From Cenarchaeum sp. (GTDB taxonomy: Archaea; Thermoproteota; Nitrososphaeria; Nitrososphaerales; Nitrosopumilaceae), in NCBI GenBank assembly GCA_963693095.2, contig OY843768.1:960001-1024000 (forward strand): a stretch of 64,000 bases of DNA. The letters run 5' to 3'. Both the position numbers and the translations under genes were made by a program. Within the stretch, counting starts at the first letter, position 1. Each line of letters begins with the position of its first letter. The notes beneath the pieces are model-generated. The model had not been told where the DNA came from and did no database searches. It saw only the letters and a list, made by a program, of their open reading frames with translations. Shown here in pieces: positions 1 through 64,000 of this stretch.

Positions 1-489
1 CAGGACGGCCTGCGTGTCTATCTCCGAGTCAGACACGCAGACTGCTGCCATCGTCGAGCCAGCAGACCTGAGCGTCTTTGTGAGCTCTCGCGTGTCGATG
101 CCGGCGATGCCCTGCACGCCCTCGCGGCTAAGCCACTCATCAAGCGTGGAGACGAGGCTCCGGTGGTTTGCGACGTGCGAGAGCTCGTGGATCACGAGCC
201 CGCGCGCGTGTATCCTCGAGGACTCTACATTGAGGCGTATGCCGTTATCGTCGGCGGCCTCTGTGTCTGGCACGCCATAGTTGCCCACAAGCGGGTACGT
301 TACGGTCACGAGCTGGCCACCATACGACGGATCCGTGAGCGTCTCGGTGTAGCCGACCATCCCCGTGTTAAAGACGAGCTCGCCGACGGCCGTGCCCGTG
401 CTGCCAAAGCCCTCTCCGCGCATCACCGTGCCGTCCCCTAGCACTAGTGCCCCAAACTTGCCCGCATGCTGCGATCTTTTAGTAGGTAT
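1..489 (-). CDS. carA: Carbamoyl-phosphate synthase small subunit (5' part; runs off the window)
   Basis: Manual translation of the minus strand gives KFGALVLGDGTVMRGEGFGSTGTAVGELVFNTGMVGYTETLTDPSYGGQ, the classic CarA N-terminus. Start is uncertain: ATA at 489, or out-of-frame ATG at 467. Confidence 0.9.
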   Translation of the reverse strand, partial: MPTKRSQHAGKFGALVLGDGTVMRGEGFGSTGTAVGELVFNTGMVGYTETLTDPSYGGQLVTVTYPLVGNYGVPDTEAADDNGIRLNVESSRIHARGLVIHELSHVANHRSLVSTLDEWLSREGVQGIAGIDTRELTKTLRSAGSTMAAVCVSDSEIDTQAVL

Positions 490-741
490 CTTTGACCCTC
501 AACGGCGCGCCGACGGCGCGGATTTAAATTTTATGAGGAAATTGGGGCGAAAATCAGGCCATGTGGGCCTGTCCGGCAGGCATGGCCAGGATCGCCACGC
601 GTGCCCTTGCGCAGGGCCAGAATCGCGAGTCCAGGCCACGGGGGCAGTCAGACCGGGTCCCGGCGCGGCCGTGCGCCAGGGGCCGACGCGTGCGGTGGTG
701 TCCGGATGCGCCCCCTGCAGGGTGCCGCACGAGACTCCCGC

Positions 742-1935
742 CTAGAGCGCCCCGAACTGCTCGGACCACTTTTGGTACGCGCGGACCATCTCGGAGGAGA
801 CGCTGGGCTTTCTCTGGGCCATGACCTCCTTAAAGTCGGCCATCGTGATGTCCTTTGGCTGCTGCGGCGACTCTCCCTCAACGGGCTCCTTGTATCCGGG
901 GGAGCCTAGGAGGTCATGGACCACCTTTAGCTGCACGCTCTGGCACGCGTCCTTTATGTCGCTCGCGCTATACCTGTCAAAGAGCTTTGCGAGCATTGCG
1001 CTTCGCACGCGCACGTCCTTGTGGAGCGGCGCGGTATAGAGGTCAAAGAGGTTCTTGCGCGCCTCAAGGGACGGCAGTGATATGTTGATCCTCTTTTGGA
1101 ACCTGCGCAGGAACGCGTCATCGAGGCTCCACGGCTTGTTCGTCGCGCCGATGACGTACATCTTTATGTTCTTGCCCTTGCCGCTGACGCCGTCCATCTC
1201 GGTGAGGAACTGGTTTTTGGTGCGAACCTCCCCGCCTATCTCGCTGTTGCGCGAGCCCAGGAGCGAGTCGACCTCGTCGATGAACAGTATGACTGGCTTT
1301 CCCTCGCGCTCGGCGAGCCCGCGCGCCATCGTAAAGAGCTGCGAGACGTTCTTTTCGGCCTCGCCTAGCCACTTGCTCATTATCGACGATGCATCCACGC
1401 TGATAAAGTACCCGTCAAGCTCGCTTGCCGTGGCCGCTGCCAGTATTGTCTTGCCGCATCCCGGAGGGCCATACAAGAGTATGCCGCGCGGCCATCCCAG
1501 CGGAAACAGGTCGGGCCGCTTTGTTGGATAGACTATGGACTCGCGCAGCGCGTTCTTTGCTGTCTCGAGGCCGATGACCTCGTCCCACTTTACGTTGGGC
1601 TTTTCGCGTATGATGAGCTCGTCAAACGAGTTGGATGCGCGCTGGCCATCGAGTGACTTTTTTTGCTCTTCGGGCGTCTTTGAGGGGTCGATGACGGGTT
1701 CGGCGCCATGGGAGGACTGGAGAACCGTGATTCTCTTCTTGTACGAGTCGACGCGCTCCTTGTAGAGCGTGGCGAGCTTGCATGCGGGATATAGGTGGAG
1801 TATCTGCAGGAGCGAGTCTATGGACTTTTGGTAGCTAGCCACTGCCATGCCACGCGCACCCTGGGAGTCAAACCTGAGCGCGTCTGTGGCATGCTTGCTC
1901 GCACTATCCTCAAGCTTTTGCGGTGCTAGGCTCAA
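742..1935 (-). CDS. cdvC: CdvC/Vps4-type AAA+ ATPase with N-terminal MIT domain (cell division)
   Basis: MIT-like N-terminal helices, Walker A GPPGCGKT, Walker B FIDEVD, ATNKPW..D.AFLRRF, Vps4-type C-terminus. Confidence 0.9.
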   Translation of the reverse strand: MSLAPQKLEDSASKHATDALRFDSQGARGMAVASYQKSIDSLLQILHLYPACKLATLYKERVDSYKKRITVLQSSHGAEPVIDPSKTPEEQKKSLDGQRASNSFDELIIREKPNVKWDEVIGLETAKNALRESIVYPTKRPDLFPLGWPRGILLYGPPGCGKTILAAATASELDGYFISVDASSIMSKWLGEAEKNVSQLFTMARGLAEREGKPVILFIDEVDSLLGSRNSEIGGEVRTKNQFLTEMDGVSGKGKNIKMYVIGATNKPWSLDDAFLRRFQKRINISLPSLEARKNLFDLYTAPLHKDVRVRSAMLAKLFDRYSASDIKDACQSVQLKVVHDLLGSPGYKEPVEGESPQQPKDITMADFKEVMAQRKPSVSSEMVRAYQKWSEQFGAL

Positions 1936-2068
1936 TGTTCCACGCTCGCCACGCTCACAGTGGGGGCACGAGTTGGTATTATCGTGTGTGAGTTATAGTC
2001 TGTGCCCGTGTTAAATTGTTTAAACCATGGCCATCAGGGGCGCCATTTCATAATCTCGCCCCAGCGCA

Positions 2069-2416
2069 TCAGGCGCCGGCCTGCGCGCCGCGCTGGCACT
2101 CCCTAATCCGCCCCACGGCGGCCTCGGCCATGGCTAGAAGCTCGGCGGCCTTGCCCTCTGCTAGTTCGGCCTCTGACGCTGCCTCCTCGGCTATGGAGAC
2201 GACCTCCTCGAGGGCAGCTACTGCCTTGCTGCCGGCCTCCTGCCTGTGAAGCGCGTGGCGCGCGACCTGCAGGACGCAGTCAAGATCCCGCAGCTCGTCA
2301 TCACTCAGGCCCGCTAGCGCATCACGCCCGTCGATGCGGCGCTCGCGCATGGCCGAGCTGACGCGCTCGCCGAGCTCGGCCACGCGTGATGCCGGCGTCT
2401 TGCGCGCTATGCCCAT
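2069..2416 (-). CDS. Hypothetical helical protein upstream of cdvC
   Basis: 115-aa ORF overlapping the upstream ORF, co-oriented with cdvC. Confidence 0.55.
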   Translation of the reverse strand: MGIARKTPASRVAELGERVSSAMRERRIDGRDALAGLSDDELRDLDCVLQVARHALHRQEAGSKAVAALEEVVSIAEEAASEAELAEGKAAELLAMAEAAVGRIRECQRGAQAGA

Positions 2417-2964
2417 GCGCCGCCCAGCGCTGCAGGATCTAGTTTAGGGTAACGCTTGCAGAGTTTAGAGTCAACGATCAGCTTTGCGCCCTCTAGGGCG
2501 CGCGCGGCCTCCCGTGCGCATGCCCCATAATCGGCCCTGGTTCCGGCCATGAGGGCCGCGTCGATGGCCACGCTTCCAAGCGTGCCGGCCGCCTCGCCCA
2601 GTGTCAGCGCGCACGCCGGGGCAGGCTCATGGGCCTGCGAGCCGGCGGCGCGAACCATCGATATTGCCACCGGAAGGCCCACGGCGAGGCCATGCAGGCC
2701 GCCTGCGCTGCGAATCAGCTCCAGGGCGCCACGCGTAGAGCCGGCAGCGATGAGCAGCGAGCGCTCGGAGCGAACGCGCGCGACTAGCGCGTGATCCGCC
2801 CCATCTGGGCGCGCGCGGGCGCATGAGGCACTGCCGGCCATGGACTCGAGCTCTGCGCACGCGCGCTCTAGAAGCGAGACTGCGCACGCGATCCTTGGCG
2901 TGAGCGTCGCGCCCTGGGCGGCCACTGCCACCGTAAGGGCATCCCGTGTCCTCGTGCGTGCCAT
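2407..2964 (-). CDS. Divergent ESCRT-III/CdvB-like paralogue
   Basis: Helical protein whose C-terminus (EAARALEGAKLIVDSKLCKRYPKL) resembles CdvB/Snf7 tails; near cdvC; start trimmed to ATG 2964. Confidence 0.55.
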   Translation of the reverse strand: MARTRTRDALTVAVAAQGATLTPRIACAVSLLERACAELESMAGSASCARARPDGADHALVARVRSERSLLIAAGSTRGALELIRSAGGLHGLAVGLPVAISMVRAAGSQAHEPAPACALTLGEAAGTLGSVAIDAALMAGTRADYGACAREAARALEGAKLIVDSKLCKRYPKLDPAALGGAWA

Positions 2965-3122
2965 ATACGCTGTGATGCAATCCGGGTATATCACGGCGCC
3001 GTTGCCGCATGGCGCGTAGCCACGGTGACGCCCACGGGGGTGACAGATCAGAGTATTTTTTGAGCAGCCGCGCAAAGGAAGTTGGCACGCACAATTACCA
3101 AAGGCGCACGTGAGGGGGACTC

Positions 3123-4313
3123 ATGGGAGACACCGAGAGCCTGGCAGCCGGCCTGGCCGAGTTTGGCCTGAGCCAGTACGAGGCCCGCGCATACGTCGCG
3201 CTCCTCGCCGAGGGGACCGCGACTGCCGGCGAGCTCGCATACAGGGCAGAGATACCGCGCACAAAGGTGTATCCCGTGATGCTTCGCCTCGAAAAGAAGG
3301 GCCTGGCCACGGTGGGGGGCAAAAAGCCCGTGACGTGCTCGGCGGTTCCGCCCGAGGAGTCCCTTGAGGGCTCGATCAAGACGCAGATAGACAAGGTCAA
3401 CTCGATGAACACGCTAGTCTCCGGACTCCGGTCCGTGAGTGATGGCGCAAGGCGCCTGCGCGGAACCGAGGAGCGCAAGTACTCCCATATCGGGCACGCA
3501 GGCGTGCTGGCCAGCGCACAAGAGATGGTCGGCGGGGCGTCATTATCAGTGCACGCAGTTGTTGATGACGCCGGACTGGGCGTTATCGCCGAGTGCGCCG
3601 AGGCCGTCGTGGCCGCCATCCGCCGTGGCGCAGATGTCAGGATGGTCATAACGCCAGAGGCAATAGGAGCCGACCTGACGCAAAAGATCCCGCGCGGCGT
3701 CGAGGTTCGCATAGCGCGCTCGGGCCACAACTGCATGATCCTCGACGGTGCGGGAGTTCTTGTCCTCGGCGGGGACGCCGGCCGCGCCGCCGCACTAGAG
3801 TCATCGCCCATAGTGGGCGCTGACCACGAGAGGGCATTTGAGATGCTGTGGGAGGACGCGATTCCGGCCGGACCACTCTTGTCACTGGGCAACGATGCGG
3901 CACAGGAGGCCTATCGCGCGATCGTCCTTGTCGGCAGGGCAGGCCTTGGCCATGCGCTCGGCTCGGCGATCACGCGCACAAGGGGCGGAATGGCAGCGCT
4001 TCTAGATGACAATGGCATAGACATGGGCGGGCGCAAGCTCGACGACGTGATATGCCTTGCCAACGCGGCGGTTCGCGCAACGTGCGACGGGCATGTCTCT
4101 GTTGACGAAAAGAGCGGGAGCATACTAGTCGAGTCAGGCCTGAACAGCGGCCACTCGCTTCCATGGGCCCGCATAATTGAGGGATACCTCGAGTCACACG
4201 GGGTCAAGACCAGGCTAGTCTACCAGGCCGGCGCGAGGCGCGGCGAGCGAGTCCACATAAAGATGGCCGGCGCTAAGCGCGGCGCGGCCAGTGGCCACAA
4301 GTCCGGCCAATAG
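3123..4313 (+). CDS. TrmB family transcriptional regulator
   Basis: FGLSQYEARAYVALL...AEIPRTKVYPVMLRLEKKGL TrmB wHTH followed by an effector domain. Confidence 0.88.
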   Translation: MGDTESLAAGLAEFGLSQYEARAYVALLAEGTATAGELAYRAEIPRTKVYPVMLRLEKKGLATVGGKKPVTCSAVPPEESLEGSIKTQIDKVNSMNTLVSGLRSVSDGARRLRGTEERKYSHIGHAGVLASAQEMVGGASLSVHAVVDDAGLGVIAECAEAVVAAIRRGADVRMVITPEAIGADLTQKIPRGVEVRIARSGHNCMILDGAGVLVLGGDAGRAAALESSPIVGADHERAFEMLWEDAIPAGPLLSLGNDAAQEAYRAIVLVGRAGLGHALGSAITRTRGGMAALLDDNGIDMGGRKLDDVICLANAAVRATCDGHVSVDEKSGSILVESGLNSGHSLPWARIIEGYLESHGVKTRLVYQAGARRGERVHIKMAGAKRGAASGHKSGQ

Positions 4314-4407
4314 CGCAAGGCGCTGCCATCCACCATACTGCCATGCCAGCCGGCCAGTATCGCCTGCGAGAAGGGCAGCGCACCGTGCCGATCTCGTGCC
4401 GCCATCG

Positions 4408-4490
4408 TCACCGGCCACGGCCACAATGTCCGGCTTTACGTCCCTTAGGATCCACGATGGTTCCCTCGATGATCAGCGTGCCATACCCAT
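4408..4490 (-). pseudogene. Decayed, frameshifted duplicate of the PD-motif segment of ORF 4516..5292
   Basis: Reads GYGTLIIEGTIVDP / KPDIVAVAGDDGG versus GYVVRVIEGTIENSWRSIKPDIVAVAVDDDGG; DNA ggccacggccacaatgtccggctt is shared with ~5125-5148. Confidence 0.65.
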
Positions 4491-4515
4491 GACGTCATGC
4501 ACCCCAAACTCCGCA

Positions 4516-5292
4516 TCATGCCGCCCCGCGCAACCCCGCGGCCCCAATGGCCTTCCAGAGCGTGCCGTTGCGCTCGCACCTCGTAATGCTACGCTTGATC
4601 TTGCCGGCAAGCTCGCGCCTGTGCTTTGGGAAGATGGTGTCGTGCGACTTGTGTGTAAGCCTTAGAAACTCCTCGGCAAACTGGAGGTTGGTCATGTGCA
4701 TCCCCACCCTGTCCGGATGGCGCCGAAAGTACCTGACTATTTGCGGGAGAACCACACGGTCGACATCCTCGTCGCTGCTGTGGACCGAGAACGCATAGCG
4801 CGCGTGGGGGCCACCGAACCCTGTGAGAGGCACGCCATCACGCAGCGTCGAGTTCAAGCCGTCTTCCCCAAAGTCGCCCACACCGTAAACAGAGTCGGTC
4901 CTGAACACGAGTAGCGGAAGCCTCGTGTGCCTGCGCACCCTGACCTCGTGCTCGGCGTTTATGGCGTACGCGACGGTGTGGGAGGTCAGCCTCGGCGATG
5001 CGCCGACTAGTGTCTGAACCTGCTCTAGCGTCAGTCTCGCATACGCGGCATCCTGTGCGGTGTCTATGTTGGGTCCAGCCTTGCATTCGATGACCAGCGC
5101 GTGGGCGCCGCCGTCGTCGTCCACGGCCACGGCCACAATGTCCGGCTTGATGCTCCTCCAGGAATTCTCAATGGTGCCCTCGATAACCCGTACGACATAC
5201 CCAAGCTTGCGCAGAGGTCTGGGCCAGTCATCATAACTGTCCGAAGCGAACAGGCTCAACACCATGTTCAGGATCCACGTGTGCCTATCCAC
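4516..5292 (-). CDS. Hypothetical protein with PD-(D/E)XK nuclease-like motif
   Basis: KPDIVAV...LVIECKAG motif; start overlaps the upstream ORF stop. Confidence 0.6.
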   Translation of the reverse strand: MDRHTWILNMVLSLFASDSYDDWPRPLRKLGYVVRVIEGTIENSWRSIKPDIVAVAVDDDGGAHALVIECKAGPNIDTAQDAAYARLTLEQVQTLVGASPRLTSHTVAYAINAEHEVRVRRHTRLPLLVFRTDSVYGVGDFGEDGLNSTLRDGVPLTGFGGPHARYAFSVHSSDEDVDRVVLPQIVRYFRRHPDRVGMHMTNLQFAEEFLRLTHKSHDTIFPKHRRELAGKIKRSITRCERNGTLWKAIGAAGLRGAA

Positions 5293-6346
5293 TGCACCTT
5301 CCTGTGGTCAACTCTACGCAGGTCGCGCCTGCGTCATGGTGCATCTGCACCCTTGCCAGCAGCCAGAGCGTGGCGCTGGCGGGGTACTCTTTTCTTAGCG
5401 TGACTAGGAGCCGCGGGGGAAGCCCTCGCTTGGTCGCGATCGCCGTGTCCATCGTTGTCGCGCTCTCCAGGTCGAGGGCGGGAATGACGCCATAATAGCC
5501 GTCACCCCCGTCGATGTGCTTTTTCAGAATGCGCGGGAGCCAGGCGTTCCCGAACACAACGTCCACGCACCACTGCATATCCTCGATCTCGTGCGAGAAC
5601 TCGATCGAGATCCCGCCGCCAATGTCGTGGTCATCCCCGCTTATGTTGAATCCCGTACTGCACTCCTCGATCACGGCGGCCATCTGCGCGTACGCCCCCC
5701 TCATCGCGTCGGCGAGGCGCATGTGCGACTCCACGGATGTCCCGCGCCTGGCCGCAATCCACCCGTCGCAGTCTGCGTCGACCTCGGCAAAGTCGGCGCC
5801 ATCGTCTGCGTGCACCGCGCGGATCGTTCCCAGGACCGTGCGCCCCCCTGCCATGCGCGTGGACTGGCGCCTCGCGCCGTTGTGCCCGTTGCCGCCACGA
5901 CGCCACGCGCCGACGCACGCGCCTAGTGCGCGCGGCCCTATCCACGCGCGGTTTACCGGAGTCGTGTTGACGAGGAGCGCCATGGCGTGGTCTGCGACCC
6001 TGTCAGTCGCCATCACATGCACGAAACAGAACCTTCCGGCGCGCCTGTCAAGGTACAGATCACAGTCCGGCACAAGTTTTGGGCCGTTGTGGCACCGCGG
6101 CGCCAGCCCGCCGAGGTCGCGCGGGGTCAGCACGGTCAAGCCGGCCACGCCGGTACGCGCCTCATCCCACCTTATGCCTGGCCATCGGCTCACCGGTACG
6201 CACGCGTCGTCGAGGTCGGCGACGAACGTCTTTAGGCCCATCGTCGGGACAGTCGAGTCCGCACCGGCGCGCATCATGGAGCGCAGCGTCCCGTCGAGCT
6301 CTGCGCTACTGCGCACCGACGCGAGCCTTGGCACGGCGACCTGCAT
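5285..6346 (-). CDS. Hypothetical protein (accessory, translationally coupled to the nuclease-like ORF)
   Basis: Long ORF (track 5285..6478; likely start ATG ~6346-6358); no recognised family. Confidence 0.6.
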   Translation of the reverse strand: MQVAVPRLASVRSSAELDGTLRSMMRAGADSTVPTMGLKTFVADLDDACVPVSRWPGIRWDEARTGVAGLTVLTPRDLGGLAPRCHNGPKLVPDCDLYLDRRAGRFCFVHVMATDRVADHAMALLVNTTPVNRAWIGPRALGACVGAWRRGGNGHNGARRQSTRMAGGRTVLGTIRAVHADDGADFAEVDADCDGWIAARRGTSVESHMRLADAMRGAYAQMAAVIEECSTGFNISGDDHDIGGGISIEFSHEIEDMQWCVDVVFGNAWLPRILKKHIDGGDGYYGVIPALDLESATTMDTAIATKRGLPPRLLVTLRKEYPASATLWLLARVQMHHDAGATCVELTTGRCSG

Positions 6347-6556
6347 GGCGCGCCACATAGGGCGTGCCCAATATATGGATTGGCCCCACAGCAGGCGTGG
6401 GGTTGGCGCCCCCTGCCCACTTGGCAAACAGGCGCGACGATCCCTCCGGCCCACTCGGCCGTGGCGGCGCCTGCCCATTCATGGGCGGGCAGGGCGCTGA
6501 CCTCGTATCCGGCTTTTGCGCAAGGGTTAAAATCAGTCACGCGGCGGGGCGATCCC

Positions 6557-7012
6557 GTGTCAGTCGAGGAGAGGCTTTCGTCATACCTGCTCGGTCCGCT
6601 GCCAAAGGCTCCCGTGCCGGCCGGCGCGTATACGCCAGTCGCACTCGCCGGCAAGCTCGCCTTTGTCTCGGGGCAGATACCCATAAGCGACGGGAGCATT
6701 CGCTACAGGGGTACAGTCAGTGCCGACAATGTGGCCGAGGGTCGCGAGTCTGCGCGCCTTTGTGCGCTCAACGTGCTCTCGCAGCTAAAGGCAAAGCTCG
6801 GATCCCTCGATCGCGTCTCAAATGTCGTTCGCATTACCGGATACGTCAACTCGGGTCCCGGATTCACAGACCAGCCCACAGTCATGGATGGCGCATCAGA
6901 GATGATCGCCGCTGCCTTTGGCCCAAAGAACCACGCGCGCGTCGCAATAGGCGTCTCATCGCTGCCGATGAACGCAATGACCGAGGTGGACGCGATAGCC
7001 GAGCTGGCCTAG
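6557..7012 (+). CDS. RidA/YjgF family protein
   Basis: PVPAGAYTP, FVSGQIP, HARVAIGVSSLP..A.TEVDAI; GTG start at 6557. Confidence 0.9.
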   Translation: MSVEERLSSYLLGPLPKAPVPAGAYTPVALAGKLAFVSGQIPISDGSIRYRGTVSADNVAEGRESARLCALNVLSQLKAKLGSLDRVSNVVRITGYVNSGPGFTDQPTVMDGASEMIAAAFGPKNHARVAIGVSSLPMNAMTEVDAIAELA

Positions 7013-8022
7013 TCCAGGCGCCTGTTGAGCTCGCGCAGAAACGCCCTGATCTTCGGTTCGGGCACGAGCGCGCCACACGCCTTGCTGTGTCCCCCGCCTG
7101 AGCCGCCAAGCTCCGTGGAGAGCGAGTTTACAATCCTGCCAAGATGGACCTTGCACGCCTTGGAGCCCCTGACTGAGACGGCGCATGTGCCATGTGAAGG
7201 CCGGCGACGGAATGCGACGCCGACTGTCTTGCCCGAGAGGCCAAGGGCAAAGTTCACCGCCCCGCCGGCTCCCGAGTCAGTCGTCTCGACATATCCAATG
7301 TTCTTCATCCGCTTGAGGTTTCGCCGCACGCCAGACATGACATCGGCAAGCTTTGAGGCGCCGAGGCGAGCCTGCTCATAGGCGCCATCCATGTCGTGCG
7401 GAAAGCGCGAGGCGGCTAGTGCGGTGACTATTTTCTGCAGGTATTCAGGATCCTTTTGCCGGCTCACGATATTGTACGTCAGGACAGTTGCGCTCACGAG
7501 CGCAAACTGCCTGTCATATGTCTGCAGCAGGCGGGCGCCCATTGGCCTGTCCTCCATATAGTCAGTGATGGCCGCGCATGCGGCAACAAAGCGCGCGTGC
7601 TCAGAAAGGCGGCGCGAGAACGTCTGGTACACTAGCACGCTGGCGCACTCGCCGACATCGTGGACCATGGTGATGCCGGCGGCGACTAGCTTTCTGCGCA
7701 CCGATGGCGCAATGTCATGGTGGTCGATATACGTGACCTGGACGCGCCTCTTGCGAAGCGCGCGAAGCTCATCTACAAAGGCGTCCTGGTTTCGCTTGCT
7801 GAGCCCAAGATCGCAGATAAAGAGGCGCTTTAGCGCCATGTCCGAGGCGATCTCGGCGAGTGCCTCCATCTGGCCAGGATAGTCCACGAGGACGGTGCTT
7901 CCGCCAAAGGCCTCGCGTATCAGGGCAGCCGCACTGATCCCGTCTGCATCCTCCCTGTGCGAGAGGCAGACAATCTTTGTCTTTGCCGGAGCGCGCCGAC
8001 GCGGCGCTTTTGTCGAGCCCAT
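7009..8022 (-). CDS. DHH/DHHA1 family phosphoesterase
   Basis: SHREDADG, ICDLG, YIDHH, GGSGGGHSKACG motifs. Confidence 0.88.
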   Translation of the reverse strand: MGSTKAPRRRAPAKTKIVCLSHREDADGISAAALIREAFGGSTVLVDYPGQMEALAEIASDMALKRLFICDLGLSKRNQDAFVDELRALRKRRVQVTYIDHHDIAPSVRRKLVAAGITMVHDVGECASVLVYQTFSRRLSEHARFVAACAAITDYMEDRPMGARLLQTYDRQFALVSATVLTYNIVSRQKDPEYLQKIVTALAASRFPHDMDGAYEQARLGASKLADVMSGVRRNLKRMKNIGYVETTDSGAGGAVNFALGLSGKTVGVAFRRRPSHGTCAVSVRGSKACKVHLGRIVNSLSTELGGSGGGHSKACGALVPEPKIRAFLRELNRRLD

Positions 8023-8074
8023 TAGCGCAAGATGCGCAGATCGCCCAATTTAAACCACAAACGTCCGTGCCGCG

Positions 8075-8257
8075 CTAGGCGCGACGCCGACTCCGGGGCG
8101 CGACTAGCGCACCAGACTCGATGACATGATCATAGAACGTCGTACCTGACATCTGCGTCTCGACGTCAAGCCTCTGCAGCTCCTTTAGGCGCTCTGGCGA
8201 GGCGCCAAGGACAATCTCGTCAACGCGCCTCATCAGGCGCCTCTCCTCAGAGGACAT
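8075..8257 (-). CDS. Small hypothetical protein
   Basis: MSSEERRLMRRVDEIV...TTFYDHVIE; the TFYD motif also occurs in ORF 9567..9773. Confidence 0.55.
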   Translation of the reverse strand: MSSEERRLMRRVDEIVLGASPERLKELQRLDVETQMSGTTFYDHVIESGALVAPRSRRRA

Positions 8258-8394
8258 CGTGGCCAAGGGTGCAGAATGTGCGCTATATGGCAAAGTGTTG
8301 AAAGTTTAGACAAAATGCTAAGCTGTGCGGTGCTGCCATGCGTGATCCGTGCGTGTAGGTTATAATATCACCATGCGCGCGCCGATTCACACAC

Positions 8395-9564
8395 ATGGAG
8401 ACAAAGAACATTGGGTTGCGCGGAATAGAGGTCGCCGACACGCGCATATCAAACATTGATGGCGGGAGGGGCAAGCTCATCTATCGCGGGTATGACATCG
8501 AGGAGCTTGCGCGAAAGTCAAGCTTTGAGGAGACGTCATATTTGCTCCTCCACGACCGCCTGCCGACAAAGGCCGAGTATGCCGATTTTGTGCGCAAGGT
8601 CGCCGAGGCGCGATGGATACCAAAGCAGATGCAGACGAACATGGGCAACTGGAGGAGGGACGCGGATCCGATGGACATGCTCCAGGCGTTTGTCGCCGCG
8701 CTGGCCGGATACTATGACGAGGAGTTCTCGACAAAGGAGGCAAGCTATGACCGCGCGATAAACCTCATTGCAAAAGTGCCCACGATAGTCGCAAGCTGGC
8801 AGCGCATACGCAACGGCAAGGTGCCAATAGACCCCGATCCCGACCTCAGTCACGCCGCAAACTTTTTGCGCATGATGTCCGGTAAGACGCCAGACGAGGA
8901 GACCGCGCGCATATTTGACACGTGCCTCATATTGCACGCAGACCACACGTTCAACGCCTCGACGTTCACCGCAAGGCAGGTCGCATCGACGCGCGCGCAC
9001 ATGTACTCGGCGGCGAGCTCGGCAATCGGGGCCCTGAGCGGCGAGCTTCACGGCGGCGCAAACTATGAGGTCATGAGAATGCTGCTTGACATTGGCGATG
9101 TCAGCAGGGTCGAGGCGTGGATACGCGCGCGCATGGACGACGGCGAGCGCATCATGGGCATGGGCCATGCCGTATACAGGACGTTTGACCCACGCGCAGT
9201 AGTCCTCCAGCGCCTCTCGCGCCAGCTTGCCGCAAAGACGCGCGAGCCGTGGTATGACATTACCGAGGCAGTGGAGCGCACGACAATGTCGATCATGAAG
9301 GACGCAAAGGGCATAGACATATACCCCAATGTCGACCTCTACAGCGCGTCAGTCTACTATATGCTAAAGATACCAATGGATCTCAACACGCCGATATTTG
9401 CAATCTCGAGGTCAGTCGGGTGGGCGGCGCACATTATCGAGGAAAAGTTTGCCGAGGCCGCGCCAAAGCCGGCCCTCTATAGGCCAAAGGCGATCTATGT
9501 CGGCAAGTATTGTGGGCCTGACGGATGCGAGTACAAGCCGCTTGACCTGCGCACGCAGGCCTAG
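8395..9564 (+). CDS. gltA: Citrate synthase
   Basis: GKLIYRGYDI, HADHTFNASTF, LHGGAN, GMGHAVY, YPNVDLY. Confidence 0.95.
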   Translation: METKNIGLRGIEVADTRISNIDGGRGKLIYRGYDIEELARKSSFEETSYLLLHDRLPTKAEYADFVRKVAEARWIPKQMQTNMGNWRRDADPMDMLQAFVAALAGYYDEEFSTKEASYDRAINLIAKVPTIVASWQRIRNGKVPIDPDPDLSHAANFLRMMSGKTPDEETARIFDTCLILHADHTFNASTFTARQVASTRAHMYSAASSAIGALSGELHGGANYEVMRMLLDIGDVSRVEAWIRARMDDGERIMGMGHAVYRTFDPRAVVLQRLSRQLAAKTREPWYDITEAVERTTMSIMKDAKGIDIYPNVDLYSASVYYMLKIPMDLNTPIFAISRSVGWAAHIIEEKFAEAAPKPALYRPKAIYVGKYCGPDGCEYKPLDLRTQA

Positions 9565-9566
9565 AT

Positions 9567-9773
9567 CTAGTTGTGGGCCTGTGCCCACGTGCGCGCCCTA
9601 GAGTCGATGTCGTGGCGGTAGAGAACCTCAAAGACCATGTCATAGAACGTTATTCCACGGCTGCGCGCCTGCTCGTCGATCCAGCGTATGCCCTCGGCAA
9701 GCTCGGCGTCATGCTGCGCGTACCCGACAAGCTCGTCGACTGCTGCTGCAAACGTTCCGCGTGAGGCGTCCAT
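9567..9773 (-). CDS. Small hypothetical protein
   Basis: DAELAEGIRWIDEQARSRGITFYDMVFEVLYRHD; typical codon usage. Confidence 0.65.
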   Translation of the reverse strand: MDASRGTFAAAVDELVGYAQHDAELAEGIRWIDEQARSRGITFYDMVFEVLYRHDIDSRARTWAQAHN

Positions 9774-9851
9774 CAGGCGCGCCTGACGATCTGCGATCAA
9801 AAGGCGCGGATTCAAAAAAAATGCACAAAACGCGCAGTTTTGAGGCATGAT

Positions 9852-11141
9852 TTAGGGGCGCTCACGCCTGAGCAGGACCCCAATGTCGGCCAAGTTTGTT
9901 CCCGTGGGGCCTGTCACCACAAGGCCGCCGTGGCGCGCAAATATTGAGTTAGAGTCGTTCTGGCGCAAGAGTGCGGCAATCTCGGCCTTTCTTGCGGTTC
10001 TAGTGCCGGCAAGCGCGCCGGCTGCGCGCGTGTTGCCGTCAATCCCGTCAGTGCCAACAGAGGCCGCAACTGCGCCCCGCCCAAGACCGCACATGAGCAG
10101 GCGCGCGACGAGCTCCTGGTTGCGTCCTCCCCTGCCCCGCCCGCGAACCCTGACTGTCGGCTCGCCGCCAAACACCACGCATGACATTGGATCATCGCGC
10201 AGCATGGCAGCTAGCCGACGCGCAACGGCAGACACGTCGCCATACGAGTCAGCAGTGCGCACCGAGTACCCAAGCGATCTCGCCTTTTTTGCCATTGCGC
10301 CAACACAGTCCGCGTTTGATGCGACCACGACGTGTGGAATTCGCCGCACACCACGGCAGGGACTCACACTGGCATCCATGCCGGCGCGCAGCGTCTTGGC
10401 GACTGTGCGCGGAACGCGCGAGAGCACACGATGGCGCCTCAGCACGGCGATCGCGTCGGCAAACGTGGTCCTGTCTGCCATGGTGCATCCAGATGACACG
10501 TCGGCGGGATCGTCGCCCCTGACATCTGACATCACAAGGGCCGCCCCGTCACATGCCATGCCACGAACCAGCCCGCCGCCCTTTATTCGCGAGAGGCGCC
10601 GGCGGACACAGTTTATCTCCCCAATCGTCGCGCCAGACTCGAGGAGAACCCTAGTGGTCTGCGCCTTGTCCTCAAGGCTCACGCCGTCAGGGGCCGCCAG
10701 CATCGCCGAGCCGCCGCCGGACACCAAAAAGATCGCATAGTCGCCCCTGCGCAGCGACGAGACGCGCTCGAGGAGGGCGCGCGCGGCCGCAACGCTGCGC
10801 CGTGTCGGCAGCGGGTGGCTAGAGCGGACTATGCGGTAGCGCGAGGTGTCCAGGCGCGGGCTCGGCGAGCCGGGCGGAACAATGACGATCCCGTCACTGA
10901 CCACGGCGCCTGCGTCGGCGGCCTCGGCCATGGAGCCTGCTGCCTTGCCATAGGCGATGACGCAGACGCGGCGATACGCCGACAGGCGCACGATCCGGTG
11001 CCCGAGGCGCAGGACATTGCCAGAAATGGCCGCAGTTGTGCGCGCGTGCGCGTCGGCGGCGGCAAGGCCTGCCCCGATCACCCCCATGGCGTCAGCTGCC
11101 GGACCCGCAGAACCAGTCGCACCCCGCAGGACTGCCCTCAT
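9852..11141 (-). CDS. Glycerate kinase type 2 (TtuD/MOFRL family)
   Basis: YGKAAGSMA, FLVSGGGSA, IKGGGL, GGRNQEL, GTDGIDG, TGPTGTNLAD. Confidence 0.9.
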   Translation of the reverse strand: MRAVLRGATGSAGPAADAMGVIGAGLAAADAHARTTAAISGNVLRLGHRIVRLSAYRRVCVIAYGKAAGSMAEAADAGAVVSDGIVIVPPGSPSPRLDTSRYRIVRSSHPLPTRRSVAAARALLERVSSLRRGDYAIFLVSGGGSAMLAAPDGVSLEDKAQTTRVLLESGATIGEINCVRRRLSRIKGGGLVRGMACDGAALVMSDVRGDDPADVSSGCTMADRTTFADAIAVLRRHRVLSRVPRTVAKTLRAGMDASVSPCRGVRRIPHVVVASNADCVGAMAKKARSLGYSVRTADSYGDVSAVARRLAAMLRDDPMSCVVFGGEPTVRVRGRGRGGRNQELVARLLMCGLGRGAVAASVGTDGIDGNTRAAGALAGTRTARKAEIAALLRQNDSNSIFARHGGLVVTGPTGTNLADIGVLLRRERP

Positions 11142-11192
11142 GTGGCAACTAGGCACCCAAGATATAATAATGAACGTTTGGGGGGTGCTGCC

Positions 11193-12137
11193 ATGCACGG
11201 GGTCTTGATCCCAAAGTCGATAAAGTTCGGCGAGGACGCGCTAGGGCAGGCCGAGTACCCAAAGGGGGCGCTCATCGTGACCACTGCGCCGCCAGAGCTG
11301 TCAGGCAAGTGGATATCGAGGATGGGAATACAGGACTATTCGCTCTTTGACAAGGTCACCCCCGAGCCGTCAATCGACGACGTAAAGTCCGTGATCGCCG
11401 AGTATTCTGAAAAGAGGCCGTCTGCGCTCATCGGCCTCGGCGGCGGCAGCTCACTCGACGTAGTAAAGTACGCGAGCAAGGAGATGGACCTGCCAAAGAT
11501 ACTCATACCCACAACGTTTGGAACCGGTGCCGAGATGACCACGTATTGCGTCCTAAAGTTTGACGGCAAGAAAAAGCTACTTCGCGATGACGCGTTCCTA
11601 GCCGACATGGCAGTGATAGACTCGTACTTTATGGACGGCACGCCCGAGCGGATAATAAACAACTCTGTGTGTGACGCGTGCGCACAGGCGACAGAGGGCT
11701 ATGACAGCAAGCTCGGAAACGAGTTTACCAGGATGTTCTGCGAAAAGGCGTTTGACATACTCTATGGCGCGATAATGGAGGGCAGGCGCGAGGACTATCC
11801 GTACGGCTCGATGCTCTCAGGAATCGGCTTTGGCAACTGTTCTACGACACTGGGCCATGCGCTCTCGTACGTGTTCTCAAACGAGGGTGTCCCCCACGGA
11901 TATTCGCTCTCATCATGTACCACAGTGGCGCACAAGCACAACAAGTCAAAGTTTTATGGGCGCTTCAAGGAGGTCGTCGAAAAGCTCGGCTTTGACAAGC
12001 TCGACCTAAAGGCCGACGTCTCAGAGGCCGCCGACACCGTAATGACTGACAGGGGCCACCTCGACCCCAACCCGATCCCCATATCAAAGGATGACGTGAT
12101 AAGGTGCCTCGAGGACATAAAGGCCGGCAGCCTCTAG
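11193..12137 (+). CDS. Iron-containing alcohol dehydrogenase; probable malonic semialdehyde reductase (3HP/4HB cycle)
   Basis: GLGGGSSLD, PTTFGTGAEMT, GHALSY..HG; closely resembles N. maritimus Nmar_1110 as recalled. Confidence 0.85.
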   Translation: MHGVLIPKSIKFGEDALGQAEYPKGALIVTTAPPELSGKWISRMGIQDYSLFDKVTPEPSIDDVKSVIAEYSEKRPSALIGLGGGSSLDVVKYASKEMDLPKILIPTTFGTGAEMTTYCVLKFDGKKKLLRDDAFLADMAVIDSYFMDGTPERIINNSVCDACAQATEGYDSKLGNEFTRMFCEKAFDILYGAIMEGRREDYPYGSMLSGIGFGNCSTTLGHALSYVFSNEGVPHGYSLSSCTTVAHKHNKSKFYGRFKEVVEKLGFDKLDLKADVSEAADTVMTDRGHLDPNPIPISKDDVIRCLEDIKAGSL

Positions 12138-12228
12138 GGGCATTTAGCGCCATGACCTGTGAGCGGCCGCATCTCGCGCGTGAAAAGCCAACTAGACTTA
12201 TTTACCGCCGATATGGGAGCGTGCAACG

Positions 12229-13338
12229 TTGGCAAAGCTAAAGTTTGGCATACAGAACGGCCTAAACGTCGCGCGTGCCGGATATTCTGAAGACCAGATA
12301 TTCACGGCGTGCATACTAGCCGACAGGGTCGGCTATGACTCGATTTGGTACATGGACCACACCAACGTGCCACAGTGGTCAAACGCCGTCGTCCTGGATC
12401 CATGGGTCATGCTGCCGGCGATAGCCGCCCAGACGCGCCATGTCGAGCTCGGCACATGCGTGACTGATGCGATAAGGCGCCACCCGTCAAACATCGCGCT
12501 TGCGACAATAACGCTTGACCGCATATCCAACGGGCGCGGCGTCCTCGGAATCGGGGCCGGCGAGGCCCAGAACCTCAAGGAGTTTTGCATCCCGTTTGAA
12601 AAGCCCGTCTCAAAGTGGGAGGAGCAGATACAGGTCATACGCAAGCTCTTCGAGTCATCACCGGAGAACCGCGTGAGCTATGAGGGCACGCACTACAAGC
12701 TAGAGGAGGCGTGCCTACAGGCCGCGCCCATAACAAAGCCGCACCCGCCGATATACATGGCAGCCGGCGGACAGCGCACGCTTAGAATGTGCGGCAAGTA
12801 CGGTGACGGCTGGCTCCCGATAGGGTACACGCCGGAGCTCTTTGCAGACCATGCGGGCGTGATCAAAAAGTCAATGGCCGACAATGGTCGTGATGGCCAG
12901 AACTTTCAGTTTGCGCTTGACATTGACGTGTACTTTTCAGAGGATGCCGAGGCGTCATGGGCAAAGATGAAGGAGGCCATAAAGGTGAGCCTCTTCAAGC
13001 CCGAGATACTTCGAGTCCACAACATAAAGGGCGTAGAGGGCTTTGACTTTAAGAAATACTTTACCGAGTATTCGATGTCAAACCAGGAATGGATTGTAAA
13101 GATGCGCGAGGCCGCAACAAACATTCCCGACAACATTGCGCGCTCGTCAGTTGCAGTCGGAACGCCCGAGGACATCATACCCGTGTTTGAAAAGTTCATC
13201 AAGGCCGGAGTCAACCACTTTGTAATACGGTTCTGGGGCTCCAACTATTTCGGCAGCATTGACAAGTTTGCAAGCTCTGTCATGCCGTACCTGCACGAGA
13301 CGTCTGAGTCGAGCAGGACGTTCTTTAGGGGAATCTGA
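12229..13338 (+). CDS. LLM-class flavin/F420-dependent oxidoreductase
   Basis: GYDSIWYMDH, LDRISNGRGVLGIGAGE, PPIYMAAGG, YGDGWLP. Confidence 0.88.
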   Translation: MAKLKFGIQNGLNVARAGYSEDQIFTACILADRVGYDSIWYMDHTNVPQWSNAVVLDPWVMLPAIAAQTRHVELGTCVTDAIRRHPSNIALATITLDRISNGRGVLGIGAGEAQNLKEFCIPFEKPVSKWEEQIQVIRKLFESSPENRVSYEGTHYKLEEACLQAAPITKPHPPIYMAAGGQRTLRMCGKYGDGWLPIGYTPELFADHAGVIKKSMADNGRDGQNFQFALDIDVYFSEDAEASWAKMKEAIKVSLFKPEILRVHNIKGVEGFDFKKYFTEYSMSNQEWIVKMREAATNIPDNIARSSVAVGTPEDIIPVFEKFIKAGVNHFVIRFWGSNYFGSIDKFASSVMPYLHETSESSRTFFRGI

Positions 13339-13340
13339 GC

Positions 13341-13973
13341 GTGCAGCTTCTCGGGCGCCTCGAGATAAAGAGCGCCCGCAGGATTGCAGAGTTTTTGGAC
13401 GCCGAGCACACTGGTCGCCTAGCCACAGTCGACGGGGACGGCCACCCGCAGGTCATACCGATGAACTTTGCGCTCCTTGATGGCTCGATATACATGCATT
13501 CGCACACAAGGGGCGAAAAGCTCGACAATATCAGGCGCGATGCGCGCGTGGGCTTTGAGGTGGATCGCGAGTACGCGTTTTTGCCCTCGTACTTTGAGGA
13601 CGAGCATGACGCCTCGGTTGCCGACACGCTGTATGCGAGCGTGGTCATAAAGGGGACAGCCTCGATAGTCGAGGACGAGGGAGAAAAGTGCGGCGCGCTC
13701 AATGCGCTCATGGCAAAGTACCAGCCCGAGGGCCGCTATGATCGAGTAAAGCCCGGCGATGACGTCCTGCGCGCAGTCGCCGTGATAAGGGTGGTCCCCT
13801 CATCGATGCGCGGCAAGTACAAGATTGGCCAAAACATCAAGGCCGCCGAGCGCGCCGAGCTTGCGCGCAAGATTCTAGAGCGCAGTGGTCCGGATGCGCA
13901 CGAGACGCTGCGCGTCATGGGCTTTGAGGTTCGCGACGGCAGGGCGCACATGGTCGAGGAGCCCGAGTGGTAG
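13341..13973 (+). CDS. Pyridoxamine 5'-phosphate oxidase-like flavin-binding protein
   Basis: GRLATVD..GHPQVIPMNF, GEKLDNIRRD.RVGFEVD, YASVVIKG. Confidence 0.85.
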   Translation: MQLLGRLEIKSARRIAEFLDAEHTGRLATVDGDGHPQVIPMNFALLDGSIYMHSHTRGEKLDNIRRDARVGFEVDREYAFLPSYFEDEHDASVADTLYASVVIKGTASIVEDEGEKCGALNALMAKYQPEGRYDRVKPGDDVLRAVAVIRVVPSSMRGKYKIGQNIKAAERAELARKILERSGPDAHETLRVMGFEVRDGRAHMVEEPEW

Positions 13974-14124
13974 ACTGCCCACAGGGGCCGGCATGGCCGG
14001 AACCGGGGCACGCCAATTTGGCCATCCACGGGATCGCACTCATCGGAGCTCCAAAATGGCCGCACGTGTGGCGCACATGGCCAGGGCGCAGTAGGGGCGT
14101 GCGCCACGGTTTAAATCATGATTT

Positions 14125-16098
14125 TTGTGCGACCCCGTAGAGTTGCAGCGGCAGGCACAGTCCATCGAGATCTCCTCAACATTTGAGCCCGCAGGGGACC
14201 AGCCCGAGGCCATAGAGGAGCTTGCGCGCGGTGTGCGCGAGGGACGGTCCGCGCAGACGCTACTAGGCGTGACTGGCAGCGGCAAGACGTTCACCATAGC
14301 CAACGTCATTGCGCGATCCGGACGAAGTGCGCTAGTCGTCTCGCATAACAAGACGCTCGCCGCGCAGCTCTATGCGGAGCTAAAGCAGTTCTTTCCAAAG
14401 AGCAATGTCGGGTATTTCATATCATACTATGACTATTACCAGCCCGAGAGCTATATTCCGCAGACTGACACGTACATTGAAAAGGACACGCAGGTGAACG
14501 AAAAGATCGAAAAGATGCGCCTCGAGGCCACCGCGATGCTCCTTTCAGGAGAGCCGACCATAATCGTCGCAACAGTCTCGTGCATATACTCGCTGGGCAA
14601 TCCGTCGGACTGGAAGGACATGTCGATACACCTTGCCACAGGAGACGAGCCCGGTCGGAGGGAGCTCGTGCGAAGGCTCATTGCGGCAAGATACGAGCGC
14701 AACGACACAGAGCTAGCACCGGGCCGGTTTCGCGTAAAGGGCGACACTGTCGATGTCATACCCGCATATTCGACAGACATTGTCAGGATGTCGCTCTTTG
14801 GGGACGAGGTCGAGTCGATCACGCTGCGCGATCCCGTCTCACTTGACCAAAAGCGCAGTCTCGACTCGATTCGCATATTTCCCGCAAAGCACTACCTTAT
14901 CGCCGAGGACGTGCGTGAGCGCGCAATACGTGACATTCGCTCAGAGCTGGCCACGCGCCTGCCAGAGCTTGCAGAGCTTGAGAGGCAGCGCCTCGAGATG
15001 CGCACAAAGTATGACCTAGAGATGATCGAGGAGCTCGGATACTGCTCGGGAATCGAGAACTATTCACGCCACTTTGACGGAAGAAAGGCCGGCGAGCAGG
15101 CGTTTTGCCTGATGGACTTTTTTGGGCCGGGGTTTTTGCTAGTTATAGACGAGTCCCACGTCACGCTGCCGCAGCTCCACGGCATGGCAGCCGGTGACCG
15201 GTCGCGCAAAGACCAGCTCGTAAAGTATGGGTTTAGGCTGCCAAGCGCGTATGACAACCGCCCTCTAGTCTTTGACGAGTTTGAAAAGTACATGAAGGAC
15301 ACGATATTCGTCTCAGCCACGCCAGGCGAATACGAGCGCGGGCGCTCGGCGCGCATTGTCGAGCAGCTCGTGCGCCCGACTGGCCTGCTAGACCCCACAG
15401 TCGAGGTTCGCAAGACGGCCGGCCAGATGGACGATCTAGTCACCGAGATACGCGCGCGCACAGAGGCCGGCGAGCGCACGCTAGTGACCACGCTCACAAA
15501 GCGCATGGCCGAGGATCTCGCCGAGTACCTCTCAAAGGAGCAAGTCAAGGTCCGCTATATGCACTCGGAGATCGAGGGCCTGCAGAGGACAGAGCTCATA
15601 CGGCAGCTTCGCATGGGCGAGTTTGACGTCCTAGTCGGCATAAACCTCCTGCGCGAGGGCCTTGACATACCCGAAGTCTCCCTCGTGGCAATAATGGATG
15701 CAGACAAGGAGGGGTTTTTGCGCAACGTGACTAGCCTGATACAGACGTTTGGGCGCGCCGCACGCAACACGTCAGGTGCTGTCATAATGTATGCAGACCG
15801 CATGACGCGCTCGATGAACGCGGCGATCGCCGAGACGAACCGCAGGAGGGAGAGACAGGCCGAGCACAACAAAAAACACGGCATAGTCCCGCAGACGATA
15901 GTAAAGGCCGTGCCCGAGCAGGCCGCATCGCTTGATGACACTAGGCACCGCTCGGCACACGATCTGGCCACCGAGGTCATCAAGCTCGAGGCGCGCATGA
16001 AGGAGTGCGCCGCGGACCTTGACTTTGAGGGCGCGATCGAGTGCCGCGAGCGCATAAAGGCCATACAAAAGGAGGTTGACAGAAAGGATGGCGCATGA
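14125..16098 (+). CDS. uvrB: Excinuclease ABC subunit B
   Basis: [36 protein letters not shown]. Confidence 0.97.
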
Positions 16099-18904
16099 CA
16101 TGCTGCGCGTGCGCGGCGCACGCCACCACAACCTAAAGAACGTCAGCGTCGACATACCAAAGGGCAGGCTCGTCGTCATAAGCGGCCTGTCTGGCTCTGG
16201 CAAGTCAACGCTCGCATTTGACACGATATACGCCGAGGGCCAGCGCCGCTATGTCGAGTCGCTCTCCGCATATGCGCGGCAGTTCCTCGAGATGATGGAC
16301 AAGCCCGATGTCGACTCGATAGAGGGCCTGTCACCGGCAATATCAATACAGCAAAAGACGACGAGCAAGAACCCGCGCTCCACTGTGGGCACGACGACAG
16401 AGATATACGACTATTTGCGCCTCCTCTACGCTAGGATTGGCGAGCCGCACTGCTCCGAGTGCGGAAGGCCCATAACGACACAGTCGGCTGACACCATCTG
16501 TGACACGGTTCTCGGCGAGTTTGCCTCAAAAAAGACCATTGTTCTCGCGCCGCTCGTGCGGCGCAAAAAGGGCACGCACGAAAAGGTCTTCGCGCAGGCC
16601 CGCCGTGACGGCTATTCGCGCGTGCGCGTCGACGGCGAGGTCATTGGCCTTGACGGCGAGATCAAGTCACTTGACCGCCAAAAGTGGCACAATATCGAGA
16701 TAGTCGTTGACCGCCTGGTCGCCTCGCCACAGGAGCGCTCGCGCCTCTTTGAGGCCATACAGGCGGCACTAAAGGCGTCCCACGGGTATGTCATTGTGGC
16801 GGCCACGCCCGGCGGGGAGCGCGTGTTCTCGCAGAGCAACGCGTGCGCACACTGCGGGACGAGCATTGGCGAGCTCGAGCCGCGCACGTTCTCGTTCAAC
16901 TCACCCTTTGGCATGTGCCCAAAGTGCAACGGCCTAGGCGTAAAGATGGAGTTTGATGCCGACCTTGTCATGCCCGACAGGGCACTCTCGCTGCTAGATG
17001 GCGCAATAGTGCCATGGCGCGGCAGGGCATCACCGTTCAAAAAGCAGGCCCTGCGCGCAGTCGGAAAAAAGTTTGGCTTTGACCTCATGACTCCCGTCTC
17101 GCGCCTCACAAAGGCACAGCTTCGCGTCATACTGCATGGGACAGACGACGAGCTAAAGTTTCGCTACACAACGGGAGCCGGTGACACGTGGACATACACT
17201 GACACGTTTGAGGGGGTTTTGCCACAGCTCCAGAGAAGGTTTCACGAGACAGAGTCTGACGCAAAGCGTGACTGGCTAAAGCAGTTCATGCGCGACACCC
17301 CATGCAGCGCGTGTGATGGCAAAAAGCTCCGGCCCGAGGCCCTCGCAGTAAAGGTCGGCAAGAGGGGCATAATGGACGTGTGTGACATGCCAATAGACGA
17401 ATGCCACAAGTTCTTTACGGGGTTGCGCCTCAGCAAGACTGCGCGCCACATTGCGACTGGTGTCCTAAAGGAGATAGTTGAGCGCATAGAGTTTTTGCGC
17501 AATGTCGGGCTAGACTATCTCACGCTAAACCGCCTAAGCTCCACGCTCTCCGGCGGCGAGTCGCAGAGGATACGGCTCGCGACGCAGATAGGCTCAAACC
17601 TGACTGGCGTCCTCTATGTGCTCGACGAGCCGACGATCGGCCTCCACAACCGCGACAATGACAGGCTAATGCGCACGCTGACACGCCTGCGCGACCTCGG
17701 AAACACGGTCATAGTGGTAGAGCATGACGAGGACATGATACGCGGCTCGGACTGGATAATAGACCTCGGGCCGGGCGCCGGCGCGCATGGCGGGAGTGTC
17801 GTCTTTGAGGGCACGTTGGCGCAGATGCTCAACGGCAAGGCCTCAGTCACCGGCCGCTACCTAAAAGACCCAACGCTCATACGCCTCGACAGGCAGGGGC
17901 ACAAGAGACGCGGCACGCTCACCGTTGCCGGTGCTGCCGAGAACAACCTGTGCGGCATCGACGTAGAGTTTCCGCTCGGCCTCCTCGTTGCGGTGACTGG
18001 CGTGTCGGGATCGGGCAAGTCCACGCTGGTCAACGACATACTCTTGAGGGCGCTAAACGCGCAGATATACTCCTCGCGCGAGAGGCCCGGCAAGCACAAG
18101 GCAATCCGCGGCGCGGGCCTAGTCGACAAGGTCATCGCCATAGACCAGTCCCCCATTGGGCGCACGCCGCGCTCAAATCCGGCAACGTACATTGGCGCCT
18201 TTACGCCCATACGCGAGCTCTTTGCGTCAACAGAGCTCTCGCGCGAGCGCGGCTATATGCCAGGACAGTTCTCATTTAACGTCGCCACGGGGCGCTGCTT
18301 TGCGTGCGAGGGCGATGGCGTCAAGCTCATAGAGATGCAGTTCCTCTCAGACGTGCACGTAAAGTGTGACGAGTGCCGAGGTGCGCGCTATAACTCGGAA
18401 ACGCTCTCTGTGCTCTACAAGGGCAAGAACATTGCTGACGTTTTGGCAATGACAGTTGATGAGGCACTCGAGTTCTTTGGAAATGTGCCTGCCATACGAC
18501 GCAAGCTGCAGACGATCCATGATGTCGGCCTCGGCTACATACACCTTGGCCAGTCATCGACGACGCTCTCAGGCGGCGAGGCCCAGCGCGTAAAGCTCGC
18601 ATCAGAGCTCTCAAAGCGCCCCACTGGCCGCACGCTCTACATACTAGACGAGCCGACCACTGGCCTCCATTTTGCCGACGTCGAGAGGCTCCTTGCCATA
18701 CTCGACAGGCTTGCGCGCGGCGGAAACACGGTAATAGTCATAGAGCACAACATGGACGTCATAAAGAACTCTGACTGGATAATAGACCTCGGGCCTGAAG
18801 GCGGCAACAAGGGCGGAAAGGTGATCGCCCAGGGTGAGCCGTCAAGGATTGCAGCCGGTCCAGGCCACACCGCGCGCTATCTTGCGCGCCACATGGGACA
18901 ATGA
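16088..18904 (+). CDS. uvrA: Excinuclease ABC subunit A
   Basis: Two ABC cassettes ([21 protein letters not shown] x2) and Zn fingers. Confidence 0.97.
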
Positions 18905-20511
18905 CAGCAGACGCAAGGGCGGCAGGAGCGCCAGACGGTCCCGGCGTGTACATCATGCACGATGCAGAGGACACCGTGATCTATATCGGCAAGGCAAAGA
19001 ACCTCAAGAACCGCGTCTCGTCATACTTTGTGGGCGCACATGACACAAAGACAGAGCACCTCATCGAAAAGGTCGCCAGGATAGAGTATGTCCTGACGTC
19101 AAGTGACATTGAGGCGTTTCTCCTAGAGTCCAATTTCATAAAGCGATACAGGCCACAGTACAACATTGAGCTAAAGGACCAGCAGCGATACACGTACCTG
19201 CGCATAACGGACGAAAAGTATCCGCGCCTAGCCGTCACGCGGCGCACGCGCAAGGGCGACTTTGTCGGAAAGGGTCGCGTGTACGGGCCGTTCGCGCGCG
19301 GAAGCTCCAAGGTCCTGACGATAGGCTCGCTGCGAAAGGCATTCAAGGTTCGCATATGCAAGACGCTCCCAAAGAGGGCATGCCTGGAGTATCACCTCGG
19401 AAACTGCGATGCGCCATGCGAGTTCGAGGATGCGCAGCGCGAGTACGCAGGCCACATGGATGACCTAAAGGCCGTCCTTCGCGGCGGCGAGGCGGCGCGC
19501 AAGTTTGCCGCACGCCTGCGCTCCGAGATGGAGGAGGCATCGGCATCGCTCCAGTTCGAGCGCGCAATCGGCATACGCGACACGCTAGAGCGCCTCGGGG
19601 CCCTCCATGAGGGCCAGAACGTCGAGCGTCCAGCAACCACGCCTGATGAGGACTATGTCGGGGTGCGCACGGACGACTCTGGGCAGACTGCACTAGTCAT
19701 GACGATGAGGGGGGTTCGCGGCGTCATACGCGACACAGAAAGGTTTGAGTTTGACCTTGTGGCAGACAACACGCTGGCAAGCTTTGTCTACCAGTACTAT
19801 ACGACACGCGAGGTTCCTCGCTATATCGTCGCAAGCGAGGAGCCAGGGGACGCCAGGACGCTAGAGGCCGCGCTAGGCGAGGCGTGTGGCCATGATGTCT
19901 CTGTCGTCGTGCCAAGGAGCGGCAAGAGACGCAATGTCATCGACATGATACTTCGAAGTCTCGATGTCGTGCGGACCGCGCGCCTCGCGCCAGGCCTCGC
20001 CGAGCTGCGTGATGCGCTGGGCATGGCGCGCGCGCCGCGCACGATAGAGTGCTTTGACATATCAAACCACGGCGATGACTATGCCGTAGGCGCAATGTCG
20101 CGCCTCGTTGACGGCGAGCCGGACAGGTCAGGGTACAGGAACTTTCGCATAAGAACGGTCAGTGGACGCGATGACTATGCGATGATAGCCGAGGTAGTTC
20201 GCCGTCGCTACTCGCGCCTAGCTGATGAGGGCGCCGCAATGCCTGACCTTGTGCTAATCGACGGCGGAAAGGGGCAGCTCGGCGCGGCGCTTGGCGCCCT
20301 GGAGGACGTTGGCGTGAGCCTCACGTGCGCGTCGATCGCAAAACGTGAGGAGGAGGTCTTTGTCGCCGGCTCAGACGCGCCACTACGCCTTGACAGGCAT
20401 GGTGCGGCCCTTCACACGCTCCAGCGCGCACGCGATGAGGCGCACAGGATCGGCGTGAGGCACAACCGCAGGCTGCGCGCGCCTAGGACCGCACGACGCG
20501 GCCGCGCCTGA
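18901..20511 (+). CDS. uvrC: Excinuclease ABC subunit C
   Basis: GIY-YIG (GVY..IYIGKAKNLKNRV), IECFDISN, DLVLIDGGKGQ, RDEAHR; lacks the C-terminal HhH. Confidence 0.95.
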   Translation: MTADARAAGAPDGPGVYIMHDAEDTVIYIGKAKNLKNRVSSYFVGAHDTKTEHLIEKVARIEYVLTSSDIEAFLLESNFIKRYRPQYNIELKDQQRYTYLRITDEKYPRLAVTRRTRKGDFVGKGRVYGPFARGSSKVLTIGSLRKAFKVRICKTLPKRACLEYHLGNCDAPCEFEDAQREYAGHMDDLKAVLRGGEAARKFAARLRSEMEEASASLQFERAIGIRDTLERLGALHEGQNVERPATTPDEDYVGVRTDDSGQTALVMTMRGVRGVIRDTERFEFDLVADNTLASFVYQYYTTREVPRYIVASEEPGDARTLEAALGEACGHDVSVVVPRSGKRRNVIDMILRSLDVVRTARLAPGLAELRDALGMARAPRTIECFDISNHGDDYAVGAMSRLVDGEPDRSGYRNFRIRTVSGRDDYAMIAEVVRRRYSRLADEGAAMPDLVLIDGGKGQLGAALGALEDVGVSLTCASIAKREEEVFVAGSDAPLRLDRHGAALHTLQRARDEAHRIGVRHNRRLRAPRTARRGRA

Positions 20512-21121
20512 GGCGAACCCTCCCGTCTGCGACCATCGAGGCGGCCTCGACGTACGCGCGGTGCTCTTGTGCGAGTATCCTCGCAGACAAGGTGTCCTCG
20601 GTGTCACCGTCGAGCACGCGCACTGCGCGCTGCGTGATTATCGGTCCCGTGTCGACACCGCCATCAACAAAGTGTACAGTGCATCCCGTGACGCGAACGC
20701 CACGACTTAGCGCCTGGCGCTGCGCCCCAAGGCCCGGAAACGACGGGAGGAGTGCAGGATGAACGTTGAGAAGGCGCCCCCTGTATGCGGCGACGAGCTC
20801 GGGGCCGACTATGCGCATAAAGCCCGCAAGGCAGACGAGTCCGGCCTGCGGCGTGACGCCGTGGCGCCTCAGCGCAGAGGCCACAAGCCGGTCATACTCG
20901 AGCCGGCTGCCCGAAAAGCCCGCACTCGGCACAGTCTCGGTTCTCACTCCCATCTTGCGCGCGACCTCTAGTCCGCGCGCATCCTCCCTGCTAGATATGA
21001 CGACGCGCGGCTCGGCGCGCATGCGGCCAGACGCGGCGGCGCGGAGGAGCGAGGCCATGTTGCTGCCCCTCCCCGATATGAGCACGGCGAGGCGCATGGG
21101 GCCGCGCGGCGATGATGCCAT
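20483..21121 (-). CDS. purN: Phosphoribosylglycinamide formyltransferase
   Basis: ISGRGSNM, LAGFMRI, NVHPALLPSFPG, GCTVHFVD.GVDTGPII. Confidence 0.95.
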   Translation of the reverse strand: MASSPRGPMRLAVLISGRGSNMASLLRAAASGRMRAEPRVVISSREDARGLEVARKMGVRTETVPSAGFSGSRLEYDRLVASALRRHGVTPQAGLVCLAGFMRIVGPELVAAYRGRLLNVHPALLPSFPGLGAQRQALSRGVRVTGCTVHFVDGGVDTGPIITQRAVRVLDGDTEDTLSARILAQEHRAYVEAASMVADGRVRLRRGRVVRS

Positions 21122-21333
21122 GCCCTATGCCACCTGCCCCGCACGCAGGGCAGCGACCGGCCATCCATGGTGCCCCTGACCCATGGCAGGAGGCGGCCGC
21201 ACGGCGGCATATAACCCTCATTGGGCGCAGCACACGGCTCCGGCCGCACTCCTAGGTCCATATGCCGCACACAACAGGTCAGCTCTGCGTCAATGGTGGA
21301 GTTTATAGCAAATCCACACGGCGTGATCGCCTG

Positions 21334-22356
21334 ATGGAGCCAACAGTCACCATGGGGAGCCGCGGAATCGTCTGCCACACCAGGGGCCGCGACGTTCACC
21401 TCGATCCCTCCGGTCCCGTGGGCGGCCAGACCGCGTTCGTCTCACACGCGCACTCTGACCACCTCCCCCCGTCAGGCACGCAGGCCATTGCGTCAGCCGA
21501 GACGCGCGAGCTCGCCGGCGCCAGGGACGTGTCGCTCCACGGCGCCGAGGACGGGAGCCTCACGATGGTCGATGCGGGGCACATACTCGGCTCGCGCGGG
21601 CTGCTCTTTGATGACATATTTTACACGGGTGACATTTGCACGCGCGCACGCGCGTTCATGCGCGGGGCGCAGGTCCCGAGATGCAAGACGCTCATAACCG
21701 AGACGACGTTTGGGCTTCCGTCATTCTCGTTTCCCGAACCTGCCGAGGTCGCAAGGAGGGTCAACGGGATAATATCGTCCATGTTTGAGCGCGGAAGGCC
21801 AGTGGTCCTCATGGGGTACCAGCTAGGAAAGGCCCAGCTCCTAGCGCACATGTTTGGGCACTGGGCGCCGCTCTATGCGCATGACTCGATAAAGGCGATA
21901 AATGACGTGCATGCAAGGATTGGGGTTCGCCTTCCAGAGACCGTGGGCCACACAGAAGCCGAGTCGCGCGGGCTCCTCGAGCGCGGGCCATGGGTCATGA
22001 TATCGCCGATGGCCACATCAAGGGACGGGTTTGTCGCCGGCCTGCAGAAAAAGTATGGTGCCGCAACCGTGGCATTTAGCGGATGGGCTGGATCCGGCCA
22101 TGCTGCGGCACGGCGCGGCGCAGACTATACCGTGCCGCTAAGCGACCATTGTGACTTTGGCGAGCTCGTGGGCATGGTTGTCGCTAGCGGCGCCGAGACT
22201 GTATACACGACACACGGGTATGTCGACGAGTTTAGCGCGCACCTGCGCTCGATGGGAATTGACGCAAGGCCGCTCTCAAGGCAGCGGGCTGAACGGGTCG
22301 CGCCGTCCACGCGTGGGGCGCGAGCCCGTCGTGGCCGCAGGGCACTCAACGGTTAA
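21334..22356 (+). CDS. MBL-fold beta-CASP exonuclease
   Basis: SHAHSDH, AGHILGS, YTGD, ETTFG, LSDHCDF, THG. Confidence 0.85.
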   Translation: MEPTVTMGSRGIVCHTRGRDVHLDPSGPVGGQTAFVSHAHSDHLPPSGTQAIASAETRELAGARDVSLHGAEDGSLTMVDAGHILGSRGLLFDDIFYTGDICTRARAFMRGAQVPRCKTLITETTFGLPSFSFPEPAEVARRVNGIISSMFERGRPVVLMGYQLGKAQLLAHMFGHWAPLYAHDSIKAINDVHARIGVRLPETVGHTEAESRGLLERGPWVMISPMATSRDGFVAGLQKKYGAATVAFSGWAGSGHAAARRGADYTVPLSDHCDFGELVGMVVASGAETVYTTHGYVDEFSAHLRSMGIDARPLSRQRAERVAPSTRGARARRGRRALNG

Positions 22357-22385
22357 TTAACCGCCCCGCCGGCGCGCCGCCTAGT

Positions 22386-22489
22386 GCCGGGGTCGCCTAG
22401 CCTGGTAGGGCGCGCGCCTGGAAACCTGCATGGGCCTCAGAGCGCGTATCTTAATCGGTACGGGAGTTCGAATCTCCCCCCCGGCGCCA
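22386..22489 (+). tRNA. tRNA-Ser(GGA) with short (~17 nt) anticodon-loop intron and encoded CCA
   Basis: GCCGGGG/CCCCGGC acceptor stem, GCCTAGCCTGGTAGGGC D arm, CGCGC-CT-GGA-A...GCGCG anticodon arm with insertion, long variable arm, GGGAGTTCGAATCTCCC T arm, G73. Confidence 0.85.
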
Positions 22490-22525
22490 AAACAGCAATT
22501 ACAGGGACGCCTCAGGCGTGCTGCG

Positions 22526-23821
22526 ATGGCGAGATTTGACGTCGCAATTGTGGGCGCAGGCGTGCTCGGCGCGTGCGTCGCGTACTGGGTGTCATCAGCG
22601 TGCCGCGGCTCTGTCTGTGTCCTAGAGGCCGAGGAGATGCCGGCTGCCCATGCGAGCTCGCGCAACACGGGCGTCGTCCACTCGCCGTTCTACCTAGATC
22701 CCCGCACGCGCGCTGACATGGCCTCTGCAATGGTCACATCGAGGCCAATGTGGAGGCGCCTCGCCGAGCGCGCCGGTGCGCCATGGTCAGAGGTCGGCGT
22801 GATGGAGGTCGCAGTTGGCGAGTCGCAGCGCAGCACGCTAGAGCGCCACATGGAATGGGGCAGCGCAAACGGAATGCCCGACGGCGAGCTCGAACTGCTC
22901 GACGGGCGCGACGTGGAGGCCGCAGAGCCCAACATCAGGTGCAGTGCTGCCCTGCGATGCGCAACAGAGGCGGCAACTGACTATGCGCACCTGACGCGCG
23001 CAGTGATTGGAGAGGCCGAGTCAAACGGGGCAAAGTTTGCCTTTGGGCACGACGTGTCGCGCATTGAGGAGTCTGGATCTGGCCATGCGCTAGTCACGCA
23101 GGATGGGACGCGAATCGAGGCCGGACTCGTCATAAACTGTGCCGGTGCGCGCTCACTTGACGTTGCGCGAATGGCAGGCCAGGCCGAGGGCCACACCGCG
23201 CTGCACTTTCGTGGCGAGTACTGGCAGGCCGCAGTTGAGCATGCCGGCCTAGTCGGCACGTCTGTCTATTCGGTTCCGCGCTATCCCGAGTACCCCTTTC
23301 TTGACCCGCACTGGATCGTCAGGGCAGACGGGCGCGCCGAGATTGGGCCCAACGCAGTTCCCGTGGCCGGGCCGCTCGCGTACACGGGCTCGGGCGGCCC
23401 GCGCGCAATTGTCTCAAAGCTCGGCGAGGTCCTCTCGGGGAGCGCCTCGCGCATCCTGCGCGATCCCGAATTTTTGCGCATGGCCGCCTCGGAGTGGCGC
23501 AGCTCCATGTCCAGGGCAGCGATGGTCTCGCGCATCCGCGCATTTGTGCCGTCGGCGCGCGAGGAGATGTTCCCGCGCAACGGAATAGCAGGCATACGAA
23601 CGCCCATCGTGGGGCCGGACGGAAAGATGTCGACTGAGACGATCGAGATTTTTGCCGAGTCCGCATGCAGCGTGATAAACTACAACTCGCCGGGCGCAAC
23701 TGGCGCACCGGCGTATGCCGCGCGCCTCGTCGCGAGGCTGCGCGAGGGCGGATACCTCCACGGGGATGGAGGCGACGGGGAGCGCGTGTGGACAGAGGCC
23801 GAGGCGCTGCGGCAAGGTTAA
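22526..23821 (+). CDS. FAD-dependent oxidoreductase (LhgO/L-2-hydroxyglutarate oxidase-like)
   Basis: DVAIVGAGVLG, HASSRNTGVVH, INCAG, FRGEY, IGPNA, SPGAT. Confidence 0.85.
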   Translation: MARFDVAIVGAGVLGACVAYWVSSACRGSVCVLEAEEMPAAHASSRNTGVVHSPFYLDPRTRADMASAMVTSRPMWRRLAERAGAPWSEVGVMEVAVGESQRSTLERHMEWGSANGMPDGELELLDGRDVEAAEPNIRCSAALRCATEAATDYAHLTRAVIGEAESNGAKFAFGHDVSRIEESGSGHALVTQDGTRIEAGLVINCAGARSLDVARMAGQAEGHTALHFRGEYWQAAVEHAGLVGTSVYSVPRYPEYPFLDPHWIVRADGRAEIGPNAVPVAGPLAYTGSGGPRAIVSKLGEVLSGSASRILRDPEFLRMAASEWRSSMSRAAMVSRIRAFVPSAREEMFPRNGIAGIRTPIVGPDGKMSTETIEIFAESACSVINYNSPGATGAPAYAARLVARLREGGYLHGDGGDGERVWTEAEALRQG

Positions 23822-23849
23822 TACCGCACCCCGCCCACGTGCGGCATCG

Positions 23850-24110
23850 ATGATGCCTAGCACGTGCTCTGTTGGCGAGAAGGGCAGGCGGTGCCCCAAT
23901 GCGCCCACAAAGGTCATCTCCATAGAGTCAACTGACGGCGAGTACATGGTCGGCGTGTCATGCGAGCGCCATGCCGCAGCCATGCGAGCTCGCGTCATGG
24001 CCCTGCAGCGCCTCGGCAGCATCAGGGAAGGCAGCGTGCGCCTAGCGCCGCTTAGCGCAGTGGGAACCGACTGCATCAGGGGGGACGGCGATGACCTCAT
24101 CATGCCATGA
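23850..24110 (+). CDS. Small hypothetical protein (Cys-containing)
   Basis: MMPSTCSVGEKGRRCPNAP...VGTDCIRG. Confidence 0.65.
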   Translation: MMPSTCSVGEKGRRCPNAPTKVISIESTDGEYMVGVSCERHAAAMRARVMALQRLGSIREGSVRLAPLSAVGTDCIRGDGDDLIMP

Positions 24111-24149
24111 TGGGCGCGTGGCGTTGAGCCCGCGCCCTGGAGGCCATGC

Positions 24150-24623
24150 GTGGACGTGGGTGCGATGTGGAGAATAGAGCGCGAGGAGGACTATTACAGG
24201 ATATACGACTCTAGGAGGGACATTGCCGCATACCTGGATCCCGACTATGGCCTCTCCTATGACGACGAGGGCGTCGATGAAAAGATCGACGAGATGGTTC
24301 GCCGCGGGAGCAGCGTTCGCGGCGGGTATGTCATGGTTCCAATGGCAAAGTTTGGCATATTTGACACTGACTATAACGCGAATATCGCAAGCCTCCAGGA
24401 GAGCCTAGGCGGCGTGGTGAGCCGCGTGGAGCGCTGGCGCGAGTTCGCCGAGTCGTGGCCCGGCGGTGCAGAGCACCATGTGCGCATATCGCACACGGAT
24501 CATGACATGCTCAGCGTCACGTTCTATGTGCCGTTTGGGCGCGACGTGCGCCTCAAAAATGACGAGCTCATCGAGGCCGTGACCCCAATGCTCGACGAGC
24601 TTGCAAAAAGGAGCCTGCTCTAG
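24150..24623 (+). CDS. Hypothetical protein
   Basis: 157-aa ORF, typical codon usage. Confidence 0.7.
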   Translation: MDVGAMWRIEREEDYYRIYDSRRDIAAYLDPDYGLSYDDEGVDEKIDEMVRRGSSVRGGYVMVPMAKFGIFDTDYNANIASLQESLGGVVSRVERWREFAESWPGGAEHHVRISHTDHDMLSVTFYVPFGRDVRLKNDELIEAVTPMLDELAKRSLL

Positions 24624-25114
24624 CCGGCAGGCCTGCCGCGCTGCGCGTCAGCAAAGGCCGAGAGGGCCTCAGACTCATACTCGAAGGCGTCCTGCAGCAG
24701 CGCATCAGAGCGCGACCTGCTAGACTCATCACGCAGGCGAACCCACTCTGCGTGCGCCTCATCGCTGTCGCGCTGCGACACAGCAGAGAGCTCAAACAGC
24801 CTGACTGCCGCACCAAATCCCTGCGGCGCATCAAGGGATGAGTATCGCGCGACAATGCCATCCATGCGATCCAGGTGCATGTCATAGTATTCCAGCATTG
24901 CGGCATCAGTCATGTTGCCCGCACTCCACGCGCGTGTGCGCAGCGCAAGGGCGTCCTGCGCGGCCTTTAGATCGTCTTGCGTGTTGAGGAGCGAGTTTCC
25001 AAACATGAGTCCGGCAACACGAACCTGCTCGCGCGTGTGGTGCGTATAGGCTGCTGCGACCACGATTACTGCAATGACGCCGGCGGCAATTATGATCTTT
25101 TGCGTGTCATTCAA
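24620..25114 (-). CDS. Hypothetical membrane-anchored protein
   Basis: N-terminal hydrophobic helix IIIAAGVIAVIVVAAAY. Confidence 0.7.
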   Translation of the reverse strand: MNDTQKIIIAAGVIAVIVVAAAYTHHTREQVRVAGLMFGNSLLNTQDDLKAAQDALALRTRAWSAGNMTDAAMLEYYDMHLDRMDGIVARYSSLDAPQGFGAAVRLFELSAVSQRDSDEAHAEWVRLRDESSRSRSDALLQDAFEYESEALSAFADAQRGRPAG

Positions 25115-25116
25115 GG

Positions 25117-25410
25117 CTATCCGACATAATGGCCGTGCTCGTCTGTCACGAGGTCGATCGTCATCTCGGTTCCGCTGATGAACGAATCGTTGCGTATTGT
25201 CCTCACGCGGCCGACATCAAGGTGATGGGGCCAGATCTCCACGACGATGGCGCCCACCTCGATCTCATCAGGCGCGTCAGTCAGGACAATGTCCTCGGCG
25301 CGCACGCCATGGTCCTGCAGCTTTTTGAGCGCGTGCTCGACGAGGGGTTCGGGATTGTTGTGGTTTATCGCCCACACCTTGCCAGTGTAGGAGATTGCGG
25401 CCTCTGGCAA
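25117..25410 (-). CDS. Hypothetical protein
   Basis: 97-aa ORF tightly packed between co-oriented genes. Confidence 0.7.
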   Translation of the reverse strand: MPEAAISYTGKVWAINHNNPEPLVEHALKKLQDHGVRAEDIVLTDAPDEIEVGAIVVEIWPHHLDVGRVRTIRNDSFISGTEMTIDLVTDEHGHYVG

Positions 25411-25413
25411 TAC

Positions 25414-25650
25414 TCACTCCTCGCTTATCACGTTTAGCGTGATCGTGCTCACGACGCGCGTGAGCTTGCGTATGCGCGTGGCCACTGTCCTCTCAAACTC
25501 CTCAGTCGTCGGCGTCTCGACCTCGGCGATAATGTCGTACGCCCCAAAGGTGAGGCGTGCCGTCTTTACGCCGGGTATTCGCGATATCTCCTCGAGGACG
25601 TACTCTTCGGCCCCAAGGTCACAGTTGAGTAGCACATATCCGGCGTGCAT
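25414..25650 (-). CDS. Stand-alone Lrp/AsnC ligand-binding (RAM) domain protein
   Basis: YVLLNCDLG.E...FGAYDIIAEV...IRKLTRVVSTITL. Confidence 0.88.
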   Translation of the reverse strand: MHAGYVLLNCDLGAEEYVLEEISRIPGVKTARLTFGAYDIIAEVETPTTEEFERTVATRIRKLTRVVSTITLNVISEE

Positions 25651-25690
25651 TGCGCAACGCGCCCATCAAGGCCACTTTAAAGCGTGTCGG

Positions 25691-27097
25691 CTACCAGCGG
25701 CTGCGAAGGCCGCGATAGTCCCTCTTTGCGCCACGAAAGCTGCGCGGTGGGCCGCCACTGCGGCCGCCTCCCTCGCGGCCGCCGCCCTCGCGCCTGCCAC
25801 CCTCACGGCCGCCACGTGAGCCCCCACGGTCACGGCCACGCGGCCCGTCGCGGTCACGGCCACGGCCCCTAAAGCCACCGCGCCTTTGGGGCCCTCGCTG
25901 GCCAAATCGTGAGCCTGCGCGCGGAACGTCGCGCTTTAGGCGGTCAGGTATGTTGACCTCTATTCCCAGCGACGCGTTGAGGTCAGTCATGTCGACCTTT
26001 ACCTGCCGCTTTATGATGTTAAAGTCGCCCACTGACGAGTATGAGACTAGCGTGATCGCGCGTCCCTTGGCGCCTGCGCGCGCCGTGCGCCCGATGCGGT
26101 GAAAGTAGACCATCTCCTGGTTTGGCACGTCATAGTTGACGACGAGGGCGACCTCGGGCACATCGATTCCGCGCGCGGCGACATCAGTGGCCGCGAGTAT
26201 CTGGGCCTTGCCCTGGCGGAACTTTGACATGGAGTGCTCGCGCTTGTTTTGGGACATGTCCCCCTCGATTGCGACTGTGTCGAACTTTTCATCGCGCAGC
26301 ATCTTTGCGACATCGCGCGTGCGCCACTTTGTAGAGCAGAACACGATCGTCTGCCCCTCCCCGTTCTCGCGTATGAATTGCGTGAGATACTTCATCTTTT
26401 CGCGGTCGCGCAGAACCAGAAACGACTGGTCAATGCCCTCGCCGCTCAGGTCATCGGCATCAAGGAGAAACTGCTTTGGGTTGTTCAGGTACTCCTCGGC
26501 GAGCCGCAGGATTGGAACCGGCATCGTCGCCGAGAATAGCGACATGACCTTCTCCTTTGGAGTCTGCGCAAGGATAAACTCAATGTCCTCAACGAACCCC
26601 ATGTCGAGCATCGTGTCGGCCTCGTCGAGCACAACGTGCGCGACATGCTCGAGGCTCACTGACTCGCGCTCTATGTGGTCTATGAGTCGGCCCGGCGTGG
26701 CGACGACAATGTCGGCCCCGCGCTCGAGCTCGTCTAGCTGTCCGCCCATGCCGGCCCCGCCATATATCGCAACCACGCGCATGCCGGTGTGCCGGCCAAA
26801 CTTTTTGATCTCGGTCGTTATCTGGAGCGCAAGCTCGCGCGTTGGCGCCACGACGAGACCCTGGATTCCGTGACCTGGATCTATTGACTGGAGCATCGAT
26901 ATCGCGTATGCTGCTGTCTTGCCGGTTCCCGTGTGGGCCTGGCCGATAACGTCACGGCCAGAAAGCAAAACGGGTATGGCCGCCTCCTGTATCGGAAAGG
27001 CCTCCTCAAAGCCCTGTTCCACTAGGGCATCTAGTATGCTCTGCTTTATTCCAAGCTCCTCGAACCGTGTCATCTCTTCTTCTTCTTCTCTAGGCAA
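25691..27097 (-). CDS. DEAD-box RNA helicase with RGG-rich tail
   Basis: Q motif, AHTGTGKT, PTRELA, TPGR, DEAD, SAT, ARGID, HRIGRTAR. Confidence 0.95.
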   Translation of the reverse strand: MPREEEEEMTRFEELGIKQSILDALVEQGFEEAFPIQEAAIPVLLSGRDVIGQAHTGTGKTAAYAISMLQSIDPGHGIQGLVVAPTRELALQITTEIKKFGRHTGMRVVAIYGGAGMGGQLDELERGADIVVATPGRLIDHIERESVSLEHVAHVVLDEADTMLDMGFVEDIEFILAQTPKEKVMSLFSATMPVPILRLAEEYLNNPKQFLLDADDLSGEGIDQSFLVLRDREKMKYLTQFIRENGEGQTIVFCSTKWRTRDVAKMLRDEKFDTVAIEGDMSQNKREHSMSKFRQGKAQILAATDVAARGIDVPEVALVVNYDVPNQEMVYFHRIGRTARAGAKGRAITLVSYSSVGDFNIIKRQVKVDMTDLNASLGIEVNIPDRLKRDVPRAGSRFGQRGPQRRGGFRGRGRDRDGPRGRDRGGSRGGREGGRREGGGREGGGRSGGPPRSFRGAKRDYRGLRSRW

Positions 27098-27193
27098 TGA
27101 CAGAGAAGGTCATTGCCGCTCCGCCATTATTCCGTTGGAGGGCGGCGATTTTGGCATATTTATAAACTATTCGCCCTAGAGGGGCTTGGGTGA

Positions 27194-27267
27194 AGCCAAT
27201 GGGGGGCTTTGAACCCCCGACCTTTCGCTTACAAGGCGAATGCTCTACCAGGCTGAGCTACATTGGC
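27194..27267 (-). tRNA. tRNA-Thr(TGT)
   Basis: Reverse complement gccaatgtagctcagcctggtagagcattcgccttgtaagcgaaaggtcgggggttcaaagccccccattggct forms a cloverleaf with anticodon TGT. Confidence 0.93.
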
Positions 27268-27350
27268 GACAGCACCCACGCGCCGGGAGTCTTGTTTAAA
27301 CCGTTTGGAGACGCGCGAGTTTTATAGAGCCACAGGCGGCCGCGCAGCCA

Positions 27351-27548
27351 GTGCGTCGTCTAAAGCCCAAAAAGCTCAAGGTCATGCTCTACGCCTTTAT
27401 GGCCACTGGGGTGTTTGGCATAATCATGGGTCTAGTGACAGAGACCTTTTATGTGACGTTCCTAGGCACGATAAACCTCTGCCTCGGGGGCCTCGTCGGG
27501 TGGCTCTACCTGACGCGCCAGCCAAGGCGTGGCCGGCACCGCAATTAA
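27351..27548 (+). CDS. Small 2-TM membrane protein
   Basis: Two hydrophobic segments flanked by basic residues; TTTTATA upstream. Confidence 0.7.
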   Translation: MRRLKPKKLKVMLYAFMATGVFGIIMGLVTETFYVTFLGTINLCLGGLVGWLYLTRQPRRGRHRN

Positions 27549-27585
27549 GACATAAATACTGATGATCTTGCGCGCGCGCACAGAG

Positions 27586-28137
27586 TTGATTGATCTTGTG
27601 GCAAAGCGCCTCTTTCTCACAAAGGGAAAGGGCGTCCACGAGGATCGCCTGACGAGCTTTGAGTATGCGCTTCGCGATGCCGGCATTGCGGGCACAAACC
27701 TTGTCCTGATATCGAGCATATTCCCGCCAAAGGCAAAGCTCATCTCCAGAAAGGCCGGCCTCGCCGAGATAAAGGCCGGCCAGATACTCTTTACGATATA
27801 CTCCAAAAACCAGACAAACGAGCCACACCGGCTCTGTGCCGCATCAGTCGGCGTTGCGCAGCCAAAGGACACCAAGCGCTACGGGTACCTCTCCGAGTAC
27901 GACTCGTTTGGGCAGAACGAAAAGCAGGCCGGCGACTATGCCGAGGATGTCGCCGCGCAGATGCTCGCATCCTCGCTTGGGATAAAGTTTGACATTGACA
28001 AGAGCTGGGACGAAAAGAGGCAACAGTGGACGATATCGGGACAGATATACAAGACGTCAAACGTGACGCAGACGGCAAAGGGAGATCGCGGCGGCAAGTG
28101 GACAACGGTCTTTGCTGCTGCCGTGCTTTTATTCTAG
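27586..28137 (+). CDS. pdaD: Pyruvoyl-dependent arginine decarboxylase
   Basis: SFEYALRDAGI...NLVLISSIFP self-cleavage site; YGYLSEY. Confidence 0.92.
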   Translation: MIDLVAKRLFLTKGKGVHEDRLTSFEYALRDAGIAGTNLVLISSIFPPKAKLISRKAGLAEIKAGQILFTIYSKNQTNEPHRLCAASVGVAQPKDTKRYGYLSEYDSFGQNEKQAGDYAEDVAAQMLASSLGIKFDIDKSWDEKRQQWTISGQIYKTSNVTQTAKGDRGGKWTTVFAAAVLLF

Positions 28138-29312
28138 CGCCTTCGCAGCAGATAGAGCGCAGCTCCGGCGGCTCCGGCAATGATTGCGCCCATCACATAG
28201 AGAATTAGCGGGTCGGTCCCGTCAGTTCCTGACGGTGCCGGGGCAACAGTCGGGGGCTGTGGGACAGTTGGCTGCGATGGCTCTAAAGGCTCGTCGATCG
28301 GAACTATAGAGAATGCGAGCTCCTCGTCCTCGACTAGCCTGTTGTCGCCAAACAGGAAGCGTCCGTCTATGAACGGGCCTGTCGAGGGGTCAAAGACCCA
28401 GCCAGAGTGGCCGACTGCTGACGGGAGGAGCTCGCCGTTGATAAAGACTGTCGGAAGGAGTGTCGTCGAGGACGGCAGTATTCGCGAGGGCACGTCGGGA
28501 ACCACTATGGCGCGAACCAGCGAACCGAGCGGATTGGAGCCGTATGGAAACACGCTAGAGCGCTCAAGGGAGCTGACCGGCAGGAGCGCAAGCGGGTCGA
28601 TCTCGCGCGAGTCAGCGCCCTCAAGGATCGCCGAGACGCGAACCTGCATGAGCGGCGCGCCGGCCACCGGCGTCATGGAGATCAGCATCTGCGAGTCCTC
28701 AAGCGCAACTATGCGCCTAGACGCCTCGTAAAAGCCGCCCCCGTCGCGTATGTCGCGCGAGAGGATGATGCCGCCGATCTTTGTGTGCATCGAGGCCGTG
28801 TGCTCTTGCGGCATCGTATAGACTGCCGAGACTATGCGCCGGTCAGCAGCCTGCGCAAGGCGTGCGCCCTCGCTGTGGTGGATATAGACCGAGTGAAACG
28901 ATGCGCGCGTGTCAAATGCCGCGTTGAGCTCGTCGATATACGAGTCGCCGATCTCCCTCGCGCCTGCCTGCACCTCGTCAATGCCGCTCCACTCTCCGCT
29001 GCGCAGCGCGCTCACTAGTATGCACGACTCGCCAAGGACGCCGGGGACGCACGAGTCCTCGTTGGTCACTGCGATGTAGGCAATGCGATCGTCTGCCCCA
29101 ATTCTTGAGGCAAGCTCGTCGGGGAGCGTGATGTCATCTGTGCTCGTGCTCTGGAGCGTTATCGAGACTGTCGTGTTGCCGGCACCGGCCGTGTTGACTA
29201 GAACCTGCGCGACCTCGTGGAATGGAACAGTGTCGTCATCCTGGGCAACGGACGGCAAGACTTGCGACACGGCCACCAATAGGGCGGCAAGCATCAGAAT
29301 CCTGGCGAACAC
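28134..29312 (-). CDS. Exported protein with C-terminal membrane anchor
   Basis: Signal peptide, Pro-rich linker, C-terminal TM followed by RRR. Confidence 0.75.
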   Translation of the reverse strand: MFARILMLAALLVAVSQVLPSVAQDDDTVPFHEVAQVLVNTAGAGNTTVSITLQSTSTDDITLPDELASRIGADDRIAYIAVTNEDSCVPGVLGESCILVSALRSGEWSGIDEVQAGAREIGDSYIDELNAAFDTRASFHSVYIHHSEGARLAQAADRRIVSAVYTMPQEHTASMHTKIGGIILSRDIRDGGGFYEASRRIVALEDSQMLISMTPVAGAPLMQVRVSAILEGADSREIDPLALLPVSSLERSSVFPYGSNPLGSLVRAIVVPDVPSRILPSSTTLLPTVFINGELLPSAVGHSGWVFDPSTGPFIDGRFLFGDNRLVEDEELAFSIVPIDEPLEPSQPTVPQPPTVAPAPSGTDGTDPLILYVMGAIIAGAAGAALYLLRRR

Positions 29313-29442
29313 GCGCGCGACCCGTGCGCCATGACTTAAAAGTCATGCGGGGGCGCACGACGCCACAACTGCCTCGCGAACCGCGCGTGTGGCGGCCATG
29401 GATGTTCCGGACAATGGCACCATTATCAAGGCCATGGCAGGA

Positions 29443-29937
29443 TCAAGATCGGGCAGACAAGACGTCCGAAAAGCGCATTCCGCACTTTGCCAGCCGGATT
29501 TTTAGAGTTTGGTTGCCAAAGGACAATGTGTCATTCTTTGTGTGAAGAATTGTGCTAATTGTTGACAATTTTTTAAGTACTATGATCGCGCATGGATCGT
29601 ATTTATCACACGACACAGAGTCCAATATTGTTTTTGCCAAAACAGCACCCATACTAAGCTGATCTTGGGCTTTGGATTTATATGACTTGCCCTTAGTTTC
29701 AACTAGGCCGACGCGCAGTATGTCGCCATCTTCAAATATTATGCAGTCATTCATTTTACCAGGTGGCCTTTTATGTGGTGGTAGTTTGTCACAATCAATA
29801 ATTGTAAAATTAGTGTCAGGGTCCGCACAAAACGTACAACCACTCTTATTGTTTTTGCATTGAGGTTTTGTGTAATTCTTGCTATCATCATCGCTATAGT
29901 ATTTGGCGTGTATTTTATCCACAAATGCAGATGGCAT
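29443..29937 (-). CDS. AT-rich hypothetical protein, putative PD-(D/E)XK-like nuclease
   Basis: NDCIIFE...GLVETKG (D...ExK); start overlaps the ATPase stop. Confidence 0.6.
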   Translation of the reverse strand: MPSAFVDKIHAKYYSDDDSKNYTKPQCKNNKSGCTFCADPDTNFTIIDCDKLPPHKRPPGKMNDCIIFEDGDILRVGLVETKGKSYKSKAQDQLSMGAVLAKTILDSVSCDKYDPCAIIVLKKLSTISTILHTKNDTLSFGNQTLKIRLAKCGMRFSDVLSARS

Positions 29938-31451
29938 TATTCATCATTGTCCTCGATCATTTTTTCAATGTTAATGCCCTCATTGTGCATATTGATGCCT
30001 ATATCGATAAACTCTTCTTGCGATATGCCATCTCTTGCAGAATGATCGATTTCTTTGATGATATGATCGCCCATAGAATTTTTTTGAAATATATATGGAC
30101 CCACTTCGCTGTCGTTCAGATAGTCATCTTTGTCATATCCACGAGCCTGACGTTGTTCTGGAGTGAGTGCCCCTAGCATCACAAACGTACTAAGCTTTTC
30201 CAGCAAGAATGCACTGTGCGTTGCAAGCATAACCCTAACACCCTTTCGCACAAGACGTACAATGTATTTTGCGAGAATTAGCTGGTTGCCCGGGTGCAGA
30301 TGAGCCTCTGGTTCATCGATGATTAGTGCCATGCCCTCTCCAATCTTGAATCGAAGAAGCAGTGAAATTGGCGCACATTCGGCAATTCCAGACGAGGTGG
30401 TGTGGAGCGGAAGGTCTTTGCCCATAAATCTATACACAATGTCCAACATGCCAAAAGAGTCTTCAGATAGTACCAACTCACCGTTAAATAGATCCGTTTC
30501 CAAGCTCTTTCCAAGATCGACAAGCTCACCCGGAGTTTTTTCATCGATTGCCATTATTCGGCTAGCAAAATCCGATAGAGCGCCAGAAATTTTTGGCGTC
30601 GAGGACGGCGCATCTCCGTTTGACTGGGAATGTCGTATGACGTTGGCCATAAAGGGCCTGTACGCGTGCATTATTCCCGAGCGACCTGAAGGAAGATAGT
30701 GAGAATCCAACGGCAAGTATTTGCCAGTGTCAAGCAATATCTGTAAAAAGAGGGATAAAAGTGCGATCAGCCCGTGATTGTCACGCATTTCAAGTCCAGT
30801 CACAATTTTTTCAACCATGTCATTGAGTGGAGTGTTGTCAATGTTGTGATCTGCCATGGACTGTGGGCGTGCAGATGGAACAGTGTCGATATTTTTTATG
30901 ACATATGGCATATTGGAAAAACTATATGTTGTGCCAATTTTGTCATTGAATGAGATGGTGATTTCCAGAGAATTTGAGATTTTGATTGTTGATGACTGCG
31001 AGTTTATTCGCACAAGATCTTGGAGGTCAACACCAAAAATATTTGTGAGCATACCGGGGAGGTAAACCTCAATTGTGCGCCTAAAGATCATTGTTTTGAC
31101 CTTATCGATATATTCATTTGGTATATCCATATGTTGAGTCCCAGATGTGGAATCGAGCATAGCCTGCATTTCAGACAACAGTGCCTGGAATTCTGGTTTC
31201 AAGATCTGCCGCTCCAAAAGTGCTGGAAATGACCAAGAGCGCGTGGAGAGAACATGGGCCGAGAATAGCGAGTGTGCCAGTTTTGCGGCATATGTCTTGC
31301 CTGAATTGTTAGGACCAATAAAGAGGGTAAGTGGCCGTATCGTGAACTTGCCCTGAGAGATTGGCCCAAAGTTGGAAACATCCACACCCAGGGCAAAATC
31401 CTGGACATCCACGGAACTATTGCCCCTAGTCATACGGGAGCCCACACGCAT
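29937..31451 (-). CDS. ABC-type ATPase (AAA_15/AAA_21, AbiEii-like)
   Basis: NFGPI, FIGPNNSGKT, SSG signature, IIDEPEAHLHP, LATHS; AT-rich. Confidence 0.88.
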   Translation of the reverse strand: MRVGSRMTRGNSSVDVQDFALGVDVSNFGPISQGKFTIRPLTLFIGPNNSGKTYAAKLAHSLFSAHVLSTRSWSFPALLERQILKPEFQALLSEMQAMLDSTSGTQHMDIPNEYIDKVKTMIFRRTIEVYLPGMLTNIFGVDLQDLVRINSQSSTIKISNSLEITISFNDKIGTTYSFSNMPYVIKNIDTVPSARPQSMADHNIDNTPLNDMVEKIVTGLEMRDNHGLIALLSLFLQILLDTGKYLPLDSHYLPSGRSGIMHAYRPFMANVIRHSQSNGDAPSSTPKISGALSDFASRIMAIDEKTPGELVDLGKSLETDLFNGELVLSEDSFGMLDIVYRFMGKDLPLHTTSSGIAECAPISLLLRFKIGEGMALIIDEPEAHLHPGNQLILAKYIVRLVRKGVRVMLATHSAFLLEKLSTFVMLGALTPEQRQARGYDKDDYLNDSEVGPYIFQKNSMGDHIIKEIDHSARDGISQEEFIDIGINMHNEGINIEKMIEDNDE

Positions 31452-31603
31452 GACAACAATATATCACTTTGTGGCACCACCACGCAAGGCCAGAGACGGC
31501 TTGCAGGGCAGGCCGACCTCCATGCGCCCCACAGGGCACTCTAGCTTTAAATCACCACGCTCAGGCGCTCCCGTCGGCATCGCTTCAAACCGTATGGGGC
31601 ACA

Positions 31604-31639
31604 GGGAGCCGGTGTCCGGTGCGTTGGATGCCGGCTCCC
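31604..31639. other. 14-bp GC-rich hairpin between pepF and the ATPase island
   Basis: GGGAGCCGGTGTCC-N8-GGATGCCGGCTCCC. Confidence 0.5.
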
Positions 31640-31648
31640 CCTTTCATC

Positions 31649-33391
31649 TTAACCTCGCTCAAGGTCGCGTGCCTGCTCGGCGACATAGTCCATGCCCTCC
31701 TGCCAGAACGACGCGCTTCCGATGTCAAAGCCGTGGCGCGCCATGAGGTCCTCGGGCTTTTCAGAGCCGCCGGCTGCCAGTATGCCAAGGTACGTCGGGG
31801 CAAACCCCGCGCCCTCAGAGGCGTATCTCGAAAAGAGCGAGAGGGCCATGAGGCACCCAAACGAGTACGCATAGCAGTAGAACGGCGAGTGGTAAAAGTG
31901 TGGGATTGCGACCCACTCGTCGGCAAAGTCGCCTGAAACGTCGACTGTGCGGCCAAACTGCGCGCGCAGCCCACGCATGTACTCGCCTGATATCTCGCCG
32001 GCCGTCGCGCCAGACTCGACCATGGTGTGCGCGCGCTGCTCAAAGAGCGTAAAGAACGACTGGCGCATTATCGTCGCATAGAGCGAGTCTAGCCGGGATG
32101 CGATCATTGCGCGCCGGCGCGCCGGCGAGGCGGTGCGCATGAGCGCATCATGGAGCAGCGTCTCGGAGAATGTCGAGGCCGTCTCGGCGAGCGGGAGCGG
32201 TGCGTGTTGCGTGAGTATCGACTGCGACGAGGCCGCAATGCTGTGGACCGCATGGCCGAGCTCGTGCGCGAGCGTAAACGTGTCCTCGACTGTGCCAGTA
32301 AAGCTGAGCAGGACATAGGGGAGGAGCCCCGGCGAGACCGTGCTGCAGAACGCGCCATCACGCTTGCCCTTGCGGACCGACGAGTCGACGTGGCACGAGT
32401 CCATGACGCGCCCCGCCATTGCGGCCATCTCGGGGCTAAAGTCCGACATTGCGCCAAGGACGCCCTTTACCGCGCTTGCGTACGAGTTGCGAGCCTTGCC
32501 GCCGGGCACTGGCGCGTAGAGGTCATACCTGCGCATCTTTTCCAGGCCGATCATGCGCGCCTTTGCAGCAAAGAACCGCCTGAACACGGGCGCATTTTTC
32601 TCGCATGTGCGCAAGAGTGCCGAGACTGTCCGGTCATCGACATTGTTTGCCATGTTTCTCGGAGATATTGCAGACTTGTGCGATCGCAGGCCAACCTCGA
32701 CGCTGCCCCACTCGGAGGAAACACTAGAGTAAATGTCGCCAAGCGTTCCCCTGTTAGACGCAAACTTTGAGAGAAGCGCGCGGTATGCGGCGCGCCGAAC
32801 CGATGCGCGCGGGCTCCGGACCAGCGCGCCGAGCTCCTCGCGACCCATCGTCTTGCGGCCCACGCGATACTCAAAGGCCGACGTGAGGCGGTCATACAGC
32901 CGGACAAGAGCCGAGGAGCCGGTAACGTCCATGATGTTGATGATGCGCTCCTGGGCCTCAGGCAGCGTGTGGCGGGCCATGAGCCTCATGTACGCAAAGT
33001 GGCCGGCGAGCGGGCCGAGGTGCGTGAGGAGGCGTCGCGCGTTGCGCGCATCAAGATCCACCTTCCACCACTGATCAAAGAAGAGCATGTCGTTTGCCAC
33101 CTGCGCCGAGAGGCGAGTCATCGCCGCGACGCGCGCGCCGGCCCTCTCGGACTGCGTGTCAGCCGCATACGAGAGCGAGGCGTGCGAATAGACACGGCTC
33201 ATCGCATCGTGAATATCCTCAACTAGCGAGATCATGCGCAGCATCTGCGACGGGGATATTGACGGCTTTAGGAGACCCCTAGAGCGCTCAAAGCGCGCGA
33301 CGAGCCGACGCACCTTGCGCACCTCGGCGTCGGCCTTGCGCCCGCCGGGCAGCTCGGAGAGCGTCCACTCGCCTGTTCGCAGTCCGGCCAT
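31649..33391 (-). CDS. pepF: M3B oligoendopeptidase F
   Basis: W.LSEL N-terminus, GKRDGAFC, TLAHELGHAVH, AETAS.F.E, IPHFYHSPFYCYAY. Confidence 0.92.
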   Translation of the reverse strand: MAGLRTGEWTLSELPGGRKADAEVRKVRRLVARFERSRGLLKPSISPSQMLRMISLVEDIHDAMSRVYSHASLSYAADTQSERAGARVAAMTRLSAQVANDMLFFDQWWKVDLDARNARRLLTHLGPLAGHFAYMRLMARHTLPEAQERIINIMDVTGSSALVRLYDRLTSAFEYRVGRKTMGREELGALVRSPRASVRRAAYRALLSKFASNRGTLGDIYSSVSSEWGSVEVGLRSHKSAISPRNMANNVDDRTVSALLRTCEKNAPVFRRFFAAKARMIGLEKMRRYDLYAPVPGGKARNSYASAVKGVLGAMSDFSPEMAAMAGRVMDSCHVDSSVRKGKRDGAFCSTVSPGLLPYVLLSFTGTVEDTFTLAHELGHAVHSIAASSQSILTQHAPLPLAETASTFSETLLHDALMRTASPARRRAMIASRLDSLYATIMRQSFFTLFEQRAHTMVESGATAGEISGEYMRGLRAQFGRTVDVSGDFADEWVAIPHFYHSPFYCYAYSFGCLMALSLFSRYASEGAGFAPTYLGILAAGGSEKPEDLMARHGFDIGSASFWQEGMDYVAEQARDLERG

Positions 33392-33430
33392 CTAGGCCTG
33401 CCCCCAGTCCACACGCGTGCGCATGGCAGC

Positions 33431-33562
33431 TCAGGGAATCTCGTCCTGCAGGTCAGAGCATGCCTTGTGAACCCACTTGTCCTGTGAGTTGCGCAGTATC
33501 TCCTTTCCTGTCTTTATCTCCCCACCGCACTCGGGGCACGTTCCGGAAAATCTTGCCTTCAT
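33431..33562 (-). CDS. 43-aa CxxC/HxxC Zn-binding microprotein
   Basis: Manual translation MKARFSGTCPECGGEIKTGKEILRNSQDKWVHKACSDLQDEIP; absent from the ORF track. Confidence 0.75.
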   Translation of the reverse strand: MKARFSGTCPECGGEIKTGKEILRNSQDKWVHKACSDLQDEIP

Positions 33563-33578
33563 CAGGCTGGCTCGCCCC

Positions 33579-33701
33579 CTAGGCAGTTATTACCCTTGCC
33601 CTAGACACGGAGTGGCCAGTGATCTTTTTGTGCGTCGAGGCCAGCTCGGCATCGCGGAACGTCAGCCCACACCTAAAGCACTTCCACGCAAGCTCGACCA
33701 T
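33579..33701 (-). CDS. 40-aa C2H2 zinc-finger microprotein
   Basis: Manual translation MVELAWKCFRCGLTFRDAELASTHKKITGHSVSRARVITA; TATA-like element ~25 nt upstream. Confidence 0.75.
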   Translation of the reverse strand: MVELAWKCFRCGLTFRDAELASTHKKITGHSVSRARVITA

Positions 33702-33761
33702 GGATATATCTCGCATGGTATGGATATAAGCGTGTCGAACATTTGATCCAGAGGCGCCAGC

Positions 33762-34064
33762 CTAGCCATAATCGACGTACCGGTCATAGCGGCGCTCGAC
33801 CTCGGGGTTCAGGCCGCCCAGGATTCGCTCGGTCTCTGAGGAGATTCGCCGCTCGATATACTCGCGCAGGCTCTCCAGGCCCCCGTCAGAGGCGATCTGG
33901 GCGGCAAGTCCCCCAAAGTATGACGCAGCGAGCCTTCGATACTCGTCTCGCGCAGGCCTGCGCTCGCCTGCCGCCCGAAACGAGGCCGTCGCGCACGACG
34001 CGCCGACGATATGCGGCAGCTCGTCTAGTGCGCGGCTGATCTCGTACCGTGAGTCTGGCCTCAC
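33762..34064 (-). CDS. Hypothetical protein downstream of hemB
   Basis: 100-aa ORF overlapping the hemB stop. Confidence 0.65.
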   Translation of the reverse strand: MRPDSRYEISRALDELPHIVGASCATASFRAAGERRPARDEYRRLAASYFGGLAAQIASDGGLESLREYIERRISSETERILGGLNPEVERRYDRYVDYG

Positions 34065-35056
34065 GGCCCATCACGCAGGGCAGCAGCGGCCTCTTTTGCA
34101 AAGTATGTCACGATGACGCCGGCGCCGGCCCTCTTTATGGCGTGGAGTATCTCTAGGGCCACTGCTGTCCCGTCGACCATGTCGCGCGACTCGGCGGCCT
34201 TTACGAGCGCATACTCGCCAGACACGCTATAGGCTGCCACGGGCACGTCAAAGCGCCTGCGCGTCTCGGCGATGATGTCAAGGTACGCCAGAGCCGGCTT
34301 TATCATCACAATGTCGACGCCCTCCTCAATGTCTGCAGCTATCTCTTGCATCGATGCGTGCGCGCCAGTGTACGGAACCTGGTATGACCTGCGGTCGCCA
34401 AACTGCGGCGCGCACGAGGCCGCATCACGAAAGGGCGCATAGAACGACGAGGCGTGCTTTGCCGAGTGCGACATTATCGCAACGTCGCCAAATCCCGCGC
34501 CATCAAGGGCTGCCCTGATCGCCGAGACCTGCCCGTCCATCATCGCCGACGGCGAGACGACATCAGCGCCAGCGCGCGCCTGGCTCACGGCGATCCTCGA
34601 GAGCGCCTCGAGGCTCGTGTCGTTGTCTATGGAGTTGCCGTCACCAACTAGCCCACAGTGGCCCGATGGCGTGTACTGGCACAGGCAGACATCAGACATT
34701 ATGGCAAGCGCATCGCCGTGCGAGGCACGCACTGAGCGTATGGCCTCTTGCACTACACCATCAGGCGCGTATGCCGAGGAGGCCGCGTCATCCTTGGAGG
34801 AGGGGACGCCAAATAGCATGACTGCGCGTATTCCAAGGTCGTGTATAGAGCCGGCCTCGGAGGCAACATCATCCGGACCAATCCTCGAGAGGCCTGGCAT
34901 CGAGTCGATACGCGAGGGCGATCCCGACTCGTCGACAAAGATGGGGCACACGAGGTCAGAGGCCGCAAGGCGCGTCTCGCGGACGAGCTCGCGGATGCTT
35001 CCTGACCTGCGCAGGCGGCGCAGGCGCGTGGCCGGAAACGGCATGTCAGAGCGCAC
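34061..35056 (-). CDS. hemB: Porphobilinogen synthase
   Basis: RLRRLR, DVCLCQYT..GHCG, PSAMMDG, MIKPAL.YLD, YSVSGEY. Confidence 0.96.
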   Translation of the reverse strand: MRSDMPFPATRLRRLRRSGSIRELVRETRLAASDLVCPIFVDESGSPSRIDSMPGLSRIGPDDVASEAGSIHDLGIRAVMLFGVPSSKDDAASSAYAPDGVVQEAIRSVRASHGDALAIMSDVCLCQYTPSGHCGLVGDGNSIDNDTSLEALSRIAVSQARAGADVVSPSAMMDGQVSAIRAALDGAGFGDVAIMSHSAKHASSFYAPFRDAASCAPQFGDRRSYQVPYTGAHASMQEIAADIEEGVDIVMIKPALAYLDIIAETRRRFDVPVAAYSVSGEYALVKAAESRDMVDGTAVALEILHAIKRAGAGVIVTYFAKEAAAALRDGP

Positions 35057-35076
35057 GGCCGAGATTGAATATAACT

Positions 35077-36321
35077 CTAGTCGGCGCGCCCAAAGAGGCG
35101 AGACGCCGCGTCTAGCACGCCATCATCGCCGTTCTCCGAGGCGCGCCTTATGCGCCCTATGGGGCCTGACACTATGCCCTCCATGATCGCGCGCGTGAGG
35201 TCGTCCACGGTGCGCGCCGTCTGCTCGTCGACGCCGCCCATCATGCCGATGGCCTTTGCGAGCTCGCGCGACCTGACCTCCTCGGCTGACCTAAAGACGT
35301 CAGCAATGAGCGGCTCGGCCTCTATGCGCCTCATGGAGGCCTCTATGCCGGGCACCTCGCCGGTGACCATCCCCTCGGCCGCGCGCGCCTGTGACTCGCG
35401 CTCCCTGACGTTGCGGTCCACGATGCCGGCTATCTCGTCAAGGTTTACGAGCCTCACGCCGTCGATCTGCGCGACACGCTCGTCGACGGTGCGCGGGTTT
35501 GAGAGGTCGACTATCATCATCGGGCGCGCCGAGGCGTCAAGCTTGTCGGCGGTGACCATAAAGTAGGGCGCAGTGGTTGCGACGAACATGACCGAGTACG
35601 CGCCAAAGTCGCCTAGCGCATCCTCAAACCTCACCGGCCTCCCGCCGACGTTCTCGCAGAACGCCTCGGCGCGCCGGAGCGTGCGGCTCGCGACGCCAAA
35701 CTCGTAGCCGCGCTGGAGGAGCGACTTTGCGACGAGCGTCGAGAGCTCGCCGGTCCCGATGAGGAGCACGCTCTGGCCAGAGAGGCTCCCGCCATGGCCC
35801 TCCTCGGCGAGGCGGACTGCCATCGAGCCAACAGACACGCCGCCACGGCTTATTCCCGTGTCCTGCCGCACGCGCGCGCCGAGTCGGACAGCCCTGTCAA
35901 ATGCCGTGTTGAGAACGTGGCCTGATGCGCCGCACTCGCGTGCGGCCGCTATTGACTGCCTGATCTGCCCGAGGACCTGCTCCTCGCCGATGACCATAGA
36001 GTCAAGTCCGGATGCGACGCGCAACAGGTGGCCGATGGCCTCGGTTCCCTCGCAGAACTCCATGTTCTCGCCGAACGTGCGCTCGTCCAGGCCCGCCATT
36101 GACGCCCACGTCCTCTTTATGCGCTCGGCGCCACATGACTCGGCAGCACCGTACACCTCGACCCTGTTGCACGTCTGCACGATGACGCACTCTTCCAGGC
36201 CGGCGTGCGCGCGAAAGCCCGAGAGGGCCGAGGCGATATTGCGAAACGTGAATAGCTCCATGACGTGTATTGGCGACTTGCGAAATGTCACGCGCGCGTT
36301 CACTATGCTCCTAGGCGCCAT
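35077..36321 (-). CDS. hemA: Glutamyl-tRNA reductase
   Basis: QTCNRVEVY, SGLDSMVIGEEQVLGQ, IGTGE, DLSNPR. Confidence 0.95.
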   Translation of the reverse strand: MAPRSIVNARVTFRKSPIHVMELFTFRNIASALSGFRAHAGLEECVIVQTCNRVEVYGAAESCGAERIKRTWASMAGLDERTFGENMEFCEGTEAIGHLLRVASGLDSMVIGEEQVLGQIRQSIAAARECGASGHVLNTAFDRAVRLGARVRQDTGISRGGVSVGSMAVRLAEEGHGGSLSGQSVLLIGTGELSTLVAKSLLQRGYEFGVASRTLRRAEAFCENVGGRPVRFEDALGDFGAYSVMFVATTAPYFMVTADKLDASARPMMIVDLSNPRTVDERVAQIDGVRLVNLDEIAGIVDRNVRERESQARAAEGMVTGEVPGIEASMRRIEAEPLIADVFRSAEEVRSRELAKAIGMMGGVDEQTARTVDDLTRAIMEGIVSGPIGRIRRASENGDDGVLDAASRLFGRAD

Positions 36322-36970
36322 CCCAGGTCTCCAATATCGACATTGCCCTGTCTCGCGCCGCGCGTGCGCGCCCGTCTTTTATTAACTGTTTAACCCCGTC
36401 ATCCTCGGCGAGCGCGCGCAAAAAGCGCCTTCTCCCACGGGGCGTCGCTATGCGGCCACGCGCAGCAGCCCTCATCTCGGCCTGGAGCGCAATGTGGGCC
36501 TCGTCGCCCTCGCCGACTAGGCCATCGAGCGCACCGGCGGCGCGCTCGCGCAGAATGCGGGCCATGACGGGGCTCTTGCCGCCTGTGGAGACGGCGAATG
36601 AGACCGAGTCTGAAAGGCGCGTTGCGGCAAGGTGCGCATAGTCGCTGTTTGCGGCATCATCTGACGAGTAGGCCAGGCAGTTGGGCTCGCATCGTGCCGC
36701 CTCGACAATGGTGGCGTTTAGCGCAGTGTCATCAGTGGCCGCAATCACAATGCGCGCGCCGCAGCCGCGTATGGCCACGGCGTCGCGCACGCGCTCGCGT
36801 CGCAACTCGAGCGAGTCACCGGCAAGCGCATCGAATCGCCCGTCGGCCGGCTCACCGATGACTAGGACTGTGCAGCCCTCGCCGAGGAGTGCCCGAGTCC
36901 GCCGGTAGGCCTCCGAGCCAGCACCGATGATCACGGCACGGCATCCGTGCAGGGCGAGGTCGACTATCAA
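36311..36970 (-). CDS. sirC: Precorrin-2 dehydrogenase / sirohydrochlorin ferrochelatase (SirC/Met8-like)
   Basis: IIGAG, IAATDD..LN, AVSTGGKSPVMAR. Confidence 0.88.
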   Translation of the reverse strand: MIVDLALHGCRAVIIGAGSEAYRRTRALLGEGCTVLVIGEPADGRFDALAGDSLELRRERVRDAVAIRGCGARIVIAATDDTALNATIVEAARCEPNCLAYSSDDAANSDYAHLAATRLSDSVSFAVSTGGKSPVMARILRERAAGALDGLVGEGDEAHIALQAEMRAAARGRIATPRGRRRFLRALAEDDGVKQLIKDGRARAARDRAMSILETWDGA

Positions 36971-37151
36971 TGTGGGGGCACGGCGGGATTTTTCTATTTA
37001 AGTTGTGGATGCAGACGCGTGCGGCAGCCCACAGTCGTTAGCACATGCAAAGACCATGTGGGCGCCATCCACTGGCAGCACCCCACACGTGGCACATGAA
37101 CGCATCACAGGAAAGTGGCGCAGTGTCATGACCGGCATGCCACAGTAGCGC

Positions 37152-37830
37152 TCAGCCTGCAGCAGTATTCTGACTGCCAAGTGTTGCCATAGCCGTGCTC
37201 ACATGCCGCTCGTATATGTCAAGTAGCGCATCGGCCTCCTCCCTCATGCTCTCAAACATCAGGCATGGAAGCTCGCGCGTGGTCGGTGTCGCACCTCGCC
37301 TGCGCCGCGACTCGATCTCACGCGTGATCTCGTCCGGATGGGGTTCGAACAGGCAGTGCTCGAGGCCAAAGTAGCGGCATGCGGCAAAAAAGTCGTCCGT
37401 GTTCAACGAGGACACGTTGAGGTGGTGTCCGATATAGGCCTTGCCGCGCGGTCCTGTCGAGTCAAGAAAGTCCTTTAATCTCTCACGTGTCACCGTATAG
37501 CGCGATCCATAGTGTGCCCTTATGGTAAACTCCCTGTCCACGGCAGGGCGCGAAATGAGGAGACATATAACTCCCACATAAATGACGCACCAGGGAGTGC
37601 CATGATGTTCGCCTTTGCTAGGCCGTCAAGATCGCCCTCACTGACATTGCCGATTAACGCCGCTGCAACAATGGCAGCCGGCTCCCACCTTCTGTCCTGT
37701 ACATCTCGGGATACACCTCGCGGTAGAGCATCTCGGCGACGTTGATCTCGTGTGCGATCGCCTTCCGTAGGCGCTCAATGTGCGCGGCACGATCCCCAGG
37801 TTCGGTGGACAGCGTGCCGGACTTACACCG
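37152..37830 (-). pseudogene. Probable fragmented accessory gene (possibly HEPN-like)
   Basis: Protein-like segments continue across several frames upstream of ORF 37152..37577. Confidence 0.35.
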
Positions 37831-38069
37831 GGGTTCCTTGGAGCGCCCAATGTTAGGACACAGTTCGCCGTAGAGGCGTAGTTACAATCTGACCAGCGCA
37901 ATATGGCGCGAGGCGACCACGGTGTACGTAACAATAGATCTCACTAGCACGCACGAGCTAGCACCCAGTGCCCGCAACAACATATGCTAGATGTGCATGC
38001 CAGATTCCCCAAAATTCGCTATAAATACCATCCAGGAGAGCTTAAATGTACGCACAGATATGACGAGTC

Positions 38070-38693
38070 ATGGAAGCAGAAGGGCGCACCGTCGAGGAGG
38101 CCAAGACACGGCAGGGTCACGGCAGCGAGTTGCGCGTAAAGGAGCGCGCCATGAACCGTACGCTAAAGGCCAAACTAGCTAGCGATGACCTAATGGCCAG
38201 GCTTAAAAGCACGAAAATAGATCCCAACATTGAGCCCTTTCTGAGGATGCTCTGGGATTATAACCTGATCGACTGTAGCACAAACCCGAAAGACTCAACG
38301 TTAGAGACTCGCATAAAAGTGCAAAAGTTTGTGTATTTTGCCCAAAAATACTTTGGGCTGCAATTTCGCTATAGGCACACAATGTACCTGTATGGCCCGT
38401 ATTCCACCAGGCTTACAGGCGACTATTTCCATATACGAAACATCTGCGACGTTCCAAGCGAGAAGCCCAAAGGGTGGAGCAGGCAAGCGGAATTTCTCGA
38501 CTTTGCAAAAAATCACAACGATGTCAAATGGCTAGAAATTGCCAGCACACTAGTCTATTCACGACTTCACGATCACATAAATGGCTCCGACAATCTGATA
38601 AGATACGTGCAGAAAATAAAGCGCAACTTTCAAAAAGAGTTTGTTGTGCGCGTGCATGACGCGCTAGTCCAGATGGGATTTCTCGGGGAGTGA
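38070..38693 (+). CDS. Panacea (SocA/DUF4065)/YwgA-like protein, copy 1
   Basis: RIKVQKFVYFAQ...YLYGPYS..L and WLEIASTL motifs. Confidence 0.7.
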   Translation: MEAEGRTVEEAKTRQGHGSELRVKERAMNRTLKAKLASDDLMARLKSTKIDPNIEPFLRMLWDYNLIDCSTNPKDSTLETRIKVQKFVYFAQKYFGLQFRYRHTMYLYGPYSTRLTGDYFHIRNICDVPSEKPKGWSRQAEFLDFAKNHNDVKWLEIASTLVYSRLHDHINGSDNLIRYVQKIKRNFQKEFVVRVHDALVQMGFLGE

Positions 38694-38697
38694 GGCA

Positions 38698-38871
38698 ATG
38701 CCGGTGTGGGAGAGGCTTGCATCACACGCACCAGCTACAGACGGGCCATGCGTGGAACCACTCACACAAGTTCTGCAATACCTGCCACGGGATGCACCTG
38801 TTCAAACGCGTTGGGAGTGCAGCCCAGACGATGTTGACGCATGGGCCGACCGTACACGCCAACACTTGTGA
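38698..38871 (+). CDS. Short ORF or gene remnant in the partner slot after copy 1
   Basis: 57 aa (MPVWERLASHAP...RTRQHL); ATG lies 4 nt after the copy 1 stop, the same spacing as the partner of copy 2. Confidence 0.35.
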   Translation: MPVWERLASHAPATDGPCVEPLTQVLQYLPRDAPVQTRWECSPDDVDAWADRTRQHL

Positions 38872-39037
38872 CGGCTAGGCACGCCTAAATTTCCAAGACT
38901 GCCTTAAATATAATCAAAAGGGCTTAAATGTCCGCGCCGGCTCGCCACGCCATGAAAACGGCAGGCAACACCACACTGGTGGGCAGTCCGGGACAGGGCA
39001 GGCTCACAGTAACGTGTAGAGCGGCGCGGAGGTCGCC

Positions 39038-39580
39038 ATGAACCCCACATCGGAGACCGAGATGGTCATCGACGACTCGTTTGCGTGGATCAAGGACATA
39101 AAGATAAGCCCCAACATTGAGCCATTTCTGAAAATGCTCTGGGATCATGGACTTATCAACTGTGACACAAATCCCGAAGACTCGACGCTGGAGACGCGCA
39201 TAAAGGTGCAAAAGTTTGTCTATTTTGCCCAAAAGTACTTTGGGCTGGATTTTCAATACAATCACGTGATGTACATATATGGACCATACTCACTCGATCT
39301 CACAGGCGACTATTTTCACATCCGGAACATCCGCGACATTCCAAACGGTGGGCTCGAGGGATGGAGCAAGCGGGAAGAGTTTCTCGACTTTGCAAAAAAC
39401 CACAATAGCACGGATTGGCTAGACGTGGCCAGCACGATTATTTATTCACGGTTTGATGATAACATGAAAGATGCAGACATGCTTGTAAAGCACGTGCAGT
39501 TAATCAAAGGAAACTTTCAAAAGGAGTTTGTTGTGCGCGTGCATGACGAGCTAGTCCAGATGGGGTTTCTCGGGGAATGA
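39038..39580 (+). CDS. Panacea (SocA/DUF4065)/YwgA-like protein, copy 2
   Basis: Close paralogue of 38070..38693 (DSTLETRIKVQKFVYFAQKYFGL; NFQKEFVVRVHD.LVQMGFLGE). Confidence 0.7.
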   Translation: MNPTSETEMVIDDSFAWIKDIKISPNIEPFLKMLWDHGLINCDTNPEDSTLETRIKVQKFVYFAQKYFGLDFQYNHVMYIYGPYSLDLTGDYFHIRNIRDIPNGGLEGWSKREEFLDFAKNHNSTDWLDVASTIIYSRFDDNMKDADMLVKHVQLIKGNFQKEFVVRVHDELVQMGFLGE

Positions 39581-39584
39581 GACA

Positions 39585-40169
39585 ATGTCCTCAGGAATGT
39601 GGATTTTGCCATCCATACCAATTACTGTTGGCATATGGGCAGCCCTATGGAGCATCGAAATTATAGATACGGAATCTCCATGGTCTACAATTATAACAAC
39701 CATATCATTGTATTTAGCAGTTCTAGGAGCCATACTAACATATGAAGGTCGCAAAATCTCACAAAAAATGAAAGAGAGAGACGAAGATAGAGATAATAAA
39801 AAAAGTCACATTGTTGCCAAATATGAAATACCGCACGTTGTCAAAGCGCTCAACACACTCCTTGTAAGCATGGGCAGAACAAAAGCGAATCTGGATCAAC
39901 ATGCCATAAACAAACAAAATCATTTAGAAGAGCCAGGCGAGTACACATACAGGCGGGTCATGATGCACATAGAGGCAATACGCTCAATACAGTCAGATTT
40001 TCGCGAAGCGGGGCTGTCAAAGCACCACAGGCGCCTAGACGGCATACTTGTCAACTTGGACCACATTGGATTCGAGCGCATGGGCAAGGCAAATATGGCA
40101 GTGTTTGAAAGGAGTATCAAAATAATTTTGGACGTGATGAACGAGATTAGGGATGCTGCTGGCACGTAG
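39585..40169 (+). CDS. AT-rich hypothetical 2-TM membrane protein
   Basis: Two N-terminal hydrophobic helices followed by a soluble helical domain. Confidence 0.65.
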   Translation: MSSGMWILPSIPITVGIWAALWSIEIIDTESPWSTIITTISLYLAVLGAILTYEGRKISQKMKERDEDRDNKKSHIVAKYEIPHVVKALNTLLVSMGRTKANLDQHAINKQNHLEEPGEYTYRRVMMHIEAIRSIQSDFREAGLSKHHRRLDGILVNLDHIGFERMGKANMAVFERSIKIILDVMNEIRDAAGT

Positions 40170-40346
40170 ATTAAAATCCACATGTGGGCAATAGTGCCAT
40201 CATGCATACCAGGCATATGCAAGCCACGCACACGCCATGGGCGTGTCTTCGTTTTGCGACGGCATAAAGATCTCTCCCCCACGCCCTTGCCACACGCACA
40301 CACCCCACGCTAGGTATTTATCAAAACGCTGCGGCACGCGCGCCAG

Positions 40347-41369
40347 ATGGCAAAGATCACCGACCAGGACGCGCTCATACTAGACGAGCTCCAGCAGTCG
40401 TTTCCGCTCGTGAGCAGGCCGTTTGCCGACATCGCCTCAAGGCTCGGCATGCCCGAGGCCGAGGTCATCGAGCGCACGCGCGCGCTCAGGGAGTCTGGCG
40501 TCCTGCGGCAGCTCAGCGCGATATTTGACACCAGGAGGCTCGGCTACAAGAGCTCACTAGTCGCAATGCGCGTGAGCCCCGAGAACATCGAGCGCGTTGC
40601 CGGCATAATCAACGGCCACCCCGGCGTGAGCCACAACTATGAGCGCGACGGCAAGTACAACCTGTGGTTCACCATAGCGGTTCCACCGGGCTCCAACCTA
40701 AAGGACGAGCTCGCAAAGTTTGATGGCATTGGGGGAATCGAGGCGGTTCGCATGCTCCCGACGATAAAGCTCTTCAAGATCGGCGTGCGCCTAGAGATGG
40801 TCAAAAAGTCCGACGTAAAGCCCGCCGAGACTAAAGCCGACGCCCCGCGCGAGGCGTTTGTGCCAACAGAGCGTGACCGCGAGATCATACGCGAGACGCA
40901 AAAGGACCTCGACTTGTCGGAGCGGCCATTTGAGGCGCCTGCGCGCAGGCTCGGGATGGACGAGGATGGCATGTTTGCGGCCCTGCGCCACTACCAGGAG
41001 ATCGGCGTCATGCGCAGGTTTGCCGGCATACTGCGCCACCGCGACGCCGGCTTTGTCGCAAACGGCATGATAGTCTGGAAGGTGCCCGAGGGGAGGATAG
41101 AGGAGGTCGGCGCGACGCTCGGCGCGTTCCCGCAGGTGAGCCACTGCTACCAGCGCCCGACATATGACGACTGGCCGTACAACGTGTTCTCGATGATCCA
41201 CTGCAAGACCAGGGAGGAGGCCGACGCTATGGTGGGGCAGATACGCGACCAGATCAAGGTTGACGAGTACCGTGTCCTCTTTAGCCTGCGCGAGTTCAAA
41301 AAGACGCGCGTAGAGTATTTTGTCGAGCAAAAGTTTAGCGTCGCGCAGGCCGCCGCGACTGTCGCGTAG
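40347..41369 (+). CDS. ahbAB: Siroheme decarboxylase AhbA-AhbB fusion (Lrp/AsnC-like)
   Basis: FPLVSRPF, HPGVSHNYER..YNLWFT, second half VSHCYQRP..DWPYNVFSMIH, EFKKT. Confidence 0.88.
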   Translation: MAKITDQDALILDELQQSFPLVSRPFADIASRLGMPEAEVIERTRALRESGVLRQLSAIFDTRRLGYKSSLVAMRVSPENIERVAGIINGHPGVSHNYERDGKYNLWFTIAVPPGSNLKDELAKFDGIGGIEAVRMLPTIKLFKIGVRLEMVKKSDVKPAETKADAPREAFVPTERDREIIRETQKDLDLSERPFEAPARRLGMDEDGMFAALRHYQEIGVMRRFAGILRHRDAGFVANGMIVWKVPEGRIEEVGATLGAFPQVSHCYQRPTYDDWPYNVFSMIHCKTREEADAMVGQIRDQIKVDEYRVLFSLREFKKTRVEYFVEQKFSVAQAAATVA

Positions 41370-42159
41370 CGCGCTTTAGTCCGGCAACATATGCGGCAAC
41401 CTCGCCCTCGATCTTTGACTGTGGCACCGAAGCTGCCATGCGCACTATGGGGCTGCCGACCACGACGGCATCGGCTCCGGCCCGCACGCACTCGCGCACG
41501 TCACGGGGCGCAGATATTCCAAAGCCGACGCCGAGTGTAGTCCCCTGTGAGACCCTGCGCGCGGCGCGAATTGCGCGAAGCGTATAGGCGGCAACGCCGC
41601 GGCCTACGTGGCCAGTCGTGCCATAGACTGCAACGAGGTACATGAATCCGGACGAGGCGGCCGCTATGCGGGCCATGCGCGCAGGCGACGTGTTCGGCGA
41701 GGCCAGAAAGACCGTGTCAAGTCCGGCGGCCCTCGAGGCGGCAACATACGCAGATGACTCGTCGACTGGCATGTCTGGCAGTATGACGGCATCAATGCCG
41801 GCCCGAGCCATGCGAGCGGCAAGCCTCCTGACCCCATGGCGCTCAAAGATGTTGGCATATGTCATCGAGACGAGCGGCACGTCTGTTCTGCGCCGTGTCG
41901 CCGATATTGTCTCAAGGTATGTCCCCATCGTCATGCCGCCAGAGAGCGAGACTGTGGCGGCCTCCTGTATGGCCGGCCCGTCAGCTAGCGGGTCAGAGAA
42001 GGGGTAGCCGAGCTCGATGACATCAGCGCCGCCGCGGACCGCCCCGCGGACGGCAGCGGCTGACGCGCGAGCGCTAGGGTGGCCGGCCATGACATACGCG
42101 ACGAGGGCCGCCTCGCCGGCCCCGCGCAGCTCCTCGAGCCTATCGGCTAGCCGGCCCAT
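41335..42159 (-). CDS. trpA: Tryptophan synthase alpha chain
   Basis: [32 protein letters not shown]. Confidence 0.95.
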
Positions 42160-43321
42160 TGGCCTCCACCCAGTCTGCCACAACGTCGACGTCCTTGTCG
42201 CCCCTTCCGGAGAGCGTGACGATGACGGTGTCAGACTTCCTGCCCGCGCGCGCAACCTTTGCTGCCTCGGCAATCGCGTGGGCCGACTCGAGTGCCGGTA
42301 TGATGCCCTCTGTGCGCGCAAGGAGGCGGAACGCCCTGATCGCCTCAACGTCAGTCGCCGAGCGATAGTCGACGCGGCGCGTGTCCTTTAGCCATGCGTG
42401 CTCTGGCCCGACTCCCGGATAGTCAAGGCCAGCAGACACGCTGTGCGTTTCAGAGACCTGGCCCTCGGCGTCCTGCATGACATATGTCATCATGCCGTGG
42501 AGTATTCCGCGCGAGCCGGCCCTTAGTGGCGCAGAATGCTTGCCTGAACGAACTCCCCTGCCGGCAGCCTCGACGCCGACGAGCTCCACTTTCGAGTCGA
42601 CAAACTCGTGAAACGTCCCTATCGCGTTGGATCCGCCCCCGACGCACGCTATTATCGTGTCTGGCGTGCGGCCGATCGCGCGCGCCTGCGAGCGGATCTC
42701 GTGGCCTATGACTGACTGAAAGTCGCGAACGATCTCCGGATACGGGTGCGGACCGACTGCCGAGCCGAGGAGGTAGTGCGTCGTGCGCACGTTGGCAAGC
42801 CAGTCGCGTATCGCCTCGTTGATCGCATCCTTTAGCGTCTTGGAGCCGGACTCGACGGCATGCACACCGGCGCCGAGGAGGCCCATGCGCGTGACGTTCA
42901 GTCGCTGCCTGACCATGTCACGGCTGCCCATGTAGACCTCGGCATCAAGGCCAACGCACGCGCAAGCCATTGCAGTCGCGACGCCGTGCTGGCCGGCTCC
43001 CGTCTCGGCGACGATGCGCCTCTTTTTCATCCTGCGCGCAAGGAGTGCCTGCCCTATCGTGTTGTTTATCTTGTGCGCCCCGCCGTGGAGCAGGTCCTCG
43101 CGCTTTAGGTATATCTGCGCGCCGCCGACCTCCTCGCTGAGGTTCTTTGCGTGGTATAGCGGCGTCGGGCGGCCAGCATACTCGGCCAGGAGGCGCGAGA
43201 GCTCGCGCCGAAATGTCGCATCGCGCCGGCACGAGCGGTACGCCGATTCGAGCTCCTCGAGTGCGGGCACGAGCGTCTCGGGAACATACCTCCCGCCGTA
43301 CTCGCCAAACCTGCCCCTCAT
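42140..43321 (-). CDS. trpB: Tryptophan synthase beta chain
   Basis: [51 protein letters not shown]. Confidence 0.97.
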
Positions 43322-44091
43322 ATGGCCATCACCATGCTCCTGACGGACTCGGCTATATTGGCGCTCCTCATTATCGACGTTCCGGCCAGGAACGCGTCGG
43401 CTCCGCACTCGCGCAGGCGCCTGACGTCATCCGGCCCGCCAATCCCGCTCTCCGAGACTATGGGCACGCCGCGCTCGCCGAGGCCGTCAAGAACGCGGCG
43501 CGTCGTGTCGAGATCCACCTCTAGCGTGTCGAGGTTGCGGTTGTTGACTCCGACCATGTCAGCACCCGACTCTAGGGCAGCGTCAAGCTCGGCGCGCGTG
43601 TGGGCCTCGAGGAGGACGCCCATGCCGCCGGCGTGTGCCAGGTCGACGAGCTCGTTCCTGTTTGTGGCGAGTCCATGGTCAAAGACTGCCTGTATGATAA
43701 GCACATAGTCTGCGCCCATCTGGCGCGCGGCCTCGACCTGTCGCGCATCCACGATGATATCCTTCATCAGTATCGGAATGTCAACTGTGTCCCTGACTAG
43801 TGCGAGGTTTGCCGGCGAGCCGTCAAACATGTGCGGTTGCGTGAGAACCGAGAGCGCGACTGCGCCTCCCTCGACCATGAGGCGCGCGACGTCTGCCGGA
43901 TTCGCGCCGCGCAGTATCTCGCCCTCGCTAGGCGAGGAGAACTTTACTTCTGATATGACCGGCGCGTGTGAGTGCTCGCGCACGGCGCGCACAAGGTCAA
44001 CGCCAGAGGGCTCGTGGCGCGCGACGCCATCGTACACGCCAGAGTCAATGGCACTCTGTGAGTTTCTCACGAGCTTTTCTAGCACGCTCAT
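43318..44091 (-). CDS. trpC: Indole-3-glycerol phosphate synthase
   Basis: [32 protein letters not shown]. Confidence 0.95.
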
Positions 44092-45140
44092 GCGCGTCGA
44101 GCCTCCTCTAGGAGCGCCGGCTTGCCGCACATTGCGACAAACTCGTCGAGCTTTTTTGATGCGCCGCCCGAGCGGATCGAGGACATTGCCATCTCTAGGC
44201 CCTCGGCAATGCCTGCGGCCCTGTCGGCTACGACGAGTGCGGCACCGGCGTTGAGTGCGGCCGTCTCCACCATTGCGCGCCGCGCCGAGCCGTCTATGGC
44301 GCCGATGACGGCCGCTAGCGCGTCACGTGCGCCCTCGACGCGCAGGTCTCCTAGCCCAGACTCGCGCAGTCCGAGCCCTGATGGCGATATGGCCACCCTT
44401 TTCACCGCACCGTTGCGCGCAATGACTGCAGTCCCGTCTGACACAGTCGAGAGCTCATCGAGGCCATTGGCAGACCGCACCGCCATGGCGCACGCCGAGC
44501 CGCGTCGCGCGAGTATCTCCGGCAGCATGTCTAGGTGCAGGGACGAGCTGACGCCCACAAGCTGGCGATTCACGCGCGCCGGATTTGCGAGCGGGCCGAG
44601 GAGGTTTAGCGCGGTTCTAGTGCCAGAGATCATCTTGCGCGCCGCCGCCGCTGCCCTCATGGCCGGATGGAACTTTGGCGCAAACATAAACCCAATGCCG
44701 CACGTCTCGATGGCCGTGGCGACTGTATCGGGGGCAGAGTCGAGATCCATGCCGAGTGAGGCGAAAATGTCCGCGCTGCCCACGCCTCCCGAGGACGACC
44801 TGTTGCCGTGCTTGGCGACAGTCGCACCGGCAGCCGCGGCGACAAAGGCCGCCGCAGTCGAGACGTTGAACGTGTGCGCGCCGTCACCGCCCGTTCCGCA
44901 CACGTCTATGGCGTCGGGCCCGGAGAGGGCCACGCCAACGCTGCGCTCCATCATCACATCGAGCATTCCCTCGAGCTCGTCGGTGGCCTCGCCCCTAGCC
45001 GCAAGCGAGGAGAGAAACCCCGCAATGTCAGCATCACGCGCATCACCGGAGAGAATCTCTCGCATTGCGCCGGCGGCCTCTGCGCGCCCCAGTGTCGAGC
45101 CGGCACTGACGCGCGCGGCCATCTCGCCTAGCGCGCTCAT
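44088..45140 (-). CDS. trpD: Anthranilate phosphoribosyltransferase
   Basis: DVCGTGGDG..TFNVST, KHGNRS.S..GSAD. Confidence 0.95.
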   Translation of the reverse strand: MSALGEMAARVSAGSTLGRAEAAGAMREILSGDARDADIAGFLSSLAARGEATDELEGMLDVMMERSVGVALSGPDAIDVCGTGGDGAHTFNVSTAAAFVAAAAGATVAKHGNRSSSGGVGSADIFASLGMDLDSAPDTVATAIETCGIGFMFAPKFHPAMRAAAAARKMISGTRTALNLLGPLANPARVNRQLVGVSSSLHLDMLPEILARRGSACAMAVRSANGLDELSTVSDGTAVIARNGAVKRVAISPSGLGLRESGLGDLRVEGARDALAAVIGAIDGSARRAMVETAALNAGAALVVADRAAGIAEGLEMAMSSIRSGGASKKLDEFVAMCGKPALLEEARRA

Positions 45141-45730
45141 TTCATGCCCTCCACGATGCGCACAAAGTTTGCTAGTATGCGCTCGCCCTCGGCAGTCATT
45201 ATCGACTCGGGGTGGAACTGGACGCCAAATATCGGCTGTGTCCTGTGCCGGACCGCCATGACCTCGCCGTCATCATCGGCGACGGCAGTCACCTCGAGTG
45301 AGTCGGGGATAGTCGTCGACTCGCCGACGAGTGAGTGGTATCTCGTTGCGCGAAACGGGCTGCCAACGCCCTCAAAGAGCGCGTCGCCGGTGTGGCTCAC
45401 TGGACTAGTCTTGCCGTGGCGCACGTTTGCCGCATTGGTCACGCGGCCGCCAAACGAGCTGATGATCCCCTGGTGGCCAAGGCACACGCCGAGGAGCGGC
45501 GTGCTTGCGCCGAGGTCATCTATGGCCTGGCGCGAGACTCCAAAGTCGCGCGCGCTCTCTGGCGTGCCCGGTCCGGGCGATATGACGATCGCGTCATACT
45601 TTCTGCGAGCAATCTCGCCTGCGTCGATCGCGTCATTCCTGATGACGTCAGTCTCGACTCCGAGCCGGCCCAGGGCCTGCGCGATATTGTAGACGAACGA
45701 GTCATAGTTGTCTATAATGAGGAACTTCAT
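45137..45730 (-). CDS. trpG: Anthranilate synthase component II
   Basis: IDNYDSFVYN, SPGPG, GVCLGHQ, RYHSL, QFHPES. Confidence 0.95.
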   Translation of the reverse strand: MKFLIIDNYDSFVYNIAQALGRLGVETDVIRNDAIDAGEIARRKYDAIVISPGPGTPESARDFGVSRQAIDDLGASTPLLGVCLGHQGIISSFGGRVTNAANVRHGKTSPVSHTGDALFEGVGSPFRATRYHSLVGESTTIPDSLEVTAVADDDGEVMAVRHRTQPIFGVQFHPESIMTAEGERILANFVRIVEGMK

Positions 45731-47079
45731 TGCGAGGCCTCCCCGAGCGCCTCGATGAGCGCGCCGGCCTTGTGCTCGGTCTCCTGCAGCTCGCGCTCGG
45801 GAACCGAGTCATAGACGATTCCGGCGCCTGACTGCACGTATCCGCTGCCGTTGCCGAGGAACATGCTGCGTATTGCGATCGCAAAGTCACACGAGCCGTT
45901 GGACGCAAAATAGCCCACGGCGCCGGCATACCCCCCGCGCGCCCTGCGCTCGAGGGACGATATTATCTCCATCGCGCGAACCTTTGGGGCCCCCGTGACC
46001 GTGCCGGCCGGAAAGACGGCGCCAAAGGCGTCAAAAGAGTCCGAGCCAGCCGCAAGCGTGCCAGTCACGTGTGTGACCATGTGCTGCACGTGGCTAAACC
46101 TCTTGACTGACATTAGATCCTCGACCTTGACTGAGCCTGCCTTGCAGACGCGCCCAATGTCATTGCGCCCAAGGTCTACCAACATGACGTGCTCGGCGAC
46201 CTCTTTTTCATCGTGTGTCATCTCCTCGCCGAGCGCGCCATCGCGCTCGTCGTCCCCCGTGATGGGCCGCGTTCCGGCTATCGGAAATGTCTCGACGCGA
46301 TCGCCGGTAACGCGCACGAGCATCTCGGGGCTGGCCCCCATGACTGACCTCTTGCGCAGCTTCATGTGATAGAGGTATGGCGACGGGTTTAGCTCGCGCA
46401 GTCTCTCGTACACGCGCATGGGGTCACCGGAGAACTCAAAGCTAAACCTGCGCGAGAGGACGGCCTGGAATATGTCACCGTCACGCACGTGTCCACGGGC
46501 CTCCTCGACGATGCGCTCAAACTCGCCGGCCTCGGGCTCGGCGCGCACGCGCGAGTGCGAGAACGGCGCGCGCTCGGGCTCATCAAGCCCAATCTCGCCA
46601 GACCTGTCCTTGCGCGTAAAGAAATAGTACGGCCTGCCCTCGGCGCTGTCAAACAGGATGCCGTCGCTATACACGCCAAACTCCATGAGCGGCACGTCTC
46701 CCCCCTGCGCGAGTCGCCTCTCCCAGAGGCCGACGGCCTCATAGTCCACAATTCCGACGGCACCACCAAGGTAGCGGTACCTCTGCGAGCGCGTCCTGGG
46801 CAGGATTTTTCGCATCTCGGCTATTGGGTCATCAGTGCAGATGACGCGCTCGGCGCCGTCGCGCCCCTCGATGACGAGCCTGTCAGCATACCCAGTTATC
46901 GTCTCGTCGGGATCGAATCCTATTATCGACGTCTCGGCAAGCGTCTCCGGACCGGTCAGGGACTCAAAGAGGAACGCCTGCTCGCAGGAGGCAGCAACGC
47001 GCCGGTATATCTCAAACTGGGTGCCCTCCACCTCAAGGGGTCGTATCTGCGGCTCGGCCATGTCTCCAAAGGTGCCCAC
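45727..47079 (-). CDS. trpE: Anthranilate synthase component I
   Basis: GDIFQAVLSR, NPSPY, SPE, PIAGTR, AEHVMLVDLGRND, GAPKVRAM; GTG start at 47079 likely. Confidence 0.95.
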   Translation of the reverse strand: MGTFGDMAEPQIRPLEVEGTQFEIYRRVAASCEQAFLFESLTGPETLAETSIIGFDPDETITGYADRLVIEGRDGAERVICTDDPIAEMRKILPRTRSQRYRYLGGAVGIVDYEAVGLWERRLAQGGDVPLMEFGVYSDGILFDSAEGRPYYFFTRKDRSGEIGLDEPERAPFSHSRVRAEPEAGEFERIVEEARGHVRDGDIFQAVLSRRFSFEFSGDPMRVYERLRELNPSPYLYHMKLRKRSVMGASPEMLVRVTGDRVETFPIAGTRPITGDDERDGALGEEMTHDEKEVAEHVMLVDLGRNDIGRVCKAGSVKVEDLMSVKRFSHVQHMVTHVTGTLAAGSDSFDAFGAVFPAGTVTGAPKVRAMEIISSLERRARGGYAGAVGYFASNGSCDFAIAIRSMFLGNGSGYVQSGAGIVYDSVPERELQETEHKAGALIEALGEASQ

Positions 47080-47167
47080 CCATGCGATCCATCGCATGGT
47101 CATCGATATTTAAGGGTGGCTTGGCATCAGGCTCGCCTAGGCGTGCCAGCACCCCCTGAATGATATT

Positions 47168-47184
47168 TATAGTACCGTACTATA
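47168..47184. promoter_or_regulatory. Perfect palindrome overlapping a TATA box (candidate operator)
   Basis: TATAGTAC-C-GTACTATA between the divergent trpE and C2H2 microgene. Confidence 0.5.
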
Positions 47185-47193
47185 CCTGCTGCC

Positions 47194-47301
47194 ATGCTCA
47201 AGTGTGAGTACTGTGAGGGCAACTTTGCGGTGAGCCAGATAGGCCTCGCCGAAAAGCTCCTTCACAAGATTGTCCAGCACCCGGACGACATAAACAGGTA
47301 G
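47194..47301 (+). CDS. 35-aa C2H2-like zinc-finger microprotein
   Basis: Manual translation MLKCEYCEGNFAVSQIGLAEKLLHKIVQHPDDINR; TTTATA ~25 nt upstream. Confidence 0.7.
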   Translation: MLKCEYCEGNFAVSQIGLAEKLLHKIVQHPDDINR

Positions 47302-47363
47302 CGCCGCGGCGTAGTTTTTTTACCATCTCCTTTTTTATTCCCCCCTTTTCGGAGCGTGCCACG

Positions 47364-48911
47364 ATGGCGGCAAGAACGCTCAAAAAGGCGACCCCCAAGA
47401 GGGCAGCCACGACGGCCCGAAAGGCGGCAAAGCCCAAGGCGGCGGCCAAAAAGGCGGCAGTCAAAAAGGCGGCCCCCAAGAGGGCAACTGCTGCCAAGCC
47501 CAAGGCAGCGCCCAAAAAGCCTGCCGTCAAAAAGGCAGTCGTCAAAAAGGCGCCCTCGAGGACCACGGCGGCGAGCGCACGGACACTAGAGGCCCTGGCA
47601 AAAAAGGTCACGGCCGTCTCGGAGGACACGCATGCGCTCTCTGGTGACCTCAGGTCGATGGCCAAGATATTTGGGGACAACCAAAAGATACTCGTCTCGA
47701 TGAAGGGCGTCATGGAGGAGATCGCCGACGCGCTAGACGCAATCCAAAAGCAGTCAAAGAGGATCGGCTCACTAGAGACTGACACGCAGAAGATCTTTGC
47801 GGGCATTGGCGAGATGCGAGCGCACGCGCGAATCATAGCAAAGCTCGACTCACAGTCCGCAAAGATGGAAGAGACGGTTCGCGGGATCAAGGAGCGCTCT
47901 GACTCGGCTAGTGGGCTAGACGAGATATCCAAAAAGGTCGACGAGAGTTTTGGCTCCATAAAGAACAACTCGGAGATGATAATCAGGATCGGCAGGCACA
48001 TCGACGGCATGCGAGAGGACATTGGCGGCCTCTCTACTCGCGCGTCATCAGTAGAGTCGGTTCAGGGCGATCTCGCAAAGCTAAAGACGCTCTTTGAGGA
48101 GGCACAGGCAAGCCATTCCGGTGACGCCGACCTTGCCGCCGAGCTGGGCGCAATGTCAAAAAAGGTCGCCGAGCTCTCGCAGCTTCCCTCAGATGTGGGC
48201 GCGCTCAACAGGAGGCTCGAGGAGATCTCTGGCGCCTCAGGCACGCTAGGACCCATCGTCGAGGAGCTCAAGGAGCAGGTCTCGCGTGTGACCGAGCGCG
48301 CAAGCGCAGGATCTGGGGACATCGAGTCGGTTCGCGCCGAGTTCTCCACGATGCGCGAGGAGGTCACAGGGCGTGCAGGACGCCTAGAGTCCGGCATCGC
48401 CTCAGTAACTGACGCGCTAGGGCGCTCAGAGGGCGCTGTCGCCGAGGTCCACAAAAAAGCAGACGCGCTCTTTGAGGAGGTGCGTGCCCTGCGCGGCGAG
48501 GGCCAAAAGGCGGCGGGATCGTCATCAAGCGAGATAATGGCCCTGTTGCGCCTGTCCGAGTACCAGTCCGGCGTGCGCATGGTCGCCGAGTCAAAGTACG
48601 GCGAGGTCCCTGACCTTGAGCGCATGGCCTCACAGACAGTCGACGTGCTAAACGTCTTTGACCGTCTCGCCGTGGAGACCGGCTCGGAGGTTCGCCTCCC
48701 GCACGGCGTGAGGCAGTGGGCAGTCTCAAAGATACTAGAGTGCGCCGACAGGTGGGAGATACGCTTCTCAGACGTCCTAGGAGTCCTGCGCGACAAGCTT
48801 GGCGTCGCGCTCCTAAAGGAGGCAGTCAGGATGAACCAGGTTCGCGAGATTTACGGCACGCGCGCAGTAGATGAGCTCGAGGGCATTCTCGCCGAGCACG
48901 CAGGCCCCTAG
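47364..48911 (+). CDS. Long coiled-coil protein with histone-H1-like K/A/P-rich N-terminus
   Basis: Repeated KKAAPKRA/KKAAVKK segments, then a heptad-rich helical body. Confidence 0.8.
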   Translation: MAARTLKKATPKRAATTARKAAKPKAAAKKAAVKKAAPKRATAAKPKAAPKKPAVKKAVVKKAPSRTTAASARTLEALAKKVTAVSEDTHALSGDLRSMAKIFGDNQKILVSMKGVMEEIADALDAIQKQSKRIGSLETDTQKIFAGIGEMRAHARIIAKLDSQSAKMEETVRGIKERSDSASGLDEISKKVDESFGSIKNNSEMIIRIGRHIDGMREDIGGLSTRASSVESVQGDLAKLKTLFEEAQASHSGDADLAAELGAMSKKVAELSQLPSDVGALNRRLEEISGASGTLGPIVEELKEQVSRVTERASAGSGDIESVRAEFSTMREEVTGRAGRLESGIASVTDALGRSEGAVAEVHKKADALFEEVRALRGEGQKAAGSSSSEIMALLRLSEYQSGVRMVAESKYGEVPDLERMASQTVDVLNVFDRLAVETGSEVRLPHGVRQWAVSKILECADRWEIRFSDVLGVLRDKLGVALLKEAVRMNQVREIYGTRAVDELEGILAEHAGP

Positions 48912-50896
48912 GCGTCGCGCTCGAGCTGTGACTTTTTGCGCTTTAGCGCCGTAAACACGACGAGGAGTCCGGCGATCCAGACGCATGCGAGGAGAATGTT
49001 CGTGATGCTCACGTACATGTAGGGCGTCGCGTTCACAATGTTCTCGCGTATCTCTAGGGCGCTCTGCTTTATGCTCGACATGCCCGTGTGGTATGCCGCA
49101 CTTGACGTGTCAGCCGAGCCGAGCGAGTCAGCAGTCTGGCGCATCTGCGCGAGGGCCGCCTGCATGAGCGCAAAGTCCGTCTCGGCAGTAGGGAATATCC
49201 ACACGGGGTTGCCCTCCGTGGGCAGCGCGCCGGCGGCCATGCTTGCAATCTCGGAGACCTGTCCGGGTGCCGTCTCGCGCGCAATGTCGCTCAGGTACCC
49301 GCGCGAGAGGTCCAGCGGATAGACTGTCGTGCGGTATCCCTCAAAAGAGGCCACGGCGCCGACGATAATGATCGCGATGATGCCCACTAGTGCCATGGTG
49401 TAGGGTCGGTTTGCCATCCTCTCGCGTCGGCTCGCCGGTGCGGCTCTTTTAAATCTTGAATGCGCCAGGCTATAGCCGGCCACATACATGAATCCGGCCG
49501 TCTGTATGCCGATTATCGGGACAAAGACGGGCTGCGAGGAGAATATGGCCACAAAGATGCCCATGACGCCATAAAAGGCAAAGAATATCTCTAGGAGCGT
49601 CGTCTTTGTGAAGGGCAGGTTGTACTCCTTGCCACGCCACTCGTCAGCAGTGCCCTTGATCCCGTGCTTTGGCGTCCGGAGGAACTCGCTTCTCTTGCCA
49701 AATATCGCGTCCATCACTGCGACTGTGTTGGTCACTGCCATTCCCGCGCTGTAGATAAAGAGGGCCGGCAGGACGCGGGCCTTTTTTGCCCACGACTCGC
49801 CATACATGCTCTGGACGACCATGACGTAGGCTGCCGGCCCGAGCGCAAGGTACGCCGCTATCGTTATGGCCGGCAGGCCAACGGCATAGAGGTTTACGTT
49901 GGCCATGAGAAGTATTGGCAGCGCGAGGAACTGGACGAGTGTGAGCGGAAAGACGATGTGGCGCGTCAGCTGCACGAACGCCTGCAGCTTTGTGCTTAGC
50001 GCTATCCCACGCCGCGCGATGATTCCCGTGAGGAGCTTTACTGCGCACTGGATCGAGCCCTTTGCCCACCTGAACTGTTGCCTCTTTACTGCGTTCATCT
50101 GCGCTGGCAGTTCGGCATCAACTACGACGTCGGGGAGGAATATGCACCTCCAGCCGCGCATCTGCGCGCGATAGCTGAGGTCAAGGTCCTCGACTAGCGT
50201 CGCGTCATGCCATCCACCCGCATCGACGATGCACTTGCGCCGCCATATTCCGGCGGTCCCGTTAAAGTTCATGAACAGGCCAGAGTCGCTCTTTGCGCGC
50301 TGCTCGACAAGAAAGTGTATGTCGAGGCTTATGGCCTGCACGCGCGTTATCGACGAGTACCCCTCGTTCAGGTGTCCCCACCTGCACTGCACAAAGCCGA
50401 TCTCGGGGCGCGTAAACTGCGGTATTGCTCGGCGCAGGAACCACGGTGGCGGCACAAAGTCCGCATCAAATATGGCCACGAGATCCGATGTCGTGGACTT
50501 CATCGCGTGGCGGAGCGCGCCGGCCTTGTAGCCCTTTCGCGAGTCACGGCGGACGTGCTCGATGTCCGTGCCAGACTCGCGCCACGTCCTGACCATGTCT
50601 CCCACGAGGGCAGTCGTGTCATCATCCGAGTCATCAAGGACCATTATGTGCAGCCGGTCGCGCGGATAGTCGAGCCTGCAGACGGCATCTATTAGGCGCG
50701 CGGCGACATACTTTTCATTGTATATTGGCAGGTGAACCGTCACGCTAGGCTCGTCATCAGAGTCTAGCACTTCTGCGGGGCGCCGGCGGCTAGAGATTAT
50801 TGCGAGATAGTAAAAGTTCATCGTGTACGCCATGATAAGCACGGCTGACACGATAAATAGGTCAAAGACCAGCTGCGTCAGGGGATTTGAGGCCAC
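48908..50896 (-). CDS. GT2 processive glycosyltransferase (cellulose-synthase-like)
   Basis: LPIYNE, LDDS, GYKAGAL, FDADF, VEDLD, QQFRW; multiple TMs. Confidence 0.92.
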   Translation of the reverse strand: MASNPLTQLVFDLFIVSAVLIMAYTMNFYYLAIISSRRRPAEVLDSDDEPSVTVHLPIYNEKYVAARLIDAVCRLDYPRDRLHIMVLDDSDDDTTALVGDMVRTWRESGTDIEHVRRDSRKGYKAGALRHAMKSTTSDLVAIFDADFVPPPWFLRRAIPQFTRPEIGFVQCRWGHLNEGYSSITRVQAISLDIHFLVEQRAKSDSGLFMNFNGTAGIWRRKCIVDAGGWHDATLVEDLDLSYRAQMRGWRCIFLPDVVVDAELPAQMNAVKRQQFRWAKGSIQCAVKLLTGIIARRGIALSTKLQAFVQLTRHIVFPLTLVQFLALPILLMANVNLYAVGLPAITIAAYLALGPAAYVMVVQSMYGESWAKKARVLPALFIYSAGMAVTNTVAVMDAIFGKRSEFLRTPKHGIKGTADEWRGKEYNLPFTKTTLLEIFFAFYGVMGIFVAIFSSQPVFVPIIGIQTAGFMYVAGYSLAHSRFKRAAPASRRERMANRPYTMALVGIIAIIIVGAVASFEGYRTTVYPLDLSRGYLSDIARETAPGQVSEIASMAAGALPTEGNPVWIFPTAETDFALMQAALAQMRQTADSLGSADTSSAAYHTGMSSIKQSALEIRENIVNATPYMYVSITNILLACVWIAGLLVVFTALKRKKSQLERDA

Positions 50897-50942
50897 GTGC
50901 CGCAGGCTGCCGGTCCGCTCACTTATAATCTAGCGCACGGAA

Positions 50943-51902
50943 CTAGGACTTCATCTCGAAGATCTTTATCGCCTTTGGGGGGCAGACGCCCTCGCAAGCG
51001 AGGCAGAATATACAGTCAGGCTCCTTTGACATTAGCGGCTTTTTGCCTGACGCGGCGTTGCCCGGCGTGTCAAACCACTCGTACACGTCAACGGGGCACG
51101 CGTCAATGCACGCGCCGTCTGCAACGCATATGTCAAAGTCAACGGAGACGAACTCGCCCCAGACGCCCATGACCGCATTGTCATCGCCCTTGCGGCCCCA
51201 CGTCTTTATCGTGTGCTCACCGTCGGTCACCTTGTACGGCGAGGATGCGGGCATGTGCGACTTGTATTCAATGTCTATGGGGCCAGGCTTTGCGCCTTCA
51301 GGAACCTCGACTGCGAGCTCGGCCACTGGAGCAGGCGTGCCGTCAGCTGCTGCAGGTGCCGGAGCAACTGGCTTTGGCTTGCCGCCGGGAACAATCTTTG
51401 CGAGTGGCGTCATCTCCTCGAGCCGCAATATCGCCTCGGCCTTTGTGACCTTTTCGGACTTTGCGAGCGATTCGACCATCTTGTCGGCCACGATGGTGTT
51501 GCGCATGATCGTGTCTATGATCATCTTTGCGTAATGGTCTGCCTTTTTGCGATAGTCCGTGACCCATTGCGGGTCGCCAAACTTTTCGAGCGGAAAGACC
51601 TGGTATATGATGTCAGTCACCTCGCCGGTGACTATCTCGACTGTGACTGACAGGTCGACTGACTCGGAGTCCTCCCCGTCACGCCTCTCGGTCCACGAGT
51701 GCGTCGCATAGATGCGATCTGCATACGTGTCCATGTTGAACGTCTTTTTGAGGCCGTCGGTGATAGACTTTATCTCGCCGGGCTCGTCGATCTTTACGGG
51801 CAGGCGATAGAGGCCAAGCTTGTAGCCGTGGAGGGGATAGACGCCGCGCTTGGCAGTGGCCGCCTCCATGGTGTAAACCCTGTCCTTTAGGAGCAGTGAC
51901 AC
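50943..51902 (-). CDS. Multidomain protein with C-terminal Zfx-like dicluster ferredoxin
   Basis: CVADGACIDACP and CIFCLACEGVCP motifs; Pro/Ala linker; unknown N-terminal domain. Confidence 0.85.
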   Translation of the reverse strand: MSLLLKDRVYTMEAATAKRGVYPLHGYKLGLYRLPVKIDEPGEIKSITDGLKKTFNMDTYADRIYATHSWTERRDGEDSESVDLSVTVEIVTGEVTDIIYQVFPLEKFGDPQWVTDYRKKADHYAKMIIDTIMRNTIVADKMVESLAKSEKVTKAEAILRLEEMTPLAKIVPGGKPKPVAPAPAAADGTPAPVAELAVEVPEGAKPGPIDIEYKSHMPASSPYKVTDGEHTIKTWGRKGDDNAVMGVWGEFVSVDFDICVADGACIDACPVDVYEWFDTPGNAASGKKPLMSKEPDCIFCLACEGVCPPKAIKIFEMKS

Positions 51903-52108
51903 TGGCAGGGCGCGCCTGTGGGTTTGCTTAAAAACCTTCTCGGAGGCACGCGCCGGGGGCGCCTAGATCGCAGGGAGGCGAGATGGCCGATCCTGGGGGC
52001 GCACGGAACAGGGCGTTGGCAGTGCCGGCATTGGCGGGCTTTTGGCATGTCAGGTCGCGCCCATCATCTCCGGAAAGGGCTGCAGGCCGCAACAGACGGG
52101 CAGCGGCC

Positions 52109-53632
52109 CTAGACATAGTCGTCAAGCGAGTTGGCCGACTTGCGCCGTGGAGGCGAGCGCGTGGCCGGCTTTGCCGGCCGCCTCTCTATGCTCATGCCCA
52201 CACGTGCGGCGGCCTTGATCTTTTTCTTGCCTATCCAGTGGTATGCGACGTCGATCGTCCCCTTTGTGACCAGGCTGACGAGGCGTCCTGCGCTGTGCCT
52301 GCCCGTGCGCCCGCGCCGCTGCACGTAGCGTATCGAGCTTGGGACGCTGTCATAGAACACGACGAGGTTTACTGCAGAGATGTCAAGGCCCTCCTCGCCC
52401 ACGCGTGTCGTGACGAGAACGCGGTACTCGTCGGCGCGAAACCTCGCGACAGTCTCGACTTGCTTTTTCTGCTTTAGTCCGGCCTCACCGGCCTTGCCTA
52501 TTAGCATCTCGGCGTCAATCCCGTTCTCAACAAGCTTGTCACGTATAACCTCCACAGAGTCGCGATAGCTAGAGAACACTATTGCCTTGTCATCAGATTT
52601 CGAGAGTAGCTCGAGGAGCCGCGCCATCTTTGGGTGCTCCATGCCGCTCTTTTGGAGAACGCGCGCACGCGCGACTGCTGCTGAAAAATTTGGATCATCC
52701 TCCATGAGCGCCTTGGCACCGGCGTTCTTTTTTGCTGCGCGCTCGCAAAAGCGCAGGAATGTCGTCGTTCCGTGGGCCTCGAACATGTTTAACGAGTACG
52801 TTATGCGTATTGCCGAAAAGAGCGGCTTTATGGCGTTCTTGCGGTGCGAGAGGACAAACTGGCGCAGGCGCAAAAGGGCGGAGAGCGACTTGTTTGAGCC
52901 AGTGTCTAGCCCGAGTGCCTTTAGTGCCGCATAGCGCTCACCGAGTGCCTTTTTGATCAGCAACTGGATCTCGAGCATCGTTGCCGGAAGCTCTAGCATT
53001 ATGACGTCTGTGTCCGTCTTTTGGATGTATTTTTTGACGTCGTCGCTAGACTCAGAGCGCGTCTCCACGCTCTGCGCGCCTAGCGCATCGACTATCTCGT
53101 TGACCTTGGCGCGCTCGGCCGGAAGCGTTGCAGTCATCCCGACTAGGCGCGCCGTGGTGCCAGAGAACGCCGACGCTATTGCCGTGTACGCATAGTTGCC
53201 GACTGCCCTGTGCGCCTCGTCAAATATGACGAGGCCAAAGTCCCCCGGCGATATAACGCCACGGATCAGGTCGTTTTGCGCAATCTCTGGAGTCGCGCAC
53301 ACGACGCTGTTGAACCAGAGCTTCGAGCGCCGCTTTAGCGCCTCCTCGCCGGTCACAAGCGATATGTCCTCGATGGTCAGGTGCTCCATCATGAACCTGC
53401 GGTGCTGCTCGGCGAGAACGCGCGTTGGAGCTAGCATTAGCGAGACGCCGCGCGCGCGCTCGAGGAACCCCGCGATGAGCTGCAGCGCAACGGCCGTCTT
53501 GCCAAGGCCGGTGGGCAGGACCAGGATGCAGTTCTCGGATGCGGCATGGCGTGCGAGGCTGACCTGATAGTCGCGAACCTCGAGGGTGCCCTGCCTGACG
53601 TAGCGTCCCTCCAGGTATTCAGGCTCCCCCAC
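52109..53632 (-). CDS. Hef/Mph1 (FANCM-like) SF2 helicase, helicase domain only
   Basis: RDYQ, LPTGLGKT, FDEAHRAVGNYAY, GMTAT, GEEGLDI, QRRGRTGR. Confidence 0.9.
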   Translation of the reverse strand: MGEPEYLEGRYVRQGTLEVRDYQVSLARHAASENCILVLPTGLGKTAVALQLIAGFLERARGVSLMLAPTRVLAEQHRRFMMEHLTIEDISLVTGEEALKRRSKLWFNSVVCATPEIAQNDLIRGVISPGDFGLVIFDEAHRAVGNYAYTAIASAFSGTTARLVGMTATLPAERAKVNEIVDALGAQSVETRSESSDDVKKYIQKTDTDVIMLELPATMLEIQLLIKKALGERYAALKALGLDTGSNKSLSALLRLRQFVLSHRKNAIKPLFSAIRITYSLNMFEAHGTTTFLRFCERAAKKNAGAKALMEDDPNFSAAVARARVLQKSGMEHPKMARLLELLSKSDDKAIVFSSYRDSVEVIRDKLVENGIDAEMLIGKAGEAGLKQKKQVETVARFRADEYRVLVTTRVGEEGLDISAVNLVVFYDSVPSSIRYVQRRGRTGRHSAGRLVSLVTKGTIDVAYHWIGKKKIKAAARVGMSIERRPAKPATRSPPRRKSANSLDDYV

Positions 53633-53718
53633 GCGAGGCGTGCCGGGCCTGCGCGCTTTTAAAGATGGCCATGGTTCGCCCAAAACCAATATTTACACGG
53701 GCGCCCCTGATGCGCCCC

Positions 53719-54243
53719 ATGGAGCACGAGCGGCCCACGTGGGACGAGTACTTTATGCTCCAGGCCGAGCTTGCCAAGCTGCGCTCCAACTGCATGGCAA
53801 AGCGCGTCGGCGCCGTCATAGTCAGGGACAACAGGCAGCTCGCCACCGGATACAACGGGACGCCCCCCGGCGTCAGGAACTGCTATGAGGGCGGCTGCGC
53901 GCGCTGCACCGAGCGCGTCGAGGGCAAGATAGCCTCCGGTGAGGCCCTAGAGCGCTGCCTCTGCAACCATGCCGAGGCCAATGCGATAATGCACTGCGCG
54001 ATACTCGGAATCGGAACCGGCCGGTCCGGCACGTCGCTCTACTCGACGATGGTCCCGTGCCTAGAGTGCACAAAGATGGCAGTGACTGTGGGCGTTGTCA
54101 GGATCGTCTGTGTCGAGGGGTATGCCGAGTCTGACATGGGCCTCCTCGCCGACGCGCGCGTCGAGGTCGTCCGCATGGACGCTAGGCGTGTCGAGCGCTG
54201 GGCAAGGGAGCTCGTGGCCGAGTATGGCGCAAAAAAGTCTTAA
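53719..54243 (+). CDS. dCMP deaminase family protein
   Basis: RPTWDEYFM, TGYNG, HAEANAI, PCLEC. Confidence 0.92.
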   Translation: MEHERPTWDEYFMLQAELAKLRSNCMAKRVGAVIVRDNRQLATGYNGTPPGVRNCYEGGCARCTERVEGKIASGEALERCLCNHAEANAIMHCAILGIGTGRSGTSLYSTMVPCLECTKMAVTVGVVRIVCVEGYAESDMGLLADARVEVVRMDARRVERWARELVAEYGAKKS

Positions 54244-54268
54244 AGGCCCCGGTTCGCGCGCGGGACGC

Positions 54269-54673
54269 ATGGCAAAGAACCGCCGGATAAAGATACTCGT
54301 CGCAAAGATGGGCCTTGACGGCCACGACAGGGGCGCGATGGTCCTCTGCCGCGCGTTTCGCGACGCCGGAATGGAGGTGATCTACTCTGGCCTCTTTGCG
54401 ACGCCAAAGCGCGTGGCGCAGATAGCCGAGGACGAGGACGTCGATGCCATAGCGATGAGCCTCCTCAACGGCGCGCACAATACGCTCTTTCCGCGCGTCG
54501 TGAGCGAGCTCGGCAAGAAGGGCATGCGCAACGTCCTCGTCATGGGCGGCGGGATAATACCCGAGTCTGACAGGGGCGCACTGGAGAAGCGCGGGCTAAA
54601 TGGCGTCTTTGGTCCTGGAACGCCCTTGCCGGGAATCATAGAGCACATACAAAAGAACGTAAAAAAGCGCTAG
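54269..54673 (+). CDS. Methylmalonyl-CoA mutase cobalamin-binding (small) subunit
   Basis: AKMGLDGHDRGA, SLLNGAH, GGGIIP. Confidence 0.92.
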   Translation: MAKNRRIKILVAKMGLDGHDRGAMVLCRAFRDAGMEVIYSGLFATPKRVAQIAEDEDVDAIAMSLLNGAHNTLFPRVVSELGKKGMRNVLVMGGGIIPESDRGALEKRGLNGVFGPGTPLPGIIEHIQKNVKKR

Positions 54674-54675
54674 GC

Positions 54676-55674
54676 CTACTCGGTCGAGTCTGGCCACATC
54701 ATCTTGCGCATGCGTCGGCCGACCTCCTCGATCTGGTGTGAATCGAGTGCCTTCATGTGGGACTCGAACGAGTCCTTGCCGCCAGACGCGTATGCCGACA
54801 CCCATTCAGAGTTGAACGTGCCGTCGCGTATCTCGCCGAGAACTCCGGCCATGCGCTCCTTTGCCTGCGCGTCGATCACGCGAGGCCCGCGCGTGAGGCC
54901 TCCGTATCGTGCCGTCTCGCTGACGCGCCTGTACATTCCGGCGACGCCATAGCGCTGAATCATGTCAACGATGAGCTTTAGCTCGTGGAGAACCTCAAAG
55001 TATGCTATCTCGGGCTGGTATCCGGCCTCGACTAGCGTCTCAAACGCGTTGATGACCATCGAGGCCGAGCCCCCGCACAGGTCAGCCTGCTCGCCAAACC
55101 AGTCAGTCTCGACCTCCTCCTGAAACGTCGTGCGTATGACTCCTGCGCGCGTGCTGCCGATCGCCTTTGCGAGGGCGAGTGTGCGATCCCACGCGTTGCC
55201 GGTGTGGTCCTGGTGAACCGCGACGATCGATGGCGTGCCAAACCCGTCAAGGTACGTCTCGCGAACCTTGGAGCCGGGCCCCTTTGGCGCCACCATGATA
55301 ACGTCAATGTCAGACGGCACGTCTATCCACTTCCAGTGGATCGCCGCCGCGTGCGAAAAGGAGAGCGCGTTGCCTGCAGAGAGCCCCTGCGCAATCTCCT
55401 CGCCGTACACCTTGGCCTGGACCATATCGGGTATGAGGACGTGGATGACGTCCGCTGCGGCGCACGCCTCGCGCACGCCCATGACCGTGTGACCGTCAGC
55501 AGTCGCCTTTTTCCAGCTCGCCCCGCCCTCCTTTAGGCCCACAATGACGTCGAGTCCAGAGTCCTTCATGTTGTTGGCCTGCGCGTCGCCCTGTATGCCA
55601 TATCCGATAACTGCGACCTTTTGGCCATTGAGCGGCTCGAGGCTAGTGTCTGCGTCTCCCCAGGTCTGCACCAT
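54676..55674 (-). CDS. ilvC: Ketol-acid reductoisomerase
   Basis: IGYGIQG, MVAPKGPG, ETDWFGEQADLCGG, YFEVLHELKLIVD. Confidence 0.96.
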   Translation of the reverse strand: MVQTWGDADTSLEPLNGQKVAVIGYGIQGDAQANNMKDSGLDVIVGLKEGGASWKKATADGHTVMGVREACAAADVIHVLIPDMVQAKVYGEEIAQGLSAGNALSFSHAAAIHWKWIDVPSDIDVIMVAPKGPGSKVRETYLDGFGTPSIVAVHQDHTGNAWDRTLALAKAIGSTRAGVIRTTFQEEVETDWFGEQADLCGGSASMVINAFETLVEAGYQPEIAYFEVLHELKLIVDMIQRYGVAGMYRRVSETARYGGLTRGPRVIDAQAKERMAGVLGEIRDGTFNSEWVSAYASGGKDSFESHMKALDSHQIEEVGRRMRKMMWPDSTE

Positions 55675-55766
55675 TTCAGGGCATGCTCCATTTCGCGCAA
55701 ATATTAACCAATGAGTGCGTTAGGGCTACCGTCATTTATAAAGACGGCGAGTCTCCCCGTGGCCTG

Positions 55767-55871
55767 ATGAGCGAGGACGAGTCTGATAGCAAGGCAGAGG
55801 CAGCCGAGCCAGAGAAGCCAAAGAAAAAGCCAGTCGAGATTGAGCTTGGTGGCAGCATGCGCTACAATTGA
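55767..55871 (+). CDS. 34-aa peptide, array unit 1
   Basis: MSEDESDSKAEAAEPEKPKKKPVEIELGG-SMRYN. Confidence 0.7.
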   Translation: MSEDESDSKAEAAEPEKPKKKPVEIELGGSMRYN

Positions 55872-56034
55872 CACAGGATTCCCGAGTGTCATCCTGCAAA
55901 CCCATAGTAAAGACCCCAAATGTGTCCAAGGCACGCAGCGCAGATCTGCCCAACCAAAAACCGGAACATGGTCTAGCCGCCACGCACATATGCCTCTGAA
56001 ATATTTATAAAGACGGCGAGCACACAGGCTGCTG

Positions 56035-56130
56035 ATGAGCGAGGACGAGTCTGATAGCAAGACCAAGACAGCCGAGCCAAAGAAAAAGCCGGTCAAGCTG
56101 GAGTTTGGTGGCCTTGTGCGCTACATTTGA
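56035..56130 (+). CDS. 31-aa peptide, array unit 2
   Basis: MSEDESDSKTKTAEPKKKPVKLEFGG-LVRYI. Confidence 0.7.
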   Translation: MSEDESDSKTKTAEPKKKPVKLEFGGLVRYI

Positions 56131-56284
56131 CACAAGATTCCCGAGAGTGCCACATCATAAATCCACAGTAAAGACTCCAAATGTGTCCAAGGCGTGCAGC
56201 ACAAATTCACCCAACCCAAAACTGTAACATGCCCCACACATGCCTCTGAAATATTTATAAAGACGGCTAATGTATAGGCTGCTG

Positions 56285-56380
56285 ATGAACGAGGACGAGT
56301 CCGATAGCAAGACCAAGACAGCCGAGCCAAAGAAAAAGCCGGTCAAGGTGAAGTTTGGTGGCCTTGTGCGTGCCGTTTGA
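56285..56380 (+). CDS. 31-aa peptide, array unit 3
   Basis: MNEDESDSKTKTAEPKKKPVKVKFGG-LVRAV. Confidence 0.7.
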   Translation: MNEDESDSKTKTAEPKKKPVKVKFGGLVRAV

Positions 56381-56416
56381 AGCAAGATTCCCGGGCAGCG
56401 TCACGGAGGGGCATAG

Positions 56417-56992
56417 TTGAACCCCAAAGACATCTATCACGCGACACAAGAGCAGATTCGTCACCACGATACGGTTTTGGAGGGGCAGAAGGCAAGGGCT
56501 CGCACACTCCTTAGCGTCGGTGCCGTGCTTCTCGGTATTATGGCCATCAGTCTGGGAAACTATGCAGGATTTGTCCAGGGAAATTATGCTGGAGTCATAA
56601 ACGATCCTCAAATGCTGCTGGTTCAGGCAATAGCGGTCACAATGATGCTCGGTGTGGCCGGACTCGGAGGGGCAATGACGTCAGTGATATTTTCTGCACG
56701 TGCGCTATCTGTGTCATACGCACATCAGCCCATAATGTCTGAAAACTTTAGAAATGGCGACTACACGGAGGACGAGATTTTGGATGCCCTGGTAAACATG
56801 CCTGAACACGAGACATACATGATGCTAACCAAGTCTTGTATTCAGGCACTGCGCAGCCGCGAGCAGGACCTGGACAAGATTGGGGCAAGGGCATCAATGG
56901 CACAAACGAGCCTGCTGTCTGGACTGGTGCTTGCCGGCACGGGTGCCATGGTTACGCTTGCCGTGTTCGTCCCGGCGCTTCTGGCCGTGTAG
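56417..56992 (+). CDS. Hypothetical 3-TM membrane protein
   Basis: Helix, KARTLL-TM1, TM2, soluble loop, C-terminal TM3. Confidence 0.7.
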   Translation: MNPKDIYHATQEQIRHHDTVLEGQKARARTLLSVGAVLLGIMAISLGNYAGFVQGNYAGVINDPQMLLVQAIAVTMMLGVAGLGGAMTSVIFSARALSVSYAHQPIMSENFRNGDYTEDEILDALVNMPEHETYMMLTKSCIQALRSREQDLDKIGARASMAQTSLLSGLVLAGTGAMVTLAVFVPALLAV

Positions 56993-57037
56993 CGGATCGC
57001 GCGTTGCGGCGGCACGCTGCCCAACTTTAATATAATT

Positions 57038-57718
57038 ATGATCGGCGGCAGGCGCTCAGATAGGCCGTTGCTTGCGATCTTTGACGTCGAGGGTGTGCTC
57101 TTTGATGCCGAGTACCTCCCCATGCTCGCCGAGGAGCGCGGCAAGGAGGACGAGATTTGGGAGATCACGAGGCGAGGCATAGAGGGCACGATCAACTGGG
57201 AGGAGGGCCTCCGAAAGAGGGTCGACATACTGCGCGGCATAGACTATGGCACGTGTGAGCGCGTTGCTGACGCGCTGCCCATAATGACAGGCGCGCACGA
57301 GCTCTGCTCGACGCTAAAGGCCGCCGGATGGCGCATCATGGCAGTCTCGGGCGGATTTACGATAATGACTGACCGCCTAAAGCGCGAGCTCGGCCTAGAC
57401 ACCATACTCTCCAACGAGCTCGTCTTTGAGGACAACCAGCTTGACGGCGTCCGGATAAAGGTCGGCTCGGACAAGGCGTATGCGGCCTCTGCGGCAATCG
57501 CCGAGATGGGCGAGCGCGTCGAGGACACAGTCGCCATAGTCGACGGGGCCAACGACATAAAGCTCTTTGACATATGTGGCCTCGGAATCGCGTTTCGGGC
57601 ACAGGACATCGTCAGGGAGCAGGCCAACGCGGTACTAGAGAGAAAGGACCTCATCGATGCGCTCGACGTGATAAACAAGCACTATGGACTGGCCCTCAAG
57701 GCGCCATCCCGCGCCTAG
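57038..57718 (+). CDS. serB: Phosphoserine phosphatase (HAD family)
   Basis: FDVEGVL, VSGGF, DGAND motifs. Confidence 0.85.
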   Translation: MIGGRRSDRPLLAIFDVEGVLFDAEYLPMLAEERGKEDEIWEITRRGIEGTINWEEGLRKRVDILRGIDYGTCERVADALPIMTGAHELCSTLKAAGWRIMAVSGGFTIMTDRLKRELGLDTILSNELVFEDNQLDGVRIKVGSDKAYAASAAIAEMGERVEDTVAIVDGANDIKLFDICGLGIAFRAQDIVREQANAVLERKDLIDALDVINKHYGLALKAPSRA

Positions 57719-57730
57719 GGCATCGGCGCA

Positions 57731-58480
57731 ATGCCTGCTCGTGAGCTCTGCGTCGTGCCGGTCAGCATTGACGGCGAGGTTGCGCGCGGCCAGAGCCTCG
57801 GTGCTGCCCTGGCGCGCTCGGGCGCAGAGGTTGTTGACGGCGATGTCCTCGTCGTCTCGCAAAAGGCAGTCTCAAAGTCAGAGGGGCGCGTCGTGGAGCT
57901 TGACACCGTCAGCCCGTCCGCACTTGCGCTCGGCATCGCCTCCGAGTATGGCAAGGACGCGCGCGTCGTAGAGCTCGTCATGGCCGAGGCGAGGCGCATA
58001 GTGCGCATGGGCCATGGCGTCATCATTACCGAGACGCATGGCGGCCTCGTGTGCGCCAACTCGGGAGTCGACGAGAGCAACATGCGCGAGGGGCACGCCG
58101 CGCTCCTGCCCGAGGATCCCGACGCGTCTGCGCGGCGCATAAGGGCAGAGGTCGCCGAGTCCTGCAGTGCCGACGTCGGCGTCATAGTGTCAGACACGTT
58201 TGGGCGGCCATTTCGGACAGGCCAGGTTGACTGCGCCATAGGGTCTGCCGGAGTCGGCGCCGCACTAGACTATGCCGGAAGCCCGGACGCGTTTGGGCGC
58301 ACGCTGCAGACCACAATGATTGCAGTAGCCGACGAGATCGCCGGCGCTGCCGAGCTCGTCATGGGCAAGCTCGACAGGTGCCCCATGGCAATAGTCCGTG
58401 GAGCAGGCCTCGTCATATCCGGACAGGCCGAGTCGGCATCCACGCTCATCAGGCCCGATGGCGAGGACCTGTTCAGGTAG
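57731..58480 (+). CDS. cofE: Coenzyme F420-0:L-glutamate ligase
   Basis: DGDVLVVSQKAVSKSEGR, ANSGVDESN, SDTFGRPFR.G, ADEIA. Confidence 0.93.
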   Translation: MPARELCVVPVSIDGEVARGQSLGAALARSGAEVVDGDVLVVSQKAVSKSEGRVVELDTVSPSALALGIASEYGKDARVVELVMAEARRIVRMGHGVIITETHGGLVCANSGVDESNMREGHAALLPEDPDASARRIRAEVAESCSADVGVIVSDTFGRPFRTGQVDCAIGSAGVGAALDYAGSPDAFGRTLQTTMIAVADEIAGAAELVMGKLDRCPMAIVRGAGLVISGQAESASTLIRPDGEDLFR

Positions 58481-58559
58481 GCAAGGGTTTGCTACCTGCT
58501 GCTGGCATCCCTAAACTCTTAAAAGCCAGCCGTCTGTGCGCGTGATCACATTGCGGCAA

Positions 58560-59468
58560 ATGAGGACAGAGCTACACTGCCACAATGTCTTTTCCAACTT
58601 TAATGTCGGTCCCCTAGAGGCGCCGTATGACTGCAGCGTGGGCGTTCGCGAGCAGCTCGACGGCGCCCTTGCGGCCGGACTAGACGCGATATTTGTAACA
58701 AACCACAACACGCTTGACGGGTACGAGCAGGCCCGAGAGTACGCCTCGACGCACGCGCGCCATGCCGGCATTGCAGTCTATCCGGCCGAGGAGATTACGC
58801 TAGATGACGGCTCGCACGTCATCGCATATGGCATATCGAGCCGCGTGCGCCCCGGCAGGAGCCTCGGCGAGACGCTCGATGCGATTCGCGCGCAGGGCGG
58901 CGTCTCGTCTGCACCCCACCCGTTTAGCATACTAGACGCGCTGCGCGAGCGCGCCGCCGAGTGTGACATCATGGAGGTCTTTAACAGCAACAATGCAGAT
59001 ATCATATCCAACGCGCGTGCCGCATCGTTTGCCGATGAGCGATCCATGGTCGGCGTTGCCGGAAGCGACTCGCACGTGGCATCGACGATCGGCAGGTGCG
59101 TGAACGTCATTGACGCCGAGGAGAGCCTCGACTCGGCGCTCGACTCGCTGAGGCGCGGGCGCGTCTCGATATGCGAGGCCGGATATGCGACAGGGAGCGA
59201 GGCTATCGACCACATACGCTACAAGATCGAGAACTCGGCCGAGTATATCGACGAGTACATGGCGCGCTTTTATCCGCGCTCGCGCCACTTTTTTGCGCTA
59301 TTGCTGCGCGCGTTTCGCAAAAACCCCGACAGCCGCCTGTGGATACTCCTCTACCGCATAGCCGTGGCAGGAATGAGGCGCATATCGCGAAAGATAAACC
59401 TCGAGGGGCATGACGTCGGGCCGATGGCCGCGCGCAGCCTAGGCGGCATGGCCCGCATGGCGATCTGA
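58560..59468 (+). CDS. PHP-domain phosphoesterase
   Basis: ELHCH, TNHN, AEEI, PHPF, EVFN, GSDSH. Confidence 0.88.
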   Translation: MRTELHCHNVFSNFNVGPLEAPYDCSVGVREQLDGALAAGLDAIFVTNHNTLDGYEQAREYASTHARHAGIAVYPAEEITLDDGSHVIAYGISSRVRPGRSLGETLDAIRAQGGVSSAPHPFSILDALRERAAECDIMEVFNSNNADIISNARAASFADERSMVGVAGSDSHVASTIGRCVNVIDAEESLDSALDSLRRGRVSICEAGYATGSEAIDHIRYKIENSAEYIDEYMARFYPRSRHFFALLLRAFRKNPDSRLWILLYRIAVAGMRRISRKINLEGHDVGPMAARSLGGMARMAI

Positions 59469-59560
59469 GCGGCAAGGGCTGCAGGGTCTCTCGCGCAACG
59501 CGTCTGCACCTTGCCGCCATCACAGAGTTTAATACACGCGCGCCTTCGCATTGGCCACGT

Positions 59561-59788
59561 ATGGCAGACAAGGAGCTTGACGCGACGGGGCTGTTCTGCC
59601 CCGAGCCGGTCTTTCGCACAAAGATAGAGATCGAGCGCATGCAGGCAGGCTCGACGATTGCAGTAAAGGCCGACGATCCGGCCGCCGAGGACGACATATC
59701 AAAGTGGGCCACGCGCCACGGCCATGAAATCCTCTCGATGAAAAAGGACGGCAACGTCATAGAGTTTGAGATCAAAAAGGGCAAGTGA
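59561..59788 (+). CDS. tusA: TusA-family sulfur carrier
   Basis: LDATGLFCPEP, DDPAA..DI..W. Confidence 0.92.
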   Translation: MADKELDATGLFCPEPVFRTKIEIERMQAGSTIAVKADDPAAEDDISKWATRHGHEILSMKKDGNVIEFEIKKGK

Positions 59789-60785
59789 GCATGCAAAAGT
59801 CGGCTAGCGCGCAGGACATACTCGCAAAGGTGGGCAACACGCCGCTCGTGCGCCTCGAGTCACTCTCTGATGACACCAAGGAGGTTCACGCAAAGCTCGA
59901 GGGCCACAACCCGTTTGGCTCAGTCAAGGACAGGGCAGCATACTGGATGATACGCGAGGCCGAAAAGGAGGGACTCATCAACCGCACGCGCCGCACGATA
60001 ATAGAGCCGACATCAGGCAACACCGGAATCGCGCTGACCGGAATCGCGCGCCTCCTCGGCTATGACGCCGAGATTGTCATACAGAAAAGGCCAGCGACGA
60101 GACAAAGCGCATAATCAGGGCGATGGGCGCAGCAGTCCACGAGACGAGTGACGACCTGTGCCCAAAGGTCGGGGCAGGAACCGACCAGAGCATTGCGCTT
60201 GCCACGTCGATAGCTTCCAACCGGCCCACCGAGTACTATTCTCCAAACCAGTACGCAAACGAGGCCAACTTTAGCGGCCACTATCGCGGGACCGGACCGG
60301 AGCTCTGGGAGCAGACCGGAGGCAAGATTACGCACTTTTTCACCGGCGTCGGGACCGGCGGCACGATAACTGGCGTCGGGACATTCCTAAAGGAGAAAAA
60401 CCCCGACATCCGCATAGTCGGCTGCCAGCCGCAAAAGGACCACCTCATCCAGGGGTGGCGTAACTTTGACGAGTCGGCCAAGCCCGACCTGTTCCTAAAG
60501 CGCCAGGACGTCGTCGACGAGTGGGCGCACGTGACTAATGCCGAGGCCTTTGGAGTCGTTCGCGAGATACTCGGGGCCGACGGCATGCTAGTCAGCCCGT
60601 CCTCGGCAGCAGTGTATGCGTGCATGAAAAAGCACGACATTGGTGCCGGCGCGTGCGCCGTTGGCCTCTTTGCCGATGACGGCCGCAAGTTTGAGAGCGT
60701 GTATGTGGGGCAGAAAATAATGACAAAGGCCGAGTTTGATGACGCGCTTGCGCGCTCGGCGAACATGTCCGAGACGTTCTACTAG
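59785..60785 (+). pseudogene. cysM: PLP-dependent cysteine synthase family gene, frameshifted at ~60081 (real or sequencing error)
   Basis: VGNTPLV, KLEGHNPFGSVKDR, EPTSGNTG in one frame; EKASDETKRIIRAMGA...NQYAN, GTGGT in the next frame. Confidence 0.85.
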
Positions 60786-61810
60786 GCGCTCTCGGCGAGA
60801 TAGCGGTCTGCGCTGATTGCGGCCATGCAGCCAAATCCTGCCGCCGTGATCGCCTGCCTGTACGTGTGGTCATGGACGTCACCGGCCGCAAAGACGCCCT
60901 CAACACTCGTCTGCGCGCCGTCCTTGAGGACGACGTACCCGCGCGCGTCAAGCTCGACCTGCCCCACAAAGAGCGCCGTCGTGGGCTCGTGGCCAATGGC
61001 CACAAAGACGCCGCCCACATTAACGCGCTTTTCAGAGCCTGTCGAGTCGCGCATCATCACGCTCTCCACGCGCGACTCGCCCGATATGTCGCTGACCGTC
61101 GTGTTTAGGTGCATGTCAATCTTTTCGTCTGCCGTGGCGCGCTCTTGCATTATCGTGCTGGCCCTAAAAGAGTCCCTCCGGTGCACGAGGTGGACGCGAC
61201 TGGCAAACTTTGTCAAAAATGTCGCCTCCTCCATTGCCGAGTCACCTCCGCCGACTACGACTAGCTCCTTGCCGCGAAAGAACGGCCCGTCGCATGTCGC
61301 ACAGTACGACACTCCCCTGCCGGCGAGCGTCTCCTCACCGGGGATTCCGAGCTTTCTGGGGCTCGCCCCAGTCGCTATGATGACTGTGCGCGCGACATAC
61401 TCTTCAGATGCCGTCATTACCCTGAACGGCTTGCGCCTAAAGTCGACATTGGTCACCTCGTCATCGACAATAGTCGCGTCCATCCTCGCAGTCTGCGCGC
61501 GCATGGCGATCATGAGGTCAGGCCCCATGATGCCCTTTTCAAAGCCCGGATAGTTCTCCACGTCAGTCGTGTTGACGAGCTGCCCGCCGGGGAGTATGCC
61601 AGAGAGTATGAGCGTGTCGCGCCGCGCACGCGACGTGTATATTCCGGCCGTGTATCCGGCCGGACCGGCCCCTATGATAATCACGTCAAATGACGTCTTT
61701 TTCCTCGTCGGAGAATCGGGGCGCGCCGCCGGAGTGGCTGCCTCCCCTGTGCTGCCCTTGGCCTCATCATCCCTCTTTTCTAGCACCTGTGAGGCGGATC
61801 CCGACATCAT
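60782..61810 (-). CDS. trxB: Thioredoxin reductase
   Basis: IIGAGPAG, GVSYCATCDG, VGGGDSA.EEA, HRRD, FAAGDV, QAITAAG. Confidence 0.96.
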   Translation of the reverse strand: MMSGSASQVLEKRDDEAKGSTGEAATPAARPDSPTRKKTSFDVIIIGAGPAGYTAGIYTSRARRDTLILSGILPGGQLVNTTDVENYPGFEKGIMGPDLMIAMRAQTARMDATIVDDEVTNVDFRRKPFRVMTASEEYVARTVIIATGASPRKLGIPGEETLAGRGVSYCATCDGPFFRGKELVVVGGGDSAMEEATFLTKFASRVHLVHRRDSFRASTIMQERATADEKIDMHLNTTVSDISGESRVESVMMRDSTGSEKRVNVGGVFVAIGHEPTTALFVGQVELDARGYVVLKDGAQTSVEGVFAAGDVHDHTYRQAITAAGFGCMAAISADRYLAESA

Positions 61811-61837
61811 TCGCACCGGCGGCGGGCGCACGCAGAT

Positions 61838-62593
61838 TTAAGTCAAACCGCCATCGATGAGGCCCGAGTGCCTTGCGCACAGCGACTCGGCGGCATTGAG
61901 CCGAATCACGTCGGCCTGCCAGTGCGAGTCGGCAAGCCGACATTCAGGCTCGGCGCAGAACGCCTCTCCGGTCATCGCATAGGCGACTGCCTGCATCGCG
62001 TATCCCTCGATGACGGTGCGCATGCGCGCGTCGCCGGCGACTAGGTGGTCGGCCGCATGGGCCGCCTCGACGGGAGCCTCGCCGTCGCCGGCGGCCCTGC
62101 ACGCCATGATATCGGCATAATAGCGCCTAGAGCGCGCCGGCCCCCACACGGCGCCAGCAGTCGAGAGGAGCGACGGGTTTGACGCGACGACGGGGCGCGC
62201 GTGATACCTTGCATCAGCGTCATCATACGTGCCGACTAGGAGGTCAGTCACCATGATGTGCAGCGAGCCTCCGGGGACTGCGCCGGGGCCGGCCACCGCA
62301 AGGGCTGCGCGCAGGAGCTCGTGGCCGTCATGTAGTCCGGGCACGGTGCGCGCGTCTTTGTCATCACGCTGGCGCCAGAACGGCCTAGTCGTGTCAGTCA
62401 CAATGCATGACTCTGTTGGCCCTCCGGCACCTGCGCGCAGGATGCCGGCCCCGCCGTGAATTGGCGCTGTGTCAATTCCAAACGTCGAGGAGAGAAACTG
62501 CGCGAGGAGGCCGATGTCTATGCCAACTTGTGCCTGCCAGTCATGGACGACGATCTCGCGCGGCTTGCGCGAGACACCGGCCCTACCTGCCAA
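61838..62593 (-). CDS. Hypothetical protein (archaemetzincin-like/DUF6775-like, divergent)
   Basis: D.RYHAR, PSLLSTAG, FC....CRL..SHWQ.D, LCARH motifs. Confidence 0.6.
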   Translation of the reverse strand: MAGRAGVSRKPREIVVHDWQAQVGIDIGLLAQFLSSTFGIDTAPIHGGAGILRAGAGGPTESCIVTDTTRPFWRQRDDKDARTVPGLHDGHELLRAALAVAGPGAVPGGSLHIMVTDLLVGTYDDADARYHARPVVASNPSLLSTAGAVWGPARSRRYYADIMACRAAGDGEAPVEAAHAADHLVAGDARMRTVIEGYAMQAVAYAMTGEAFCAEPECRLADSHWQADVIRLNAAESLCARHSGLIDGGLT

Positions 62594-63398
62594 TCTCCTT
62601 TAGCTTTGTCGCAGTGACCTGCGCGGCCTTGCGTCCCGAAAAGAGCATCGAGCCAAACGTCGGACCCATGCGCGCCAGTCCAAACGTCTCGGTGACGGAC
62701 ATTCCGGCGACGACGAGTCCGGGGTATATCTCGCCGGTCTTTTCGACTACGGCGTCCTCCTCGTTGACATGCATTGGCTGCATGCCCTTCCACTCGACGA
62801 GTCCGCGATCCTCCAGCCTCTTTACTGCAACAGAGTCATGTCCGGACGAGTCAATGACCATCTTTGACTCCAGCGCGACTGGGTCGACGCACGTGATGTT
62901 GCGCGGCAGAGCCGAGACTGGCATCCAGTTGACAACTAGGCCGCAGACGCGGCCGTGCTTTAGGACAAGGTCGTCGAACTTTGTGAGCTGAAGAAACTTT
63001 ACCCCCGCGTCGCACGCGTTGGCGATGAGCTTTGAGACCGCATGCGGGCCCGGTGTCAAGTAGAGTCCCTCGCTGACCTGCTTGTAGGGTATTCCGAGCT
63101 CCTCCCACATCTTTTGGGCAGGCGCGCGAACCGTCACGGGGTTCATCATGTATCCGCCAAGCCAGTACCCGCCGCCGAGATAGTTGTTCTGCTCTACGAC
63201 GAGAACCTTGTGGCCCATTGCGGCAAGCTCGCCGCTAGCCGTCAGGCCCGCAGGGCCGGCTCCGATGACGATAACATCAGACTGTGCGCACTCCATGAGC
63301 ACGGTGTGGAACTCGGTTGCGATCGCACGCGTGATCTCGGCCTCGCCCACGCTAGCAAACATGGTCGGCGTGTCGCTGACTCCCACTGATCTCTGCAC
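62583..63398 (-). CDS. thi4: Thiazole synthase Thi4 (Cys-type)
   Basis: DVIVIGAGPAGL, LGGGYWLGG, CVDP, RMGPTFGSM..SG; GTG start at 63398. Confidence 0.93.
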   Translation of the reverse strand: MQRSVGVSDTPTMFASVGEAEITRAIATEFHTVLMECAQSDVIVIGAGPAGLTASGELAAMGHKVLVVEQNNYLGGGYWLGGYMMNPVTVRAPAQKMWEELGIPYKQVSEGLYLTPGPHAVSKLIANACDAGVKFLQLTKFDDLVLKHGRVCGLVVNWMPVSALPRNITCVDPVALESKMVIDSSGHDSVAVKRLEDRGLVEWKGMQPMHVNEEDAVVEKTGEIYPGLVVAGMSVTETFGLARMGPTFGSMLFSGRKAAQVTATKLKEIGR

Positions 63399-63601
63399 GA
63401 GCCAAAGTGCCCTACGCGCGCCTTTAATACCTTCGCGGAAGGCACCGGTCGCATCCAGGCCAAAACCTGCCTGCTGCCGCATTCCTGCGATCCGACACTG
63501 CGCGACAGGGCCCCTAGACGCATGATGGTGCCGTGCGTTGGCAGGCCACGTCATACAAGCTTTAAAGTGATCCCCGCTGCGTGCGCGCGTCGGTGGCGCG
63601 T

Positions 63602-64000
63602 GTGGTCGACAGCGGCGTTCGTATGGTCTATGTGCTCCTTGACGGCGTGGGGGACCTTCCAAACCCCGACCTTGGCGGCAAGACGCCCCTAGAGGCCGCG
63701 CAGACGCCATCGATGGACTCGATGGCCCGCAACGGCTCGCTAGGCGACGCGATCACCGTGGGCCGCGGAATCGCCCCCGAGTCTGACATTGCAGTCTTTA
63801 ACATGCTAGGCTACACGTTTGGCTCCGAGTATCCCGGCCGCGGCGTCATCGAGTCGATCGGCTCGGGAGTCGACTTTGTCGACGGGGACCTTGCGCTGCG
63901 CGGAAACTTTGCGACGCTAGGCGAGGGCGGGATCATCACTGACCGTCGCGCAGGGCGCACCATCAACAGGGAGGACGCCACGGCCGTCGCGCGCGAGATC
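63602..64000 (+). CDS. apgM: 2,3-bisphosphoglycerate-independent phosphoglycerate mutase (5' part)
   Basis: Manual translation MVYVLLDGVGDLPNPDLGGKTPLEAA.TP.MD...APESDIAVFNMLGY...YPGRG.IE...LRGNFAT. Confidence 0.92.
   Translation, partial: MVDSGVRMVYVLLDGVGDLPNPDLGGKTPLEAAQTPSMDSMARNGSLGDAITVGRGIAPESDIAVFNMLGYTFGSEYPGRGVIESIGSGVDFVDGDLALRGNFATLGEGGIITDRRAGRTINREDATAVAREI

Follow-up and report, generated by a model that had tools for sequence, protein, structure and literature searches.

A peptide gene array beside ilvC in an ammonia-oxidising archaeon suggests an undescribed peptide-plus-pore module

Type II toxin-antitoxin systems, holin-antiholin pairs and arrays of orphan immunity genes share an order in which a small charged partner comes first and a larger gene of toxic type second. 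In such pairs the partner survives as an orphan and diversifies with its cognate, as in the cassettes of a peptide gene and a three-helix membrane protein (3TM) gene described here. Classic membrane toxins of toxin-antitoxin systems are usually under antisense RNA control, and a DNA-binding domain for autoregulation is common, but not universal, among type II antitoxins. As for the membrane proteins, a recent preprint assigns PycTM to a pJV1-SpdB3 3TM family and describes its relative PucTM as a hexameric channel of ~15 Å that mediates abortive infection, the ligand site of both proteins having still to be resolved (bioRxiv 10.64898/2026.08.12.744502). A Streptomyces SpdB3, possibly of the same family as pJV1 SpdB3, is highly toxic in E. 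coli and works within a DNA-translocation complex (PMC4447253).

The window, namely the whole 64,000-nt stretch of DNA analysed here, corresponds to C1:960001-1024000 of a genome of 2.0 Mb, 60% GC and 99.55% completeness (G000). It contains three tandem units on the plus strand, with starts spaced 269 and 250 nt apart, between two genes that lie outside the cassette: ilvC, encoding ketol-acid reductoisomerase (54676..55674, minus strand), and a serB-like gene encoding a HAD-family phosphatase (57038..57718, plus strand). Each unit opens with an identical TATA-box-containing promoter 15-mer, ATTTATAAAGACGGC, at 55734..55748, 56003..56017 and 56253..56267, respectively, the third being the promoter of an intact cassette. 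The 15-mer occurs exactly three times in the whole 2.0-Mb genome, always within the array. Its first base precedes the ATG by 33, 32 and 32 nt in units 1, 2 and 3, a TATA-to-start spacing that points to leaderless transcripts. Positions, promoter and ATG distances all agree with the initial annotation, which had recognized three repeated, individually promoted units with a TATA spacing of ~32 nt. It had also read two glycines, five residues and a TGA stop at the end of each ORF, as is indeed seen in peptide 1 (55767..55871, 34 aa, GG-SMRYN), peptide 2 (56035..56130, 31 aa, GG-LVRYI) and peptide 3 (56285..56380, 31 aa, GG-LVRAV). The peptide N-termini are acidic and rich in proline and lysine. 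A single in-frame gap of 9 nt accounts for the length difference between peptide 1 and the other two. Peptide 2 is a mosaic, the start of which resembles unit 3 and the end unit 1. The array stretch has ~50% GC, compared to ~60-63% in the flanks.

Judged from the sequence, the true unit is the peptide gene plus a 3TM gene, and units 1 and 2 trail decayed starts of the latter. The initial annotation, which stated that no transporter was encoded in the window, overlooked the membrane-protein gene at 56417..56992 (plus strand). This gene encodes a 191-aa protein with three hydrophobic helices, and its TTG start lies 36 nt after the stop of peptide 3, behind a GGAGG Shine-Dalgarno-like site (56405..56409) positioned 7 nt upstream. 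The same 36-nt distance from stop to start recurs in the genus genome G004 and at G000:237616. Peptide 3 is by position the cognate partner of the 3TM protein, and peptides 1 and 2 are orphans. Spacer 1 (55872..56002) and spacer 2 (56131..56252) share 64-65% identity with the linker and first 3TM codons that follow unit 3. Spacer 1, absent from the rest of G000 outside the array, consists of a decayed 36-nt linker and a 3TM 5′ end in which the ribosome-binding site and TTG start are lost; spacer 2 holds a decayed linker and 3TM 5′ end with the same losses. The array is thus no free-standing system: what has been duplicated is the 5′ half of a cassette of two genes. The same promoter-peptide-linker-3TM layout exists at G000:237616 and 1037791, one locus being intact with a 36-nt gap and the other lacking the first 3TM helix. 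Translation running on from peptide 3 into the 3TM gene, which is in frame with it, was rejected, because two stops and the separate ribosome site intervene.

The window 3TM protein has no match in Pfam, NCBIfam or PADLOC, including PF18967 and the PADLOC PycTM models, and a PDB sequence search also gave no match. The genus profile retrieved 197 representatives at E<=0.001. Of the distant members scanned against the PADLOC PycTM models, 9/10 matched at E<=0.003 (best 4.9e-9), compared to one of 24 genus members, which matched weakly (E 0.003). A mixed profile (A6) aligned with archaeal PycTM at 95.7% (E 9.8e-9, 144 columns), whereas the genus-only profile reached 2.2%. Because the mixed profile aligns and the genus-only profile does not, the link is transitive, and the family appears to be a remote relative of the PycTM/pJV1-SpdB3 3TM proteins at the superfamily level, via intermediates only. 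The mixed-profile model A3 recovers a true PycC-PycTM operon, one Atlas cluster set contains 11% PF18967, and weak sub-threshold matches to Pfam 8xMP occur in 5/55 distant members. The 3TM alignment holds no invariant, catalytic-looking residue. Fold search with the 3TM model returned nothing at E<=0.001, but only generic helical bundles; the best by VIA (Z 11.0, rmsd 4.0, 177 aligned) is a BAR domain, with which many other helical bundles tie. Prediction of a complex of two 3TM copies and peptide 3 with their own alignments, run without controls, scored 0.23 against a mark of 0.32. Queries of low sensitivity found no relatives in viral contigs, phage records or plasmids. No cyclase adjoins any G000 cassette or any peptide-type cassette examined, and the sole PF00211 match in G000 is located away from the cassettes. 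A complete Pycsar-type operon of PycC and PycTM was found in another ammonia-oxidising archaeon (G325, L053:746-1968), its PycTM having 21 relatives in the protein collection. In G308, a 3TM homologue (L045/L132) has an additional helix at the N-terminus as well as a charged linker that loosely resembles a partner peptide, possibly a tethered form; a profile search among 152 proteins found no natural peptide-3TM fusion, L045/L132 being likewise undetected.

Relatives of the window 3TM protein were found in 4/101 related genomes, all of its own genus. The genus profile yielded 40 loci in four genomes, at 5-18 loci per genome, and none in G003; this expansion is confined to one genus. The 40 loci comprise 29 with an intact 3TM gene, seven with a broken 3TM gene and an intact peptide, two broken without a peptide and two at contig ends, about half of the calls being made by a fixed rule and the remainder from three-frame output; a shortened peptide might still count as intact. 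An upstream ORF of 27-79 aa precedes the 3TM gene in all 29 intact cases, and in 27 of these a TATA-like box lies ~28-33 nt before the ORF start, by inspection. In G000 itself, such a peptide accompanies 7/7 3TM paralogues. A search for charged TATA-led small ORFs throughout G000 gave 52, including the partners of all seven paralogues, two partners of remoter three-helix proteins and five orphans with no more than a stub of the 3TM gene left (one assigned by eye). This genome-wide orphan scan covered G000 alone. Two further tandem peptide duplications reside in G002. Beyond the 40 loci, orphan peptides thus number seven (five in G000 and two in G002), which together with the seven broken loci gives at least 14 intact peptides with a broken or lost 3TM gene. 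The cassettes are mostly single and inserted between housekeeping genes, with no obvious defence islands by eye. For 20/24 pairs, the nearest peptide belongs to one of the three nearest 3TM proteins, and peptide similarity correlates with 3TM similarity (Spearman 0.29, permutation p 0.0002), a co-divergence that linkage alone could produce. Altogether, the pairing of peptide and 3TM protein itself is highly probable.

Several other loci of G000 resemble these cassettes. At C1:1074743 and 127505, both on the minus strand, TATA-led peptides are paired with three-helix proteins that are too remote for the family profile and bear a KAS/RAS-IFL motif like that of the PycTM N-terminal helix. At C1:1459843, an intact peptide is followed by a 3TM gene that ends after nine codons at a low-GC, opposite-strand multi-gene island, and the cassette is intact in G004. 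At C1:1755938, an intact cassette is followed by a second copy of the peptide, which has retained the two charged tails but differs in its central core. The genome also carries 30 copies of an IS66-type terminal repeat (e.g. C1:47306, 843684, 1636958 and 1956125), belonging to a 1.5-kb element with a single ORF and an 8-bp target duplication. In 11/30 copies a TATA box follows the end at a distance of 18-21 nt, and in 12/30 within 8-30 nt, compared to 2% of random positions; the insertion looks promoter-directed, and three such promoters are those of peptide cassettes. Mobilisation of the cassettes by IS66 was rejected as not cassette-specific, since IS66 ends also lie at the TATA boxes of unrelated genes. 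Tandem 34-nt AT-rich repeats are present on both contigs (C1:1106280-1106491 and C2:8441-8516).

The array is real and its copy number is variable. Concern that it might be an assembly repeat is met by contigs from three public runs (X2-X4), in which the two unit junctions and the gene behind them recur with 0-1 differences, although these runs come from one study, possibly the source study of the window, and no single contig covers the entire array. In the same runs, an 867-nt contig represents a one-unit allele, and a low-depth contig of run X5 that skips 250 nt may be a collapse or an allele with two units. The corresponding site of G004 holds a single peptide, the ending of which resembles unit 1, and one 3TM gene. 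The window 3TM protein is 59% identical to that G004 allele, whereas the next housekeeping gene is 97% identical. In G003 the site is empty, with 79 nt of plain intergenic DNA, and in G002 the 445 nt between ilvC and serB (L098:1038-1483) contain a TATA-like box without a cassette match. Peptide 1 is most similar to the sole peptide of the G004 allele with one unit. It seems that the 3TM gene at the window site was replaced while an older peptide gene remained. In G001, a 3TM fragment lies immediately 5′ of serB, at a contig end. Elsewhere in the window, a cysteine-synthase-like gene (59785-60785) is split into two ORFs of 109 and 220 aa in different frames.

We propose a module with two components. 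One is a short peptide, charged and for the most part disordered, whose small variable core would in the window lie around the two glycines and probably form a β-turn; the other is a 3TM protein of the PycTM/pJV1-SpdB3 superfamily. The 3TM protein would oligomerise into a membrane-disrupting pore like PycTM and PucTM, with the peptide taking the place of the cyclic nucleotide as ligand. By binding its own 3TM allele from the cytosolic side, the peptide would hold the pore closed; once this short-lived peptide is lost through virus-driven shut-off, stress or loss of the cassette, the pore would open and cause abortive infection or addiction. While one cassette replaced another, the promoter, the peptide gene and ~90 nt from the 3TM 5′ end might have been duplicated on site to give the array. 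Units 1 and 2 would persist in it as orphan inhibitors, of which unit 1 matches a rival allele from the same samples. Among inhibition, activation and transport as cargo, inhibition is the direction of control that we prefer, with probability evenly balanced for and against it. It is favoured because the 3TM protein, which is of a toxic type, is never seen intact without the peptide in the genus, because the peptides have outlasted their partner at least 14 times and carry their own promoter, and because constitutive ligands that hold membrane effectors off have a precedent (PMC13712596). Part of the orphan asymmetry would nevertheless be expected anyway, since the 3TM gene is a larger target and the promoter comes with the peptide. 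This reading, in which the peptide inhibits its cognate toxic pore and the array stores orphan inhibitors, recently formed and variable in copy number, might equally well be right or wrong, and a more tentative proposal is that each pore allele is shut by its own hypervariable micropeptide, with orphans stockpiled against incoming or co-resident cassettes.

Alternatively, the peptides could be cargo, and the 3TM oligomer a dedicated export channel for secreted signals or effectors, which several peptides could share as in the array, the orphans using paralogous channels. The central PucTM channel of ~15 Å (bioRxiv 10.64898/2026.08.12.744502) and the presence of the possibly related Streptomyces SpdB3 in a DNA-translocation complex (PMC4447253) are in line with a conduit, as are the three peptides per 3TM protein in the array, the strong expansion in one genus and the glycine pair 4-5 residues from the peptide C-terminus in 7/8 members of the window clade. 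However, every 3TM clade comes with a peptide type that looks unrelated to those of the others, and no export signal is shared among the peptides. In some clades the partner peptides bear zinc-knuckle-like cysteine pairs, which point to a folded cytosolic part, and the characterised relatives of the 3TM protein are toxic effectors. Export is unlikely. Beyond the charged core, the peptides at L067, L068, L074, L091, L013, L032, L006 and L007 contain one or two CxxC pairs or C2H2-like motifs.

Less probable again is that the peptide is an activating ligand or sensor which, when released, cut or altered on infection, opens the pore. PycTM is switched on, not repressed, by its ligand (PMC13712596), and with such a control homologues without a peptide would be harmless, which fits the distribution outside the genus. 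Wider profiles matched 37/401 genomes of the order, 15/401 of the phylum and 7/301 of another class, mostly once per genome and often with a broken gene. Among 47 loci examined outside the genus, 27 intact homologues were scorable. In favour of the module, a small charged ORF adjoins one end of the gene in 10/27, compared to 3/54 control long ORFs, under a rule that was fixed after inspection of the data and with kin that are not independent. The other 17/27 fail the rule, a few having candidates by eye and one being a Pycsar operon. A peptide is apparently dispensable for the presence of a 3TM protein there, which counts against inhibition. Yet in the genus, intact 3TM genes without a peptide amount to 0/29, and activation gives no reason to keep peptide genes after loss of the 3TM gene, as seen in at least 14 cases, or to carry extra, constitutive-looking copies.

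A third alternative, more doubtful still, accepts the cassette as real and regards units 1 and 2 as neutral leftovers of recent duplication and cassette replacement that will soon decay. The initial annotation had argued for selection on the peptide from an in-frame length difference and a greater drift of the spacers. The in-frame 9 nt stands, but the drift holds for indels only, with gaps of 4, 2 and 11 nt between spacers 1 and 2 compared to the single 9-nt gap between their coding regions; substitution divergence is equal, at 84% identity over aligned columns of the spacers (99/118) and 85% of the coding regions (82/96). Moreover, pN/pS among the array copies is near 0.8 (0.75-0.86), and the copy number differs between alleles. 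By contrast, start, stop, frame and the 15-nt promoter are kept while the ribosome-binding site and the 3TM start are lost; under neutrality, survival of both ORFs of units 1 and 2 has P=0.05, and P=0.011 with the TATA boxes added. The gene of peptide 1 and the G004 peptide gene share 88% nucleotide identity with a pN/pS of 0.34, and the same retention of a peptide is observed at five other sites. Selection on units 1 and 2 is modest.

It is highly improbable that the peptides are double-glycine precursors cut by C39/PCAT peptidases into pentapeptide signals, as the initial annotation had raised with reference to Phr systems. A GG-type motif does stand ahead of a putative core, and GG followed by exactly five residues is found in nine peptides of the nearest clade. 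Since 7/8 peptides of the well-supported eight-member 3TM clade of the window have GG near the end, the motif is real at that depth. GG plus five or four residues is nevertheless confined to this nearest clade; more distant homologues carry 20-23 mainly charged residues after GG or SG, the core differs in other clades, and the tail after GG varies from 4 to 23 residues across homologues. A PCAT leader has hydrophobic residues at positions -4, -7 and -12 on a helix (PMC10885120). In the array, position -7 is V, but position -4 is E, E and K and position -12 is P in all three peptides, which departs from that pattern. No C39 peptidase (PF03412) was detected in G000 at 99.55% completeness, in a search whose control matched in 7/14 genomes, or in the three other genus genomes searched (72%, 84% and 99% complete); G001, G002, G004 and G019 gave none and G017 one match. 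The array peptides have no Pfam or NCBIfam match, leader families included, an Atlas search with the peptide gave no usable match, and the 3TM alignment offers no catalytic-looking residue. Phr/RRNPP peptides have an N-terminal hydrophobic secretion signal and an adjacent gene for a TPR-type receptor. A secretion signal of this kind is absent from the acidic, proline- and lysine-rich N-termini, and the neighbours are ilvC, the 3TM gene and the HAD phosphatase gene, with no TPR-type receptor gene among them. In a low-confidence model (pLDDT 55, pTM 0.12), the peptide forms a two-residue hairpin around GG, so that GG is more likely a predicted turn in a short binding hairpin than a cleavage site. 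Equally remote is the reading of the peptide ORF as a cis-acting leader that tunes only 3TM translation: it is upstream and closely coupled in 29/29 genus cases, but the ten partner ORFs outside the genus are divergent (six) or downstream (four), from which the peptide appears to act in trans, a profile of the seven closest peptides ranks two divergent ones first and second of 3,786 segments (E 0.029 and 0.97), and the window 3TM gene has its own ribosome site.

Taken together, the analysis points to a so far undescribed module of peptide and pore in ammonia-oxidising archaea rather than to a secreted pentapeptide signal. In the literature searched, mostly open papers and including PMC13069673, we found no description of a peptide-partnered PycTM-like cassette. 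The initial annotation saw here an ammonia-oxidising archaeon with individually promoted, diversifying peptide genes, part of a cassette that is apparently undescribed. This view has held up, and ‘antitoxin’ was among the options it listed. The repeated two-gene module is unannotated, its small gene being at or below the usual limit of gene calling, and the array illustrates how arrays of orphan small genes build up and vary within a population. Should the peptide control a PycTM-like pore, the nucleotide-gated antiviral effectors would be extended to peptide gating. On the more tentative proposal above, the cassettes would form a guard or addiction system of archaea in which 30-residue peptides write a lock-and-key code, one genus holding ~5-18 locks per genome. 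Peptide control would also put some 30 natural cognate pairs at hand for specificity tests and for locating the PycTM/PucTM ligand site, and a direct toxicity-and-rescue experiment would be feasible in laboratory hosts.

Compared to known systems, the cassette is similar to the Pycsar and Pucsar TM modules (PycC + PycTM, PF18967) in being a two-gene module, the second gene of which encodes a 3TM protein of the same superfamily, and in its patchy, low-GC and fast-changing character. It differs in lacking an adjacent cyclase, in having a peptide of 27-80 aa as the partner, and in reaching up to 18 paralogues per genome together with orphan partner arrays. With the precursors of PCAT and with Phr peptides, the cassette peptides of the nearest clade share GG near the C-terminus, but they have no amphipathic leader, C39 enzyme, signal peptide, adjacent TPR receptor or conserved tail length. 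Like type II toxin-antitoxin systems, the cassette links a small partner to a larger putative toxin gene, as in 29/29 intact genus cassettes. However, the array peptides of 31-34 aa have no DNA-binding domain or family match and are modelled as disordered, and divergent and downstream layouts of the cassette occur. The proposed logic, in which a constitutive ligand holds a membrane effector off, is that of Panoptes (OptS/OptE) and Hailong (PMC13712596). Their ligands are enzyme-made nucleotides or ssDNA and their effectors have a 2TM fold, whereas the cassette would combine a ribosomally made peptide with a 3TM effector.
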